Notes under the pieces: generated by a model
What the model saw: only the letters and a program-made list of their open reading frames with translations
What the model was told of the DNA's origin: nothing
The model's database searches: none
In this document: positions 1 through 13,000 of the stretch, one piece after another
Numbering within the stretch: position 1 is the first letter of the stretch
Layout: each line of letters opens with the position of its first letter
DNA from: a virus
Taxonomy: Duplodnaviria > Heunggongvirae > Uroviricota > Caudoviricetes
Length of the DNA: 13,000 nucleotides
IMG/VR virus record: IMGVR_UViG_2571042690_000014
Strand: one strand, 5' to 3'
Made by a program: the position numbers and the translations under genes

Positions 1-220
1 GCTTCGTGCAGTCTGTCTCGGAAAGAAAAACTTTATGTTCTTTGGCAGCGATCACGGCGGCGAGCGTGGAGCACTGTTGTACGGGCTGATCGGCACCTGC
101 CGTCTGAACGGTATCGATCCGGAAGCGTATCTGCGCCATATCCTGAGCGTACTGCCGGAATGGCCTTCCAACCGAGTTGACGAACTCCTGCCATGGAACG
201 TAGTACTCACCAATAAATAA
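1..220 (+). CDS. IS66-family transposase, C-terminal fragment (5' end lies outside the window)
   Basis: The reading frame is open from the window edge to the TAA at 218-220 (LRAVCLGKKNFMFFGSDHGGERGALLYGLIGTCRLNGIDPEAYLRHILSVLPEWPSNRVDELLPWNV). This matches the conserved C-terminal pattern of IS66-family DDE transposases as I recall it (KN.LF.GS..GG...A..Y.LI.T..LN..DP..YL...L......R..ELLPW). Confidence 0.75.
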   Translation, partial: LRAVCLGKKNFMFFGSDHGGERGALLYGLIGTCRLNGIDPEAYLRHILSVLPEWPSNRVDELLPWNVVLTNK

Positions 221-250
221 GCGTCAATACGGTGCTCCGTTGACGCTTAC
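1..250 (+). mobile_element. IS66-family insertion sequence, right end with terminal inverted repeat
   Basis: The transposase stop is followed by about 30 bp containing the palindrome GTAAGCGTCAA...TTGACGCTTAC (220-250). IS66-family termini begin 5'-GTAAGCG (from memory). At 251 the sequence switches abruptly to codon 3 of phage gene L. Confidence 0.6.
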
Positions 251-943
251 GATATACAGCAGGAAACACTCAATGAGTGCACTAAAACGGAGCAATCCGC
301 GCTGATCGTGCTCTGGGAAATTGATCTGACAGAGGTCGGCGGAGATCGTTATTTCTTCTGTAATGAGCAGAACGAAAAAGGTGAACCGGTCACCTGGCAG
401 GGGCGGCAGTATCAGGCATACCCCATTCAGGGGACGGGATTTGAACTGAACGGTAAGGGCAGTGCTGCCCGTCCGACACTGACGGTCTCTAACCTGCACG
501 GCATGGTCACCGGGATGGCGGAAGACCTGCAGAGTCTGGTCGGCGGAACGGTGGTCAGGCGTAAGGTTTACGCCCGTTTTCTGGATGCGGTGAACTTCGT
601 CAACGGAAACAGTGACGCCGACCCGGAGCAGGAGGTGATCAGCCGCTGGCGCATCGAGCAGTGCAGCGAACTGAGTGCGGTCAGTGCTTCTTTTGTACTG
701 TCCACGCCGACGGAAACGGATGGTGCGGTTTTTCCGGGGCGCATCATGCTGGCCAACACCTGTACCTGGACCTATCGCGGTGATGAGTGCGGTTATAGCG
801 GTCCGGCTGTCGCGGATGAATATGACCAGCCGACGTCCGATATCACGAAAGATAAATGCAGCAAATGCCTGAGTGGCTGTAAGTTTCGCAATAACGTCGG
901 CAACTTTGGCGGCTACCTTTCCATCAACAAACTTTCGCAGTAA
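251..943 (+). CDS. L: Tail tip protein L (lambda gpL-like), 5' end removed by the IS66-family insertion; probably a pseudogene
   Basis: Translation from 251 (DIQQETLNECTKTEQSALIVLWEIDLTEVGGDRYFFCNEQNEKGEPVTWQGRQYQ...FGGYLSINKLSQ) is near-identical to lambda gpL from residue 3 onward. There is no native start codon: the first in-frame start is GTG at 308 with no convincing ribosome-binding site, and an in-frame TAA at 218-220 separates it from the transposase. Confidence 0.85.
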   Translation, partial: DIQQETLNECTKTEQSALIVLWEIDLTEVGGDRYFFCNEQNEKGEPVTWQGRQYQAYPIQGTGFELNGKGSAARPTLTVSNLHGMVTGMAEDLQSLVGGTVVRRKVYARFLDAVNFVNGNSDADPEQEVISRWRIEQCSELSAVSASFVLSTPTETDGAVFPGRIMLANTCTWTYRGDECGYSGPAVADEYDQPTSDITKDKCSKCLSGCKFRNNVGNFGGYLSINKLSQ

Positions 944-948
944 ATCCC

Positions 949-1692
949 ATGACAGAGACAGAATCAGCGATTCTGGCGCACGCCCGGCGATGTGCGCCAG
1001 CGGAGTCGTGCGGCTTCGTGGTGAGAACGCCGGAGGGGGAAAGATATTTCCCCTGCGTGAATATCTCCGGTGAGCCGGAAGATTATTTCCGGATGTCGCC
1101 GGAGGACTGGCTGCAGGCCAAAATGCAGGGTGAGATTGTGGCGCTGGTCCACAGTCACCCCGGTGGTCTGCCCTGGCTGAGTGAGGCTGACAGGCGGCTG
1201 CAGGTGCAGAGTGATTTGCCGTGGTGGCTGGTCTGCCGGGGGGCGATTCATAAGTTCCGCTGTGTGCCGCATCTTACCGGGCGGCGCTTTGAGCACGGGG
1301 TGACGGACTGTTACACGCTGTTCCGGGATGCTTATCATCTGGCGGGGATTGAGATGCCGGATTTTCATCGTGAGGATGACTGGTGGCGTCACGGTCAGAA
1401 TCTCTATCTGGATAATCTGGAGGCCACAGGGCTGTATCAGGTGCCGTTGTCATCAGCACAACCGGGCGATGTGCTGCTGTGCTGCTTTGGTTCATCGGTG
1501 CCGAATCATGCCGCCATTTACTGCGGCGACGGCGAGCTGCTGCACCATATTCCTGAACAACTGAGCAAACGAGAGAGGTATACCGACAAATGGCAGCGAC
1601 GCACACACTCCCTCTGGCGTCACCGGGCATGGCACGCATCTGCCTTTACGGGGATTTGCAACGATTTGGCCACCGCATCGACCTTCGTGTGA
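949..1692 (+). CDS. K: Tail tip assembly protein K (lambda gpK-like) with JAB/MPN (JAMM) and NlpC/P60 domains
   Basis: The 247-aa ORF has a JAMM motif HSHPGGLPWLSEAD (H-x-H-x7-S-x2-D) with an upstream Glu (APAESCG), and an NlpC/P60-like Cys/His pair (VTDCYTLF ... PNHAAIY). The classical lambda annotation starts at the internal Met (ATG at 1093, 199 aa); the longer form is needed to include the complete JAMM domain. Confidence 0.85.
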   Translation: MTETESAILAHARRCAPAESCGFVVRTPEGERYFPCVNISGEPEDYFRMSPEDWLQAKMQGEIVALVHSHPGGLPWLSEADRRLQVQSDLPWWLVCRGAIHKFRCVPHLTGRRFEHGVTDCYTLFRDAYHLAGIEMPDFHREDDWWRHGQNLYLDNLEATGLYQVPLSSAQPGDVLLCCFGSSVPNHAAIYCGDGELLHHIPEQLSKRERYTDKWQRRTHSLWRHRAWHASAFTGICNDLATASTFV

Positions 1693-2237
1693 AAACGGGA
1701 GCCGAAGCTATCCGGGCGCTGGCCACGCAGCTCCCGGCGTTTCGTCAGAAACTGAATGAGGGCTGGTATCAGGTGCGCATTGCCGGGCGTGATGCAGGCG
1801 AAAACGAATTATCTGCCCGTCTTAATGAGCCGCTGGCAAATGGTGCCGTGATCCACATCGTGCCGCGTCTGGCGGGAGCTAAAAGTGGCGGTGTGTTTCA
1901 GGTGGTGCTGGGGGCGGCGCTGATTGCGGTGGCATGGTGGAACCCTGTGGGCTGGCTGGGTGCCGCGGCTGTATCGGGCATGTATGCGGCAGGGGCCAGT
2001 ATGATCCTGGGTGGTGTGGCCCAGATGCTGGCACCGAAAGCCCGGACGCCCACAGCGACCAGCACGGATAACGGTAAGCAGAACACCTATTTCTCATCAC
2101 TGGATAACATGGTTGCCCAGGGCAATGTTCTGCCTGTTCTGTACGGTGAAATGCGCGTGGGGTCTCGTGTGGTTTCTCAGGAGATCAGCACGGCAGATGA
2201 AGGGGACGGTGGTCAGGTTGTGGTGATTGGCCGCTGA
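1590..2237 (+). CDS. I: Tail tip assembly protein I (lambda gpI-like)
   Basis: The translation MAATHTLPLASPGMARICLYGDLQRFGHRIDLRVKTGAEAIRALATQLPAFRQKL...YGEMRVGSRVVSQEISTADEGDGGQVVVIGR matches lambda gpI at both ends. It overlaps the 3' end of K by 103 nt in another frame, as in lambda. Confidence 0.9.
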   Translation: MAATHTLPLASPGMARICLYGDLQRFGHRIDLRVKTGAEAIRALATQLPAFRQKLNEGWYQVRIAGRDAGENELSARLNEPLANGAVIHIVPRLAGAKSGGVFQVVLGAALIAVAWWNPVGWLGAAAVSGMYAAGASMILGGVAQMLAPKARTPTATSTDNGKQNTYFSSLDNMVAQGNVLPVLYGEMRVGSRVVSQEISTADEGDGGQVVVIGR

Positions 2238-2255
2238 TGCAAAATATTTCATGTG

Positions 2256-2283
2256 AAACCGCCTCCGGGCGGTTTTGTCGTTT
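2256..2283 (+). terminator. GC-rich hairpin with trailing T-tract between I and J (possible attenuator or partial terminator)
   Basis: AAACCGCC-TCCG-GGCGGTTTTGTCGTTT forms a perfect 6-8 bp GC stem followed by a T-rich run, directly upstream of the J ribosome-binding site (GGAG) and start at 2298. Confidence 0.35.
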
Positions 2284-2297
2284 ATGGAGCATGACGA

Positions 2298-5200
2298 ATG
2301 GGCAAAGGAAGCAGTAAGGGGCATACCCCGCGCGAAGCGAAGGACAACCTGAAATCCACGCAATTACTGAGTGTGATCGATGCCATCAGCGAAGGGCCGA
2401 TTGAAGGTCCGGTGGATGGATTAAAAAGCGTGCTGCTGAACAGTACACCGGTGCTGGACAGTGAGGGGAATACCAACATCTCCGGTGTTACGGTGGTGTT
2501 CCGGGCAGGTGAGCAGGAGCAGACACCGCCGGAGGGATTTGAATCCTCCGGTTCCGAGACGGTGCTGGGTACGGAAGTGAAATACGACACGCCGATCACC
2601 CGCACCATCACGTCGGCAAACATCGACCGTCTGCGCTTTACCTTCGGTGTGCAGGCACTGGTGGAAACCACCTCAAAGGGGGACAGGAATCCATCGGAAG
2701 TCCGCCTGCTGGTTCAGATACAACGTAACGGTGGCTGGGTGACGGAAAAAGACATCACCATTAAGGGTAAAACCACCTCACAGTATCTGGCCTCAGTGGT
2801 GGTGGATAACCTGCCGCCGCGCCCGTTTAATATCCGGATGCGCAGGATGACGCCGGACAGCACCACAGACCAGCTGCAGAACAAAACGCTCTGGTCGTCA
2901 TACACCGAAATCATCGATGTGAAACAGTGCTACCCGAACACGGCACTGGTCGGCGTACAGGTGGACTCGGAGCAGTTCGGCAGCCAGCAGGTGAGTCGTA
3001 ATTATCATCTTCGCGGGCGCATTCTGCAGGTGCCGTCGAACTATAACCCGCAGACGCGGCAATACAGCGGTATCTGGGACGGAACGTTTAAGCCGGCATA
3101 CAGCAACAACATGGCCTGGTGTCTGTGGGATATGCTGACCCATCCGCGCTACGGCATGGGAAAACGTCTTGGTGCGGCAGATGTGGATAAATGGGCGCTG
3201 TATGTCATCGGCCAGTACTGCGACCAGTCGGTGCCGGACGGCTTTGGCGGCACGGAGCCGCGCATCACCTGTAATGCGTACCTGACCACACAGCGTAAGG
3301 CGTGGGATGTGCTCAGTGATTTCTGCTCGGCGATGCGCTGTATGCCGGTATGGAACGGGCAGACGCTGACGTTCGTGCAGGACCGGCCGTCGGATAATGT
3401 GTGGACCTATAACCGCAGTAATGTGGTGATGCCGGATGATGGCGCGCCGTTCCGCTACAGTTTCAGCGCCCTGAAGGACCGCCATAATGCCGTTGAGGTG
3501 AACTGGACTGACCCGGATAACGGCTGGGAAACGGCAACAGAGCTTGTGGAGGACACGCAGGCCATTGCCCGTTATGGTCGTAATGTCACGAAGATGGATG
3601 CCTTTGGCTGTACCAGCCGGGGGCAGGCACACCGCGCCGGGCTGTGGCTGATTAAAACGGAGCTGCTGGAAACGCAGACCGTGGACTTCAGCGTGGGCGC
3701 AGAAGGGCTTCGCCATGTACCGGGCGATGTTATTGAAATCTGCGATGATGACTATGCCGGTATCAGCACCGGTGGTCGTGTGCTGGCGGTGAGCAGCCAG
3801 ACCCGGACGCTGACGCTCGACCGTGAAATCACGCTGCCATCCTCCGGCACCACGCTGATAAGCCTGGTTGACGGAAGTGGCAATCCGGTCAGCGTGCAGG
3901 TCCAGTCCGTCACCGACGGCGTGAAGGTGAAAGTGAGCCGGGTTCCTGACGGCGTTGCAGAATACAGCGTGTGGGGGCTGAAGTTGCCGACGTTGCGCCA
4001 GCGCCTGTTCCGCTGTGTGAGTATCCGTGAGAACGACGACGGCACGTATGCCATCACCGCCGTGCAGCATGTACCGGAAAAAGAAGCCATCGTGGATAAC
4101 GGGGCGCACTTTGACGGCGACCAGAGCGGCACGGTGAATGGTGTCACGCCGCCAGCGGTGCAGCACCTGGCCGCAGAAGTCACTGCAGACAGCGGGGAAT
4201 ATCAGGTGCTGGCGCGATGGGACACACCGAAGGTGGTGAAGGGCGTGAGCTTCCTGCTCCGTCTGACCGTAACAGCGGACGACGGCAGTGAGCGGCTGGT
4301 CAGCACGGCCCGGACGACGGAAACCACATACCGCTTCAGGCAACTGGCGCTGGGGCGTTACACGCTGACGGTCCGGGCGGTAAATGCGTGGGGGCAGCAG
4401 GGCGATCCGGCATCGGTATCGTTCCGGATTGCGGCACCGGCAGCGCCTGTCACTATTGAACTGATACCAGGGTATTTTCAGATAACAGCGGTCCCGAAAC
4501 TGGCTGTATATGACCCGACGGTGCAGTTTGAGTTCTGGTTCTCGGAAAAGCGGATTATCGATATCAGGCAGGTTGAAACCAGCGCGCGTTATCTTGGTAC
4601 GGCGCTGTACTGGATAGCCGCCAGTAGCAATATTAAGCCGGGTTATGATTATTACTTTTATATCCGCAGCGTGAACACCGTTGGTAAATCGGCATTTGTG
4701 GAGGCCGTTGGTCGGGCGAGCGATGATGCGGAAGGTTATCTGAATTTTTATAAAGGGTTGATCAATAAAACGCATCTCGGCAAGGAACTGCTGGAAAACT
4801 TTGAGCTGACGGAAGATAACGCCAGCAAACTGGAGGAGTTTTCGAAAGAGTGGAAGGACGCCAACGATAAATGGAATGCCATGTGGGGCGTCAAAATTGA
4901 GCAGACCAAAGACGGCAAACATTATGTCGCGGGGCTTGGCCTCAGCATGGAGGATACGGAGGAAGGCAAACTGAGCCAGTTCCTGGTTGCCGCTAACCGT
5001 ATCGCGTTTATTGACCCGGCAAACGGGAATGAAACGCCGATGTTTGTGGCGCAGGGCAACCAGATATTCATGAACGACGTGTTCCTGAAGCGCCTGACGG
5101 CCCCCACCATTACCAGCGGCGGTAATCCTCCGGCATTTTCCCTGACACCGGACGGGCGGCTGACGGCGAAAAATGCCGATATCAGCGGTAACGTGAATGC

Positions 5201-5693
5201 GAACTCCGGGACGCTCAACAACGTCACGATTAACGAGAACTGCCGGGTTCTGGGAAAACTGTCCGCGAACCAGATTGAAGGCGATCTCGTTAAAACAGTG
5301 GGCAAAGCTTTCCCCCGTGACTCCCGGGCACCGGAGCGGTGGCCATCAGGGACCATTACCGTCAGGGTTTATGACGATCAGCCGTTTGACCGGCAAATTG
5401 TTATTCCGGCTGTGGCATTCAGTGGCGCTAAGCATGAGAGAGAGCATACTGATATTTACTCCTCATGCCGTCTGATAGTGCGGAAAAACGGTGCTGAAAT
5501 TTATAACCGTACCGCGCTGGATAATACGCTGATTTACAGTGGCGTTATTGATATGCCTGCCGGTCACGGTCACATGACGCTGGAGTTTTCGGTGTCAGCA
5601 TGGCTGGTAAATGGCTGGTATCCCACAGCAAGTATCAGCGATTTGCTGGTTGTTGTGATGAAGAAAGCCACTGCAGGCATCACGATTAGCTGA
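2298..5693 (+). CDS. J: Central tail fibre / host specificity protein J (lambda gpJ-like)
   Basis: The 1131-aa ORF is near-identical to lambda J over the N-terminal ~980 residues ([43 protein letters not shown]...). A GGAG ribosome-binding site precedes the ATG. The C-terminal ~150 aa diverge from lambda J as I remember it. Confidence 0.95.
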
Positions 5694-5711
5694 ATTTTAT
5701 AACCCAGATAC

Positions 5712-5738
5712 GGGCACCAGAAATGGTGCCTTTTTTAT
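5712..5738 (+). terminator. Rho-independent terminator downstream of J
   Basis: GGCACCA-GAAA-TGGTGCC is a perfect 7-bp stem followed by TTTTTTATT, 20 nt after the J stop codon. Confidence 0.6.
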
Positions 5739-5760
5739 TGCAGAAAAGCGAGAGGTAATT

Positions 5761-6360
5761 ATGCGTAAATTATGTGCTGTTATTCTATCCGCAGTAGTCT
5801 GGCTGGTTGCCGCTGGTACGCCAGCGAGCGCAGCAGAGCATCAGTCCACACTAAGCGCCGGGTATCTTCAGACCCATACTGATATGCCAGGCAGTGATGA
5901 CCTGAAGGGCATTAACGTGAAATACCGTTATGAATTTACGGACACGCTGGGGCTGGTGACGTCATTCAGTTATGCCAATGCCAAAGATGAGCAAAAAACG
6001 CATTACAGCGATACCCGCTGGCATGAAGATTCAGTGCGTAACCGCTGGTTCAGCATGATGGCGGGGCCATCTGTACGCGTGAATGAATGGTTCAGTGCTT
6101 ATGCGATGGCAGGTGTGGCTTACAGCCGTGTTTCGACGTTCTCCGGGGATTATCTCCGCGTAACTGACAACAAGGGGAAAACGCACGATGTGCTGACCGG
6201 AAGTGATGACGATCGCCACAGCAACACGTCTCTGGCGTGGGGAGCTGGCGTGCAGTTTAACCCGACCGAATCCGTGGCCATTGATATTGCTTATGAAGGC
6301 TCCGGCAGTGGCGACTGGCGCACTGACGGTTTCATCGTGGGTGTCGGTTATAAGTTCTGA
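5761..6360 (+). CDS. lom: Outer membrane protein Lom (Ail/Lom/OmpX family beta-barrel), phage moron
   Basis: The 199-aa ORF has a signal peptide (MRKLCAVILSAVVWLVAAGTPASA), the Lom motif KGINVKYRYE and a C-terminus DIAYEGSGSGDWRTDGFIVGVGYKF ending in an aromatic residue, matching lambda Lom. The ribosome-binding site is GAGAGG, and the position after J is as in lambda. Confidence 0.9.
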   Translation: MRKLCAVILSAVVWLVAAGTPASAAEHQSTLSAGYLQTHTDMPGSDDLKGINVKYRYEFTDTLGLVTSFSYANAKDEQKTHYSDTRWHEDSVRNRWFSMMAGPSVRVNEWFSAYAMAGVAYSRVSTFSGDYLRVTDNKGKTHDVLTGSDDDRHSNTSLAWGAGVQFNPTESVAIDIAYEGSGSGDWRTDGFIVGVGYKF

Positions 6361-6386
6361 TTAGCCAGGTAACACAGTGTTATGAC

Positions 6387-6413
6387 AGCCCGCCGGTTCA
6401 GGCGGGCTTTTTT
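6387..6413 (+). terminator. Rho-independent terminator downstream of lom
   Basis: AGCCCGCC-GGTTCA-GGCGGGCT followed by TTTTTT. The equivalent hairpin is present after lom in lambda (recalled from memory). Confidence 0.6.
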
Positions 6414-6481
6414 GTGCACAGAAAACCCCCAGCTAGGCTGGGGGTTCCGGAAAGCTTTCAGCTTTAAGCCAGTTATTAAAA

Positions 6482-6550
6482 CCCCTTTTGATTTGTTAAA
6501 ACACCTTGCGGTCTGGCAACTGCAAGTGTCAAACAAGAAATCAAAAGGGG
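6482..6550 (+). promoter_or_regulatory. Stem-loop sequestering the tnpA ribosome-binding site (IS200-type translational control structure)
   Basis: The left arm CCCCTTTTGATTTGTT (6482-6497) is nearly complementary to AACAAGAAATCAAAAGGGG (6532-6550), which overlaps the ribosome-binding site for the ATG at 6557. Confidence 0.45.
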
Positions 6551-6556
6551 GTCCCA

Positions 6557-7015
6557 ATGGGGAACGAAAAGAGCTTAGCGCACACCCGATGGAACTGTAA
6601 ATATCACATAGTTTTTGCGCCAAAATACCGAAGACAGGTGTTCTACAGAGAGAAGCGTAGAGCAATAGGCAGTATTTTGAGAAAGCTGTGTGAGTGGAAA
6701 AGTGTACGGATTCTGGAAGCTGAATGCTGTGCAGATCATATCCATATGCTTGTGGAGATCCCGCCCAAAATGAGCGTATCCGGCTTTATGGGATATCTGA
6801 AAGGGAAAAGCAGTCTGATGCTTTACGAGCAGTTTGGTGATTTGAAATTCAAATACAGGAACAGGGAGTTCTGGTGCAGAGGGTACTACGTCGATACGGT
6901 GGGTAAGAACACGGCGAAGATACAGGATTACATAAAGCACCAGCTTGAAGAGGATAAAATGGGAGAGCAGTTATCGATTCCCTATCCGGGCAGCCCGTTT
7001 ACGGGCCGTAAGTAA
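6557..7015 (+). CDS. tnpA: IS200/IS605-family Y1 (HUH) transposase TnpA
   Basis: The 152-aa product from the Met at 6557 (MGNEKSLAHTRWNCKYHIVFAPKYRRQVF...) has the HUH motif HIHMLVEI and a downstream catalytic Tyr region (REFWCRGYYVDTVG). The ORF track's longer form (6506) begins upstream of the ribosome-binding site and is less likely. Confidence 0.85.
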   Translation: MGNEKSLAHTRWNCKYHIVFAPKYRRQVFYREKRRAIGSILRKLCEWKSVRILEAECCADHIHMLVEIPPKMSVSGFMGYLKGKSSLMLYEQFGDLKFKYRNREFWCRGYYVDTVGKNTAKIQDYIKHQLEEDKMGEQLSIPYPGSPFTGRK

Positions 7016-7135
7016 CGAAGTTGGATGCAAATGTCAGATCGTGTGCGCCTGTTAGGGCGCGGCTGGTAAGAGAGCCTTATAGGCGCATTTGAAAAACCTC
7101 CGGCTATGCCGGAGGATATTTATTGTGGAGTGGAT

Positions 7136-9514
7136 ATGGCAGCAGTAAAAATCTCAGGTGTGCTGAAAGATGGTGCGGGAAAACCAATACAGAACTGCAC
7201 TATTCAACTGAAGGCAAAGCGTAACAGCACCACGGTACTGGTGAACACGGTGGCTTCTGAAAATCCGGATGAAGCCGGACGTTACAGCATGGATGTTGAG
7301 CATGGTCAGTACAGCGTCACCCTGCTGGTTGAAGGTTTTCCGCCTTCACATGCCGGGACCATTACCGTCTATGAAGGTTCCAGACCAGGTACGCTGAATG
7401 ATTTTCTCGGTGCCATGACGGAGGATGATGTCCGACCGGAGGCACTGCGCCGCTTTGAGCAGATGGTGGAAGAAGCGGCACGCAACGCTGAAGCCGCCTC
7501 TCAGAGCGCAGCGGCGGCAAAGAAATCCGAAACTGCAGCGGCATCATCGAAGAACGCGGCGAAAACCTCAGAAACGAATGCAGCTAACAGCGCACAGGCG
7601 GCAGCGACCTCAAAGACTGCATCGGCAAACTCCGCGACAGCAGCCAAAAAATCAGAAACCAACGCGAAAAATAGCGAGACAGCCGCAAAGACGAGCGAAA
7701 CCAACGCAAAGTCCAGCCAGACGGCAGCGAAAACCAGCGAAACGAATGCCAAAGCCAGTGAAACTGCGGCAAAAAACAGCCAGGTTGCAGCAGCCCAAAG
7801 CGAGAGCGCGGCAGCCGGTTCTGCGACTTCAGCAGCTGGATCAGCAACTGCTGCGGCTAACAGCCGGAAAGCTGCGAAGACGAGTGAAACTAACGCAAAG
7901 TCCAGCCAGACGGCAGCGAAGACCAGCGAAACGAATGCCAAAGCCAGCGAAACTGCGGCGAAAAACAGTCAGGATGCAGCAGCCCAAAGCGAGAGTGCTG
8001 CAGCTGGTTCTGCAAGCGCGGCGGCTGCTTCTGCCACTGCATCAGCCAACAGTCAAAAAGCAGCAAAAACCAGTGAAACCAATGCAAAGACAAGCGAGAC
8101 TGCAGCGGCGAACTCGGCGAAAGCATCCGCTGCAAGCCAGACCGCTGCAAAAGCAAGTGAAGACGCAGCCAGAGAGTATGCAAGCCAGGCAGCAGATCCG
8201 TATAAATATGTCTTACAGCCGCTGCCTGATGTGTGGATACCGTTTAACGATTCACTGGATATGATTACGGGCTTTTCGCCATCATATAAAAAGATTGTTA
8301 TTGGTGACGACGAAATAACGATGCCTGGCGACAAGATTGTTAAGTTTAAACGTGCATCGAAAGCAACCTATATTAACAAATCTGGTGTGCTGACAGAGGC
8401 TGCCATTGATGAGCCACGATTTGAACGTGATGGCCTGCTTATTGAGGGGCAAAGAACTAATCTTCTGCTTAATTCAACAAATCCATCTAAATGGAATAAG
8501 TCAGGCAATCTGGAACTCACAGAAATATCCACGGATTCTTTTAATTTTACTTATGGGAGATTTACTGTAAAAGATACTCTTATTGGTCAGACAAGTGCTA
8601 TTAATATCGTAACGATTTCTGGCAGTAAAGGGTTTGATGTCACAGGTGATGAAAAATATGTGACCATTTCATGCCGTGTAAGAAGTGATGTTGAAAATAT
8701 AAGGTGTCGTTTAAGATTTGAACACCATGATGGTTATACTTACACTTTTTTGGGAGATGCTTACCTCAATTTATCAACACTTGTAATTGATAAAACTGGT
8801 ACTGCTGCAGACCGTATTATTGCAAAGGCTGTAAAAGATGAGGTTACTGGTTGGATTTTCTATCAGGCTACAATTAATGCACTAGATACAGAGAGCATGA
8901 TTGGTGCGATGGTTCAATACGCTCCTGTAAAAGGTTCAGGTACAGCATCTGGAGACTATCTGGATATCGCAACTCCACAAGTGGAAGGTGGATCAAGTGC
9001 TTCGTCATTTATTGTAACTGATATAACTGCAAGCACTCGCGCAAGCGATATGGTGACAGTCCCAATCAAGAATAACCTTTATAATCTTCCTTTTACGGTT
9101 CTTTGTGAGGTACATAAGAACTGGTATAAAACGCCAAATGCAGCACCGCGTGTTTTTGATACCGGCGGTCATCAAACCGGAGCGGCTATTATTCTTGGCT
9201 TCGGTCGTTCAACAGATTACGACGGATTTCCTTATTGTGATATAGGTTTGGCTAACAGACGGGTAAACGAAAACGCATCGCTTGAAAAAATGGTTATGGG
9301 GATGCGTGTAAAGTCAGATCAGTCTACGTGCTCAGTAAGTAACGGGCGTATATCCAGCGAAAAGAAAGCCACATGGTCCTATATTCAGAACTCCGCAATT
9401 ATCCGTATTGGAGGCCAGACTACAGCCGGGTTGCGTCATTTATTTGGTCATGTCAGGAATTTCAGAATATGGCACAAGGCATTGACTGATGCTCAGATGG
9501 GGGAGTCAATCTAA
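7136..9514 (+). CDS. stf: Side tail fibre protein Stf (lambda Stf-like N-terminus, divergent distal domain)
   Basis: From the ATG at 7136, MAAVKISGVLKDGAGKPIQNCTIQLKAKRNSTTVLVNTVASENPDEAGRYSMDVEHGQYSV... matches the lambda Stf N-terminus. It is followed by Ala/Ser/Thr-rich KTSETNAK-type repeats and an AT-richer C-terminal region that does not match lambda. The ribosome-binding site is GGAG at 7127-7130; the ORF track start at 7106 lies inside the IS200 right end and is unlikely. Confidence 0.85.
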   Translation: MAAVKISGVLKDGAGKPIQNCTIQLKAKRNSTTVLVNTVASENPDEAGRYSMDVEHGQYSVTLLVEGFPPSHAGTITVYEGSRPGTLNDFLGAMTEDDVRPEALRRFEQMVEEAARNAEAASQSAAAAKKSETAAASSKNAAKTSETNAANSAQAAATSKTASANSATAAKKSETNAKNSETAAKTSETNAKSSQTAAKTSETNAKASETAAKNSQVAAAQSESAAAGSATSAAGSATAAANSRKAAKTSETNAKSSQTAAKTSETNAKASETAAKNSQDAAAQSESAAAGSASAAAASATASANSQKAAKTSETNAKTSETAAANSAKASAASQTAAKASEDAAREYASQAADPYKYVLQPLPDVWIPFNDSLDMITGFSPSYKKIVIGDDEITMPGDKIVKFKRASKATYINKSGVLTEAAIDEPRFERDGLLIEGQRTNLLLNSTNPSKWNKSGNLELTEISTDSFNFTYGRFTVKDTLIGQTSAINIVTISGSKGFDVTGDEKYVTISCRVRSDVENIRCRLRFEHHDGYTYTFLGDAYLNLSTLVIDKTGTAADRIIAKAVKDEVTGWIFYQATINALDTESMIGAMVQYAPVKGSGTASGDYLDIATPQVEGGSSASSFIVTDITASTRASDMVTVPIKNNLYNLPFTVLCEVHKNWYKTPNAAPRVFDTGGHQTGAAIILGFGRSTDYDGFPYCDIGLANRRVNENASLEKMVMGMRVKSDQSTCSVSNGRISSEKKATWSYIQNSAIIRIGGQTTAGLRHLFGHVRNFRIWHKALTDAQMGESI
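7688..8065 (+). repeat. Tandem duplication of a 189-bp (63-codon) unit inside stf
   Basis: AAGACGAGCGAAACCAACGCAAAGTCCAGCCAGACGGCAGCGAAAACCAGCGAAACGAATGCCAAAGCCAGTGAAACTGCGGC... from 7688 recurs from 7877 with only a few substitutions. It encodes two copies of TSETNAKSSQTAAKTSETNAKASETAAKNSQ.AAAQSESAAAGSA. Confidence 0.75.
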
Positions 9515-9795
9515 TGAAAGATTTAACACTCAAATTTGCAGACAGGGCCGACTTTTCGGCCTTTATGGATAGCATTGGCTATTATGATGACGAGTCGATG
9601 CAGGATGATATTCTTATTGACGTGATAGGTAACGTGTACAAAGAAACCGGAGAACTGACTGAAGATGGCGAACCGGTATGTGTTAAGGAAGATGGATATT
9701 ATGTAAACGTGCGCATCATTAATGATGCAAAAAAATCGTCAATATTCGATGAATACGCGGTTGTAGTTGAACATCAACTTCGTGGCTGGATGTGA
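9514..9795 (+). CDS. Hypothetical small acidic protein (93 aa), translationally coupled to stf
   Basis: The start overlaps the stf stop (TAATG) and is preceded by a GGGGGAG ribosome-binding site. The product is rich in Asp/Glu (MKDLTLKFADRADFSAFMDSIGYYDDESMQDDILIDV...) with no recognisable motif, and the sequence is AT-rich like the distal part of stf. Confidence 0.5.
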   Translation: MKDLTLKFADRADFSAFMDSIGYYDDESMQDDILIDVIGNVYKETGELTEDGEPVCVKEDGYYVNVRIINDAKKSSIFDEYAVVVEHQLRGWM

Positions 9796-9804
9796 GGGAG
9801 ACAA

Positions 9805-10509
9805 ATGGCTACATCGACAGTAATTCCAGGAGACATCACCACGTTAAAGGGAGATGTCAGTAAAGCCAAGGAAGATATTTCCTCAATTAACGGAAAAGTA
9901 TCAACGCTTCAGGCTGATATGACCAGTGCAAAGCAGGATATCAGCACCAGATACACAAAAACTGAAGTTGATAATAAGCTGAAAAACAAACTGGAAGTGA
10001 ACGCTCTGGAAAGCGGTCGTTATGGTGGAGATTTTTACCCGTTGACTGGCCGTGAAGCGTTTTATTTGTGGGGATTGGGCACGACTACAGCGGCGGCAAA
10101 CCTTTATCTTAATCCTGACCCCGCAATTTCGTCTGTGCTGCGGTCAACATCGTCTATCCGCTATAAACATTCAGTAGAGACAATAGATTCAGAGCACGCC
10201 GATCTCATTTTCAGGATGCGCCCTGTGTGGTACAGGTCACAATGCGAAAATGACAGGCGTGACTGGGGATTCTACGGATTGATTGCCGAGGAAGTAGGAG
10301 AAATTGCCCCTCAGTTTGTACACTGGCGACCAGCTAACGAAGATGATGCACCGGAAGCTATTTCCAGCAATGGCCTTGTTGCCGAAGGTGTAATGTACGA
10401 ACGTCTGGTTGTTCCACTGATTCACCATATCCAGAAGCTGACTGAAAGAGTTGATGAACTTGAGTCAGAATTAAAGTTGTTATCCGTTTCCCGAAGCGAT
10501 ATCGGATAA
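9805..10509 (+). CDS. Fibre-like coiled-coil protein with C-terminal intramolecular-chaperone (peptidase S74-like) domain
   Basis: It has a GAGGGAG ribosome-binding site. The N-terminus carries repeated coiled-coil-like units (GDVSKAKEDISSINGKVSTLQADMTSAKQDISTRYTKTEVDNKLKNKLE). The C-terminus fits the S74 / chaperone-of-endosialidase pattern: SIRYK (S-x-R-x-K), then LIFRMRPVWYRS, WGFYGLIAEEVGEIAPQFV and VMYERLVVPLIHHIQKLTERVDELESEL. The assignment is from memory of the family signature, not a search. Confidence 0.55.
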   Translation: MATSTVIPGDITTLKGDVSKAKEDISSINGKVSTLQADMTSAKQDISTRYTKTEVDNKLKNKLEVNALESGRYGGDFYPLTGREAFYLWGLGTTTAAANLYLNPDPAISSVLRSTSSIRYKHSVETIDSEHADLIFRMRPVWYRSQCENDRRDWGFYGLIAEEVGEIAPQFVHWRPANEDDAPEAISSNGLVAEGVMYERLVVPLIHHIQKLTERVDELESELKLLSVSRSDIG

Positions 10510-10519
10510 AGGAGGAGTA

Positions 10520-10807
10520 ATGGATATAAGCCCCTTACTTCATGCACTTTGTGCTGTGGCTGCGCAAACACTGGTTGGTCTTTTTACCGGAAACTGGGCT
10601 TACGGAGCGATAGCCGGTTGTACGTTCTTCATTGCGCGTGAACACACCCAGGCAGAATATCGCTGGATCGAAATGTTCGGGCATGGCAAGCGAATGAATA
10701 TGCCGTGGTGGGGCGGTTTTGATCCGCGCGCGTGGGATGTGACAAGCCTGATGGATTTTGCTGTGCCGGTGGTGGCGTGTCTGCTGATCTGGATGTTGAT
10801 CCGTTAA
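10520..10807 (+). CDS. Hypothetical small membrane protein (95 aa)
   Basis: It has a strong GGAGGAG ribosome-binding site 3 nt after the preceding stop. There are hydrophobic segments at both ends (LLHALCAVAAQTLVGLFTG, AIAGCTFFIA, FAVPVVACLLIWMLI). GC content is higher than in the two genes before it. Confidence 0.5.
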   Translation: MDISPLLHALCAVAAQTLVGLFTGNWAYGAIAGCTFFIAREHTQAEYRWIEMFGHGKRMNMPWWGGFDPRAWDVTSLMDFAVPVVACLLIWMLIR

Positions 10808-11159
10808 ATATAAAAGCCGCAGTAACTTGCCATGATAGGATACTGCGGCTGGCTGGTTAACTTTCGATAGTGCGAGTATTGAATGATTTCCAGCCGTTAC
10901 TGATTTTATATAACGGCAGTGGAATTATTCAACACACAGGCAAAACACAGGCAAAACGGAATAAGCTGAGAAAAAAAGCGTGCTTTCCCAATCTGGGGCA
11001 AATCACGTCTGAATGACACCTGAAAACAGGTGGTGGACTCAAGAAGGCTTGGAATATTCTTCTTTAATGTTATGTAATTCATTGATTTTTCGTGTACGAT
11101 TTTAAGACATTTATTCCAAGAAGAATTTTTAACTCTTTGATTTTTCTACTCTGTATCAT

Positions 11160-11221
11160 CGGTCTCGAAAACCGGAGTAGGGGCAACTCTACCGGGGGTT
11201 CAAATCCCCCTCTCTCCGCCA
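11160..11221 (+). other. Prophage att core: 62-nt 3' fragment of a tRNA-Ser (anticodon CGA, serU-type) gene, from anticodon stem to CCA
   Basis: CGGTCTCGAAAACCGGAGTAGGGGCAACTCTACCGGGGGTTCAAATCCCCCTCTCTCCGCCA has an anticodon stem-loop (anticodon CGA), a long variable arm, a T-arm GGGGGTTCAAATCCCCC and a 3' acceptor strand plus CCA. There is no 5' acceptor strand or D-arm upstream, so it is a partial copy, as expected for an att duplicate where a phage integrates into a tRNA gene. Confidence 0.7.
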
Positions 11222-11770
11222 CTTTATCAATGACTTATCTCCCGACTTCCCGCCTTGCTTTTCCTAAACAGAACAATCGTAGGATATTCTTGAAGGGTTA
11301 GATCGTCACTGTTTTCTGTTCGATACTGTGACATTCAGCACTTGATTCGCTATGGGTCTGACAGGAAGGTTTCGAGCGAAAATCTACAGTTATTCAGTCG
11401 TTTTCTTATCGGTCACCATTATTCTTTTAGACATTGATCCTATGAAACTGCCGCAAAGTTGCTGGCGGGAACTGAAGTTGCGTAGAGAAGGGGTCAATAA
11501 TTGAGCCAAAAAAGGAACGCGGCCGTCAGATTAAAGCCGCGGGACAAAGTCCATAATTTCCAAGAGTTGTTGAATTTCCCAGCTTTTTTGAAAGCCTTTG
11601 TATCATACTAACAAGTAAAAAAGGTTTAAACACCAAAATTAACCTATATTTCTGGTTAGCTTTACCATGACAGATGACTTGCTCCTGGAGACATTTGCGC
11701 TGCCAGTCTGTATGGCTGAGTTGTGTATTTATTGTTCGCCTTTTTCTCAGTTTTTTTCTACAGACATAAT

Positions 11771-11802
11771 AAAAAAGACACGACTCAAGTATGAGCGTGT
11801 CT
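11771..11802 (-). terminator. Rho-independent terminator on the minus strand, downstream of zinT
   Basis: On the minus strand AGACACGCTCATACTTGAGTCGTGTCT is followed by TTTTTT (plus-strand AAAAAAGACACG...CGTGTCT), about 90 nt beyond the zinT stop. Confidence 0.5.
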
Positions 11803-11890
11803 GAGTTTGTCTTACTTATTTGTCTTGGTAAATTATTGTTGTTACTACCAGGCACTGTTCTGTTAAATAACTGAAGTCAGCGCAAAAAAA

Positions 11891-12541
11891 TCAATGAGAC
11901 ATCATCTCCTCGACCACTTCTTCGCTACTCAACTGATAGGGATAATACGTTGGCCAGTTTTCCATTTCATTCAATAAAGATTGCTGGGAATCATTACCCA
12001 TAAAAATGTGAAAATGAGATGATTTTCGTGGTGCAATTATATGATCGCTAAATTGTATATATTTAGGGGCTTTGCTTTCAGGATCTTTACATTCGAATAA
12101 GTAACGAACGCCTTTCTTGCCTGATTTATAGGTGAGTATTTTGTATCCATCGTAATCATATTTACAGGATGTTGTTTCATTATTTCTATGGAATTCGACA
12201 ATGCCGTCCTCAATGCCAATCATTTCGATATCTGTCGCATAACCTTTGCGATAATAATCTTTAATTTCAGCAAATGTTTTGGTTTTATCTGCATCCGCTT
12301 TCTTCTGAAAGACGGGGTCAAGTTTGCCACTTTGCAGTAAAGGGTAAACGGATTGCCAGACTCCATCCCAGTCACTGAGCGTTCGGTTTTGTACATTGGT
12401 ATCATCAAAAACACCATTAGCAGCTTTTTGTTCGACCTCTGTTAAGGGTTTGCCGTGTGAGTGATGACCATGCGAAAAGGCAGGAGCGCTAACAATAAAG
12501 ACACCTAAAGCAACAGCCAGTTTATGAAGACGAATCGCCAA
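11891..12541 (-). CDS. zinT: ZinT (YodA), periplasmic zinc/cadmium-binding protein (host gene)
   Basis: The 216-aa product [47 protein letters not shown]...[17 protein letters not shown] has a His-rich N-terminus after the signal peptide and matches E. coli ZinT from memory. The start appears to be TTG, with a GGAGG ribosome-binding site 8 nt upstream. Confidence 0.9.
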
Positions 12542-12574
12542 AACAATTTCCTCCAGAGTTAATGTACATGATGT

Positions 12575-12595
12575 GTAATGTTATATTGTAACATA
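12575..12595 (-). promoter_or_regulatory. Zur-box-like palindrome in the zinT promoter
   Basis: The near-palindrome ATGTTATATTGTAACAT lies 34-54 nt upstream of the zinT start and resembles the Zur operator consensus (GAAATGTTATA-N-TATAACATTTC type). zinT is a known Zur-regulon member. Confidence 0.55.
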
Positions 12596-12801
12596 TGAAA
12601 AAATGCAACAACTCATTAGGAAATGAGAGCATGGTATTCTCAGGTGTATTGAACTATCTTATTGAAATAAAATAAATTATTCTGGTGATGAAAGGTTGAT
12701 GACAAACGAAACATAACTTGATGCGATCTGTGTGGGCCGGATAGGGCGCTTGAACTGCACCCCAAATGTTGGACATAATCTGACATCTGAAGGTGCAGTT
12801 T

Positions 12802-13000
12802 ATGAAACATTCATTTGAAGTAAAACTTGCCGCTGTAAATCATTACCTGGCTGGTCATGCAGGCATCATTTCTACGGCAAAACTCTTTCAACTTTCTCAC
12901 ACCAGCCTCTCACACTGGATTAATCTTTTTCTTCTTCACGGTCCTCGGGCACTGGATTGCAGACACAAGCGTAGCTATTCTCCTGAAGATAAACTTTGCG
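12802..13000 (+). CDS. IS3-family (IS150-like) transposase OrfA, N-terminal part (runs off the window end)
   Basis: From the ATG at 12802 (ribosome-binding site AGGTG) the translation MKHSFEVKLAAVNHYLAGHAGIISTAKLFQLSHTSLSHWINLFLLHGPRAL... follows the helix-turn-helix OrfA pattern of IS150-like elements (FE.RL..VNHY....G..IS..F......W..L...HG). There is no stop codon within the window. Confidence 0.55.
   Translation, partial: MKHSFEVKLAAVNHYLAGHAGIISTAKLFQLSHTSLSHWINLFLLHGPRALDCRHKRSYSPEDKLC

Follow-up and report, generated by a model that had tools for sequence, protein, structure and literature searches.

Organization of the analysed DNA

The window, i.e. the whole stretch of DNA analysed here, comprises 13,000 nt of the viral record IMGVR_UViG_2571042690_000014, read on one strand. 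It begins within an insertion sequence (IS) of the IS66 family, ISEc23, whose 3′ end directly adjoins a tail-tip gene L deprived of its start codon. This is followed by further genes of a lambda-like tail-tip operon and, beyond the end of the prophage, by bacterial chromosomal DNA. The remainder of the 2,532-bp ISEc23 is located to the left of the window. A summary of the features, including their position, strand and the evidence on which they were assigned, is presented in Table 1.

Table 1. Features assigned within the 13,000-nt window
Feature	Position	Strand	Evidence
ISEc23 (IS66 family), 3′ 250 bp	1-250	+	100% identity to annotated ISEc23 copies (thousands of records)
C-terminus of ISEc23 TnpC (DDE transposase), 72 codons (2-217) and stop TAA (218-220)	2-220	+	Pfam, translation
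Hairpin TAAGCGTCA...TGACGCTTA, ~13 pairs, -17.0 kcal/mol	218-249	+	RNA fold
ISEc23 right terminal inverted repeat, 24 bp, imperfect	227-250	+	Comparison of left and right ends
Predicted right-hand copy of 8-bp target-site duplication, GATATACA	251-258	+	Inferred from 7 of 7 other copies
Tail-tip gene L, codons 3-232 and stop, without start codon	251-943	+	Pfam, lambda gpL, EC958
10-codon ORF (frame 0), ATG273 to TGA 303-305	273-305	+	Start-codon analysis
Longest remaining in-frame ORF of L, from GTG (codon 22), 211 aa	308-943	+	ORF list, Shine-Dalgarno analysis
Tail-tip assembly gene K (JAB + NlpC/P60), intact	949-1692	+	Pfam
Tail assembly gene I, intact	1590-2237	+	Pfam Lambda_tail_I
Tail-tip/host-specificity gene J, 1,131 aa, intact	2298-5693	+	ORF list; identical to EC958 gpJ
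lom (Ail/Lom outer-membrane protein), intact	5761-6360	+	Pfam Ail_Lom, positions 1-199 of 199
IS200C in the lom-stf spacer (limits +/- ~9 nt)	6417-7118	+	Rfam, Pfam Y1_Tnp, IS200-free relative (L007)
Side tail fibre gene stf, 792 aa, intact	7136-9514	+	Pfam phage_tail_N; RefSeq on identical DNA
Partial tRNA-Ser, 3′ segment (attR)	~11160-11222	+	Direct read; JJ1886 tRNA-Ser beside integrase
zinT (chromosomal, outside the prophage)	11891-12541	-	
Start of IS1397 (IS3 family), transposase CDS from ~12802 (chromosomal, outside the prophage)	to 13000		

The genes of the operon are arranged in the order L-K-I-J-lom-stf, and in the IS-free parental locus L is preceded by gene M. The K protein occurs in identical form in thousands of assemblies. 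A preceding examination, made from the sequence alone, had described J, lom and stf as intact; this holds, and all three are also identical to their counterparts in EC958, the reference strain of Escherichia coli ST131.

The IS200C element contains the STnc490 sRNA (6424-6547; Rfam RF01405, 146 bits), which is an Hfq-binding sRNA, and tnpA (6557-7015). It is carried by all ST131 copies of the prophage and is missing from relatives such as the one used to define its limits (Table 1). The lom-stf spacer measures 64 nt, and IS200C ends ~17 nt ahead of the stf ATG (7136). The element might affect the expression of stf.

The right boundary of the prophage is set by attR, ~350 nt past the last phage ORF; everything to the right of it is chromosomal. 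The tRNA-Ser segment that constitutes attR differs by a few bases from the tRNA-Ser copy located beside the integrase gene, and ARAGORN called no full tRNA in the window. IS1397 is also present in the zinT-msrQ intergenic region of EC958 and of E. coli strain 1446.

The right end of ISEc23

In RefSeq, the elements matching positions 1-250 at 100% identity are labelled "IS66-like element ISEc23 family transposase". Translation of 2-217 yielded a match to the Pfam family DDE_Tnp_IS66_C (PF13817) with an E value of 2e-17 and 63.5 bits, the cut-off being 30 bits. ISEc23 is widespread: a 3′ end identical to 1-250 was found in 4,590 of the 5,426 complete E. coli genomes, at a median of 3 places per genome, both in chromosomes and in plasmids.

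The limits of the element were set by comparing the ISEc23 copy residing in gene K of strain 1446 with the uninterrupted locus of EC958. This complete copy (2,532 bp) starts with GTAAGCGTAAACTGACC... and ends with ...CTCCGTTGACGCTTAC, and its last base is the same as base 250 of the window, at which the terminus reads ...GTTGACGCTTAC. The right terminus is shared by the strain 1446 copy and six other copies of ISEc23. The reverse complement of 227-250, GTAAGCGTCAACGGAGCACCGTAT, matches the left end of the full copy at 20 of 24 positions, so that an imperfect terminal inverted repeat of the IS66 type (~20-30 bp, starting with GTAAGCG) is present at the end of ISEc23. The hairpin that may be formed by 218-249 is part of every ISEc23 copy. 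It has no T-run downstream and is therefore not an intrinsic terminator; a terminator scan at this position also found nothing. No promoter-like site facing outward from the IS end was found.

The junction between ISEc23 and gene L

Codon 3 of L (GAT) begins at base 251. Matches to uninterrupted L genes start exactly at this base, the L CDS of EC958 begins 6 nt ahead of the equivalent position, and five other loci carry an identical ...CACTGATGCAGGATATACAGCAGGA context at the start of L. The sequence-only reading, in which the right end of an IS66-family element abuts codon 3 of L, was thus correct with respect to both the family (100% identity to ISEc23 and the DDE_Tnp_IS66_C match) and the point of contact (terminus at 250, codon 3 from 251 by comparison with EC958).

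TnpC and L lie in one frame, which reads across 2-943 as ...PWNVVLTNK (stop) ASIRCSVDAY DIQQETLNECTKTEQSALIVLWEIDL... (across the junction, ...LTNK (stop) ASIRCSVDAY DIQQETLNEC...). Between TnpC and codon 3 of L there is the TAA codon plus 30 nt. The common frame and the single TAA had been recognized before, whereas what had been called a 30-bp inverted repeat is a 30-nt spacer containing the 24-bp imperfect repeat. The agreement in frame is a 1-in-3 chance event, without demonstrable meaning here.

From codon 3 on, L shows 100% nucleotide identity to the EC958 gene. Its product matches the complete Phage_tail_L profile (Pfam PF05100; positions 1-206 of 206; E = 6.5e-99), the domain beginning at ~residue 29, and F-pyocin hub protein homology starts already at residue 15. 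With the missing residues MQ restored, L is ~93% identical to lambda gpL over 232 residues; the phmmer comparison with chain L of PDB entry 8IYK gave an E value of 1.5e-151. In the alignment, L and lambda gpL are identical in the columns of Cys173, Cys182, Cys205 and Cys212; these four residues of lambda gpL bind a [4Fe-4S] cluster (PMC10721106).

In the IS-free locus, the native ATG of L overlaps the stop codon of gene M (cTGATGc), which, as judged from the nucleotide sequence, is a classic arrangement for translational coupling. The L gene of the window does not constitute a complete CDS: codons 1-2 are absent, and codon 22 is the earliest position at which an in-frame ATG, GTG or TTG occurs. 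It is very probable that these features result from transposition of ISEc23 into L, between codons 2 and 3, in a lambda-like prophage of ST131, with the loss of full-length gpL.

The parental prophage and the age of the insertion

Positions 251-13000 are identical to EC958 over their entire length (12,750 of 12,750 nt, zero mismatches), and L is intact in this strain. Identity of this segment is likewise 100% to JJ1886 and to further ST131 genomes. A total of 97 complete genomes contain at least 80% of the window in one place, and a search with the identical K protein returned 10 places, all of which carry an intact L of 232 aa. Since the IS-L junction is present in 0 of the 5,426 complete E. 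coli genomes and the prophage is otherwise unchanged, the insertion of ISEc23 in L is recent and strain-specific.

The parental element in EC958 is a lambdoid prophage of ~41 kb, flanked by tRNA-Ser/mtfA on one side and by zinT on the other. According to the annotation, the genes for terminase, portal, capsid, tail, lysis, Q and recombination are intact. In the proposed reading, the prophage of the window resides at the serU tRNA-Ser gene of an ST131-type E. coli chromosome, with the transposase gene of the inserted ISEc23 running in the direction of the late operon. The seven prophages of EC958 are described as near-universal in clade C in the corresponding genome report (PMC4134206). Besides lom, the cargo of the EC958 prophage includes iss (serum survival), iraM, hokD and dicB (locus L015, 27854-28147 and neighbouring genes). 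A tail inactivated by an IS would lock such cargo genes into the chromosome.

The occurrence of further ISs (IS200 and IS3 family) next to ISEc23 had been taken as a sign of a decaying prophage. This argument proved to be weak: IS1397 is separated from the prophage by attR and zinT, and IS200C occupies an intergenic site at which it is fixed in ST131. Because the window without the IS is identical to EC958 over 12,750 nt, one recent hit, and not progressive decay, is indicated.

The integrase gene is annotated as frameshifted in EC958 (L015, 44065-45115), JJ1886 (L016, 1479-2529) and strain 1446 (L017, 2119-3169). Its ORF encodes 341 aa, the match to the 172-position Pfam Phage_integrase profile spans positions 25-165, and intact phage integrases can be aligned with it up to ~residue 330. 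From these data the protein looks essentially full length, with the annotated frameshift touching only the extreme C-terminus, and the integrase defect was dropped as a proof of decay. Two records of "phages" with an identical integrase were likewise rejected as a proof of viability, as they are prophage predictions into which chromosomal genes were included, and have different tails. One of them, ON470583.1 (vB_EcoS-689R5, partial genome), contains chromosomal tRNA-Asn, mtfA and tRNA-Ser genes together with a second integrase gene, and, judging from this content, it represents a bacterial contig's prophage region rather than the genome of a virion.

It is possible, if unlikely, that the lesion in L is inconsequential, either because the prophage was already non-viable or because other lambdoid prophages in the cell provide gpL in trans. 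Prior loss of viability is suggested by the annotated frameshift of the integrase gene in all three genomes named above and by three other small annotated pseudogenes in the EC958 prophage, but the integrase still comprises 341 aa and the head, tail, lysis, Q and terminase genes of EC958 are annotated as intact. Supply in trans is consistent with the presence of 3-5 L paralogues in each ST131 genome (megablast). Draft sequences of related strains (L003, L004) break inside L at the equivalent of window position 306, an indication that the initial ~300 nt of L, along with the region upstream, are repeated among co-resident lambdoid prophages. Given 3-5 paralogues per genome, trans-complementation or recombinational repair would be possible, and the paralogues might supply gpL if co-induced.

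Predicted target duplication and left side of the element

Transposition of ISEc23 into L would have occurred as a simple insertion accompanied by an 8-bp duplication, GATATACA. In a sample of other copies of the element, 7 of 7 are flanked by perfect 8-bp target duplications. These copies are 2,531-2,532 bp long, and all contain tnpA, tnpB and tnpC and the identical right end. Their duplications (ATATCTCC, CAGATTCC, GCTCAAGC, CGTTACTC, ACATAAAA, TTAACAAG and GCTCTTTC) have no consensus; a preference of ISEc23 for "ATAT", a motif common to the targets in L and K, was rejected for this reason.

The uninterrupted target, as present in intact L genes, is ATGCAG-GATATACA-GCAG. As 8-bp duplications border all seven of the other copies, GATATACA at 251-258 is most likely the right copy of the duplication, and, by the same evidence, the L start codon most likely sits beyond the far side of the IS. 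The predicted left side consists of ...CACTGATGCAGGATATACA, followed by GTAAGCGTAAACTGACC and then by tnpA-tnpB-tnpC; a simple insertion predicts ...ATGCAGGATATACA directly ahead of GTAAGCGTAAACTGACC. The sequence expected on the far side is ...ATG CAG GAT ATA CA/G TAA GCG..., and the native L start would yield only MQDIQ-stop.

None of the contig collections searched (genome, viral and metagenome) contains the exact IS-L junction. Scans of the collections for the predicted left junction found nothing, and a synthetic 90-nt left-junction query gave only spurious partial matches in complete E. coli genomes; this absence is expected if the source genome lies outside all the collections searched. 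When the 211-aa truncated L was looked up, all matches were draft contigs that begin at window position 306; they contain partial genes at the contig edge and give no information on the IS.

An explanation of the junction that we regard as improbable is that the IS marks the breakpoint of a rearrangement (homologous recombination between two ISEc23 copies, or an IS-mediated adjacent deletion), with unrelated DNA on its far side. The start of L, genes M and H, and possibly the head and early genes would then have been deleted or displaced. The multicopy nature of ISEc23 provides substrates for such recombination, and the left junction is located outside the window and was not found in the searched collections. 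The perfect 8-bp duplications nevertheless identify all seven sampled copies as un-rearranged simple insertions, and positions 251-13000 are otherwise unchanged with respect to EC958.

Residual coding capacity of gene L

None of the codons ATG, GTG and TTG occurs in frame between the TAA at 218-220 and L. Canonical starts inside the IS end are limited to GTG232 (frame 1) and TTG240 (frame 0), L being in frame 2. An in-frame start supplied by the IS end, the circumstance named in the sequence-only reading as the one that would speak against it, was looked for, and none is present. The ISEc23 end can donate a start codon where the frame fits, and in strain 2/0 RefSeq places the start of a phage fibre CDS, fused to the IS end, at the TTG of the ISEc23 terminus (..GT TTG ACG CTT AC; locus L019, 2940). 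Donation of a start to L was rejected, as TTG240 is in frame 0 and L in frame 2.

The first in-frame start is GTG308. A GGAG sequence (289-292) stands 15 nt 5′ of this codon, a poor spacing, too far for efficient initiation. Its pairing with the anti-Shine-Dalgarno sequence amounts to -5.8 kcal/mol, as compared with -6.5 at the native L site, and the region of GTG308 is predicted to be largely paired (mean unpaired probability 0.30). The earlier statement that L lacks both a native start and a good ribosome-binding site agrees with these results. The 10-codon ORF in frame 0, starting with ATG273, is preceded by AGGA (261-264) with an 8-nt spacer, and its TGA ends 2 nt ahead of GTG308. It could provide a termination-reinitiation route to truncated L, which is possible but speculative.

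A product initiated at GTG308 would retain the whole Phage_tail_L domain and the four Fe-S cysteines, and would lose residues 1-21. There may be low-level synthesis of this shortened protein, but a functional L product is predicted to be unlikely. The chance that gpL shortened to residues 22-232, perhaps made by reinitiation, still assembles and leaves the prophage tail-proficient appears slight. In its favour are the in-frame position of GTG308, the retained domain and cysteines, and the favourable spacing and stop of the ATG273 ORF; against it are the distance of GGAG, the low accessibility of the start and the lost coupling to M. In addition, residues 1-21 lie within a folded domain: the HDI beta-sandwich of lambda gpL comprises residues 1-166 and builds the last tail ring together with gpJ (PMC10721106). 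The deletion also enters the conserved core, as marked by the F-pyocin hub homology from residue 15. A single-sequence AlphaFold2 model of L, made for the packing of residues 1-21, had a mean pLDDT of 36.3 and was unusable.

An artefactual origin of the junction, through erroneous joining of contigs at a repeat during assembly, is scarcely credible: the junction is indeed unique across all searched collections, but the break falls at the true ISEc23 terminus and not inside repeated sequence, as real transposition predicts, and an independent ISEc23 insertion is present in the adjoining gene K of the same prophage in two complete genomes.

Probable consequences of the insertion

With ISEc23 inserted between codons 2 and 3 of L, full-length gpL would not be made, and the translational coupling between M and L would be cut by the IS. 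L is required for lambda tail assembly, as established by classical lambda genetics; because of this requirement, the prophage alone, without gpL, could not build its own tails or infectious particles. A block in tail-tip assembly, as had been proposed, is plausible. The genes K, I, J, lom and stf could still be transcribed if Q-modified RNA polymerase reads through the IS, by analogy with the suppression of IS polarity by antitermination. Translation of K may also suffer, since its ATG is located 5 nt past the L stop codon and has no Shine-Dalgarno sequence.

The insertion shows current activity of ISEc23 in the ST131 background, and this copy of a prophage that is near-universal in clade C is probably unable to build its own tails. 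This could be relevant to studies of prophage induction, transduction and phage-derived particles in this isolate; otherwise it is mainly a matter of strain-level annotation. The IS-L junction could serve as a strain marker.

Comparison with known insertions and prophages

The insertion of an IS into L belongs to a class of events that is well understood; the elements taking part are known, and no new element, mechanism or system is represented. The ISEc23 copies found in ST131 chromosomes and IncF plasmids share the same 250 bp, TnpC C-terminus, repeat and terminus with the copy described here, which differs from them only in its insertion site: the position between L codons 2 and 3 is occupied in 0 of the 5,426 complete genomes.

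A close parallel is found in E. coli strains 1446 and 1447 (Italy), in which this prophage has ISEc23 inserted in K, ~0.8 kb downstream of the L site and with unchanged orientation. In strain 1446 this copy occupies positions 6819-9350 of locus L002, and the duplication ATATCTCC lies within K. The two insertions are alike in the IS, in the ST131 prophage that was hit and in the disruption of a gene for tail-tip assembly. They are, however, independent events; the K insertion has another target, ATATCTCC, and L is intact in strains 1446 and 1447. Chance is the default explanation for the two hits, and a regional insertion hot spot is an alternative. There is only a small likelihood that selection in ST131 has repeatedly favoured the silencing of virion or tail production together with retention of the cargo (lom, iss).

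With respect to lambda, whose HDI hub protein of the tail tip, gpL, is represented in the PDB entries 8IYK and 8XCG, the ~93% identity, the Fe-S cysteines and the gene order L-K-I-J-lom-stf are alike. In contrast to lambda, the gene described here is without its start and first two codons, and the M-L coupling is cut by the IS. In lambdoid prophages disrupted by ISs, such as the IS-riddled ones of E. coli O157 and of Shigella, an IS in a morphogenesis gene blocks virion formation while cargo such as lom and iss persists. The prophage of the window differs from these in showing a single recent hit and no accumulated decay.

Follow-up and report, generated by a model that had tools for sequence, protein, structure and literature searches.

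The stretch of DNA analysed here (the window, 13,000 nt in full) covers the tail end of a lambdoid prophage, with the gene J (2298-5693), followed on the plus strand by lom (5761-6360), which codes for an outer-membrane protein of the Ail/Lom type (Pfam Ail_Lom, E=1.7e-127; RefSeq annotation in Escherichia coli EC958) and whose terminator is the target of the insertion described below, and by the side-tail-fibre gene stf (7127-9514, plus strand). Besides these genes the window contains three small fibre-associated ORFs and zinT, a chromosomal gene on the strand opposite to that of the prophage genes. A query spanning 6300-7250 is 100% identical in genomes of E. coli ST131, among them EC958, JJ1886 and JJ1887, and the order of the genes in the window is that of the RefSeq annotation in these genomes. 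The accessible part of the EC958 genome paper mentions neither the IS200C copy nor the prophage that carries it.

Several minor features accompany these genes. Between J and lom, at 5712-5739, a further hairpin with a T-tract resembles an intrinsic terminator (GGGCACCAGAAATGGTGCCT TTTTTATT), so that the late operon already has several terminators that need read-through. A second fibre-like ORF downstream of stf (9805-10509) contains a Peptidase_S74 domain (intramolecular chaperone of endosialidase). Between the last fibre ORF and zinT, a stretch at about 11150-11222 resembles the 3' part of a tRNA gene (...GGTTCAAATCCCCCTCTCTCCGCCA); ARAGORN found no complete tRNA in the window, and the stretch is probably a remnant of the duplicated attachment site at the prophage end. 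Just past zinT begins the transposase gene of the IS3-family element IS1397 (12802-13000; 13503-14851 in locus L004; EC958 annotation), which is truncated by the end of the window.

A 711-bp insertion between lom and stf

The DNA between lom and stf contains an IS200C element of 711 bp, GTGCACAG...GGATATTTATT, at 6414-7124 on the plus strand (register ±2 nt), delimited by comparison with empty sites and with copies elsewhere. When aligned with phage 2G7b, whose lom-stf junction is uninterrupted (...GGCGGGCTTTTTTGTGGAGTGGATATGGCAG...), the window equals that junction plus exactly 711 bp. Many E. coli genomes, 042 and PCN033 among them, match the empty site reconstructed by joining 6250-6413 to 7125-7290 at 100% identity over its 330 nt, and the empty junction is collinear with the lom/orf-401 junction of lambda (NC_001416). 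In the comparisons with 2G7b, E. coli and lambda alike, the filled site is the empty site plus 711 bp and a target-site duplication is absent. The initial annotation had described a clean insertion without target duplication, whose flanks rejoin as the contiguous lambda lom-stf sequence, and both statements hold. The element adjoins the last T of the lom terminator T-tract and has the same orientation as lom and stf.

The motif TTGTG is present at the left flank and again across the right junction, and six registers are therefore possible from the window alone. Copies elsewhere narrow the choice. The ends are constrained by 99% identical copies that lie between ren and ninB in Lambda_ev058 and PhiR63_2, by 35 complete copies in other species, in which conservation ends directly after ...GGAGGATATTTATT, and by a tandem pair (L099), in which the right end directly abuts GTCTATGG. 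Together, these copies place the element at 6414-7124 (GTGCACAG...TATTTATT), to within 2 nt on either side; since both the target and the right end finish in TT, the sequence does not single out one exact cleavage register. The insertion thus lies where the initial annotation had put it (6415-7124, about 710 bp), but the left end is shifted by one base. The flanks quoted there (TTTTTTGTG / GAGTGG...) also rejoin correctly but imply another register, 6417-7127; that both descriptions reconstitute the empty site is a result of the TTGTG present at the two junctions.

The same repeat could be read as a 5-bp target duplication around an element of 706 bp. This model was rejected, as it does not fit the site in Lambda_ev058 and PhiR63_2 and as other independent sites lack the repeat. 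The empty ren-ninB sequence of lambda does not fit this model either. The TTGTG repeat is a coincidence of register.

The element is a copy of IS200C

The sole ORF of the element is tnpA (6557-7015, plus strand), which encodes an intact Y1 HUH transposase of 152 aa. The protein matches Pfam Y1_Tnp (E=3.8e-38, 130.7 bits) and the NCBIfam model NF033573, 'IS200/IS605 family transposase' (147.7 bits, cut-off 55), and its relatives in the PDB are 2ec2, 2a6m (IS608 TnpA, E=3.9e-19) and 2vhg. The HUH motif is formed by H61-I-H63 and the catalytic tyrosine is Y125, the residue changed in a catalytically dead IS200 mutant (PMC4513863). In EC958 the protein is RefSeq WP_000526135.1, 'IS200/IS605-like element IS200C family transposase', and the 100% identical E. 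coli copies carry the RefSeq IS200C annotation. The initial assignment to an IS200-type element is hence supported by Y1_Tnp, NF033573, the relationship to IS608 TnpA and the RefSeq name, and also by the RNA family STnc490.

The match to STnc490 (Rfam RF01405; 6424-6547, plus strand) covers the left-end hairpin and the tnpA 5'UTR, scores 146.1 bits against a gathering score of 56 over the full-length model, and is the only Rfam family above threshold anywhere in the window. Two further Rfam hits, Trp_leader at 6333-6415 (21 bits), which is simply the lom terminator, and ST7-AS1_2 (24 bits), lie far below their gathering scores and were discarded as chance. The left-end hairpin itself (6424-6446, plus strand) is a perfect palindrome, as seen both in the fold and in the STnc490 alignment, and presumably is the left-end hairpin bound by the transposase. 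It corresponds to nts 12-34 of IS200, which reportedly terminate transcription in both directions and so protect tnpA from transcripts that enter from outside (Ellis et al. 2015, PMC4513863). Further downstream, a 5'UTR stem-loop (6482-6550, plus strand; motif coordinates) buries the tnpA SD, AAGGGGGT, and corresponds to the stem-loop at nts 69-138 of the published IS200 anatomy (PMC4513863). The fold z values of these left-end and 5'UTR structures are -3.9 and -4.9, the latter belonging to the stem-loop. A terminator hairpin at the element's own left end and a structured ribosome-binding region had both been recognised initially, and the folds, together with the Rfam match for the latter, bear them out. 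The published anatomy further includes a 90-nt antisense RNA, art200, opposite the 5'UTR (PMC4513863). By analogy, applying this description to the tnpA start at 6557, an art200 sRNA of about 90 nt, complementary to the 5'UTR of tnpA together with its first three codons, is predicted on the minus strand at 6476-6565. A promoter scan detected no sigma-70-like site in 5700-7400.

At the other end, terminator scan and fold agree on a hairpin (CCTCCGGC/GCCGGAGG, 7097-7115) followed by a 9-nt T-rich tail, ATATTTATT, which ends the element (7097-7124, plus strand). This structure is terminator-like on both strands and is kept in 26 of the 35 complete copies, with divergence immediately after TTATT. 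An A-run, GAAAA, lies just 5' of each end hairpin, and the two termini, GTGCACAG... and ...TATTTATT, are not inverted repeats of one another.

The element combines a Y1 HUH TnpA, subterminal hairpins without inverted repeats, the absence of a target duplication and a short specific sequence abutting the left end, all of them defining features of the IS200/IS605 family. The left-end terminator hairpin, the stem-loop hiding the SD in the 5'UTR, the STnc490/art200 region and the near-identity to RefSeq IS200C copies place it in IS200 proper. Judged from its sequence, the best explanation of the whole, which we hold with high confidence and against whose identification of the element none of the results speaks, is that 6414-7124 represents IS200C (IS200 group, IS200/IS605 family) in complete and apparently functional form, within a lambdoid prophage of ST131. 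Public genomes already annotate both the element and this particular insertion between lom and stf, which are ordinary and known. The zinT gene presumably lies on the left replichore of the K-12 map, which would agree with the family rule of insertion into the lagging-strand template.

Comparison with known elements

The closest relatives of the element are IS200 of Salmonella enterica and IS200C of E. coli, with which it shares the length of about 707-711 bp, tnpA as the only gene, the left-end terminator hairpin, the SD-hiding 5'UTR stem-loop and the art200 region (PMC4513863; Rfam match). The E. coli copies annotated as IS200C are 100% identical to it and a copy in Salmonella houtenae (H3) is 91.9% identical. 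The difference between the 707 bp quoted for Salmonella IS200 and the 711 bp obtained here by empty-site comparison is not material. Copies in Y. pestis, found with the left-end hairpin pattern, start with GTGCCCAGAA; they have both end hairpins, the terminal TTTATT and the position behind a hairpin and T-tract in common with the element in the window, whereas the host and the first 10 nt differ. We take these copies to be IS1541 (IS200 group; Y. pestis, Y. pseudotuberculosis).

More distant are IS608 of Helicobacter pylori and ISDra2, the models for the mechanism of the family, which have a homologous Y1 HUH TnpA and subterminal hairpins, lack inverted repeats and target duplication, and insert with the left end 3' of a short specific sequence (PMC3597680). 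IS608, however, has tnpB, targets TTAC and has no known need for a hairpin at the target, whereas the element in the window has tnpA only and its target is a T-tract, in practice nearly always one that follows a terminator hairpin. This niche is shared with the group IIC introns, which home just past the stem-loop of Rho-independent terminators (PMC7923331); these are unrelated retroelements with an RNA-based mechanism, and the resemblance is limited to the niche.

IS200-group elements lie behind intrinsic terminators

The intrinsic terminator of lom (6387-6413, plus strand), identified by terminator scan and RNA fold, consists of an 8-bp GC-rich hairpin (AGCCCGCC/GGCGGGCT) and a T6 tract, and is unchanged in the empty sites. 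Both methods support the location of the element just after it, as the initial annotation had it. To this we added a sample of IS200-group elements of the left-hairpin subtype, obtained by a left-end-hairpin scan of one genome per species, which gave 120 loci in Yersinia, Serratia, Citrobacter, Phytobacter, Vibrio, Kosakonia and metagenome bins. At nearly all of the 120 loci the element has a GC-rich hairpin and then a T-tract on its left. Directly upstream of the insertion point, 110 of the 120 distinct flanks (92%) have a stem of 8 bp or more, compared with only 8.6% of 1601 control sites, which were the other T-rich hexamers TTT(T/A)TT in the same loci. At least 5 T occur among the last 8 nt in 113 of the 120 flanks, and 106 of the 120 pass the joint test (a stem of at least 5 bp and at least 5 T in the last 8 nt). 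A looser, fold-based test was positive for 99 of 117 sites and for 35 of 41 distinct sites in IMG/VR, against 26% of controls.

The geometry of these sites is also narrow. The gap between the insertion point and the last G/C pair of the hairpin is most often 6-8 nt, and positions -6 to -1 are T in 87-98% of the 120 sites, with the exception of position -3, which is T or A in 99 of the 120. The target hexamer is TTTTTT in the window and TTT(T/A)TT as a consensus of other copies, resembling the right terminal TTTATT of the element itself. Indeed, the right end of the element has the same layout as the targets, a hairpin and then ATATTTATT. The insertion in Lambda_ev058, behind the terminator downstream of ren, is a typical case, like that in the window behind the lom terminator. 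These counts demonstrate statistically that the IS200-group elements sampled occupy positions directly 3' of intrinsic terminators. At least part of this association has been published already: a 2026 survey found an excess of terminator-like sequences just upstream of insertion sequences, with IS200/IS605 showing it most strongly (PMC13548323).

On the established mechanism of the IS200/IS605 family, the element would have arrived by single-strand 'peel and paste', in which the top strand is excised as a circle and enters single-stranded DNA 3' of a short target, and the target here would have been the T-tract TTTTTT. The GAAAA runs 5' of the end hairpins are plausible guide sequences for a T-rich cleavage site. 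In IS608, guide sequences of this position pair with the cleavage and target sequence (PMC3597680), and by analogy an A-rich guide would fit a T-rich target. Behind the lom terminator, the element would be shielded from lom transcription in the lysogen.

The adjacency to terminators can be explained by selection, an explanation that we consider a serious one, if somewhat short of an even chance. According to it, IS200 enters any T-rich pentamer or hexamer in single-stranded DNA, and only copies behind terminators persist. Such copies would be intergenic, non-polar and transcriptionally shielded, and the position between lom and stf would then say nothing about recognition of a hairpin. The target of IS608 is read only as a tetranucleotide, through base pairing with the left-end guide (PMC3597680), long T-runs themselves concentrate at terminators, and the authors of the survey see in the upstream terminators a setting where transposase expression is held down and persistence is favoured (PMC13548323). 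Set against this are the strength of the enrichment relative to other T-rich hexamers of the same loci (92% vs 8.6%), the narrow spacing of 6-8 nt between hairpin and insertion, and the architecture of hairpin and T-rich tail that the element's right end shares. These points are suggestive of recognition but no proof of it.

One may speculate, tentatively and as a possibility rather than a probability, that IS200-group transposases recognise the structure of intrinsic terminators in single-stranded DNA, which would mimic the right end of the element itself (a GC-rich hairpin with a T-rich tail that ends 6-9 nt on), and do not merely read a short T-rich word. If terminators are recognised structurally, every terminator would be a potential landing pad and the junction of lom terminator and stf a recurrent hot spot, in which the element rides the late operon at little cost. 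Targeting, as opposed to selection, would help to explain the harmless persistence of a nearly immobile element, and would provide a testable model of how structure could guide a Y1 transposase to its targets.

Consequences for stf

The stf gene (7127-9514, plus strand) begins with its SD, GGAG at 7127-7130, and its ATG at 7136, the RefSeq start in EC958, and comprises an intact ORF of 792 aa (Pfam phage_tail_N). Its product is 86% identical to Stf of 2G7b in a full-length alignment. Both SD and ATG lie outside the IS and are identical in the empty sites; the SD is 3 nt from the right end of the IS, in line with the few base pairs noted initially. An ATG within the right-end hairpin, at 7106, is in frame with stf, and the mechanical ORF that it opens (7106-9514) is 10 codons longer than the real gene. 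It was rejected as the stf start, since the empty sites and RefSeq use the ATG at 7136 with its own GGAG, and it could trap automatic calling of start codons.

Insertion at this place has occurred more than once. Three other independent IS200 insertions lie between different terminators and the SD/ATG of stf homologues in other lambdoid prophages, all codirectional with stf. In L145 (IS start 6338, plus strand) the IS is identical at 711/711 positions (...GCGGGCTTTTTT / IS / TATTGGTGGAAAAGTATGACAGTAAAA) and the upstream Lom is 85% identical; in L135 it matches at 706/711 positions (...GCGGGTTTTTTATT / IS / GTGGGGGGAATATGGCAGTAAAG); and in L136 it is a Salmonella-like copy with 655/711 (...GGCAGCCTTTTTTT / IS / ATGGAGGTAATATGCCAGTACTT). 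The lom-stf junction is hence a recurrent landing site.

In the uninterrupted phages the lom terminator already lies 11 nt upstream of the stf SD. The late genes of lambda that follow terminators are expressed because RNA polymerase modified by Q reads through terminators. As a strong intrinsic terminator precedes stf even in uninterrupted phages, stf expression would depend on Q antitermination, and since Q-modified polymerase ignores terminators, the additional IS200 hairpins should be read through as well. With lambdoid late transcription antiterminated by Q and the SD and ORF of stf untouched, the insertion probably makes little difference to fibre production. Side tail fibres are, moreover, dispensable in lambda.

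The opposite outcome, raised in the initial annotation, would be a polar block, in which the left-end terminator, the structured RNA and the right-end hairpin stop late transcription or impair stf translation, so that stf and the downstream fibre genes are silenced or strongly reduced. IS200 first came to light as a polar insertion in hisD, its left-end hairpin reportedly terminates transcription in both directions (PMC4513863), and in the window the right-end hairpin is terminator-like on the plus strand and ends 9 nt before the junction. Furthermore, in the minimum-energy fold of the new junction the IS tail (7116-7124) pairs with 7129-7137 and overlaps the SD and AUG of stf. The helix concerned, however, is a weak one of 9 bp, built from A-U and G-U pairs alone, and the centroid structure lacks it; it might have a small effect on stf translation. 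Against a block in transcription, the strong terminator already present before stf in uninterrupted phages has to be passed in any case, and the Q antitermination that achieves this would override the added terminators too. The same IS also lies codirectionally in the early rightward operon, between ren and ninB and upstream of Q, in Lambda_ev058 and PhiR63_2, both deposited as phage genomes (a literature search on phages ev058 and PhiR63 found nothing useful). As IS200 has, in addition, inserted independently at the equivalent place upstream of stf at least three more times, and as the stf ORF shows no decay, we consider a polar block unlikely.

Distribution and mobility

Among 5426 complete E. 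coli genomes, 153 have the filled lom-IS-stf junction at 100% identity; the junction is also present in 8 IMG/VR contigs, but in none of 50,697 deposited phage records. The IS itself is far from confined to this junction: full-length copies occur in 2064 genomes, on chromosomes and plasmids, at up to 35 matching places per genome. Some of the copies at other E. coli sites are 100% identical to that in the window, and such identity at different sites would indicate recent mobility in E. coli. Transposition of IS200 is reported to be very rare (PMC4513863), and the insertion between lom and stf may therefore be old and may have entered the prophage by recombination.

The copy could also have been retained mainly as a source of regulatory RNA (an sRNA derived from 5'tnpA, and art200) and less as a mobile element, an idea proposed for IS200 in Salmonella, where regulatory roles of the 5'tnpA RNA are reported (PMC5435999; bioRxiv 10.1101/2024.06.26.600842). 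The full STnc490/5'UTR module is indeed intact, but the same holds for the transposase ORF and the two ends, the material examined points to no known E. coli target, and copies with 100% identity reside at different sites (L145; 22 matching places in strain 7/2). On balance, retention for regulatory RNA appears improbable. That the 711-bp segment is ancestral phage DNA which other phages have lost, rather than an insertion, can practically be dismissed, as this DNA forms a complete IS that recurs at unrelated sites in many species and as the empty site (at least 80% of its length) occurs in 4223 genomes against the 153 with the filled site.

As a feature of a much-studied clone, ST131, the insertion can serve at most to mark a lineage and to warn of a pitfall in ORF calling. 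Two loci (L146 and L158) have the lom-IS200-stf junction of the window next to a J whose C-terminus is just 87-90% identical in protein, which implies that the junction also moves between prophages by recombination.

Other arrangements of the element were seen in the sampled loci. Two of them (L099 and L170) carry IS200 copies in tandem, in which the right end (...GGATATTTATT) is joined directly to the next left end (GTCTATGG... and GTGCCCAG..., respectively), an arrangement that would follow from use of the element's own right end as a target or from integration of a circle junction. In another (L096), a lone left-end hairpin is flanked by an inverted copy of the first 10 nt (GTCTATAGAA-hairpin-TTCTATAGAC) and is followed by an A-run; there is no transposase gene within about 700 nt of this hairpin, which may be a hairpin-only remnant or a miniature derivative of the element.

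Follow-up and report, generated by a model that had tools for sequence, protein, structure and literature searches.

The window, a 13,000-nucleotide stretch of a Caudoviricetes virus record (IMGVR_UViG_2571042690_000014), holds a side-tail-fibre gene, stf, followed on the same strand by orf93, orf234 and orf95 (Table 1). The same three genes are annotated by RefSeq in E. coli 4/0, which matches the window at 100% over positions 9000–11300. The stf stop codon overlaps the orf93 start (TAATG), intergenic gaps of 9 nt (orf93/orf234) and 10 nt (orf234/orf95) separate the remaining genes, and ribosome-binding sites precede orf93 (GGGGGAG), orf234 (GAGGGAG) and orf95 (AAGGAGG), confirming a prior sequence-only reading of three tightly coupled genes with strong ribosome-binding sites. 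With dN/dS at 0.17–0.41 across orf93, orf234 and orf95, purifying selection acts on all three. GC content is 40.8% in the distal part of stf, 40.4% in orf93, 45.8% in orf234, 52.8% in orf95 and 56.5% in J. Further downstream, positions 11160–11300 match the K-12 serU tRNA locus at 99%; ARAGORN found no complete tRNA there, and the sequence of the serU part terminates ...GGTTCAAATCCCCCTCTCTCCGCCA. RefSeq places the stf start at 7136, where a native RBS and ATG are common to IdasGreatGrand; a start at 7106 was rejected, as that ATG sits in the end of an IS200C element between lom and stf.

Table 1. Features of the stf region and the prophage end (window coordinates)
Feature	Position	Strand	Description
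stf, side tail fibre	7136..9514	+	792 aa from ATG 7136; putative first, virion-anchored fibre of the module
Stf conserved neck, aa 363–437	8222..8446	+	foreign distal module starts here
Stf variable lectin-like head, aa 438–792	8447..9511	+	last ~25 aa conserved
orf93, small acidic protein	9514..9795	+	93 aa; phrog_1361, E 1e-46
orf234, candidate short second fibre	9805..10509	+	234 aa
orf234 putative N-terminal docking peptide MATSTVIPGDITTLK, aa 1–15	9805..9849	+	invariant residues (see text)
orf234 heptad-rich coiled-coil stalk and ~50-aa tip, aa 16–115	9850..10149	+	
orf234 Peptidase_S74 intramolecular chaperone domain, aa 116–234	10150..10509	+	PF13884
orf95, small two-helix inner-membrane protein	10520..10807	+	95 aa; phrog_1443, E 9.5e-57
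3' part of tRNA-Ser (serU), attR end of prophage	11160..11221	+	K-12 serU match

Stf begins with the PF08400 prophage tail fibre N-terminal domain (E 2.6e-67), is covered over its full length by phrog_1419 and contains no S74 domain detectable with Pfam. At the neck, which is conserved at 0.83–0.97 over 12 alleles of the distal part, GC falls from ~56% to ~40%; DNA identity with the T5-like phage FGS017 starts at window position 8216, and the distal part of stf shares 92% DNA identity with a T5-like Salmonella phage. The head beyond the neck matches the NF048003 GTA head-spike-fibre domain (58.5 bits, cut-off 36) and the head spike fibre Rcc01080 (PDB 6TB9, E 2.7e-4), and its mEp460 homologue matches Laminin_G_3. 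Counted at less than 90% identity, the head has at least 12 alleles, with the most variable blocks at aa 453–617 and 678–752, and is probably a glycan-binding receptor domain.

The order phrog_1419 fibre, phrog_1361, S74 fibre recurs in the lambdoid phages IdasGreatGrand and Tritos, the Queuovirinae Nonagvirus ESCO3 and Seuratvirus VogelGryff, the T5-like phages FGS017, IrisVonRoten, mar004NP2 and AKFV33, and the Drexlerviridae phage swan01, while the Stf distal part occurs with orf93 and without orf234 in phage 21, mEp460 and Vequintavirinae. This recurrence and the 92% identity to T5-like DNA bear out the earlier proposal of a single foreign host-range module made up of the distal part of stf, orf93 and orf234. 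The three genes downstream of stf, read earlier as a cassette, are not an obligate one: phage 21 and mEp460 run stf–orf93–orf95 with no second fibre gene, and a neighbourhood survey found orf95 missing from lytic phages that carry the fibre module and located elsewhere after tailspike or Tfa genes.

The different origin proposed for orf95 agrees with both its GC content and this absence from lytic carriers. Its identification as a membrane protein likewise stands, with hydrophobic segments near aa 3–25 and 74–95 and a phage 21 homologue annotated with two transmembrane domains. The gene is present in nearly all lambdoid loci, behind either second-fibre allele or none, and also lies 3' of a P22-like tailspike gene and a Halomonas-phage Tfa gene in unrelated temperate phages. 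It is thus outside the fibre module, a lambdoid backbone or moron gene that, judged by gene neighbourhood, many temperate phages appear to carry at the end of their receptor-binding-protein genes. Such a position, at a prophage end and adjoining receptor-binding genes, resembles that of the known exclusion genes cor and HK97 gp15. For a small two-helix membrane protein that has homologues behind receptor-binding-protein genes in unrelated temperate phages but none in lytic ones, this counts towards the idea that the cassette, or at least orf95, serves receptor masking or superinfection exclusion expressed from the prophage. Against it, orf95 has no PADLOC, Pfam or NCBIfam match, and neither a promoter-like site upstream nor a terminator ahead of it was found, so that it appears to be co-transcribed with the late genes; in phiHAP-1 its homologue lies within the tail operon, where it overlaps the Tfa gene, and orf93 and orf234 are clearly related to virion fibres. 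We therefore consider an exclusion role improbable: nothing speaks for it in the cassette as a whole, and for orf95 it is only a guess.

As the sequence-only reading stated, none of the three proteins resembles Tfa: Pfam and NCBIfam returned no Tfa or other family match except the S74 domain in Orf234, and the predicted fold of Orf93 (AF2 model, pLDDT 85) matched no known fibre chaperone. Orf93 is acidic, as had been noted (pI 4.17). Its homologues lie directly 3' of LamG-headed fibres in all contexts examined but one, P0178, in which the homologue comes after an unannotated 153-aa protein instead. LamG fibres are followed by orf93 with no second fibre in phage 21, mEp460, E. coli prophages and distant homologues (31–52% identity). 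The Vequintavirus locus takes two forms, one with a fibre bearing a C-terminal Peptidase_S74 and no small ORF, the other with a fibre bearing a C-terminal LamG-like head together with an orf93-family gene. From these gene contexts, orf93 appears to partner the head and not the second fibre. Because it stands behind such heads whether or not a second fibre is present and alternates with S74 in Vequintavirus, Orf93 most likely serves the head as a dedicated assembly factor, or as a subunit that remains bound to it.

Across 80 IMG/VR loci from E. coli prophages, Orf93 retains at least 90% identity while Stf heads range from 39 to 100%, a pairing of conserved partner and hypervariable head that a binder of the conserved neck or C-terminus, or a structural adaptor, fits as well as a chaperone. 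Orf93 could accordingly sit on the Stf tip as a socket for the N-terminal peptide of the second fibre. In every case inspected, the full peptide was confined to genomes that also carry orf93, so that orf93 could be the docking platform. In DT57C-type phages, in which no orf93-family match was seen, LtfB lacks the peptide too: the N-terminal ~26 aa of T5-like second fibres, docking peptide included, have no match there, and only the following 'collar' motif does. Yet phage 21, mEp460, Vequintavirus and distant prophages keep an orf93 homologue without having a second fibre, no residues distinguish the orf93 of loci with a second fibre from that of loci without one, and the virion proteomes of AKFV33 and mar004NP2, both shallow, list no orf93 homologue. 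An adaptor role, which can coexist with a role in folding, strikes us as a serious but rather unlikely alternative.

Orf234 opens with a peptide in which M1, T3, T5, V6, I7, P8, D10, I11, L14 and K15 are invariant in an alignment of second-fibre proteins of 224–581 aa with unrelated bodies. At the 80 IMG/VR loci, an ORF starting MATSTVIP follows each orf93 homologue wherever sequence remains, in two alleles (234 and 346 aa) freely combined with the at least 12 Stf-head alleles. Residues 11–65 give weak coiled-coil and leucine-zipper matches, there is similarity to the needle repeats of P22 gp26, and the tail-fibre distal regions of phrog_454 and phrog_1699 align from aa 33–51 onwards. The S74-like character reported earlier is borne out by a Pfam Peptidase_S74 match over aa 116–172 (27.3 bits, cut-off 22) and by similarity to the C-terminus of DT57C LtfA (PDB 8HQZ, E 5.5e-7). 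S116 and K121 are invariant in an alignment with five homologues, and self-cleavage is predicted at Ser116; the docking peptide and aa 16–115 are the predicted mature second fibre.

The earlier description of Orf234 as a standalone chaperone-domain protein invites a reading in which it acts in trans, its S74 domain folding Stf while Orf234 itself stays out of the virion. Annotators have named its homologues in this sense ('putative lateral tail fiber chaperone', given to the short S74 protein in BASEL, or 'chaperone of endosialidase' elsewhere), just ~115 aa precede the S74 domain, and Stf has no S74 domain of its own. S74 domains, however, are described as acting on their own polypeptide. Stf proteins with the same kind of head lack such a gene in phage 21 and mEp460, the coiled coil and tip of the short allele are conserved under purifying selection, and the same 15-aa peptide stands at the head of proteins of 346–581 aa, one of which, IrisVonRoten Gp24, bears receptor-binding domains (PMC11990801). 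We give a trans-acting chaperone little credence; a short fibre is the better reading of Orf234, which is most likely the second fibre of the module.

Still less probable, to the point of being nearly discounted, is the view that orf234 is the 3' remnant of a once longer fibre gene, pushed aside by recombination of the stf-distal/orf93 block into the locus. It does align with the last ~240 positions (1147–1384 of 1385) of phrog_3299, whose members are long proteins, but it has a strong RBS and ATG of its own, placed a constant 9–10 nt past orf93 in all loci, a dN/dS of 0.26, an N-terminal peptide conserved across alleles, and the same short form, at 57–61% identity, in ~40 lytic Drexlerviridae genomes. 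A mature Orf234 of ~115 aa would be very short for a receptor-binding fibre, a point that counts against the fibre reading.

The homologies, gene linkage, allele patterns and domain content are, on balance and with moderate confidence, best explained by a horizontally mobile host-range module (8222–10509) grafted onto a lambda-type Stf N-terminus. Stf would be the first fibre, anchored to the virion, with its distal ~355 aa forming a hypervariable head, of the GTA head-spike-fibre and LamG/galectin type, whose probable ligand is a surface glycan. Orf93, translationally coupled to stf, would be the dedicated partner of this lectin-like head, most likely a trans-acting folding or assembly factor in place of Tfa or an in-built S74 chaperone domain, and may remain bound as a small subunit. 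Orf234 would dock on the Stf/Orf93 assembly through its conserved 15-aa N-terminal peptide, followed by the coiled coil and small tip; its S74 domain would trimerise Orf234 and then cleave itself off at Ser116, giving a mature protein of ~12 kDa. The contacts among Stf, Orf93 and Orf234 we infer from gene patterns only.

Individual parts of this arrangement have counterparts in known systems. In lambda stf–tfa and the P2 and Mu types, a small gene likewise lies directly 3' of the fibre gene it presumably serves, and lambda Stf has the same PF08400 anchor domain; the Tfa-type proteins have no sequence or fold similarity to Orf93, and their fibre tip is of another type. The RcGTA head spike fibre Rcc01080 contains the domain matched by the Stf head, and binding of capsular polysaccharide by the GTA fibre has been reported (PMC7296036, PMC10218006); here, by contrast, the domain belongs to a tail fibre, is ~425 aa long, includes an additional LamG-like part and has orf93 as its partner. 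Phage 21 and mEp460 have a lambdoid Stf whose head is of the same kind, then homologues of orf93 (52% identical) and orf95 (94–98% identical) in the same order, and differ in lacking the second fibre gene. The branched LtfA/LtfB lateral fibres of DT57C and DT571/2 (Golomidova et al. 2016, PMC4728585; Ayala et al. 2023, PMC10713586) are analogous in having two fibre proteins, of which the first alone is anchored to the tail and the second, with its own S74, attaches through it; LtfA ends in an S74 domain, whereas Stf ends in a lectin head.

The closest counterparts have already been described as two-protein lateral fibres, in AKFV33 (ORF137 (ltpA)/ORF136/ORF135 (ltpB); Niu et al. 2012, PMC3326045) and IrisVonRoten (Bas32; Humolli et al. 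2025, PMC11990801). AKFV33 and mar004NP2 (PMC6563131) carry the same module on a lytic T5-like backbone, with a long second fibre and no orf95; a resemblance of their first fibre to the side tail fibres of E. coli prophages was noted, mass spectrometry found this fibre in the virions of both (PMC3326045, PMC6563131), and the middle gene was left uncharacterised. In IrisVonRoten the fibre comprises proximal Gp22, with a galectin-like C-terminal domain suggested as an extra receptor-binding domain, Gp23, which is not discussed, and distal Gp24, modelled as attached to Gp22 (PMC11990801). Gene order and spacing are the same as here; identity is 54% between the Stf distal part and Gp22 and 39% between Orf93 and Gp23, and Gp24 has the N-terminal peptide and S74 domain of Orf234. 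IrisVonRoten differs in having a T5 Ltf anchor in place of the lambda-type N-terminus, and a 574-aa, T-shaped Gp24 with two receptor-binding domains in place of the 234-aa Orf234 with its coiled coil and small tip. Homologous to the IrisVonRoten and AKFV33 loci and analogous to DT57C LtfA/LtfB, the arrangement that had seemed unassignable to any described system is, in its Stf-distal, orf93 and orf234 parts, an ordinary example of a widespread and partly described lateral-tail-fibre module.

The sequence-only reading had placed three tightly coupled genes, each with a strong ribosome-binding site, directly after the side tail fibre gene stf, and this layout holds. The first gene, orf93 (phrog_1361), overlaps the stf stop codon in a TAATG; gaps of 9 and 10 nt, read from the sequence, precede orf234 and orf95 (phrog_1443); and the ribosome-binding sites of the three genes are GGGGGAG, GAGGGAG and AAGGAGG, respectively. 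The products are also as that reading described them: Orf93 is acidic (pI 4.17), Orf234 matches Peptidase_S74 above the Pfam cut-off (PF13884, aa 116-172, 27.3 bits against a gathering cut-off of 22), and Orf95 is hydrophobic at both ends, with a phage 21 homologue annotated as carrying two transmembrane domains. The proposed compositional contrast was likewise reproduced, with 40.8% GC in the distal part of stf, 40.4% in orf93 and 45.8% in orf234, versus a host-like 52.8% in orf95 and 56.5% in J. Ratios of dN/dS between 0.17 and 0.41 (against IdasGreatGrand, mEp460, swan01 and Gally) indicate that all three are real genes. What did not survive is the view that the arrangement cannot be assigned to a described system: what the window carries is a two-fibre module of a widespread type that spreads horizontally, here in a normal copy consisting of the distal part of Stf, orf93 and orf234, together with a separate lambdoid membrane-protein gene, orf95.

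Coordinates of stf, the downstream genes and flanking features in the window
Feature	Position	Strand	Remarks
IS200C element	~6418-7124		between the lom terminator and the stf ribosome-binding site, 12 bp upstream of the stf ATG
IS200C tnpA	6557-7015		RefSeq CDS
Hairpin at IS200C end	7097-7115		8-bp stem
stf	7136-9514	+	792 aa
Stf shaft repeats	7636-8107		rich in Ala, Ser, Thr and Lys
orf93	9514-9795	+	phrog_1361
orf234	9805-10509	+	Peptidase_S74-ended
orf95	10520-10807	+	phrog_1443
serU remnant	11160-11221		3' ~62 nt of tRNA-Ser
zinT	11891-12541	-	~670 bp past the prophage end

The same gene order recurs in described lateral fibre loci of T5-like phages such as IrisVonRoten and AKFV33. A phrog_1419 fibre is followed by a phrog_1361 gene of ~92 aa that overlaps the fibre stop and, ~10 nt further downstream, by a Peptidase_S74-ended protein; the overlap at 9514 and the 9-nt gap in the window match the layout in FGS017, IrisVonRoten, mar004NP2 and AKFV33. 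Homology to this module extends to all three proteins: identity is 54% between Stf aa 131-792 and IrisVonRoten Gp22, 72% between Stf and the FGS017 fibre and 39% between Orf93 and Gp23, and Orf234 and Gp24 have an N-terminal peptide and the S74 region in common. Besides these four T5-like phages, carriers include the lambdoid phages IdasGreatGrand and Tritos, Nonagvirus ESCO3, Seuratvirus VogelGryff and the Drexlerviridae phage swan01. The distal ~425 aa of the first fibre are common to the phage groups and the N-terminal anchor is group-specific; between FGS017 and window positions 8216-9489, identity reaches 93% in protein and 92% in DNA. The three downstream genes do not co-occur as one cassette, contrary to the earlier proposal: phage 21 and mEp460 have stf, orf93 and orf95 with no second fibre, and the lytic module carriers have no orf95. 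Loci lacking the second fibre thus rule out one obligate three-gene cassette. Several records filed under Campylobacter or Listeria phages (among them C13, A116 and LM 4-14-1) contain T5-like or rV5-like coliphage fibre loci at >90% identity, and look like mislabelled or contaminating coliphage sequence.

The distal part of Stf comprises a neck and a lectin-like head. The head matches the NCBIfam domain 'GTA head spike fiber' (NF048003) at 58.5 bits (cut-off 36) and also matches Rcc01080 (PDB 6TB9; phmmer E = 2.7e-4), and the mEp460 Stf homologue carries a Laminin_G_3 match. Across 78 related loci we counted at least 12 head alleles below 90% identity. Conservation is concentrated in the neck (aa 363-437) and the final ~25 aa, around highly variable blocks at aa 453-617 and 678-752, a pattern expected for a glycan-binding receptor domain under diversifying exchange. 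Allelic hypervariability, taken with published work on RcGTA and on the lateral fibres of T5-like phages, suggests that the Stf head may bind surface polysaccharide. The shaft is built of nested tandem repeats, with periods of 21 and 42 bp and a longer unit of 189 bp that occurs in 2.3 copies at 83% identity, and shows a very strong AT skew of up to 0.64.

Homologues of orf93 were detected by tblastn in 186 phage records, including Vequintavirinae. An exhaustive HMMER scan resolved just about 50 clusters at 50% identity, spread over at least five groups of enterobacterial phages, and the family is therefore a small one of such phages; a second, profile-based search returned nearly the same close homologues. 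In all contexts examined but one, the gene directly follows a large fibre with a LamG-like C-terminus, mostly with overlapping stop and start codons, and this position is kept by homologues down to 31% identity on unrelated contigs. The lone exception, the homologue P0178, lies on a short contig behind an unannotated 153-aa protein. The family also occurs without a second fibre, in phage 21, mEp460, many natural lambda-like phages, E. coli prophages and Vequintavirus. The Vequintavirus locus exists in two forms: either a Peptidase_S74-ended fibre is followed directly by the next conserved gene, with no small ORF (for example, DrSchubert, L105 1-3677), or a fibre with a LamG-like head is followed by an orf93-family gene and then by the same conserved gene (for example, EmilHeitz, L098 1-4333). 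The latter form accounts for ~35 of the 123 matching records. By its genomic distribution, the orf93-family gene travels with the lectin head and, in Vequintavirus, alternates with a built-in S74 chaperone.

These observations, namely the fixed position, independence from the second fibre, the Vequintavirus swap and sequence conservation, point to Orf93 as most likely a partner dedicated to folding or assembling the lectin head, which it may not leave once the fibre is made. Orf93 is at least 90% identical across prophages whose Stf heads range from 39 to 100% identity, and so is not a variable adhesin; a T4 gp38-type tip adhesin was rejected on the same grounds, given the lack of hypervariable segments beside heads differing by up to 60% and the lack of a family match. 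As the sequence-only reading had noted, none of the three proteins resembles Tfa: orf93, orf234 and orf95 have no match to Tfa or Caudo_TAP (lambda Tfa, P2 G, Mu U) in Pfam or NCBIfam, nor to PHROG 'tail fiber assembly', and a search with Orf93 for fold likeness to solved Tfa structures found none. The AF2 model of Orf93 reached pLDDT 85 with divergent homologues in the alignment and 49 with a shallow, near-identical set. The main rival holds that Orf93 is a purely structural adaptor, which would fit the finding that, in all cases inspected, the second-fibre docking peptide (Orf234 aa 1-15) is present in full only in genomes that also carry orf93; the many orf93-family genes in loci with no second fibre argue instead for a partner of the head. 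A search for Orf93 residues specific to second-fibre loci yielded conservative I/L/V differences only. The small protein, like the second fibre, is unlisted in the mar004NP2 virion proteome and the AKFV33 list comprises four proteins, both data sets being shallow.

The docking peptide of Orf234 (MATSTVIPGDITTLK) is near-invariant among second-fibre proteins of 224, 234, 346, 351 and 581 aa, all S74-ended, whose middle regions are unrelated. A constant N-terminus joined to a variable body usually marks a fibre whose docking partner is conserved, and these gene patterns suggest that the second fibre may be attached to the first in the virion. In 80 IMG/VR loci, each orf93 homologue with downstream sequence was followed by such an ORF, and the two main second-fibre alleles (234 and 346 aa) are freely combined with Stf head alleles. 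Ser116 and Lys121, five residues apart in TSS116IRYK121, are invariant in six homologues, which fits self-cleavage of Orf234; the S74 domain is predicted to be released by autoproteolysis after trimerization, and the mature protein would then be a stub of ~115 aa with a coiled coil and a small tip. The short form is kept at 57-61% identity in ~40 lytic Drexlerviridae genomes and is therefore functional; together with dN/dS and the fixed linkage to orf93, this conservation makes a gene remnant very unlikely. Some annotators name such proteins 'lateral tail fiber chaperone', a role that we consider improbable for Orf234, as phage 21-type phages assemble the same kind of head in its absence. Long second fibres contain a 'collar' motif at residues 27-65 (NLSDLADRAAAWLNVRP...DAATKRWV; L004, the FGS017 locus, 6581-6775), which also occurs within single long fibres of DT571/2 (LtfA), LL5, Dhillonvirus and Wifcevirus and is lacking from the short orf234 allele.

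In nearly all lambdoid loci, orf95 follows either second-fibre allele or comes directly after orf93. Homologues directly follow receptor-binding-protein genes elsewhere: the tailspike gene in the P22-like podovirus Gally (L102 3501-3788), the gene preceding the homologue in phage 21 (L104 3501-3794) and, in the Halomonas myovirus phiHAP-1 (L103 3501-3806), the Tfa gene. In phage 21 and E. coli KE50, sitABCD iron/manganese transporter cargo comes next after the orf95 homologue. Orf95 had no match in Pfam, NCBIfam or PADLOC, whose models of anti-phage defence and superinfection exclusion also matched neither Orf93 nor Orf234; nothing relevant was found in the literature on 'Ybl63', its UniRef name; and the sequence upstream of orf95 contains neither a promoter-like site nor a terminator. 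An exclusion or receptor-related role for Orf95 is a guess.

The source locus is the attR (right) end of a serU-integrated lambdoid prophage, because the prophage sequence closes with the 3' part of a tRNA-Ser, window positions 11160-11300 match the serU tRNA locus of K-12, and ARAGORN found no complete tRNA in the window. Positions 9000-11300 match the E. coli strain 4/0 chromosome at 100% identity, and 153 of 5,426 complete E. coli genomes contain at least 80% of this region. The RefSeq order in strain 4/0 is J, lom, an IS200C transposase, a 'prophage tail fiber N-terminal domain-containing protein', a hypothetical protein, a 'tail fiber domain-containing protein', a hypothetical protein and then zinT on the opposite strand. 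A single minus-strand ORF of 109 aa lies between the serU end and zinT, the interval where K-12 carries yodB; in the reference strain, IS1397 lies near the locus. IdasGreatGrand has the same lom-stf junction without the IS200C interruption. We reassigned the stf start from 7106 to the ATG at 7136, since the former, spurious ATG is contributed by the hairpin-bearing end of the inserted IS200C. In this prophage, the element could stop late transcription from reaching stf-orf95.

It is the side and lateral fibres that determine the types of O-antigen or capsule through which a phage can pass. The module is exchanged between temperate and lytic coliphages and draws on the many head alleles as well as several second-fibre alleles, which makes it a convenient unit when host range is to be predicted or engineered. 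Should Orf93 prove to fold lectin-headed fibres, any transfer of such heads to another phage would require orf93 to go along.

Apart from orf93, the locus is an ordinary E. coli prophage example of a common module, and its two-fibre logic is already in the literature. AKFV33 fibres consist of two proteins, ORF137 and ORF135, of which ORF137 is similar to E. coli prophage side tail fibres and was identified by virion mass spectrometry (Niu et al. 2012, PMC3326045); the same is reported for the first fibre of mar004NP2 (PMC6563131). DT57C LtfA and LtfB provide genetic proof of a second fibre hung on the first (PMC4728585). Predicted structures of the T-shaped IrisVonRoten fibre complex place Gp24 on the proximal fibre Gp22, from whose C-terminus juts a 'galectin-like domain' proposed as a possible additional receptor-binding domain; Gp23, the Orf93 counterpart, is not discussed there (Humolli et al. 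2025, PMC11990801). The orf93 family is the only part of some interest. We tentatively propose, at somewhat under even confidence, that phrog_1361 represents an unrecognized class of assembly factor or tip subunit for LamG/galectin-type heads and, separately, that orf95 may belong to a new membrane-protein family kept beside receptor-binding genes in temperate phages; the putative phrog_1361 class would differ in fold from Tfa, gp38 and gp57A and be evolutionarily interchangeable with S74.

What the first reader, a model, noticed from the sequence alone, without database searches (positions are those of the whole stretch)
9514..9795. Translationally coupled acidic 93-aa protein directly after stf
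The TAATG stop/start overlap with stf and the preceding GGGGGAG ribosome-binding site imply co-translation with the fibre. The protein is strongly acidic and has no motif I recognise. It may be a fibre-specific chaperone or a decoration subunit of a type different from lambda Tfa.
Basis: inference. Interest (0 to 1): 0.45.

Follow-up and report, generated by a model that had tools for sequence, protein, structure and literature searches.

The report
Conserved small partner of lectin-ended tail fibres
The 93-residue acidic ORF after the side tail fibre gene is a real, conserved phage gene of unknown function that always follows fibres ending in a lectin-like domain, so it is most likely a fibre accessory protein, either a joint or cap piece or a chaperone.

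Summary
An ATG ORF lies at 9514-9795 (93 aa, pI 4.2, net charge about -12). It overlaps the stf stop as TAATG and has GGGGGAG 8 nt upstream.

The window is a lambdoid prophage of E. coli ST131. The ORF is RefSeq 'hypothetical protein' WP_000654141.1 and a full-length member of phrog_1361 (unknown function). It has no Pfam, NCBIfam or PADLOC match and no informative PDB or BFVD fold match.

It is a real gene: dN/dS is about 0.29, and recognisable homologues occur in about ten lineages of enterobacterial, Aeromonas and metagenomic phages. In every locus inspected, the homologue sits directly after a fibre gene whose product ends in a ConA/LamG ('galectin-like') domain. It overlaps that gene's stop codon or starts within 47 nt of it.

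Usually a second fibre gene follows 9-13 nt later; its first ~20 residues are conserved and the rest is variable. Several active lambdoid phages lack that second fibre yet keep the small gene under purifying selection.

Best reading: a dedicated accessory subunit of lectin-ended proximal fibres, either a joint/cap piece or an assembly chaperone, unrelated to lambda Tfa. The choice between these is unresolved. No paper I could search addresses it. Interest is moderate.

The parts
7106..9514 (+). stf, the proximal side tail fibre (802 aa from the longest ORF; RefSeq starts at 7136, 792 aa)
   Evidence: PF08400 phage_tail_N E 2.6e-67; phrog_1419 end to end; NF048003 GTA head-spike-fibre domain at aa 445-646; RefSeq WP_001554173.1
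9152..9511 (+). Last ~120 aa of Stf: the C-terminal half of a ConA/LamG-like ('galectin-like') domain ending ..RHLFGHVRNFRIWHKALTDAQMGESI. This block co-occurs with the small gene in all lineages inspected.
   Evidence: Sub-threshold PF13385 Laminin_G_3 hits on the last ~50 aa (E 0.027 here, 1e-4 in IrisVonRoten, 1.1e-5 in the Aeromonas phage). The block is 70-93% identical in Nonagvirus, Seuratvirus, T5-like, Warwickvirus and Dhillonvirus fibres. PMC11990801 calls the IrisVonRoten Gp22 equivalent 'galectin-like'.
9499..9505 (+). GGGGGAG Shine-Dalgarno-like site, 8 nt before the ATG, embedded in the Gly-Glu codons of Stf
   Evidence: Similar GGGGA(G/A) sites occur at the same place in tunzivis, KarlBarth and ev243.
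9512..9516 (+). TAATG stop/start overlap of stf and the 93-aa ORF
   Evidence: The same 1-nt overlap or a 4-nt overlap is found in 60+ related loci.
9514..9795 (+). 93-aa acidic protein (phrog_1361; WP_000654141.1, hypothetical). Predicted core 1-68 is beta-alpha-alpha-beta4. The tail 69-93 is less confident and ends in the conserved R-x-W-(A/M).
   Evidence: AF2 with a diverse alignment gives pLDDT 86.2 and pTM 0.73; the tail blocks score 66-70. Conserved positions are L6, D36, G39, G61, N65 and R90.
9794..9800 (+). GAGGGAG ribosome-binding site for the next gene. The spacer between the ORF93 stop and the next ATG is 9 nt.
   Evidence: The same 9-12 nt spacing holds in nearly all loci.
9805..10509 (+). 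Distal fibre protein (234 aa): conserved N-terminal motif MATSTVIPGDITTLKGDV (9805-9879), a coiled coil, and a Peptidase_S74 intramolecular chaperone (aa 116-172, about 10150-10320)
   Evidence: PF13884 E 4.4e-6. It matches phrog_3299 only over that profile's last 238 positions, and phrog_4563 and phrog_19752 only over their first 32-33 residues. The N-terminal motif is shared with T5-like, Warwickvirus, Dhillonvirus and Queuovirinae distal fibres.
10520..10807 (+). 95-aa hydrophobic protein (phrog_1443, unknown function). It closes the cassette. In lambdoid phages without a distal fibre it follows the small gene directly.

Best explanation
The ORF encodes a dedicated accessory subunit of lateral (side) tail fibres whose proximal protein ends in a ConA/LamG-like lectin domain.

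Proposed mechanism:
1. It is translated from the same late transcript as Stf, by re-initiation at the TAATG overlap, in roughly equimolar amounts. This is inferred from the geometry.
2. It acts at the C-terminal end of the Stf trimer. This is inferred from the apparently obligate co-occurrence with that end domain.
3. My preferred version is that it stays there as a small cap or joint piece. The folded core (residues 1-68) would bind the fibre end. In two-part fibres, the protein, probably through its conserved tail ending R-x-W-A/M, would help seat the conserved N-terminal ~20 residues of the distal fibre (here the 234-aa product of 9805-10509). This would let interchangeable distal fibres be plugged onto one proximal fibre.

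Shown here: the gene is real; the synteny and coupling are conserved; selection is purifying with or without a distal fibre; the fold has no known relative.

Inferred: binding to Stf, presence in the virion, and the joint role.
For: Gene reality and family:
- It is a full-length member of phrog_1361. The family is narrow: 57 clusters at 50% identity among 1.84 billion representatives. A few positions are conserved throughout.

Association with the lectin-ended fibre:
- In every locus inspected, the homologue starts at or within 47 nt of the stop of a fibre gene ending in the motif ..G-H-[IV]-[RK]-N-[FL]-R-[IV]-W-x-x-x-L-T-x-x-Q. The loci cover lambdoid, Nonagvirus, Seuratvirus, Dhillonvirus, Warwickvirus, several T5-like types, rV5-like, an Aeromonas P2-like phage, a Leclercia prophage and a metagenomic phage.
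- tblastn of the small protein finds 186 phage records; the Stf end domain finds 204, with nearly the same organism make-up and adjacent coordinates.
- Four hits picked from the weaker, uncharacterised part of the Stf-domain hit list all carry the small gene next door.
- 49 of the 53 annotated phage records sampled have a tail or fibre gene abutting the match.

Support for a joint role:
- A second fibre gene follows 9-13 nt later in most lineages. Its first ~20-25 residues are conserved while the rest diverges. ESCO3 and Tritos against the window give Stf end 0.92-0.93, small protein 0.94-0.97 (residues 1-68), distal residues 1-25 0.76, and distal residues 26-85 0.20-0.22.
- Across 60 loci, small-protein divergence tracks the distal N-terminus best: Mantel r 0.77, against 0.45 for the Stf end and 0.37 for the next 60 distal residues.
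- For the IrisVonRoten homologue cassette, PMC11990801 already proposes that Gp24 attaches to the proximal fibre Gp22. It does not discuss the small Gp23.
- The conserved C-terminal tail is the least confidently folded part of the monomer model, as expected of a segment that orders on a partner.
Against: - There is no direct evidence that the protein is in virions. The only proteomics found (AKFV33, excised gel bands) could not detect a 10-kDa protein.
- Several plaque-forming lambdoid phages (ev243, Perceval, 2G7a, PhiR40_1, plus an E. ruysiae prophage) have Stf, then the small gene, then the membrane protein, with no distal fibre. They still keep the gene under purifying selection.
- The Aeromonas, rV5-like and one metagenomic lineage also have no fibre gene directly downstream. 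The joint role therefore cannot be the whole function.
- Partner specificity is loose. PhiR55_1 pairs a much more divergent family member with a nearly identical distal N-terminus. All combinations of small-protein tail variant, distal allele and Stf end type occur.
- The Mantel signal is confounded by physical linkage.
- No co-folding could be run.
Confidence: 0.4

Rival explanations
1. Transient assembly chaperone. The protein is needed in stoichiometric amounts to fold or trimerise the C-terminal end of Stf, which, unlike the distal fibre, has no intramolecular S74 chaperone and no Tfa gene. It is released and is not part of the virion. This would be functionally like lambda Tfa, T4 gp38 or gp57A, but from an unrelated family.
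For: - It occupies the position directly after the fibre gene, with translational coupling, as Tfa-type genes do.
- Stf has no Peptidase_S74 domain, and no Tfa-family gene is in the cassette.
- The gene is kept and under purifying selection in phages that lack any distal fibre. This fits a role tied only to Stf.
- It is small and acidic.
- The N-terminal part is better conserved than the C-terminal part, as has been described for Tfa proteins (my recollection of North et al. 2019, which is in the reference list of PMC11990801; I did not read it here).
Against: - There is no sequence or fold similarity to any known fibre chaperone.
- The small protein stays 84-97% identical (residues 1-68) while the last 120 aa of Stf drop to about 40% identity among close lambdoids. 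Conversely, it drops to 43-57% where that Stf end stays 70-83% identical. That is unexpected for a client-specific chaperone, unless it recognises only the invariant last strand.
- This reading does not explain why the distal fibre's N-terminus is conserved together with the small protein.
Confidence: 0.35
2. Adaptor or chaperone that serves only the distal fibre (ORF234), with no role for Stf itself.
For: The strongest covariation is with the first 25 residues of the distal fibre. The gene lies between the two fibre genes in most lineages.
Against: The gene is maintained with dN/dS about 0.3 in two deep sublineages of lambdoid phages that have no distal fibre gene. It is also present in the Aeromonas P2-like and rV5-like phages, which have no fibre gene downstream. 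It is never seen apart from the lectin-ended fibre.
Confidence: 0.08
3. A passenger gene unrelated to the fibre (a moron, anti-defence or regulatory protein) that merely rides in the recombination-prone fibre locus.
Confidence: 0.1
4. Spurious ORF, or a fragment of a larger gene.
For: None beyond its small size and its 'hypothetical' annotation.
Against: dN/dS is 0.29; all other frames contain stops; the length is conserved at 85-110 aa in phages down to about 25% identity; the AF2 model is confident; no fused forms appear among 442 relatives.
Confidence: 0.01

Closest known systems
phrog_1361 (also VOG7707 and FIG00639828; RefSeq WP_000654141.1) - a catalogued family of unknown function
   Same: End-to-end HMM match, E 1e-46. 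The family is annotated 'hypothetical protein' in all records seen.
   Different: Nothing differs; it is a member. The catalogue entry carries no function, and no paper I could search discusses the family.
Gp23 of Tequintavirus IrisVonRoten (Bas32), between proximal fibre Gp22 and the T-shaped distal fibre Gp24 (PMC11990801)
   Same: It is a direct homologue (39% identity in tblastn) in the same three-gene order. The Stf-like Gp22 ends in the same domain (72% identity over the last 120 aa), and Gp24 starts with the same N-terminal motif. The paper proposes that Gp24 attaches to Gp22 and calls the Gp22 end domain galectin-like.
   Different: The paper does not assign or discuss the small protein; one sentence even uses 'Gp23' for the proximal fibre. 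The distal fibre there is 574 aa with two receptor-binding domains, against a minimal 234 aa here.
Tail fibre assembly proteins: lambda Tfa, Mu gpU, P2 gpG, T4 gp38 (Pfam Caudo_TAP and relatives)
   Same: The gene lies immediately downstream of the fibre gene. The expected role is at the fibre's distal end, and some of these proteins remain bound to the tip (from my own knowledge of these families).
   Different: There is no sequence match at E<=1 in Pfam or NCBIfam, and no structural match. The protein is half the size, and its client ends in a lectin jelly-roll rather than a Tfa-dependent tip.
T4 long tail fibre knee proteins gp35/gp36
   Same: The gene sits between those for the proximal and distal half-fibres. 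The hypothesised role is a small connector between two trimers (from my knowledge of T4).
   Different: There is no sequence similarity. T4 gp35 is about four times larger. A virion location is not shown for this protein, and some relatives have no distal fibre.
Branched LtfA/LtfB fibres of T5-like DT57C (PMC4728585, PMC10713586)
   Same: A second fibre protein is carried by a first one that anchors to the tail.
   Different: By those papers both DT57C fibre proteins carry an S74 chaperone domain. The term searches of the two DT57C papers turned up no small ORF between ltfA and ltfB. I did not inspect the DT57C locus itself.

Membership tests
phrog_1361 | Significant full-length match to the family HMM | tested here: met
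   E 1e-46, 158 bits, residues 1-93 on profile positions 1-92 of 92
Tfa-type tail fibre assembly proteins (Pfam Caudo_TAP and relatives) | Sequence match to the family model | tested here: not met
   0 Pfam families at E<=1 and 0 NCBIfam families
Tfa-type tail fibre assembly proteins (Pfam Caudo_TAP and relatives) | Gene immediately downstream of its client fibre gene | tested here: met
   1-nt overlap here; the same or a 4-nt overlap in 60+ loci
Tfa-type tail fibre assembly proteins (Pfam Caudo_TAP and relatives) | Required for folding or trimerisation of the fibre tip; binds it | not testable with these tools
   Needs co-expression or co-folding.
Intramolecular chaperone (Peptidase_S74, PF13884) | S74 domain at the C-terminus of the fibre polypeptide | tested here: not met
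   Absent from the 93-aa protein and from Stf; present in the next protein at aa 116-172, E 4.4e-6
Fibre joint or adaptor proteins (T4 gp35/gp36-like in function) | Gene placed between the proximal and distal fibre genes | tested here: met
   True in the window and in most lineages, but not in ev243-type lambdoids, the Aeromonas phage or rV5-like phages
Fibre joint or adaptor proteins (T4 gp35/gp36-like in function) | Structural component of the virion at the junction | not testable with these tools
   No virion proteomics covering a 10-kDa protein was found. Covariation with the distal N-terminus is only suggestive.
Known anti-phage defence or anti-defence proteins (PADLOC-DB) | Match to a defence-system model | tested here: not met
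   0 families at E<=1
Any solved protein fold family | Significant structural match of the confident AF2 model | tested here: not met

The most novel reading that the evidence does not exclude
The family is a previously unrecognised class of fibre-joint protein. It would be a universal small socket on lectin-ended proximal fibres that accepts distal fibres carrying a short conserved N-terminal plug. That would explain how lambdoid, T5-like, Drexlerviridae, Dhillonvirus and Queuovirinae phages exchange distal receptor-binding modules so freely. In phages without a distal fibre it would simply cap the fibre end.
Probability: 0.3. Interest if true: 0.6.

Novelty: new variant of a known kind. Interest (0 to 1): 0.4.

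Why it matters
Lateral tail fibres set which O-antigen types a coliphage can reach, and they are the main target for engineering host range. This small gene sits at the exact boundary where natural recombination swaps distal fibre modules between unrelated phages.

The junction region is present in about a fifth of complete E. coli genomes, and the small gene is found in 186 sequenced phage records, including BASEL model phages. Yet it is annotated 'hypothetical' and is left out of published fibre models.

- If it is a joint piece, chimeric fibres will need it, and structure predictions of these fibres that omit it are incomplete.
- If it is a chaperone, it is a new family needed to express such fibres recombinantly.

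Either outcome can be tested with existing model phages.

Tried and rejected
- The first AF2 run, on a shallow alignment of sequences at least 85% identical, gave pLDDT 57.8 and was discarded. A diverse alignment fixed this.
- The PDB sequence profile search gave only a chance-level GAPDH hit.
- Two of the three large homology searches returned mostly near-identical E. coli sequences. The representative search and a profile of distant members were more useful.
- The search for related loci failed with the diverse alignment. It found few loci for T5-like and other subfamilies in IMG/VR and only 4 in the GTDB species genomes.
- My first, ungapped right-aligned identity for the Stf end was distorted by a 1-residue length difference (..GESI against ..GESIK). 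I replaced it with proper alignments.
- I proposed that the R-x-W-A C-terminus exists only to dock the distal fibre. I rejected this as the sole role because the Aeromonas and ev243-type proteins keep it without a downstream fibre.
- I considered strict co-specificity between the small protein and the distal N-terminus. PhiR55_1 and the free reassortment of alleles reject it.
- Literature searches found no statement about this protein: DT57C LtfA/LtfB, both BASEL papers, BF23, rV5/phi92 cryo-EM, AKFV33 proteomics, ECOR lambdoids, and 'small RBP' papers.
Full report
OBSERVATION. The upstream 802-codon ORF (7106-9514; RefSeq starts it at 7136) ends with TAA at 9512-9514, so the junction reads TAATG with a one-base overlap. 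GGGGGAG lies at 9499-9505, 8 nt before the ATG. These bases also encode the Gly-Glu of the conserved Stf C-terminus (..QMGESI). The product has 21 Asp+Glu against 9 Lys+Arg, pI 4.17 and charge about -12.

ORIGIN AND NEIGHBOURS. The window is 100% identical to a lambdoid prophage of E. coli ST131 (EC958, JJ1886 and many others) next to zinT. The gene order is J, lom, an IS200C transposase, stf, the 93-aa ORF (WP_000654141.1, 'hypothetical protein'), a 234-aa 'tail fiber domain-containing protein', and a 95-aa hypothetical.
- Stf has the prophage tail fibre N-terminal domain (PF08400, E 2.6e-67) and a GTA head-spike-fibre domain.
- The 234-aa protein has a Peptidase_S74 intramolecular chaperone domain. 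It matches long fibre families only over their C-terminal parts, and other families only over their first 32-33 residues.
- No terminator-like site was found on the + strand between 7115 and 11600. The four genes are separated by -1, 9 and 10 nt, which is consistent with one transcript.

IS IT A REAL GENE? Yes.
- The junction region occurs in 1068 of 5426 complete E. coli genomes.
- Among 84 loci with the 93-codon form there are 41 DNA variants. Their median pairwise dN/dS is 0.29, and the other five frames hold 2.5-11 stops.
- The ORF matches phrog_1361 ('unknown function') end to end, E 1e-46.
- An exhaustive HMMER search of 1.84 billion cluster representatives found only 57 clusters, a narrow family.
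- The divergent members align over their full length at 23-57% identity to the window protein. L6, D36, G39, G61, N65 and R90 are conserved, and the usual C-terminal end is P-x-R-x-W-A.
- A profile of the most distant members found 442 proteins. All those listed are stand-alone proteins of 85-165 aa, none has a Pfam domain, and every one that carries a name is called 'hypothetical'.

THE KEY ASSOCIATION. tblastn finds the protein in 186 phage records, and a distant member finds 133. I inspected loci from the following groups:
- lambdoid phages (Tritos, PhiR49_1, IdasGreatGrand, ev243, Perceval, 2G7a, 4A7, PhiR40_1, PhiR55_1);
- Nonagvirus (ESCO3, BRET) and Seuratvirus (VogelGryff);
- Dhillonvirus (KarlBarth);
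- Warwickvirus (tunzivis, tonn, SECphi27) and the unclassified Escherichia phage morffagbaw, which has the same locus layout;
- several T5-like types (IrisVonRoten, SP15, IME178);
- rV5-like myoviruses (EmilHeitz);
- an Aeromonas P2-like phage, a Leclercia prophage and a metagenomic phage.

In every one, the small gene begins at or within 47 nt of the stop of a fibre gene, usually with a 1- or 4-nt overlap. That fibre always ends in the same kind of domain, finishing ..G-H-[IV]-[RK]-N-[FL]-R-[IV]-W-x-x-x-L-T-x-x-Q.

Pfam gives consistent but sub-threshold Laminin_G_3 (ConA-like lectin) hits on exactly this end. [quoted passage not shown]

The reverse test agrees. The last 125 residues of Stf hit 204 phage records with almost the same organism make-up and with coordinates abutting the small gene. 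Four hits picked from the weaker, uncharacterised part of that hit list all carry a family member immediately downstream (hmmsearch E 3e-24 to 1.7e-36). As far as I could sample, the small protein and the lectin-ended fibre never occur apart.

THE DISTAL FIBRE. In most lineages a second fibre gene follows 9-13 nt after the small gene. Its first ~20-25 residues (M-x-T-x-T-x-I-P-x-D-I-T-x-L-K) are shared between phages whose distal fibres are otherwise unrelated.

Module boundaries show this clearly. Against the window, ESCO3 and Tritos are 92-93% identical over the last 120 aa of Stf and 94-97% over the small protein core. They are 76% identical over distal residues 1-25 but only 20-22% over residues 26-85 (also seen in megablast).

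Across 60 non-redundant loci, small-protein divergence correlates best with the distal N-terminus: Mantel r is 0.77, against 0.45 for the Stf end and 0.37 for the next 60 distal residues. The signal is strongest for the small protein's own C-terminal tail. This fits a three-part junction of Stf end, small protein and distal N-terminus. It resembles functionally the T4 gp34-gp35-gp36 knee, and it fits the published proposal that IrisVonRoten Gp24 hangs on Gp22. That paper does not discuss the intervening Gp23.

WHY THE JOINT MODEL IS NOT ENOUGH.
- Five lambdoid phage records (ev243, Perceval, 2G7a, PhiR40_1, and 4A7, whose stf is interrupted by mobile-element genes) and an E. ruysiae prophage have Stf, then the small gene, then the 95-aa membrane protein, with no distal fibre gene.
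- These fall into two deep sublineages (dN about 0.3, dS saturated). Within each, dN/dS is about 0.3, so the gene is maintained without a distal fibre.
- The Aeromonas, rV5-like and one metagenomic lineage also lack a downstream fibre.
- Specificity is loose. PhiR55_1 combines a much more divergent family member with a nearly identical distal N-terminus. All combinations of tail variant, distal allele and Stf end type occur among close relatives.
- The covariation signal is partly expected from linkage alone.
- The small protein does not track the Stf end either. It stays 84-97% identical (residues 1-68) where the last 120 aa of Stf fall to about 40%, and it drops to 43-57% where that end stays 70-83% identical. 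If it binds Stf, it probably recognises the near-invariant last strand rather than the variable lectin surface.

VERDICT ON MECHANISM. What is shown is a real, conserved gene of unknown fold family. It is translationally coupled to lectin-ended proximal tail fibres, apparently co-inherited with them without exception, and usually placed at the proximal/distal fibre junction. What is inferred is that it acts on the Stf C-terminal end.
- My preferred reading is a small cap or joint subunit that, where a distal fibre exists, helps seat its conserved N-terminal plug (confidence about 0.4).
- The closest rival is a released assembly chaperone for the Stf end, doing what Tfa does but from an unrelated family (about 0.35).
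- A role only for the distal fibre is contradicted by the phages that lack a distal fibre.
- A passenger gene unrelated to the fibre is unlikely given the synteny across unrelated genomes.
- A spurious ORF is excluded.

The family is already catalogued (phrog_1361, VOG7707, a RefSeq WP accession). It is uncharacterised in every paper I could search. I rate it a new variant of a known kind, namely fibre accessory proteins, and of moderate interest. Its value lies in its position at the natural module-swapping boundary of coliphage fibres and in how easily it can be tested in BASEL model phages.

Noticed in passing
window 6557-7015 (+), with hairpin 7097-7115: An IS200C tnpA is inserted between lom (with its terminator-like hairpin at 6387-6408) and stf in this ST131 prophage. 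A perfect 8-bp GC-rich hairpin sits right at the stf start. The insertion may lower expression of the whole fibre cassette in this prophage.
   Followed up: partly
window 10520-10807 (+): The 95-aa protein (phrog_1443, unknown function) has three hydrophobic stretches, judged by eye from the sequence. In lambdoid phages that lack the distal fibre it follows the small gene directly, so the distal fibre gene looks like a module inserted between two conserved neighbours. It is absent from the virulent phages with the same fibre cassette. It may be a moron or membrane protein rather than a fibre part.
   Followed up: partly
window 9805-10509 (+); loci L009-L088: The distal fibre here is minimal. 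The S74 chaperone domain starts at residue 116, so if it self-cleaves as S74 chaperones do, the mature part would be only about 115 residues (N-terminal plug plus coiled coil), with hardly any room for a receptor-binding domain. At the same site, related prophages carry a 346-aa allele or rarer alleles of 157-351 aa.
   Followed up: partly
window 8438-9043 (Stf aa 445-646): Stf matches the NCBIfam 'GTA head spike fiber' domain (E 1.2e-15). It also matches, weakly (E 0.15, not significant), the solved Rhodobacter GTA head spike fibre Rcc01080 (PDB 6TB9) just before the lectin-like end.
   Followed up: no
phage records MG065635, MG065652-55, MG065666, MG065676, MG065692 ('Campylobacter phage'), OR848352 and OR847733 ('Listeria phage'): Records labelled Campylobacter or Listeria phages carry the coliphage-type small gene. 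The Campylobacter-labelled records match the rV5-like coliphage form of the small protein at about 93% identity. They look like mislabelled or contaminating coliphage sequences.
   Followed up: no
L101 (phage 4A7) 917-3333: In phage 4A7 the stf gene is interrupted by three genes annotated 'Mobile element protein' just upstream of the conserved last ~35 codons. The small gene and the membrane-protein gene remain intact.
   Followed up: partly
PMC11990801, Fig 12 legend versus main text: The paper names the IrisVonRoten proximal fibre Gp22 in the figure legend but Gp23 in the text. By locus tag, Gp23 is the small protein studied here (annotated 'tail fiber protein' in GenBank), and it is otherwise not discussed.
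   Followed up: yes
window 2898-4922 (-): A 674-codon antisense ORF lies inside the J gene. It is probably an artefact of the composition of J and was not examined.
   Followed up: no

Follow-up and report, generated by a model that had tools for sequence, protein, structure and literature searches.

The gene stf, located at 7136..9514 (+) in the 13,000-nucleotide window (the whole stretch of DNA analyzed), is an ordinary modular side tail fibre gene, in which a lambda-type anchor is followed by a heptad stalk that varies in length and by a lectin-like tip that is widely exchanged. The window corresponds to the right-hand end of a lambdoid prophage carried by E. coli ST131. The whole explanation, comprising three exchangeable parts (anchor, stalk, and distal module), cassette partners encoded downstream, and a putative glycan-binding role, carries a probability of roughly 75%. 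Being an ordinary three-part fibre gene, stf offers a good textbook case of fibre mosaicism rather than a novel element type. It is a clear and well-delimited example of fibre assembly from exchangeable parts, with the heptad array and the PLPDVWIPFNDS motif as junctions, and leaves the current understanding of phage fibres unchanged.

The stf open reading frame is intact and encodes 792 aa plus a stop codon. Its product is 100% identical to EC958 WP_001554173.1 ("prophage tail fiber N-terminal domain-containing protein") and matches phrog_1419 across positions 1-793 of 793 (1481 bits). The RefSeq annotation and the lambda alignment agree on ATG 7136 as the start; a longer reading frame from 7106 was rejected as an artefact because that position sits within the right-end hairpin of an inserted IS200C element. 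The tail genes L, K, and I precede J (2298-5693), which is followed by lom (5761-6360) and then stf, an order that places stf at the position of a lambda-type Stf. In uninterrupted relatives the lom-stf spacer measures 64 bp. The allele is 100% identical in the ST131 genomes EC958 and JJ1886.

The IS200C element (~711 bp, 6417-7127) lies in the same orientation as stf (+) and is bounded by terminal hairpins, one a stem-loop near 6423-6447 noted by reading the sequence, the other a scanned hairpin at 7097-7115. Its right end is positioned 8 bp upstream of the stf start codon, splitting a 19-bp spacer that separates the lom terminator-like hairpin from the stf start in uninterrupted relatives. 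The preliminary description had missed this element, along with the three-part layout of the distal module and the multi-gene cassette. IS200C may block late-operon transcription into stf, and the fibre may therefore not be made in this strain. A stronger version of this idea, which we consider doubtful, holds that the cassette is a silent remnant here, with a polar IS200C, a cryptic prophage, and a reading frame intact only since the insertion is recent; it bears on activity in ST131 and not on gene identity. The location of the element in the lom-stf spacer, its paired hairpins, and the unusually short second fibre (234 aa vs 345-581 aa in relatives) are in keeping with silencing, but none of the four cassette ORFs is disrupted, stf retains its ribosome-binding site (GGAG, 7127-7130), many ST131 genomes carry the allele with 100% identity, and read-through or an outward IS promoter might supply transcription.

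The N-terminal tail-attachment domain of stf (aa 3-132; 7142..7531, +) is of the lambda/Rac Stf type. It belongs to PF08400 (phage_tail_N), scoring 225.4 bits against a gathering threshold of 26.6 bits, and aa 3-122 are ~85-88% identical to lambda orf-401 and Rac StfR, bearing out an earlier assignment of the N-terminal ~130 aa to lambda Stf. This domain would fix the fibre onto the tail tip.

The distal part differs in both composition and sequence. GC content measures 0.538 in the N-terminal part, 0.561 in the shaft, and 0.410 in the distal part, with a drop from ~55% to 41% beginning at about 8216. GC at third codon positions falls from about 0.49 to 0.325 in the distal part, reaching a minimum of 0.22 in 8471-9043. 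GC is thus non-uniform along stf, in agreement with the AT-richer DNA that the preliminary description had placed from about 8200 onward. Its second observation, a distal part unlike lambda Stf, also holds: the distal ~430-439 aa do not significantly match lambda orf-314 (E = 0.78) or the distal part of Rac StfR, and a lambda-type or Rac-type distal domain was rejected on this ground. A Pfam search with the distal 430 aa returned no match. NCBIfam assigns stf to NF048003 only (58.6 bits over aa 435-636; curated cut-off, 36 bits), and the PDB sequence search returned only a weak match, to RcGTA Rcc01080 (phmmer E = 2.5e-4).

Column conservation across 117 homologues reveals a conserved-variable-conserved pattern along the distal module. 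The conserved adapter (aa 362-445; 8219..8470, +), delimited by column entropy (0.2-0.5) and identity (86-97% among the homologues), begins with the invariant PLPDVWIPFNDS motif and is the junction where differing anchors and stalks join; at this motif the distal module would be connected to the stalk. It is followed by a variable lectin-like jelly-roll domain (aa 446-633; 8471..9034, +), which coincides with the GC minimum, and a conserved C-terminal jelly-roll domain (LamG/galectin-like; aa 634-792; 9035..9511, +). The AF2 model of the distal module, built from 48 diverse sequences (pLDDT 92.8, pTM 0.88), predicts a ConA/galectin-like jelly-roll fold for the C-terminal part, and the module as a whole is predicted to form a lectin-like double jelly-roll. 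The lectin assignment is a prediction because Rcc01080, the sole sequence relative in the PDB, is resolved only at residues 2-10.

The module is widespread. A tblastn search detected it in 220 phage records spanning T5-like, T1-like, Queuovirinae, rV5-like, and lambdoid phages, and in the representative library it accounts for 2,063 clusters at 50% identity. At the DNA level, the best match is the T5-like Salmonella phage FGS017, which is 91% identical over 8216-9537, with homology beginning at 8216 and a locus GC of 40%; receptor-binding DNA is near-identical between this temperate prophage, from a pandemic E. coli clone, and FGS017, which is virulent. These data support a distal receptor-binding part that is AT-richer and horizontally exchanged, as an earlier proposal of a swap from a lower-GC source had it; the direction implied by that proposal is not supported, the module being low-GC in every carrier. 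The FGS017 match is compatible with either partner as donor. Exchange would take place between temperate (lambdoid) and virulent (T5-like, T1-like, Queuovirinae, and rV5-like) phages.

Downstream of stf, three further genes complete the cassette. The first (9514..9795, +) encodes a 93-aa protein assigned to phrog_1361 (E = 1e-46), a homologue of IrisVonRoten bas32_0023. Lambdoid, T5-like, and Seuratvirus loci all encode it immediately 3' of the fibre gene; its identity to the T5-like and Seuratvirus versions is 39-42%. The protein has no similarity to lambda Tfa and no meaningful match in the PDB. A lambda/Rac-type tip served by a downstream Tfa is inconsistent with these results, the tip being dissimilar and the 93-aa product unrelated to lambda Tfa. 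The second gene (9805..10509, +) encodes a short fibre protein of 234 aa, composed of a conserved N-terminal peptide, a coiled-coil segment, and a C-terminal S74 intramolecular chaperone (PF13884 over aa 116-172), which matches the C-terminus of the T5 L-shaped tail fibre (8hqz; E = 5.5e-7). In lambdoid, T5-like, and Seuratvirus phages alike, its first ~18 aa (MATSTVIPxDIxxLK) are conserved and the body is variable; DNA homology to related prophages stops at 9848 and resumes at 10519. Stf itself is without PF13884; the S74 domain sits in the separate 234-aa protein, so stf does not encode a self-cleaving S74 fibre. The third gene (10520..10807, +; phrog_1443, E = 9.5e-57) encodes a conserved 95-aa protein and shares 94% DNA identity with the gene at the same position in phage 2G7b and related prophages. 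Neither the 93-aa nor the 95-aa protein has a Pfam match.

The order of a fibre, a ~92-aa protein, and a second fibre with the conserved N-terminal peptide and S74 domain is shared by FGS017, KurtStettler, 2G7b, IrisVonRoten, and two prophages. The distal module would travel with the ~92-aa protein and a second fibre bearing the self-cleaving chaperone domain, as counterparts of IrisVonRoten Gp22, Gp23, and Gp24, and the conserved C-terminal domain of the module probably docks the second fibre. A bolder proposal, possible although we hold it to be unlikely, extends this to a portable branched-fibre cassette of four genes (the Stf distal module, the 93-aa protein, the S74 mini-fibre, and the 95-aa protein) moving as a block between lambdoid and virulent T5-, T1-, and rV5-like phages. 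Three lectin heads would then be carried on a trimeric coiled coil in a collectin-like arrangement, the invariant C-terminal jelly-roll would act not as a receptor binder but as the socket in which interchangeable second fibres dock by their conserved MATSTVIP peptide, and heptad number would be selected to match the thickness of the host O-antigen or capsule.

From the fold relatives of the module and the literature on relatives, we infer that the modular fibre binds a surface glycan reversibly as its primary receptor, be it O-antigen, LPS core, or capsule. O-antigen is the target of the lateral fibres of related siphoviruses (PMC8594841), a galectin-like domain is present in the IrisVonRoten proximal fibre, to which a T-shaped distal fibre is attached (PMC11990801), capsule polysaccharide is bound by the RcGTA head fibre (PMC7296036), and Gifsy-1 Stf binds the LPS core (PMC12312913). 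The variable jelly-roll is likely the specificity determinant and would set glycan specificity; its alleles are candidates for glycan specificity prediction, and the junctions, together with the conserved-variable-conserved layout, hint at cut points for host-range engineering. An enzymatic module, acting as a tailspike-like glycan depolymerase or esterase rather than as a binding-only lectin, appears improbable. A protein receptor in the outer membrane, of the kind suggested by the proposed pairing of Ur-lambda Stf with OmpC, is to be given similarly little weight: work cited in PMC11990801 and PMC12312913 has linked lambda-type side fibres to OmpC, and LamG and BoNT Hc-type domains are also able to bind proteins, but the module shows no relationship to the tip of lambda Stf, its sequence relative is a capsule-binding head fibre, homologous T5-like, T1-like, and Queuovirinae loci are read as O-antigen-targeting lateral fibres (PMC8594841, PMC4728585), and newer data tie even Ur-lambda Stf to the O16 O-antigen (PMC11990801).

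Between anchor and tip, the stalk (aa 117-361; 7484..8218, +) consists of 35 uninterrupted heptads with the consensus S-E-T-A/N-A-K-T, delimited by phase counts, Fourier analysis, and heptad layout. The Fourier peak corresponds to a period of 7.0 residues, residue-by-phase counts over aa 126-352 reveal a strict heptad phase, and TRF detects periods of 21, 42, and 189 bp in the DNA. The Ala/Ser/Thr-rich KTSETNA heptads align with the lambda Stf shaft at 59% identity over 341 aa. The stalk is probably an alpha-helical coiled coil, and its 35 strict SETNAKT-type heptads would form a trimer. The full-length AF2 model, built on a shallow 10-sequence alignment, places a helix over aa 101-351; given its low confidence (pLDDT 49), modeling lends the helix and coiled coil weak support.

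Stalk length varies among homologues, measuring 119, 140, 173, 182, 196, 211, or 245 aa, and most of these values (119, 140, 182, 196, and 245) are divisible by 7. Alleles of 26, 28, or 35 heptads circulate, along with others that differ in length or in how the units are combined. They confirm the earlier suggestion that the repeat block is a site of length variation, which is seen here between diverged alleles. With repeats of 21, 42, and 189 bp arrayed along the DNA, homologous recombination out of register would add or remove whole heptads, and the observed changes in stalk length fit such a process.

Within the stalk, TRF resolves a tandem pair of 189-bp units (score 595). In the best register, copy 1 (7688..7876, +) and copy 2 (7877..8065, +) each encode nine heptads, with the tails ...GSATSAAGSATAAANSRKAA and ...GSASAAAASATASANSQKAA, respectively. 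The preliminary description had given exactly these coordinates and had called the duplication recent and almost perfect; the pair stands, while its recency and near-perfection do not. The copies agree at 160 of 189 bases (84.7%); of the 29 mismatches, 22 fall on third codon positions. Identity is uneven, at ~94% in the opening ~120 bp and ~68% in the closing ~70 bp. The P0027-type allele (locus L007) has a single unit that matches copy 1 at 97.9%, and the P0026-type allele (locus L005) has one that matches copy 2 at 98.9%. Phage 2G7b carries both units, with 98.9% identity for copy 1 and 99.5% for copy 2. One-unit and two-unit forms therefore both exist among related alleles, and P0086 carries a third combination, copy 2 followed by copy 2. 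Phages 2G7b, Tritos, and HannyBb also have the two-unit arrangement, as do 1,047 of 5,426 complete E. coli genomes, counted by full cover of a 311-nt probe comprising the tail of copy 1 and the entire copy 2. That the block arose by a recent, nearly perfect slipped-strand or unequal-crossover duplication in this prophage lineage is refuted for practical purposes by the divergence of the copies, each 98-99% identical to a different single-unit allele, and by the wide distribution of the arrangement, which several free phages and the 1,047 genomes share at 94-99% identity, even though the tandem period is exactly 189 bp and one-unit related alleles are known.

Judged by their sequences, the two units are old and diverged and not a recent slip in this lineage. 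Because the units are diverged and each occurs elsewhere as the sole unit, the two-unit form traces back either to unequal crossing-over between diverged alleles of the P0027-like and P0026-like kinds or to an ancient duplication, with reshuffling since. Alternatively, the one-unit alleles may be deletion derivatives of the two-unit form. The single unit of P0026, copy 1-like for its first ~26 nt and copy 2-like thereafter, is compatible with either direction of history.

Compared with known systems, stf shares with Ur-lambda Stf and Rac StfR the position after J and lom and the PF08400 anchor, and with lambda Stf the homologous heptad stalk. It differs from them in its unrelated distal ~430 aa and in a locus that carries the 93-aa protein and the S74-chaperone fibre in place of a Tfa-type assembly chaperone. 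Relative to DT57C and DT571/2 (PMC4728585), the prophage has in common a two-protein lateral fibre (LtfA/LtfB), the second proposed to attach via the first; those branched fibres use O-antigen as primary receptor, and both in-frame changes in stalk repeat copy number and fibre-gene recombination are documented for them. DT57C LtfA, however, has a 19-aa repeat motif and ends in an S74 chaperone domain, whereas the prophage Stf ends in a jelly-roll. The RcGTA head spike fibre Rcc01080 (NF048003; PDB 6tb9 and related entries), a sequence relative of the variable jelly-roll, is fixed to capsid pentons rather than a tail by an N-terminal Leu-Gly peptide and has neither a coiled-coil stalk nor a second jelly-roll.

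The prophage locus also resembles that of the Tequintavirus IrisVonRoten (Bas32). Residues 131 to the end of stf are 54% identical to bas32_0022 (Gp22), rising to 65% in the distal module, and both proteins combine a KTSETNAK stalk with a C-terminal galectin-like domain (PMC11990801); bas32_0023 is 39% identical to the 93-aa protein, and Gp24 shares the N-terminal peptide and intramolecular chaperone domain of the second fibre. Fibre loci equivalent to Gp22-Gp23-Gp24 occur in Salmonella phage FGS017, KurtStettler (Bas22), and T1-like phages. The prophage stf carries a lambda-type anchor, whereas IrisVonRoten-type fibres have a T5 collar-binding N-terminus, and its variable jelly-roll is another allele than that of Gp22. 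The T5-like second fibres span 574-581 aa, including a long central part that the 234-aa prophage protein lacks; in Gp24 this part houses the dual receptor-binding domains.

The side tail fibre gene stf (7136-9514, plus strand) encodes a 792-aa protein composed of an anchor, a heptad stalk and a distal module. Many E. coli O25b:H4-ST131 genomes, EC958 and JJ1886 among them, carry a chromosomal gene 100% identical to stf across all 2,379 bases. In EC958, stf (product label 'prophage tail fiber N-terminal domain-containing protein') belongs to a lambdoid prophage and sits at its right end, in the order tape measure, tail genes, J, lom, IS200C transposase gene, stf, hypothetical protein, 'tail fiber domain-containing protein' and hypothetical protein, followed by chromosomal zinT. 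ORF calling and a Pfam scan on the window itself bear out this order, placing J at 2298-5693, Ail/Lom at 5761-6360, a Y1 transposase within 6506-7015, stf at 7136-9514 and ORFs of 93, 234 and 95 aa on its 3' side. Between the last of these and zinT lies a ~1.1-kb stretch (10808-11890, GC 0.40) with short ORFs only, which presumably holds the end of the prophage or its attachment site and within which an 11-nt repeat, CAAAACACAGG, occurs in 2.5 copies (10930-10957).

IS200C (~711 bp, 6417-7127; tnpA at about 6557-7015, plus strand) is inserted between the terminator-like hairpin of lom (6387-6408) and the stf ribosome-binding site. Relatives lacking the insertion have only 19 bp from hairpin to stf start codon and just 'gtggagtggat' at the IS200C site. 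An in-frame ATG at 7106 is a spurious product of the insertion, which may also exert polarity on stf and downstream genes, so that the fibre may not be made in ST131.

The anchor is lambda-like, as the preliminary description had proposed: residues 3-132 match PF08400 (225 bits), with about 85-88% identity to lambda orf-401 and Rac StfR across residues 3-122. Comparison of the distal part with lambda orf-314 and with Rac StfR gave no significant similarity. The distal part is also AT-richer: GC stands at 0.538 over the anchor and 0.561 over the shaft but at 0.410 over the distal 1,320 bases. This shift exceeds an effect of the alanine-rich shaft, because third-position GC also drops, from about 0.49 to 0.325 in the distal part with a low of 0.22 at 8471-9043 (J, for comparison, 0.67). 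Neither of the outcomes that the preliminary description named as refuting it, uniform GC across stf or an ordinary lambda or Rac distal domain, was observed.

The stalk spans N117-Q361 as 35 heptads of unbroken phase, with fixed heptad positions for Ala, Lys, Ser, Glu and Thr and a Fourier peak at 7.0 residues, suggesting an α-helical, probably trimeric coiled coil. A full-length AF2 run, the sole modelling support for the coiled coil, predicted helix over aa 101-351 at low confidence (pLDDT 49). Several long antisense ORFs cover the stalk on the minus strand (7362-8334), e.g., 7501-7941 (146 aa); they are most likely artefacts of repeat composition (AT skew up to 0.7), and a comparable annotated antisense ORF, orf206b, crosses lambda's own stf shaft. 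Among homologues with both anchor and distal module, stalks measure 119, 140, 173, 182, 196, 211 and 245 aa, mostly multiples of seven, and the window Stf corresponds to the common 726-728-aa alleles with one 63-aa block added, bearing out the suggestion that length varies within the repeat region.

Tandem Repeats Finder detects a 189-bp period across 7681-8107, along with 21- and 42-bp periods. Each 189-bp unit comprises exactly nine heptads, and the best register of the pair, 7688-7876 (copy 1) and 7877-8065 (copy 2), is the one first reported. The accompanying claim of a recent, almost perfect duplication does not hold, since the copies are identical at only 160 of 189 bases (84.7%), unevenly so: ~94% in the first ~120 bp versus ~68% in the last ~70 bp, with 22 of the 29 differences at third codon positions. 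The single unit of the P0027-type allele matches copy 1 at 97.9% identity and that of the P0026-type allele matches copy 2 at 98.9%, each copy sharing only 86% with the other allele's unit. Both units are present in the lambda-like phage 2G7b (98.9% and 99.5% identity), phages Tritos, HannyBb and PhiR63_1 match the block continuously, and, of 5,426 complete E. coli genomes, 1,047 cover the full length of a 311-nt probe that joins the copy 1 tail to all of copy 2; the two-unit arrangement is therefore old and widespread. Other unit combinations exist, such as copy 2 followed by copy 2 in the P0086 allele. Out-of-register homologous recombination of diverged alleles in the heptad array, with either gain or loss of a unit, best accounts for the arrangement.

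An invariant PLPDVWIPFNDS motif marks the junction of the distal module. Conservation across 117 homologues reveals three parts: a conserved adapter (aa 354-445), a variable centre (aa 446-633) and a well-conserved C-terminal part (aa 634-792). The variable centre coincides with the GC minimum and with NCBIfam NF048003 'GTA_spike_fiber' (58.6 bits, cut-off 36). Searching 5.8 billion proteins with the module gave 2,536 matches among the candidates scored, and exhaustive searching of cluster representatives turned up 2,063 clusters at E ≤ 1e-3, 56 of them at E ≤ 1e-30. The module is fused to varied N-termini, including PF08400 anchors, P2-type PF03406/PF12571 repeats and T1-/T5-type sequences without Pfam match. 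By tblastn it is found in 220 phage records, among them Tequintavirus, Drexlerviridae, Dhillonvirus, Queuovirinae, rV5-like myoviruses (45% identity) and many lambdoids; the nearest phage DNA is that of the T5-like Salmonella phage FGS017 (91% identity, 8216-9537). OR847806.1 (Listeria phage LM 4-11-1), MG065676.1 (Campylobacter phage A116) and similar records contain this E. coli-phage fibre module with 45-75% identity at the protein level, the A116 match equalling that of rV5-like coliphages; these probably reflect contamination or wrong host labels.

Within the PDB, the RcGTA head fibre, its fold without experimental resolution, is the only sequence relative of the distal module; it binds capsule polysaccharide (PMC7296036). 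Fold, this relative and published work on homologous loci (PMC8594841, PMC4728585, PMC11990801, PMC12312913) point to a surface glycan as the probable primary receptor, to which the fibre would attach reversibly; an enzymatic activity of the module or a protein receptor for it each appears improbable. In such a fibre, the variable jelly-roll would set specificity and the conserved C-terminal domain would probably dock the second fibre.

A fibre gene followed by a ~92-aa protein and a second fibre ending in an S74 intramolecular chaperone domain recurs in 2G7b, two other prophages, FGS017, IrisVonRoten and the Seuratvirus KurtStettler. The 93-aa protein retains 39-42% identity across lambdoid, T5-like and Seuratvirus versions; of the second fibre, only the first ~18 residues and the chaperone domain are kept across families. 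The window version (9805-10509) has 234 aa, fewer than the 345 aa of 2G7b and related prophages or the 510-581 aa of Seuratvirus and T5-like phages, and would be roughly 115 aa when mature after self-cleavage. DNA homology to related prophages is limited to the first ~15 codons and the flanking genes, breaking at 9848 and 10519, so the second fibre body (9849-10518) is a separate swapped segment. A related prophage (E. coli GCA_002087735.1, locus L005, 5187-7859) carries the pair of 93-aa and S74 fibre genes twice in tandem, the first S74 copy being truncated at 263 aa; this points to duplication or recombination at the level of the cassette 3' of stf.

The preliminary description thus stands largely in its observations and partly in its interpretation, the recent, almost perfect duplication being the part that falls. 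In the T5-like phage IrisVonRoten, bas32_0022 (3415-5805 of its locus) shares the KTSETNAK/SETNAKT heptad stalk with window positions 7526-8218; as the same stalk occurs in a virulent phage fibre, its repeats could be a common recombination substrate between unrelated phage families. From aa 131 onward, stalk included, the whole of Stf can be aligned with bas32_0022 (54% identity). This product, Gp22, was described as a proximal fibre with a galectin-like domain at its C-terminus, to which the T-shaped fibre Gp24 attaches (BASEL 2025 paper, PMC11990801). The fibre architecture has therefore already been described, by prediction, in a virulent relative, and the window stf is a new allele of a known modular fibre family.

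Follow-up and report, generated by a model that had tools for sequence, protein, structure and literature searches.

What is the role of a protein of only 234 residues that carries a Peptidase_S74 domain and is encoded, as a gene of its own, downstream of a side tail fibre gene? The protein considered here, hereafter ORF234, lies in a stretch of 13,000 nucleotides (the window) of IMG/VR virus record IMGVR_UViG_2571042690_000014. An earlier note, made from the letters alone, had described this plus-strand reading frame together with several sequence motifs, and translation of the ORF agrees with that description in both length and motifs. The note had left two readings side by side, a miniature separate fibre or tip, or a chaperone domain acting in trans on the upstream side tail fibre protein, Stf. 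Comparison with related phages favours the first of these and disfavours the second, and the evidence on each is given below with the other explanations that the locus invites.

The locus and its setting

The DNA is from E. coli ST131, where the window forms the right end of a lambda-like prophage; about 1.5 kb around ORF234 match the chromosomes of ST131 strains (EC958 and JJ1886, for instance) with 100% identity. The tail genes are followed by gpJ (2298-5693), lom (5761-6360), an IS200 transposase gene, stf, orf93, ORF234, orf95 and the chromosomal gene zinT (Table 1). The IS200 element has the lom terminator on one side and the ribosome-binding site of stf on the other, and the first 10 codons of the 802-codon Stf ORF fall in the terminal hairpin of the element. 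The start assigned by PGAP is the ATG at 7136, which falls at residue 2 in an alignment with the lambda Stf chain of 9e7m, and the length of 802 residues once given to Stf has to be corrected to 792; the accompanying statement that Stf has no S74 domain was borne out, the Pfam search of this protein giving no S74 match. A scan for promoters and terminators returned no more sites than were found in shuffled sequence. The cassette formed by stf, orf93 and the S74 gene is not treated in a study of lambda-prophage recombinants (PMC3945230).

Table 1. Coordinates of the fibre genes in the window and of the parts of ORF234
Feature	Position	Strand	Basis or remark
Stf, proximal side tail fibre, 792 residues	7136..9514	+	Pfam phage_tail_N, NCBIfam NF048003, homologues
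orf93, conserved small alpha/beta protein of the fibre cassette	9514..9795	+	ATG overlaps the Stf stop codon
ORF234, putative distal S74-bearing subunit, precursor form	9805..10509	+	RefSeq WP_000235978.1
ORF234 N-terminal motif MATSTVIPGDITTLK, residues 1-15, proposed docking element	9805..9849	+	common to all cassette distal proteins
Six exact heptads, residues 10-51, predicted trimeric coiled-coil stalk	9832..9957	+	heptad listing, AF2 helix
Pre-cleavage segment, residues 61-115	9985..10149	+	last ~30 residues homologous to long-fibre stalk
Intramolecular chaperone / Peptidase_S74 domain, residues 116-234	10150..10506	+	Pfam, AF2 model, Foldseek, conservation
S74 domain C-terminal helix, residues 198-233	10396-10503	+	AF2 model
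orf95, small predicted membrane protein, last gene of the cassette region	10520..10807	+	phrog_1443 match, hydrophobic sequence

An S74 domain with a conserved Ser-Lys pair

That ORF234 carries an S74-like domain had been proposed from motifs, and the profile search upheld it: PF13884 (Peptidase_S74) matched residues 116-172, corresponding to profile positions 1-57 of 58, with 27.3 bits against a gathering cut-off of 22 (E = 4.4e-6). An AlphaFold2 model of the monomer, built with 48 homologues, has a pLDDT of about 80-90 over residues 121-233, where strands are followed by the long C-terminal helix. The best PDB matches of this model in Foldseek were the intramolecular chaperone domain of MyRF (MyRF ICA, 7dc3; E = 5e-6), endoNF (3gw6) and the GA-1 neck appendage (3gud), and its best structural match in BFVD was Jahat_MG145 (E = 6e-22); by sequence, the closest PDB relative was the C-terminus of DT57C LtfA (8hqz_d, E = 5.5e-7). 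The protein is named 'tail fiber domain-containing protein' in RefSeq (WP_000235978.1), and some depositors have given the exact sequence the name 'chaperone of endosialidase'.

A conserved Ser/Lys dyad, as had been anticipated, is present on alignment. S116 (codon 10150-10152) and K121 (codon 10165-10167) are invariant in 21 homologues and in the seven cassette homologues described below; in a broader alignment of 48 sequences all have K121 and at least 90% have S116. The nucleophile had at first been placed on the serine of SIRYK (S117), which is one residue off, as it is S116, the first serine of SSIRYK, that gives the i/i+5 spacing reported for the catalytic pairs of endoNF (S911/K916) and MyRF (S587/K592) (PMC8326128). 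Because the spacing from S116 to K121 matches that of endoNF and MyRF, and the chain is cut immediately before the serine in those proteins (PMC8326128), cleavage of ORF234 is predicted to occur between T115 and S116, with S116 as the nucleophile and K121 as the general base. The likeness to endoNF (3gw6) and MyRF ICA (7dc3) thus extends to the fold, the Ser-Lys spacing and the C-terminal trimerising helix; the domains of endoNF and MyRF, however, mature large enzymes or a transcription factor, whereas the client of the ORF234 domain would be a coiled-coil stub of about 115 residues.

The part of ORF234 that precedes the cleavage site

The N-terminal portion had been described as a repeat-containing coiled coil of about 100 residues. 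This holds for residues 10-51 and not for the remainder, as about 60 non-helical residues follow. The coiled-coil part consists of six exact heptads, each hydrophobic at positions 2 and 5, coincides with a helix in the AlphaFold2 model (residues 11-47), and varies among homologues by whole heptads. Tandem Repeats Finder detected no DNA-level repeat beneath the heptads, so that the repetition exists at the protein level only. The P22 tail needle gp26 was also matched, though weakly. The gene has its own Shine-Dalgarno-like sequence, GGGAG, at 9796-9800.

Between the coiled coil and S116 there are only about 55-60 non-helical residues, and residues 61-115 have a pLDDT below 50 in the monomer model. 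An exhaustive search of representative sequences gave 3633 homologues, and for most of these the alignment begins at ORF234 residues 84-93; hence the last 30 or so residues before the cut are part of the conserved module, and they are likely to form a beta-helical stalk on which the chaperone domain acts. The S74 domain is C-terminal, and residues 86-115 just ahead of it, for which the monomer pLDDT is likewise low (below 50), share homology with the segments that precede the cleavage site in long fibres; R113 is nearly invariant among ORF234 homologues. The pre-cleavage segment is presumed to be both the client of the chaperone domain and the tip of the mature protein. Pfam and NCBIfam searches detected no receptor-binding domain before the cleavage site, for which reason ORF234 is called here a minimal variant, and a cut at T115/S116 in a protein of this anatomy leads to a predicted mature product of only 115 residues.

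Among divergent short homologues the N-terminal motif has the highest mean identity of any region (0.77), followed by the chaperone core (0.71), with intermediate values for the pre-cleavage segment (0.58-0.60). The latter is therefore not hypervariable, which is unusual for a receptor-binding tip.

A three-gene fibre cassette shared by different phage groups

The gene order of the window, a fibre protein of about 690-800 residues followed by a protein of about 92 residues and then by an S74 protein, is found unchanged in seven other phages: the lambda-like phages IdasGreatGrand, 2G7b and PhiR47_1, the T1-like Drexlerviridae phage KarlJaspers, the 9g-like Nonagvirus phages ESCO3 and JenP2, and the T5-like phage IrisVonRoten. 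The S74 domain is C-terminal in all six of the other cassette distal proteins (6/6). Seven of seven distal proteins, from different phage groups, share an N-terminal motif, MxTxTxIPxDIxxL, in which M1, T3, T5, I7, P8, D10, I11 and L14 are invariant, as well as the Ser/Lys pair; what lies between these two elements is highly variable, with mature parts of 109 to 463 residues. The DNA of the window is nearly identical to that of ESCO3 and 2G7b over the 3' end of stf, orf93 and the first 16-20 or so codons of the distal gene, after which it diverges abruptly. A mosaic joint placed just past the motif is what one would expect if the tip is exchangeable and the docking end is kept fixed.

The proximal protein of the window, Stf, is composed of a lambda-type N-terminal anchor, an alanine-rich repeat shaft and a C-terminal globular, lectin-like region of about 430 residues. 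Its N-terminus matches Pfam phage_tail_N (E = 2.6e-67) and the lambda tail fibre chain 9e7m, and NCBIfam NF048003 places a GTA head-spike-fibre domain at about residues 435-636 of 792 (58.6 bits; cut-off 36).

The small S74 protein is not as rare as had been implied: its exact sequence occurs on at least 1000 contigs, full-length homologues are found in 47 phage records, and the best 150 matches include 142 new representative proteins, of which 21 (about 15%) have fewer than 300 residues. Short forms of 221-269 residues with the same architecture are encoded in dozens of virulent Drexlerviridae genomes, with 55-61% identity to ORF234. The products of this kind that are 225-231 residues long, such as KarlJaspers gp35 and those of PeterMerian and Jahat_MG145, agree with ORF234 in length class, domain order and cassette position; they belong, however, to virulent T1-like phages and not to a lambda-like prophage, and their coiled coils differ by whole heptads. 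No experimental characterisation of these short Drexlerviridae proteins was found in the literature.

The same module is also found fused in cis. In other E. coli prophages it closes a one-piece Stf that ends in an S74 domain, examples being P0067, of 958 residues, and P0065, of 735; the matching part of ORF234 is residues 50-234, with 57% identity. In P0067 the similarity covers the C-terminal 185 residues, the last 30 or so being almost identical, and the N-terminal anchor is 81% identical to that of the window Stf. The one-piece proteins unite anchor, shaft, tip and chaperone domain in one chain and, unlike the three-gene arrangement, have no lectin-like domain, orf93 or N-terminal docking motif. 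A comparable pair exists within one genus of Drexlerviridae, where JakobBernoulli has a single fibre of 741 residues in the place of the three-gene cassette of KarlJaspers; according to the BASEL paper, this fibre comprises a coiled coil, a T5-like tip and a chaperone domain.

A proposed distal subunit of a two-part side tail fibre

Taken with the domain analysis, these comparisons suggest that the side tail fibre is probably made of two parts, with ORF234 as the distal subunit, encoded by a gene of its own: a trimeric stub or tip that folds by means of its own chaperone domain and is docked on Stf. Of the two readings first offered for the gene it is the separate fibre or tip that gains from the comparison, both by the N-terminal motif and gene position that ORF234 has in common with longer distal proteins such as IrisVonRoten Gp24, and by the fusion of its module to the ends of one-piece Stf proteins.

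In the proposed sequence of events, ORF234 would be made as a 234-residue precursor and would trimerise through the chaperone domain, whose long C-terminal helix may form a trimeric coiled coil. The chaperone domain would then serve as a template on which the segment upstream of it (about residues 86-115) and the N-terminal coiled coil of six heptads fold, after which S116 and K121 would cut the chain at T115|S116 and the chaperone domain, of about 13 kDa, would be discarded. The mature chains of 115 residues are expected to leave a stub about 8-10 nm long, which would dock by its N-terminal motif (MATSTVIPGDI...) on the distal end of Stf, possibly aided by orf93. So short a stub leaves hardly any space for a receptor-binding domain, in contrast to the longer relatives of ORF234, and its role may therefore be that of a minimal tip or cap; glycans would probably be bound for the most part by the lectin-like C-terminal domain of Stf. 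All of these steps are drawn from homology and context, the docking on Stf from homology and gene order alone.

Two-part or branched lateral fibres with a self-cleaving domain on the distal protein are already established, on genetic grounds for LtfA/LtfB of DT57C and by modelling for IrisVonRoten. In IrisVonRoten (Bas32), an AlphaFold-Multimer model has the distal Gp24 attached to the proximal Gp22, which has a galectin-like C-terminal domain (Humolli et al. 2025, PLoS Biol, PMC11990801). The genes for Gp22, Gp23 and Gp24 stand in the order of the window cassette, Gp23 being the orf93 homologue; Gp22 is 54% identical to Stf, the lectin-like C-terminal region included, and Gp24, like ORF234, starts with the docking motif (MVTKTVIPTDITKLK) and ends in an S74 domain with the Ser-Lys pair. 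The two distal proteins differ in what lies between: Gp24 has 574 residues, two predicted receptor-binding domains and about 463 mature residues, whereas ORF234 retains about 115, with no recognisable receptor-binding domain.

The experimental precedent for the attachment of a distal fibre protein with a pfam13884 domain through a proximal one comes from LtfA and LtfB of phages DT57C and DT571/2 (PMC4728585, PMC10713586). The arrangement is that of a two-protein fibre, as is proposed here, and it is the C-terminus of LtfA (8hqz_d) that ORF234 matches. In DT57C, however, S74 is present on both subunits and receptor binding by LtfB is proven, whereas the proximal Stf of the window is without S74; the docking motif is also a different one, and the window has an additional 93-residue gene between the two fibre genes. 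For the minimal form of about 230 residues, no description of its role was found in the literature.

The finding overturns nothing in the current understanding of these fibres. It indicates that the side tail fibres of lambda-like prophages are built of exchangeable parts that are common to virulent T1-, 9g- and T5-like phages, and the smallest unit able to attach to a fibre appears to consist of a fixed docking peptide followed by a self-cleaving folding domain, knowledge of use for engineering phage host range. The minimal form also poses the question of whether a tip that has no receptor-binding domain serves as a cap, as a very small adhesin or as an assembly aid.

Alternative explanations

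The shortness of ORF234 might be a sign of decay. It could be argued that the gene is what remains of a distal fibre gene after loss of its receptor-binding middle, a functionless stub kept by linkage only, a reading that we regard as unlikely. ORF234 is indeed the shortest form, the other members of the series having 110-350 more residues before the cleavage site, but the short architecture (221-269 residues) is kept, at about 57-61% identity, in the dozens of virulent Drexlerviridae genomes mentioned above. Decay does occur among these genes, as the distal gene of PhiR47_1 is a version truncated inside the chaperone domain; in ORF234 and its homologues, nevertheless, the catalytic pair and the core are conserved, including K121 in all 48 aligned sequences. 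Likewise, the gene sits in a prophage and an IS200 lies just upstream of its operon, yet the pairwise dN/dS between ORF234 and its IdasGreatGrand homologue (0.26 overall, 0.31 in the mature part and 0.19 in the chaperone domain) indicates that the gene is under purifying selection, to judge from this comparison.

The next explanation, that of a trans-acting assembly factor, is the second of the readings in the earlier note. ORF234 would bind nascent Stf, or Stf together with orf93, its trimerising domain would aid assembly, and it would then be removed. Phage 21 bears directly on this proposal: it has an Stf homologue (49% identity over the shaft and the lectin-like part) and an orf93 homologue, followed by an orf95 homologue, and no S74 gene, which makes the S74 gene an optional add-on to the Stf-orf93 pair and argues against this proposal. 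The location of ORF234 directly downstream of the fibre gene recalls that of lambda tfa; a Tfa-type chaperone (lambda Tfa or Mu gpU) was nevertheless rejected as an identity for the cassette proteins, since neither ORF234 nor orf93 nor orf95 had a Tfa or Caudo_TAP match in Pfam or NCBIfam. Existing names also point to a chaperone, as BASEL records call the Drexlerviridae homologues 'putative lateral tail fiber chaperone' and other records use 'chaperone of endosialidase', but the known mechanism of the domain is intramolecular: within a trimer, the chain to be cut passes through the chaperone domain of an adjacent subunit (PMC8326128). Furthermore, while the mature part is tiny and lacks a recognisable receptor-binding domain, ORF234 carries its own homologous pre-cleavage segment, and its N-terminal motif is present also in bona fide long distal fibres. 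A trans-acting factor is thus judged improbable. A search of the literature found no virion proteomics of 'chaperone of endosialidase' proteins and nothing relevant on trans-complementation by an S74 domain.

It might also be speculated, as a rather remote variant, that ORF234 is a detachable clamp for a fibre without an S74 domain: its motif would dock on nascent Stf, its chaperone domain would trimerise and thereby align the three C-terminal lectin domains, and self-cleavage would then leave behind at most a small cap.

The remaining explanation, that mutation split a formerly continuous Stf gene and left ORF234 as its C-terminal piece, hence an annotation artefact or pseudogene, might be read from its alignment to positions 1147-1384 of the 1385-position profile phrog_3299 and from the one-piece Stf proteins that end in the same module, but was rejected as very improbable, because Stf is full length to its last residues when compared with IrisVonRoten Gp22 and phage 21 Stf, a separate conserved gene, orf93, lies in between, and ORF234 has its own ribosome-binding site, an ATG and a conserved N-terminus, with the motif starting from residue 1 in all cassette homologues.

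The small genes orf93 and orf95

A fusion of orf93 with ORF234 by translational read-through was also considered, the two genes being in the same frame (TGA plus three codons apart), and was discarded: the shared frame follows from the shared junction sequence, and it fails in KarlJaspers if translation of the distal gene begins at the conserved MAT motif. None of ORF234, orf93 and orf95 is covered by an NCBIfam family, and nothing useful was obtained from work on the fold of orf93. Homologues of orf93 are found in 186 phage records, among them rV5-like phages, always adjoining a lateral or side tail fibre gene, and its product may be a connector or an assembly factor. The orf95 homologue of phage 21 lies directly 3' of the orf93 homologue and is annotated as 'putative membrane protein, 2 TMDs'.

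A probable exchange at the side tail fibre cassette

Over 465 bp, positions 9400-9864 of the window share ~93% DNA identity with Escherichia phage vB_EcoS_ESCO3 (4001-4465), and the matching stretch runs from the 3' end of the proximal side tail fibre gene stf through orf93 into the opening codons of the distal gene, which encodes the S74-bearing protein ORF234. One partner of the match is a temperate lambda-like prophage and the other a virulent Nonagvirus; this level of identity suggests that temperate and virulent phages have exchanged DNA at the stf/orf93/distal-gene locus in the recent past. A 2014 survey of E. coli phages reported that no recent temperate-virulent exchanges were found (PMC3945230).

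In 186 phage records, with a range that covers lambda-like, T1-like, Dhillonvirus, 9g-like, T5-like and rV5-like phages, a homologue of orf93 adjoins a gene for a lateral or side tail fibre; phage 21, which has no S74 gene, also keeps orf93. The orf93 product matched no family, and structural comparison gave no informative match. At 9793-9807, orf93 and ORF234 share a reading frame, being separated only by the TGA and three codons. The spacing is identical in IdasGreatGrand, ESCO3, 2G7b, PhiR47_1, JenP2 and IrisVonRoten, and differs in KarlJaspers if the distal gene of that phage starts at the conserved N-terminal MAT motif. The same-frame arrangement is probably just a common junction sequence; a less likely alternative is that read-through of the TGA joins orf93 to ORF234.

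The distal S74 protein of PhiR47_1, a phage derived from an ECOR prophage, ends within the chaperone domain (3501-4385 of that phage) and has 294 residues versus 345 in 2G7b; this member of the cassette seems to be decaying there.

Features of the stf region and its surroundings (window positions)
Feature	Position	Description
IS200	~6418-7126	~709 bp; tnpA at 6557-7015 (PGAP)
IS200 end hairpin	7097-7115	includes ATG 7106
Stf residues ~435-636 (from ATG 7136)	8438-9043	NCBIfam NF048003
orf93	9514-9795	~92-residue conserved alpha/beta protein
orf95	10520-10807	small hydrophobic protein, phrog_1443

The Stf fibre and flanking sequences

In its globular C-terminal part, Stf matches NF048003, the gene-transfer-agent 'phage head spike fiber domain', with 58.6 bits against the NCBIfam cut-off of 36, a profile match that links the lectin-like region of lambdoid side fibres to the head spikes of these agents. 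Upstream, IS200 is inserted exactly between the terminator hairpin of lom (6387-6408) and the stf ribosome-binding site, an interval that in the IS-free relative IdasGreatGrand consists only of a spacer of ~65 nt. The end hairpin of the element holds ATG 7106, from which the stf frame was read as 802 codons.

Many lambdoid phages keep orf95 where the fibre region ends, with or without the S74 gene, and the homologue in phage 21 carries the annotation of a membrane protein that has two transmembrane segments; orf95 may serve in lysogenic conversion or exclusion. An antisense open frame of 674 codons lies inside the gpJ gene (2898-4922, minus strand); most likely it is no gene and arises from codon composition.

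Follow-up and report, generated by a model that had tools for sequence, protein, structure and literature searches.

A small membrane protein, predicted to have three helices, encoded at the 3' end of phage receptor-binding modules: a common, undescribed family and a candidate exclusion-type factor

What is the function of a small gene that closes a prophage arm directly behind the genes for host recognition? The question is raised by orf95, which lies in a stretch of 13,000 nucleotides (the whole DNA analysed, hereafter the window) representing the right arm of a lambda-like prophage and 100% identical to sequence in E. coli ST131 genomes (e.g. EC958, JJ1886). The gene order in the window is L, K, I, J, lom, IS200C transposase, stf, orf93, orf234, orf95. 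In the original prediction the product of orf95 was described as a small membrane protein ending the host-range module and as a candidate receptor-masking or exclusion factor similar to Cor or Llp. Cor (phi80, N15, T1, HK022) and Llp (T5) are receptor-inactivating exclusion lipoproteins encoded beside host-range genes. The features on which the following argument is based are listed in Table 1.

Table 1. Features in and around orf95, with positions counted from the first nucleotide of the window.
Feature	Position	Strand	Basis
Stf side tail fibre, 802 aa	7106..9514	+	Pfam phage_tail_N, E 2.6e-67; NCBIfam GTA_spike_fiber domain; PHROG 1419
orf93, small acidic protein, PHROG 1361 without assigned function	9514..9795	+	PHROG match
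orf234, tail-fibre C-terminal piece with Peptidase_S74 chaperone domain	9805..10509	+	Pfam and PHROG matches
Strong Shine-Dalgarno AAGGAGG, 5 nt before the orf95 ATG	10508..10514	+	read from sequence
orf95 CDS, 95 aa, PHROG 1443 member, predicted three-helix inner-membrane protein	10520..10807	+	profile, homologues, model, dN/dS
Predicted helix 1, aa 4-23, hydrophobic, conserved H8 and Q16	10529..10588	+	AlphaFold2, conservation, hydropathy
Predicted helix 2, aa 26-53	10595..10678	+	AlphaFold2, conservation, hydropathy
Trp-rich conserved loop, aa 54-73: GHGKRMNMPWWGGFDPRAWD, with R58 and W72	10679..10738	+	conservation
Predicted helix 3, aa 74-94, most hydrophobic segment, conserved D79 and P83	10739..10801	+	AlphaFold2, conservation, hydropathy
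Perfect 10-bp inverted repeat, hairpin just past the orf95 stop, no U-tract	10815..10850	+	inverted-repeat search
tRNA-Ser(CGA) gene, 3' 62 nt only, end CCGCCA, 5' half absent	11160..11221	+	sequence

The reading frame of orf95 (ATG at 10520, TAA at 10805-10807, 95 codons) is that of a real gene and does not arise by chance, because the whole protein aligns with PHROG 1443 (E 9.5e-57; residues 1-95 against positions 1-95 of a 97-position profile), its homologues fall into 575 clusters at 90% identity, the median pairwise dN/dS of 35 distinct close alleles is 0.19, indicating purifying selection, and the AlphaFold2 model of the protein has a mean pLDDT of 94.6. At 50% identity the family is reduced to 445 representatives. 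Homologues were found in 2062 of 5426 complete E. coli genomes (approximately 38%), with a median of two copies and a maximum of eight, and are annotated there without exception as "hypothetical protein"; relatives also come from Alpha-, Beta-, Gamma- and Deltaproteobacteria, and thus from each of the four classes sampled. The family is thus very common, yet it is undescribed. Besides PHROG 1443, orf95 matched only PHROGs 34165 and 9191, all three without assigned function, and none of the PHROGs annotated for exclusion was matched in the profile scan. Searches against Pfam and NCBIfam gave nothing below E = 0.1, the PADLOC defence models gave no match, no counterpart was found among solved structures or described folds, and literature searches by accession, PHROG number and genomic context returned nothing on the family. 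When 86 relatives were scanned against Pfam, no match recurred that would point to a known family. Weak matches to the N-terminal membrane domain of PhoR (PF11808) in 7 of these 86 (best E 0.0032, far under the gathering score) were followed up with hhalign against the N-terminus of E. coli PhoR; the resulting probability was 0.13%, and a relation to PhoR was rejected.

The base composition of orf95 differs from that of the genes before it (G+C 52.8%, versus 40.4% in orf93, 45.8% in orf234 and 47.3% in stf), as had been pointed out in the original prediction. Because of this difference from the flanking genes, orf95 is regarded as separately acquired; together with its patchy presence among related phages (the equivalent region of N15 is without a homologue), the deviation from neighbours at 40-47% G+C gives the gene the character of a moron, placed at the 3' end of a receptor-binding-protein (RBP) module. 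The receptor-binding gene of this module is stf. In the 80 closest viral contigs the homologue follows Stf in every case, orf93 precedes it in 72, and a piece resembling orf234 is found in 26. In phage 21 and in the plasmid-like PhiR41_1 the homologue follows Stf and orf92; phage 21 likewise has the orf93 type of gene upstream and is devoid of the orf234-like piece. In alignments, orf234 covers only the final ~240 positions of a fibre family of 1385 positions.

On its other side, orf95 is followed after approximately 350 nt by the tRNA-Ser(CGA) fragment and then by host genes, the first being zinT. No complete tRNA was detected at this site by ARAGORN, and the Rfam match was partial and tRNA-like. 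The 3' fragment is the core of attR, and since host genes follow it, orf95 is the final gene of the prophage arm. The description of orf95 as a membrane protein with hydrophobic ends that closes the host-range module behind stf, orf93 and orf234 stands.

No promoter-like site was found on the + strand between positions 9400 and 11400 of the window. Because of this, and because orf95 starts only 10 nt after the stop of orf234, the gene is probably transcribed together with the late tail-fibre genes. The hairpin 3' of orf95 (fold energy -20.2 kcal/mol, z = -3.4) was not called in a scan for consensus terminators; it may serve as a terminator or as a transcript stabiliser. A different layout is seen in the P22-like phage Gally, where the homologue lies between tailspike and int: a canonical intrinsic terminator closes the tailspike gene and is followed by an AT-rich spacer with a promoter-like site, a strong ribosome-binding site and then the homologue. 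Judged by these predicted signals, the Gally homologue is an independent unit with the classical layout of a moron, in the slot that gtrABC takes in P22-like phages.

In the AlphaFold2 model three helices are predicted (Table 1), of which helices 1 and 3 are clearly hydrophobic. Averaged over 15 residues, the Kyte-Doolittle hydropathy peaks at 1.8 (residues 9-23) and 2.75 (residues 80-94), with a polar stretch between them (residues 40-73). Helix 2 is weakly hydrophobic in its first part (residues 27-39, short and marginal) and amphipathic in its second (residues 40-53), where the invariant residues R40, E41, A45 and E46 are located together with Q44, Y47 and R48. In the diverse alignment, W72 is likewise invariant; H8 (about 90%), Q44, R58 and P83 show conservation of 90% or more, Y47, R48 and D79 are strongly conserved, and Q16 is kept in about two thirds of the sequences. 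D2 is invariant among close relatives. The family signature reads H...G-R-E-x-(A/T)-Q-A-E-Y-R-W-I...R-x-N-M-P-W-W-G-G-F-D-x-R-x-W...S-x-x-D...P. Its core, RE-x2-QAEYR...R...W, is the same beside unrelated fibres and spikes and across the four proteobacterial classes.

The distribution of positive charge was used to assess the orientation of the protein in the membrane. On average over the family, residues 40-75 carry approximately 5.9 K/R, each terminal tail approximately 0.6, and the turn between helices 1 and 2 only 0.08. Because the 40-75 region is rich in K/R, the positive-inside rule favours an N-in/C-out topology for orf95, in which the conserved loop would be cytoplasmic. For the phage 21 homologue, a note in GenBank gives two transmembrane domains with N-in/C-in orientation (TMHMM), plus a signal sequence (SignalP). 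In the model, helix 1 and helix 2 run antiparallel as a hairpin, which would bring H8, the segment R40-E46 and D79 to the same face of the membrane.

These properties bear directly on the view that orf95 is an outer-membrane lipoprotein of the Cor/Llp type that masks the receptor of this Stf or J. A lipobox-like IAGC is indeed present at residues 31-34, and the position beside host-range genes parallels that of cor in N15 (gene 24, between the tail-tip and tail-fibre genes). The cysteine, although near-invariant among close relatives, is found in just 11 of 97 diverse homologues and is otherwise replaced by Ala, Ser or Val. The N-terminus (MDISP) is free of K/R and thus offers no basic n-region, and a signal peptide reaching to the cysteine would need 33 residues and include the conserved D2, H8 and Q16; in addition, the protein ends in a very hydrophobic C-terminal helix. 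The N15 Cor protein, used for comparison, is a textbook lipoprotein with K3 and LLSGC at Cys17, and no relation to it was detected when the diverse family alignment was compared with it by hhalign (probability 0.16%). With Cys34 not conserved and an N-terminus that is not a signal peptide, orf95 was rejected as a lipoprotein. Masking of an outer-membrane receptor would moreover be ruled out by a cytoplasmic location of the conserved loop, and receptor-specific masking does not fit a motif that is the same, in four classes, beside RBPs that necessarily use different receptors. The Cor/Llp model is thereby largely refuted and is considered highly improbable. Of the original lipobox observation the sequence pattern itself survives, its cysteine being conserved among close relatives only.

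The link to receptor-binding genes, in turn, was found to extend far beyond the lambda-like phages in which it had been proposed. Members of the family adjoin receptor-binding genes in phages whose virions and RBPs are unrelated, from lambda-like to jumbo phages, and the homologue usually lies directly 3' of an RBP gene, or of an RBP gene plus one small chaperone-like ORF. In individual genomes it abuts an S74-type fibre gene (P2/HP1-like Leclercia prophage), follows a pectate-lyase spike (Citrobacter prophage), follows a 2520-aa GpJ and a 72-aa ORF (Comamonas prophage), or is inserted between the tail-fibre assembly gene and the sheath gene (Halomonas myovirus phiHAP-1). When 10 diverse loci were tested, the homologue came after genes of tail, fibre or spike PHROGs in 7, with Chelativorans, Sphingobium, Halomonas and Desulfovibrio represented. 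In BPP-1-like DGR cassettes of two betaproteobacteria it separates the probable variable target gene from avd/RT; in an Ackermannviridae-type genome of 160 kb it lies between two tailspike genes, and in an Aeromonas jumbo phage just upstream of a tail-fibre gene. For Aeromonas ACP1, an S74 identity considered for the large protein encoded before the homologue was discarded, as that protein carries a real intein (LAGLIDADG and Hint). In one Pantoea locus an acetyltransferase-like gene lies approximately 1 kb downstream of the homologue, past a second fibre-like gene. All members of the family are stand-alone proteins of about 90-140 aa and are never fused, and all-versus-all clustering of the neighbours in approximately 60 diverse loci gave no conserved partner gene beyond closely related genomes; from both observations it follows that the orf95 protein acts autonomously. 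With no homology to structural or lysis proteins found, and with a conserved linkage to tail-fibre loci, the homologue and context searches leave the general idea of an accessory gene tied to host range intact.

A position directly downstream of an RBP gene, often overlapping or abutting it, is the usual place of fibre chaperones, and co-expression with the fibres, as predicted for the window, would suit a membrane-anchored factor that helps in the assembly or attachment of the adjoining RBP. Such a maturation helper is nevertheless very unlikely. The adjoining RBPs are structurally unrelated, a separate small chaperone-like ORF usually stands between RBP and homologue, and a polytopic membrane protein would be an unlikely partner in the folding of fibres in the cytoplasm. 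The Gally homologue sits past the terminator of the tailspike gene, and some chromosomal copies are found without any phage genes. P22-type tailspikes are not known to need a separate chaperone.

The same positions could also be explained without any phage-directed role, if orf95 were a host gene for a small membrane protein, retained at the 3' ends of RBP genes because these tolerate insertions and recombine often, where it would also act as a conserved homology anchor for fibre exchange. Chromosomal members of the family exist, the gene is more than 90% identical at the nucleotide level beside variable fibre genes in E. coli, and 35 of the 80 viral contigs end 12 nt or less from the homologue, which is often the last viral gene at a prophage end. 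A hitch-hiker of this kind is, however, improbable, as the low dN/dS and the polar residues invariant across classes show a selected protein function, and repeated independent placement after unrelated RBPs in at least four virion architectures is hard to credit to tolerance alone.

Several prophages of Comamonas, Acidovorax and Pantoea carry holin candidates, endolysin and spanins directly downstream of the homologue, which in these genomes marks the junction of the fibre and lysis modules. This placement suggests a late-cycle accessory, antiholin-like or holin-accessory, that would be made with the fibres and tune the timing of lysis or the release of virions. The size and helix count of orf95, which are like those of a class I holin, its closeness to the late fibre genes for translation, the absence of an own promoter in the window and the occurrence of homologues in virulent-type genomes (the Ackermannviridae-type contig and Aeromonas jumbo phages) point in the same direction. 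Even so, a lysis function is considered unlikely, though less so than hitch-hiking. In the lysis-adjacent loci a separate small ORF stands between the homologue and the endolysin, with transmembrane segments predicted in most loci (none by simple scan in L106), and in lambda-like, P22-like, P2-like and Ackermannviridae-type genomes it is an RBP gene, not lysis genes, that precedes the homologue. One weak match to Phage_holin_8 in 1 of the 86 members was the only holin-family match, a conserved polar loop of 34 residues combined with the near absence of a charged C-terminal tail is atypical of holins, and chromosomal copies occur outside prophages.

These chromosomal copies are of two kinds. 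In Aeromonas a conserved locus contains pirin, the homologue and, in convergent orientation, a RIO1-like kinase and two LpxM-type lipid A acyltransferase genes, the latter 1.2-3.3 kb from the homologue. A link to Kdo kinase was rejected for this locus, since the neighbour is a RIO1-like kinase of the PA4780 type. In sphingomonads a solitary chromosomal homologue is found among varied housekeeping neighbours. The Aeromonas and sphingomonad orthologues argue for an effector of an envelope pathway that phages would have taken over from a host gene family. Such a small membrane-bound enzyme or inhibitor would act on a lipid-linked intermediate of the envelope, or on the machinery handling it (O-antigen, capsule or ECA on undecaprenyl phosphate; assembly of lipid A or LPS), and thereby change surface glycans in the manner of a conversion gene. 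An invariant set of R, E, Q, E, R, W, D and H at the membrane interface is typical of a catalytic or ligand-binding site, most of the adjoining RBPs are directed at glycans (P22-like tailspike, pectate-lyase spikes, S74 fibres, GTA-spike-fibre Stf), and the Gally homologue takes the place of gtrABC in P22-like phages (PMC2629481). The acetyltransferase-like gene of the Pantoea locus may be added here. Against these points it has to be considered that no similarity to known transferase, phosphatase, flippase or GtrA families was found, that the Aeromonas homologue is convergent with the lipid A genes and shares no operon with them, that the sphingomonad contexts are varied and not envelope-related, and that 95 aa would be very small for an enzyme unless it were oligomeric. 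An envelope-pathway effector is accordingly rated as possible but rather doubtful.

The reading placed first, although tentatively and with less than even confidence, is that orf95 encodes an autonomous inner-membrane accessory factor of the exclusion type; the envelope-pathway effector ranks second, and the outcomes of the two overlap. The protein would be a stand-alone polytopic inner-membrane protein of approximately 95 aa, built from the helix 1-2 hairpin and a third transmembrane helix, with a polar cluster of H8, R40, E41, Q44, E46, R58, W72 and D79 at one face of the membrane, most probably the cytoplasmic one. As the invariant motif occurs beside unrelated RBPs and in four proteobacterial classes, it points to one conserved inner-membrane target, and orf95 would thus act on a conserved component of the host inner membrane and not on a particular outer-membrane receptor. 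Most likely, the infected or lysogenic cell would be protected from further infection, either by blocked genome entry or by a disturbed supply of envelope glycans.

This exclusion-type reading agrees with a gene under selection and a confidently modelled three-helix protein, with a family that needs no partner gene for its action, and with homologues 3' of many unrelated types of RBP. The slot next to RBP genes is known to house genes of phage susceptibility, as shown by cor in N15, by gtrABC and by sieA (PMC2629481, PMC10883804): gtrABC lies between tailspike and integrase in epsilon34 and P22 (PMC2629481), and SieA is encoded in a moron next to the P22 tailspike gene (PMC2629481, PMC10883804). 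The independent unit in Gally and the deviating G+C of orf95 are in line with such a cassette. Several observations speak against exclusion. Neither a PADLOC defence model nor an exclusion-annotated PHROG is matched; orf95 abuts the late operon without a promoter-like site upstream, so expression in the lysogen, which prophage exclusion needs, is unsupported in the window. Proteins of the SieA type are divergent and specific for a phage type (PMC10883804), whereas the orf95 family is unusually conserved across morphotypes. It also occurs in virulent-type genomes, and the non-prophage copies on Aeromonas and sphingomonad chromosomes suggest a cellular role that is not necessarily phage-related. 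What is retained of the original prediction is thus a membrane accessory gene tied to host-range genes, for which exclusion is still the first choice; the lipoprotein and masking form has been given up.

A bolder proposal, regarded as somewhat less credible than the envelope effector, is that orf95 stands for a new class of accessory protein whose function is tied to RBP genes in all architectures of tailed phages. The protein would be an inner-membrane enzyme or inhibitor reduced to three helices, with one conserved target. The site would be formed by RE-x2-QAEYR...R...W...D, the target would be a component of the envelope or of the entry route common to Alpha-, Beta-, Gamma- and Deltaproteobacteria, and the gene would descend from a gene of bacterial chromosomes, or have been domesticated as one, as in Aeromonas and the sphingomonads. 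If the proposal is true, the target will reveal a general step of infection or envelope biogenesis that is manipulated by phages of all morphotypes. In any case, a gene carried by more than one in three complete E. coli genomes, frequently as multiple copies, and also by the pandemic ST131 lineage, is called "hypothetical" in every database. As the family marks the 3' boundary of host-range cassettes, it may be used as a landmark for the annotation and engineering of receptor-binding modules, and orf95 itself is a candidate determinant of phage susceptibility with a bearing on phage therapy against ST131. With 95 residues, a confident model, fewer than 10 conserved polar residues and no partner gene, orf95 offers an unusually tractable way into a new phage-host interaction at the inner membrane.

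Among known systems, class I holins (e.g. lambda S105) share with orf95 a length of approximately 100 aa and the three hydrophobic helices and late expression predicted for it, and in some beta- and gammaproteobacterial prophages the homologue is found just upstream of the lysis cassette. They differ in that these cassettes have a small ORF of their own, mostly a holin candidate, between homologue and endolysin, in that the polar loop of orf95 is long and conserved and a charged C-terminal tail is almost absent, and in that the family matches no holin family and tracks RBP genes, not lysis genes. The gtrABC and oac genes of P22-like and Shigella phages also encode membrane proteins; the Gally homologue occupies the gtrABC slot of epsilon34 and P22, and like the gtr genes it would be expressed independently of the late operon. 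Orf95 is, however, unlike GtrA or any glycosyl- or acyltransferase family, it is a single protein of 95 aa compared with a pathway of three genes, and its family is also present in virulent-type genomes.

With Cor and Llp, orf95 shares the nature of a small accessory gene adjoining tail-fibre and host-range genes and a plausible function in the protection of the infected cell. Cor is specific to the FhuA receptor (PMC11436027), whereas the orf95 family is found beside many types of RBP. Furthermore, Cor is a classical lipoprotein (MGKT..LLSGC17), and orf95 has three predicted hydrophobic helices, no basic n-region and a variable cysteine.

P22 SieA, T4 Imm and HK97 gp15 are inner-membrane proteins that block the entry of phage DNA. 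No sequence relation between these proteins and orf95 was detected in the PHROG scan. The action of SieA is limited to ejection proteins of the P22 kind, and identity between its sequence types is below 30% (PMC10883804); in contrast to such a divergent protein specific for one phage type, the orf95 motif is invariant across sipho-, myo-, podo- and Ackermannviridae-type phages, jumbo phages and chromosomes. SieA is also expressed from the prophage, whereas for orf95 no promoter-like site was found on its strand between positions 9400 and 11400. Nevertheless, as small phage-encoded inner-membrane proteins that work alone, SieA, Imm and gp15 provide the closest functional analogy to the exclusion-type factor that is tentatively preferred for orf95.

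Two genes separate the side-tail-fibre gene stf from orf95. The first of these, orf93, was assigned to PHROG 1361, overlaps the stop codon of stf and encodes an acidic protein without a known domain; it lies 5' of the orf95 homologues in 72 of the 80 close loci and also in phage 21, and may act as a chaperone for Stf. The product of the second, orf234, contains a Peptidase_S74 chaperone domain and aligns to only the last ~240 positions of the 1385-position fibre family PHROG 3299. This gene was found in 26 of the 80 related loci and is missing from phage 21; it is either a remnant left by recombination or a short fibre component in its own right.

Upstream, the late operon is interrupted just 5' of stf, between lom and stf, by an IS200C-family tnpA, and this insertion could alter read-through into stf, orf93, orf234 and orf95. 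The Stf shaft itself is formed by a long Ala/Ser/Thr/Lys-rich repeat (AAKTSETNAKSSQTAAKTSETNAKASETAAKNSQ...), and large internal duplications are seen in its translation.

Downstream of orf95, the 3' 62 nt of tRNA-Ser(CGA), extending from the anticodon arm through CCGCCA and lacking the 5' half, are the attR copy of the integration site. Between orf95 and attR there are short repeats, both direct and inverted, which may be arm sites for the integrase or an accessory protein.

Coordinates of features in the window and in loci carrying orf95 homologues
Feature	Position	Details
IS200C-family tnpA	6506-7015	RefSeq CDS 6557-7015
Stf shaft	about 7460-8200	Stf residues about 120-365
orf93	9514-9795	
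orf234	9805-10509	
Repeats between orf95 and attR	10899-11146	
Direct repeat	10930-10951	CA(A/C)ACACAGG, two copies
Inverted repeat	11048/11101	20 nt
Repeat	11075 and 11130	TAAYTCWTTGATTTTTC, two copies
tRNA-Ser(CGA) 3' fragment	11160-11221	
DGR cassette	L116 and L117, 4785-8054	
Tailspike locus	L158, 3398-8777	
Phage 21 locus	L001, 5386-8835	
Aeromonas orthologue	L160, 6001-6309	also in L095, L099, L102 and L103

A non-prophage chromosomal orthologue of orf95 occupies a conserved locus in Aeromonas species, where it is flanked by pirin and a PA4780-type RIO1-like kinase; two LpxM-type lipid A acyltransferases come after the kinase. Among the phage loci, a homologue is inserted within the diversity-generating retroelement (DGR) cassette of two betaproteobacterial prophages, in the order 383-aa probable target gene (PHROG 2889), orf95 homologue, and avd plus reverse transcriptase. 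Another is flanked by two Tail_spike_N/pectate-lyase tailspike genes in a 160-kb Ackermannviridae-type genome from a Salmonella assembly, the baseplate region of which is 96.5% identical to that of phage pSal-SNUABM-02. Phage 21 carries a complete sitABCD iron/manganese transporter operon after its orf95 homologue, on the opposite strand, which shows the fibre-distal end to be a cargo hotspot.

Follow-up and report, generated by a model that had tools for sequence, protein, structure and literature searches.

The 13,000-nucleotide stretch of viral DNA analysed here (IMG/VR record IMGVR_UViG_2571042690_000014), which we refer to as the window, contains 62 nucleotides of a serine tRNA gene between phage tail-fibre genes and the bacterial gene zinT. 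The position of this piece raises the question of whether it marks the end of a prophage and, if so, where within it the phage and host strands were exchanged. The window almost certainly contains attR, the right junction of a lambdoid prophage of approximately 41.3 kb integrated in the serU gene of E. coli ST131. The support for this reading comes from sequence comparison, and no evidence contradicting it was found. The comparisons described below confirm the piece as the ordinary scar of the integration of a lambda-like prophage into E. coli serU.

The segment at positions 11160–11221 of the plus strand (CGGTCTCGAAAACCGGAGTAGGGGCAACTCTACCGGGGGTTCAAATCCCCCTCTCTCCGCCA) is identical in all 62 nucleotides to positions 29–90 of the K-12 serU gene for tRNA-Ser(CGA), including the terminal CCA. 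It represents the displaced 3′ part of serU and is the attR copy of the homology block shared by attP and attB. The base at 11159 is a T, which differs from C28 of the tRNA, and the sequence further upstream does not match tRNA positions 1–28. The full cloverleaf, the 5′ strand of the acceptor stem, and the D arm of a functional tRNA-Ser are missing from the window copy, and the phage P arm is found upstream instead. Thus, the original prediction of a serU-type tRNA-Ser fragment that runs from the anticodon stem to the CCA and lacks the 5′ half was correct, as was the expectation that the window does not harbour an intact tRNA, since ARAGORN did not call any tRNA gene in the 13 kb. An E-value-based search of positions 10800–11700 against Rfam returned only sub-threshold matches (Plastid-psbl-rps4 on the minus strand, the tmRNA T-arm, and sX4), which can be attributed to the tRNA-like sequence, since none of them reached its own gathering score. 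The first 19 nucleotides of the piece occur once in the window, even if up to three mismatches are allowed (0.01 occurrences expected by chance). The homology to K-12 and that to prophage-free ST131 both start precisely at 11160, and the coordinates of the piece are accurate to the nucleotide.

The genes to the left of the tRNA piece belong to a phage, and all of them are encoded on the plus strand. The gene for tail tip protein J (2298–5693) was assigned from the ORF list and from the RefSeq annotation of the identical sequence of strain EC958, and the latter also identifies a prophage gene for an outer membrane protein of the Ail/Lom family (5761–6360). Between lom and the tail fibre gene, the prophage contains an inserted IS200C transposase gene (6557–7015). 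The tail fibre gene contains the Pfam domain phage_tail_N (E = 2.6e-67) and occupies positions 7106–9514 as the longest ORF, with the RefSeq start at 7136. Three small ORFs of the tail-fibre region (9514–9795, 9805–10509, and 10520–10807) are the final phage genes before attR, and the second of them encodes a Peptidase_S74 chaperone-type domain according to Pfam. The last ORF is followed by non-coding phage DNA. Its first part (10808–10963) is present in attP-bearing contigs upstream of the P arm, and the P arm itself, retained at attR, spans positions 10964–11159 of the plus strand. Neither K-12 nor the prophage-free ST131 strain 81009 contains a counterpart of the P arm, which is collinear with three attP-bearing viral contigs and with phages ev099 and mEp332. 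The non-coding DNA behind the last phage ORF also includes a hairpin with a perfect 10-bp stem (10815–10824 and 10841–10850) and a tandem pair of 11-nucleotide sequences at 10930–10951 (CAACACACAGG and CAAAACACAGG).

The DNA to the right of the tRNA piece is bacterial. The homology of the window to K-12 extends over positions 11160–11668 with 96.3% identity and resumes at 11891, within zinT. Between these segments, approximately 995 bp of K-12 DNA, including yodB, are replaced by 222 bp of unrelated DNA at window positions 11669–11890. The same replacement is present in a prophage-free ST131 strain, and therefore it is a difference between lineages that is unrelated to the prophage. The host intergenic DNA between serU and zinT is 669 bp long (11222–11890), as delineated by the comparison with K-12, and it is identical in strain 81009. 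The zinT gene (11891–12541, minus strand) was identified by both RefSeq and Pfam (ZinT, E = 2.1e-85). The arrangement of phage structural genes on the left and a host metal-homeostasis gene on the right, proposed from the sequence before, is borne out by the RefSeq annotation of EC958 and by the Pfam assignments of the tail genes and ZinT. It was also proposed that zinT is the first host gene; this holds in the present lineage only because it lacks the yodB of K-12, and cannot be generalized, as yodB stands between serU and zinT in K-12 and O157. Beyond zinT, the EC958 annotation continues with a copy of IS1397, msrQP, hiuH, and hprRS. The copy of IS1397, an IS3-family element, begins at window positions 12802–13000 on the plus strand, between zinT and msrQ, and is also present in prophage-free strain 81009.

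Four unannotated ORFs are located around the junction: 10906–11082 on the minus strand, 11092–11301 on the plus strand and across the junction, 11352–11504 on the plus strand, and 11526–11855 on the minus strand. They did not yield any Pfam matches and were treated as non-genes. The last of them spans the break of the yodB replacement. A scan of positions 10700–12000 for promoters and terminators did not score better than shuffled sequences. The host DNA immediately after the CCA (11222–11237, CTTTATCAATGACTTA) partly resembles, over approximately 16 nucleotides, the P′ flank of the phage (AAATTCAATCACTTA, positions 32627–32642 of the EC958 segment L002, minus strand). The P′ version of this flank is conserved in matching Klebsiella and Citrobacter phages, in which it reaches 15–20 nucleotides beyond the core.

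The prophage boundary was established by comparison with chromosomes in which the site is empty. Strain 81009, a prophage-free ST131 isolate, is 100% identical to window positions 11160–13000 (1841 bp), starting from tRNA position 29. The order in 81009 is mtfA, serU, 669 bp, zinT, and IS1397, and its serU is uninterrupted. An alignment with a prophage-free serU–zinT region was suggested previously as a check; serU and zinT are contiguous in the prophage-free genomes, and the break relative to the window is exactly at 11160. The empty site (attB) was reconstructed by joining the mtfA-side flank of EC958 to window positions 11160–11460, and this 601-nucleotide reconstruction is contiguous in 3856 of 5426 complete genomes, in many of them with 100% identity and full coverage. 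Because of the comparison with the empty site, the DNA to the left of 11160 can be identified as an insertion, whereas the sequence from 11160 onward is the uninterrupted chromosome.

The opposite end of the prophage can be examined in complete genomes, since window positions 10500–13000 are 100% identical to many ST131 chromosomes, including those of EC958, JJ1886, and JJ1887. The prophage of EC958, traced from the window, contains genes for tail, head, terminase, lysis, Q, replication, immunity, exonuclease, and a tyrosine recombinase. Beyond the integrase gene lie a tRNA-Ser gene, mtfA, a tRNA-Asn gene, and the yersiniabactin island. ARAGORN identified an intact tRNA-Ser(cga) at L002 32643–32732, beside the tyrosine integrase, mtfA, and asnT. 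The original prediction had expected such an intact copy next to an integrase located outside the window, and both were found at the far end of the EC958 prophage. The distance between the intact serU and the 3′ end of the integrase gene is 27–52 bp. The two copies of the 62-nucleotide block in EC958 are 41,315 bp apart and identical in 60 of 62 positions.

The integrase gene of the EC958 prophage (L002 31565–32615; EC958 2178564–2179614) is labelled as a frameshifted pseudogene in RefSeq, which suggested a locked prophage. The label was not reproduced, because the gene is a continuous ORF of 341 residues that is 99.7% identical to the integrase of an attP-bearing viral contig, and the idea of a locked prophage was rejected. 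Pfam recognized the catalytic domain Phage_integrase, the central domain Phage_int_M, and an N-terminal SAM-like domain in the ORF. The box II motif of the integrase, read by eye, is HDLK instead of the usual HxxR. The EC958 prophage also carries iss, encoding a serum-survival lipoprotein, near the lysis genes (L002 15354–15647), and two tRNA genes upstream of Q (L002 19310–19559), one for Arg-tct and the other with the anticodon cat, which is Ile in the RefSeq annotation and Met according to ARAGORN. A literature search for the name of this prophage in EC958 (Phi1–Phi7) and its stated insertion site did not provide anything usable.

The attP of the phage was reconstructed from the two prophage ends. 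A megablast search with this 662-nucleotide reconstruction as the query did not find any GenBank phage record with the full attP. Partial matches in ev099, mEp332, and PhiR70_1 were rejected as attP, as they are attR-type fossils, and the record of vB_EcoS-689R5 was rejected because it derives from a prophage and contains the host genes mtfA and asnT. The true attP was obtained only from IMG/VR, where a scan for exact patterns of the predicted phage-side junctions spanning the core retrieved three viral contigs (L007–L009). These contigs are collinear with the P arm of the window, the 62-nucleotide core, and the P′ arm from the integrase side of EC958. The order of L008 is the tail fibre gene (793 residues), ORFs of 93, 234, and 95 residues, attP, and the integrase (341 residues), which corresponds to the gene order of the window closed onto the integrase.

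The site of the strand exchange can be narrowed down from two differences between the copies of the block. Where the window copy has A at 11179 and T at 11190, the intact serU of the lysogen has G and C, respectively. The two bases are partners in the variable-arm stem, and the replacement of A48:U59 by G48:C59 is therefore compensatory. All three attP contigs contain G and C at the marker positions, whereas K-12 and the empty site of 81009 contain A and T, and hence A 11179 and T 11190 in the window (11179–11190, plus strand) are two diagnostic bases of the host type. It follows from the sorting of the markers that the regenerated tRNA gene is phage DNA from position 48 at the latest, and that the attR copy is host DNA from there. 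At attR, the phage T at 11159 is followed by the host A at 11179, whereas attL combines the host C28 with the phage G48. Therefore, the exchange occurred within tRNA positions 29–47 (window 11160–11178, plus strand; CGGT-CTCGAAA-ACCG-GAGT). According to the fold and the position of the anticodon given by ARAGORN, this 19-nucleotide interval holds four of the five anticodon-stem pairs, the 7-nucleotide loop CTCGAAA, and four further nucleotides.

The markers thus support an exchange bracketed between tRNA positions 28 and 48, in the region of the anticodon stem-loop, and the cleavage sites are probably located within this bracket. The earlier proposal of integration at the anticodon loop of tRNA-Ser agrees with this interval. 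The accompanying designation of the entire 62-nucleotide segment as the att core has to be divided: the segment is indeed the att repeat, but as a whole it is the block of identity between attP and attB, and the markers confine the crossover core to its first 19 nucleotides. The 7-nucleotide anticodon loop may serve as the overlap region, and the two halves of the stem as the core-type binding sites of the integrase.

The arms of attP contain repeats that may bind the integrase. The motif CTTGGAATW has six matches in the 10.7-kb attP contig L008, compared with 0.26 expected. Five of the six matches flank the core, two of them in P and three in P′. Positions 4360–4391 of L008 are part of this cluster. 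The motif matches in the window are limited to the two P-arm copies: a candidate arm-type site with the sequence CTTGGAATA at 11048–11056 on the plus strand, suggested by the clustering, and a second, inverted candidate CTTGGAATA at 11112–11120 on the minus strand, which belongs to inverted repeat I2. Based on their distribution, we infer that the CTTGGAATW repeats are candidate arm-type sites of the integrase with a 2+3 layout like that of lambda. Another repeat, TAAYTCWTTGATTTTTC, has two copies in the P arm, at 11075–11091 and 11130–11146, with a spacing of 55 nucleotides.

Based on the structures of the attachment sites, the course of the integration can be proposed. The attP of the phage contains the copy of serU positions 29–90, with the P arm between this copy and the tail-fibre genes and the P′ arm between the copy and the integrase gene. 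The phage tyrosine integrase probably exchanged strands in the anticodon stem-loop. The resulting attL, next to the integrase gene, contains a complete and presumably functional serU, composed of the 5′ part from the host and the 3′ part with G48:C59 from the phage. At attR, captured in the window, the original 3′ part of the host gene was displaced by 41 kb. It adjoins the P arm of the phage on one side and, on the other, the unaltered host DNA that leads to zinT.

The junctions differ in how often they occur. Of 5426 complete E. coli genomes, 288 contain the attR junction of the window, and those listed are of ST131 types. The mtfA–serU–integrase junction of EC958, which corresponds to attL, was found with at least 80% coverage in 1144 of these genomes, including O157, and the junction of one O157 genome is 99.0% identical to that of EC958 over 520 bp. 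This difference in numbers points to a modular exchange among serU prophages, and replacement of serU prophages has been reported (PMC7067040). Both would accord with the possibility that the junction was formed by RecA-dependent recombination across the 62 nucleotides, or that an older serU prophage was replaced and attR was inherited from the earlier occupant. We consider such a history very unlikely. The location of the exchange in the 19-nucleotide interval of the anticodon stem-loop is expected for an integrase and is not favoured in a homologous exchange, and one attP in the viral contigs provides a match for both arms, P at attR and P′ at attL. Moreover, a replacement would alter the history of the feature but not its identity as attR.

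Another alternative is that the partial tRNA gene and the DNA to the right of it form a fossil attR inside a phage genome, with the true boundary of the prophage further to the right or elsewhere. Such fossils do exist. The free lambdoid phages ev099, mEp332, and PhiR70_1 contain a counterpart of window positions 10964–11499 with 96–97% identity (L004 2501–3035 in mEp332 and L005 2501–3035 in ev099), comprising the P arm, the host-type 62-nucleotide serU fragment, and 278 bp of the E. coli DNA downstream of serU. The counterpart is followed by a gene for an AraC-type regulator and transposase remnants, and a different integrase is encoded approximately 2.4 kb away. The junction in these phages is a fossil attR captured together with flanking host DNA, and its position inside the genomes implies that an excision was once imprecise or that the phages recombined with a serU prophage. 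Because the same attR travels inside free phages, a prophage end is proven not by the sequence of the junction alone but by synteny with strains in which the site is empty. In the case of the window, this synteny refutes the idea of an internal fossil: positions 11160–13000 are 100% identical to prophage-free ST131 through zinT and IS1397, the EC958 chromosome continues into msrQP, hiuH, and hprRS, the other end is an intact serU with phage-type markers beside the integrase gene and host mtfA, and the empty site joins both flanks exactly. The probability that the fossil explanation applies here is negligible.

A decayed tRNA pseudogene, or what is left of serU after a local deletion or duplication without site-specific recombination, is just as improbable as an explanation of the piece. 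Only the bare presence of a partial tRNA gene speaks for such an origin. The fragment is perfect and without decay, starts where the attP homology starts in several unrelated phages, and has its intact counterpart at a distance of exactly one prophage length; the attP contigs together with the precise empty site refute this origin.

The identification of the window as attR of a serU prophage agrees with what is known about the locus and about integration into tRNA genes, and the serU attachment site is already known, both in kind and at this locus. Prophage Sp14 of strain Sakai is integrated at serU, between yodB and the gene for tRNA-Ser(cga) (PMC8190617), serU is among the conserved prophage loci of O145:H28 (PMC7067040), and GenBank includes a phage named SerU-LTIIb. 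Like the prophage of the window, the O157:H7 prophages of the Sp14/CP-933U type occupy the serU locus from the mtfA–serU side to the yodB/zinT side. Both are lambdoid, with the integrase gene at the tRNA end and the tail-fibre genes at the opposite end. However, the O157:H7 prophages carry other cargo and a different tail-fibre end, and the neighbour of their attR is yodB, the gene missing from the window lineage. Relatives of the integrase, with 58–60% amino-acid identity over 96–97% of the length, are encoded by Salmonella phage ST64B, Klebsiella phages KpF5 and P7641, and Citrobacter phage Chris1. The hosts and backbones of these phages differ from those of the window prophage, and KpF5, P7641, and Chris1 contain a serU-like core that begins at the same tRNA position, approximately 100–130 bp from the integrase gene.

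The integration of tyrosine-integrase elements into tRNA genes has reportedly been classified by Williams (Nucleic Acids Res 2002), with the anticodon loop as one of the sublocations. The window prophage shares with this class the block of identity that begins in the 5′ strand of the anticodon stem and extends through the tRNA gene to its 3′ end, the symmetric stem around a 7-nucleotide loop, the regeneration of the tRNA gene by phage DNA, and the integrase gene at the regenerated 3′ end. The strand-exchange interval matches the classical anticodon-loop mode of integration; no difference from the class was found, with the cleavage positions of the window prophage bracketed from the sequence only. 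In lambda, attP contains the arm-type sites P1–P2 and P′1–P′3, and the 15-bp core is located between gal and bio. The window prophage resembles lambda in having a tyrosine integrase, a complex attP with arms, and candidate repeats in a 2+3 arrangement, and in both phages the genes of the tail and b-region end at attR and the integrase gene is at attL. In contrast to the 15-bp core between gal and bio, the window prophage uses a tRNA gene with a 62-nucleotide block of homology, and its integrase is not similar in sequence to that of lambda, its relatives being the integrases of ST64B, KpF5, and Chris1.

The insertion is a textbook case of integration into a tRNA gene, and therefore it does not present anything new to explain. 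A bolder proposal is that the 3′ half supplied by the phage deliberately alters the only tRNA-Ser(CGA) of the host, and that the displaced 62-nucleotide piece is transcribed as an RNA resembling a tRNA half. We regard this as very unlikely. If it were true, the change from A48:U59 to G48:C59 in the variable arm, which is recognized by seryl-tRNA synthetase, could alter the charging, stability, or fragment production of the tRNA, and the RNA from the displaced piece, located downstream of phage DNA, could have a role in lysogeny or superinfection exclusion. In a milder version, the fossil attR with its host DNA in ev099, mEp332, and PhiR70_1 would not be neutral but would be under selection, for example as a patch of homology that permits recombination with resident serU prophages.

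The occurrence of a partial tRNA gene beside tail-fibre genes does not by itself prove the end of a prophage. For a prophage common in ST131, the comparison with empty-site strains fixes the right boundary to the base, with host DNA starting at 11160 or, at the latest, at 11179. The serU expressed by the lysogen is a hybrid of host and phage DNA with a compensated change in the variable arm. A prophage with this integrase module occupies serU in approximately one fifth of the complete E. coli genomes, which makes the gene a major hotspot of integration.
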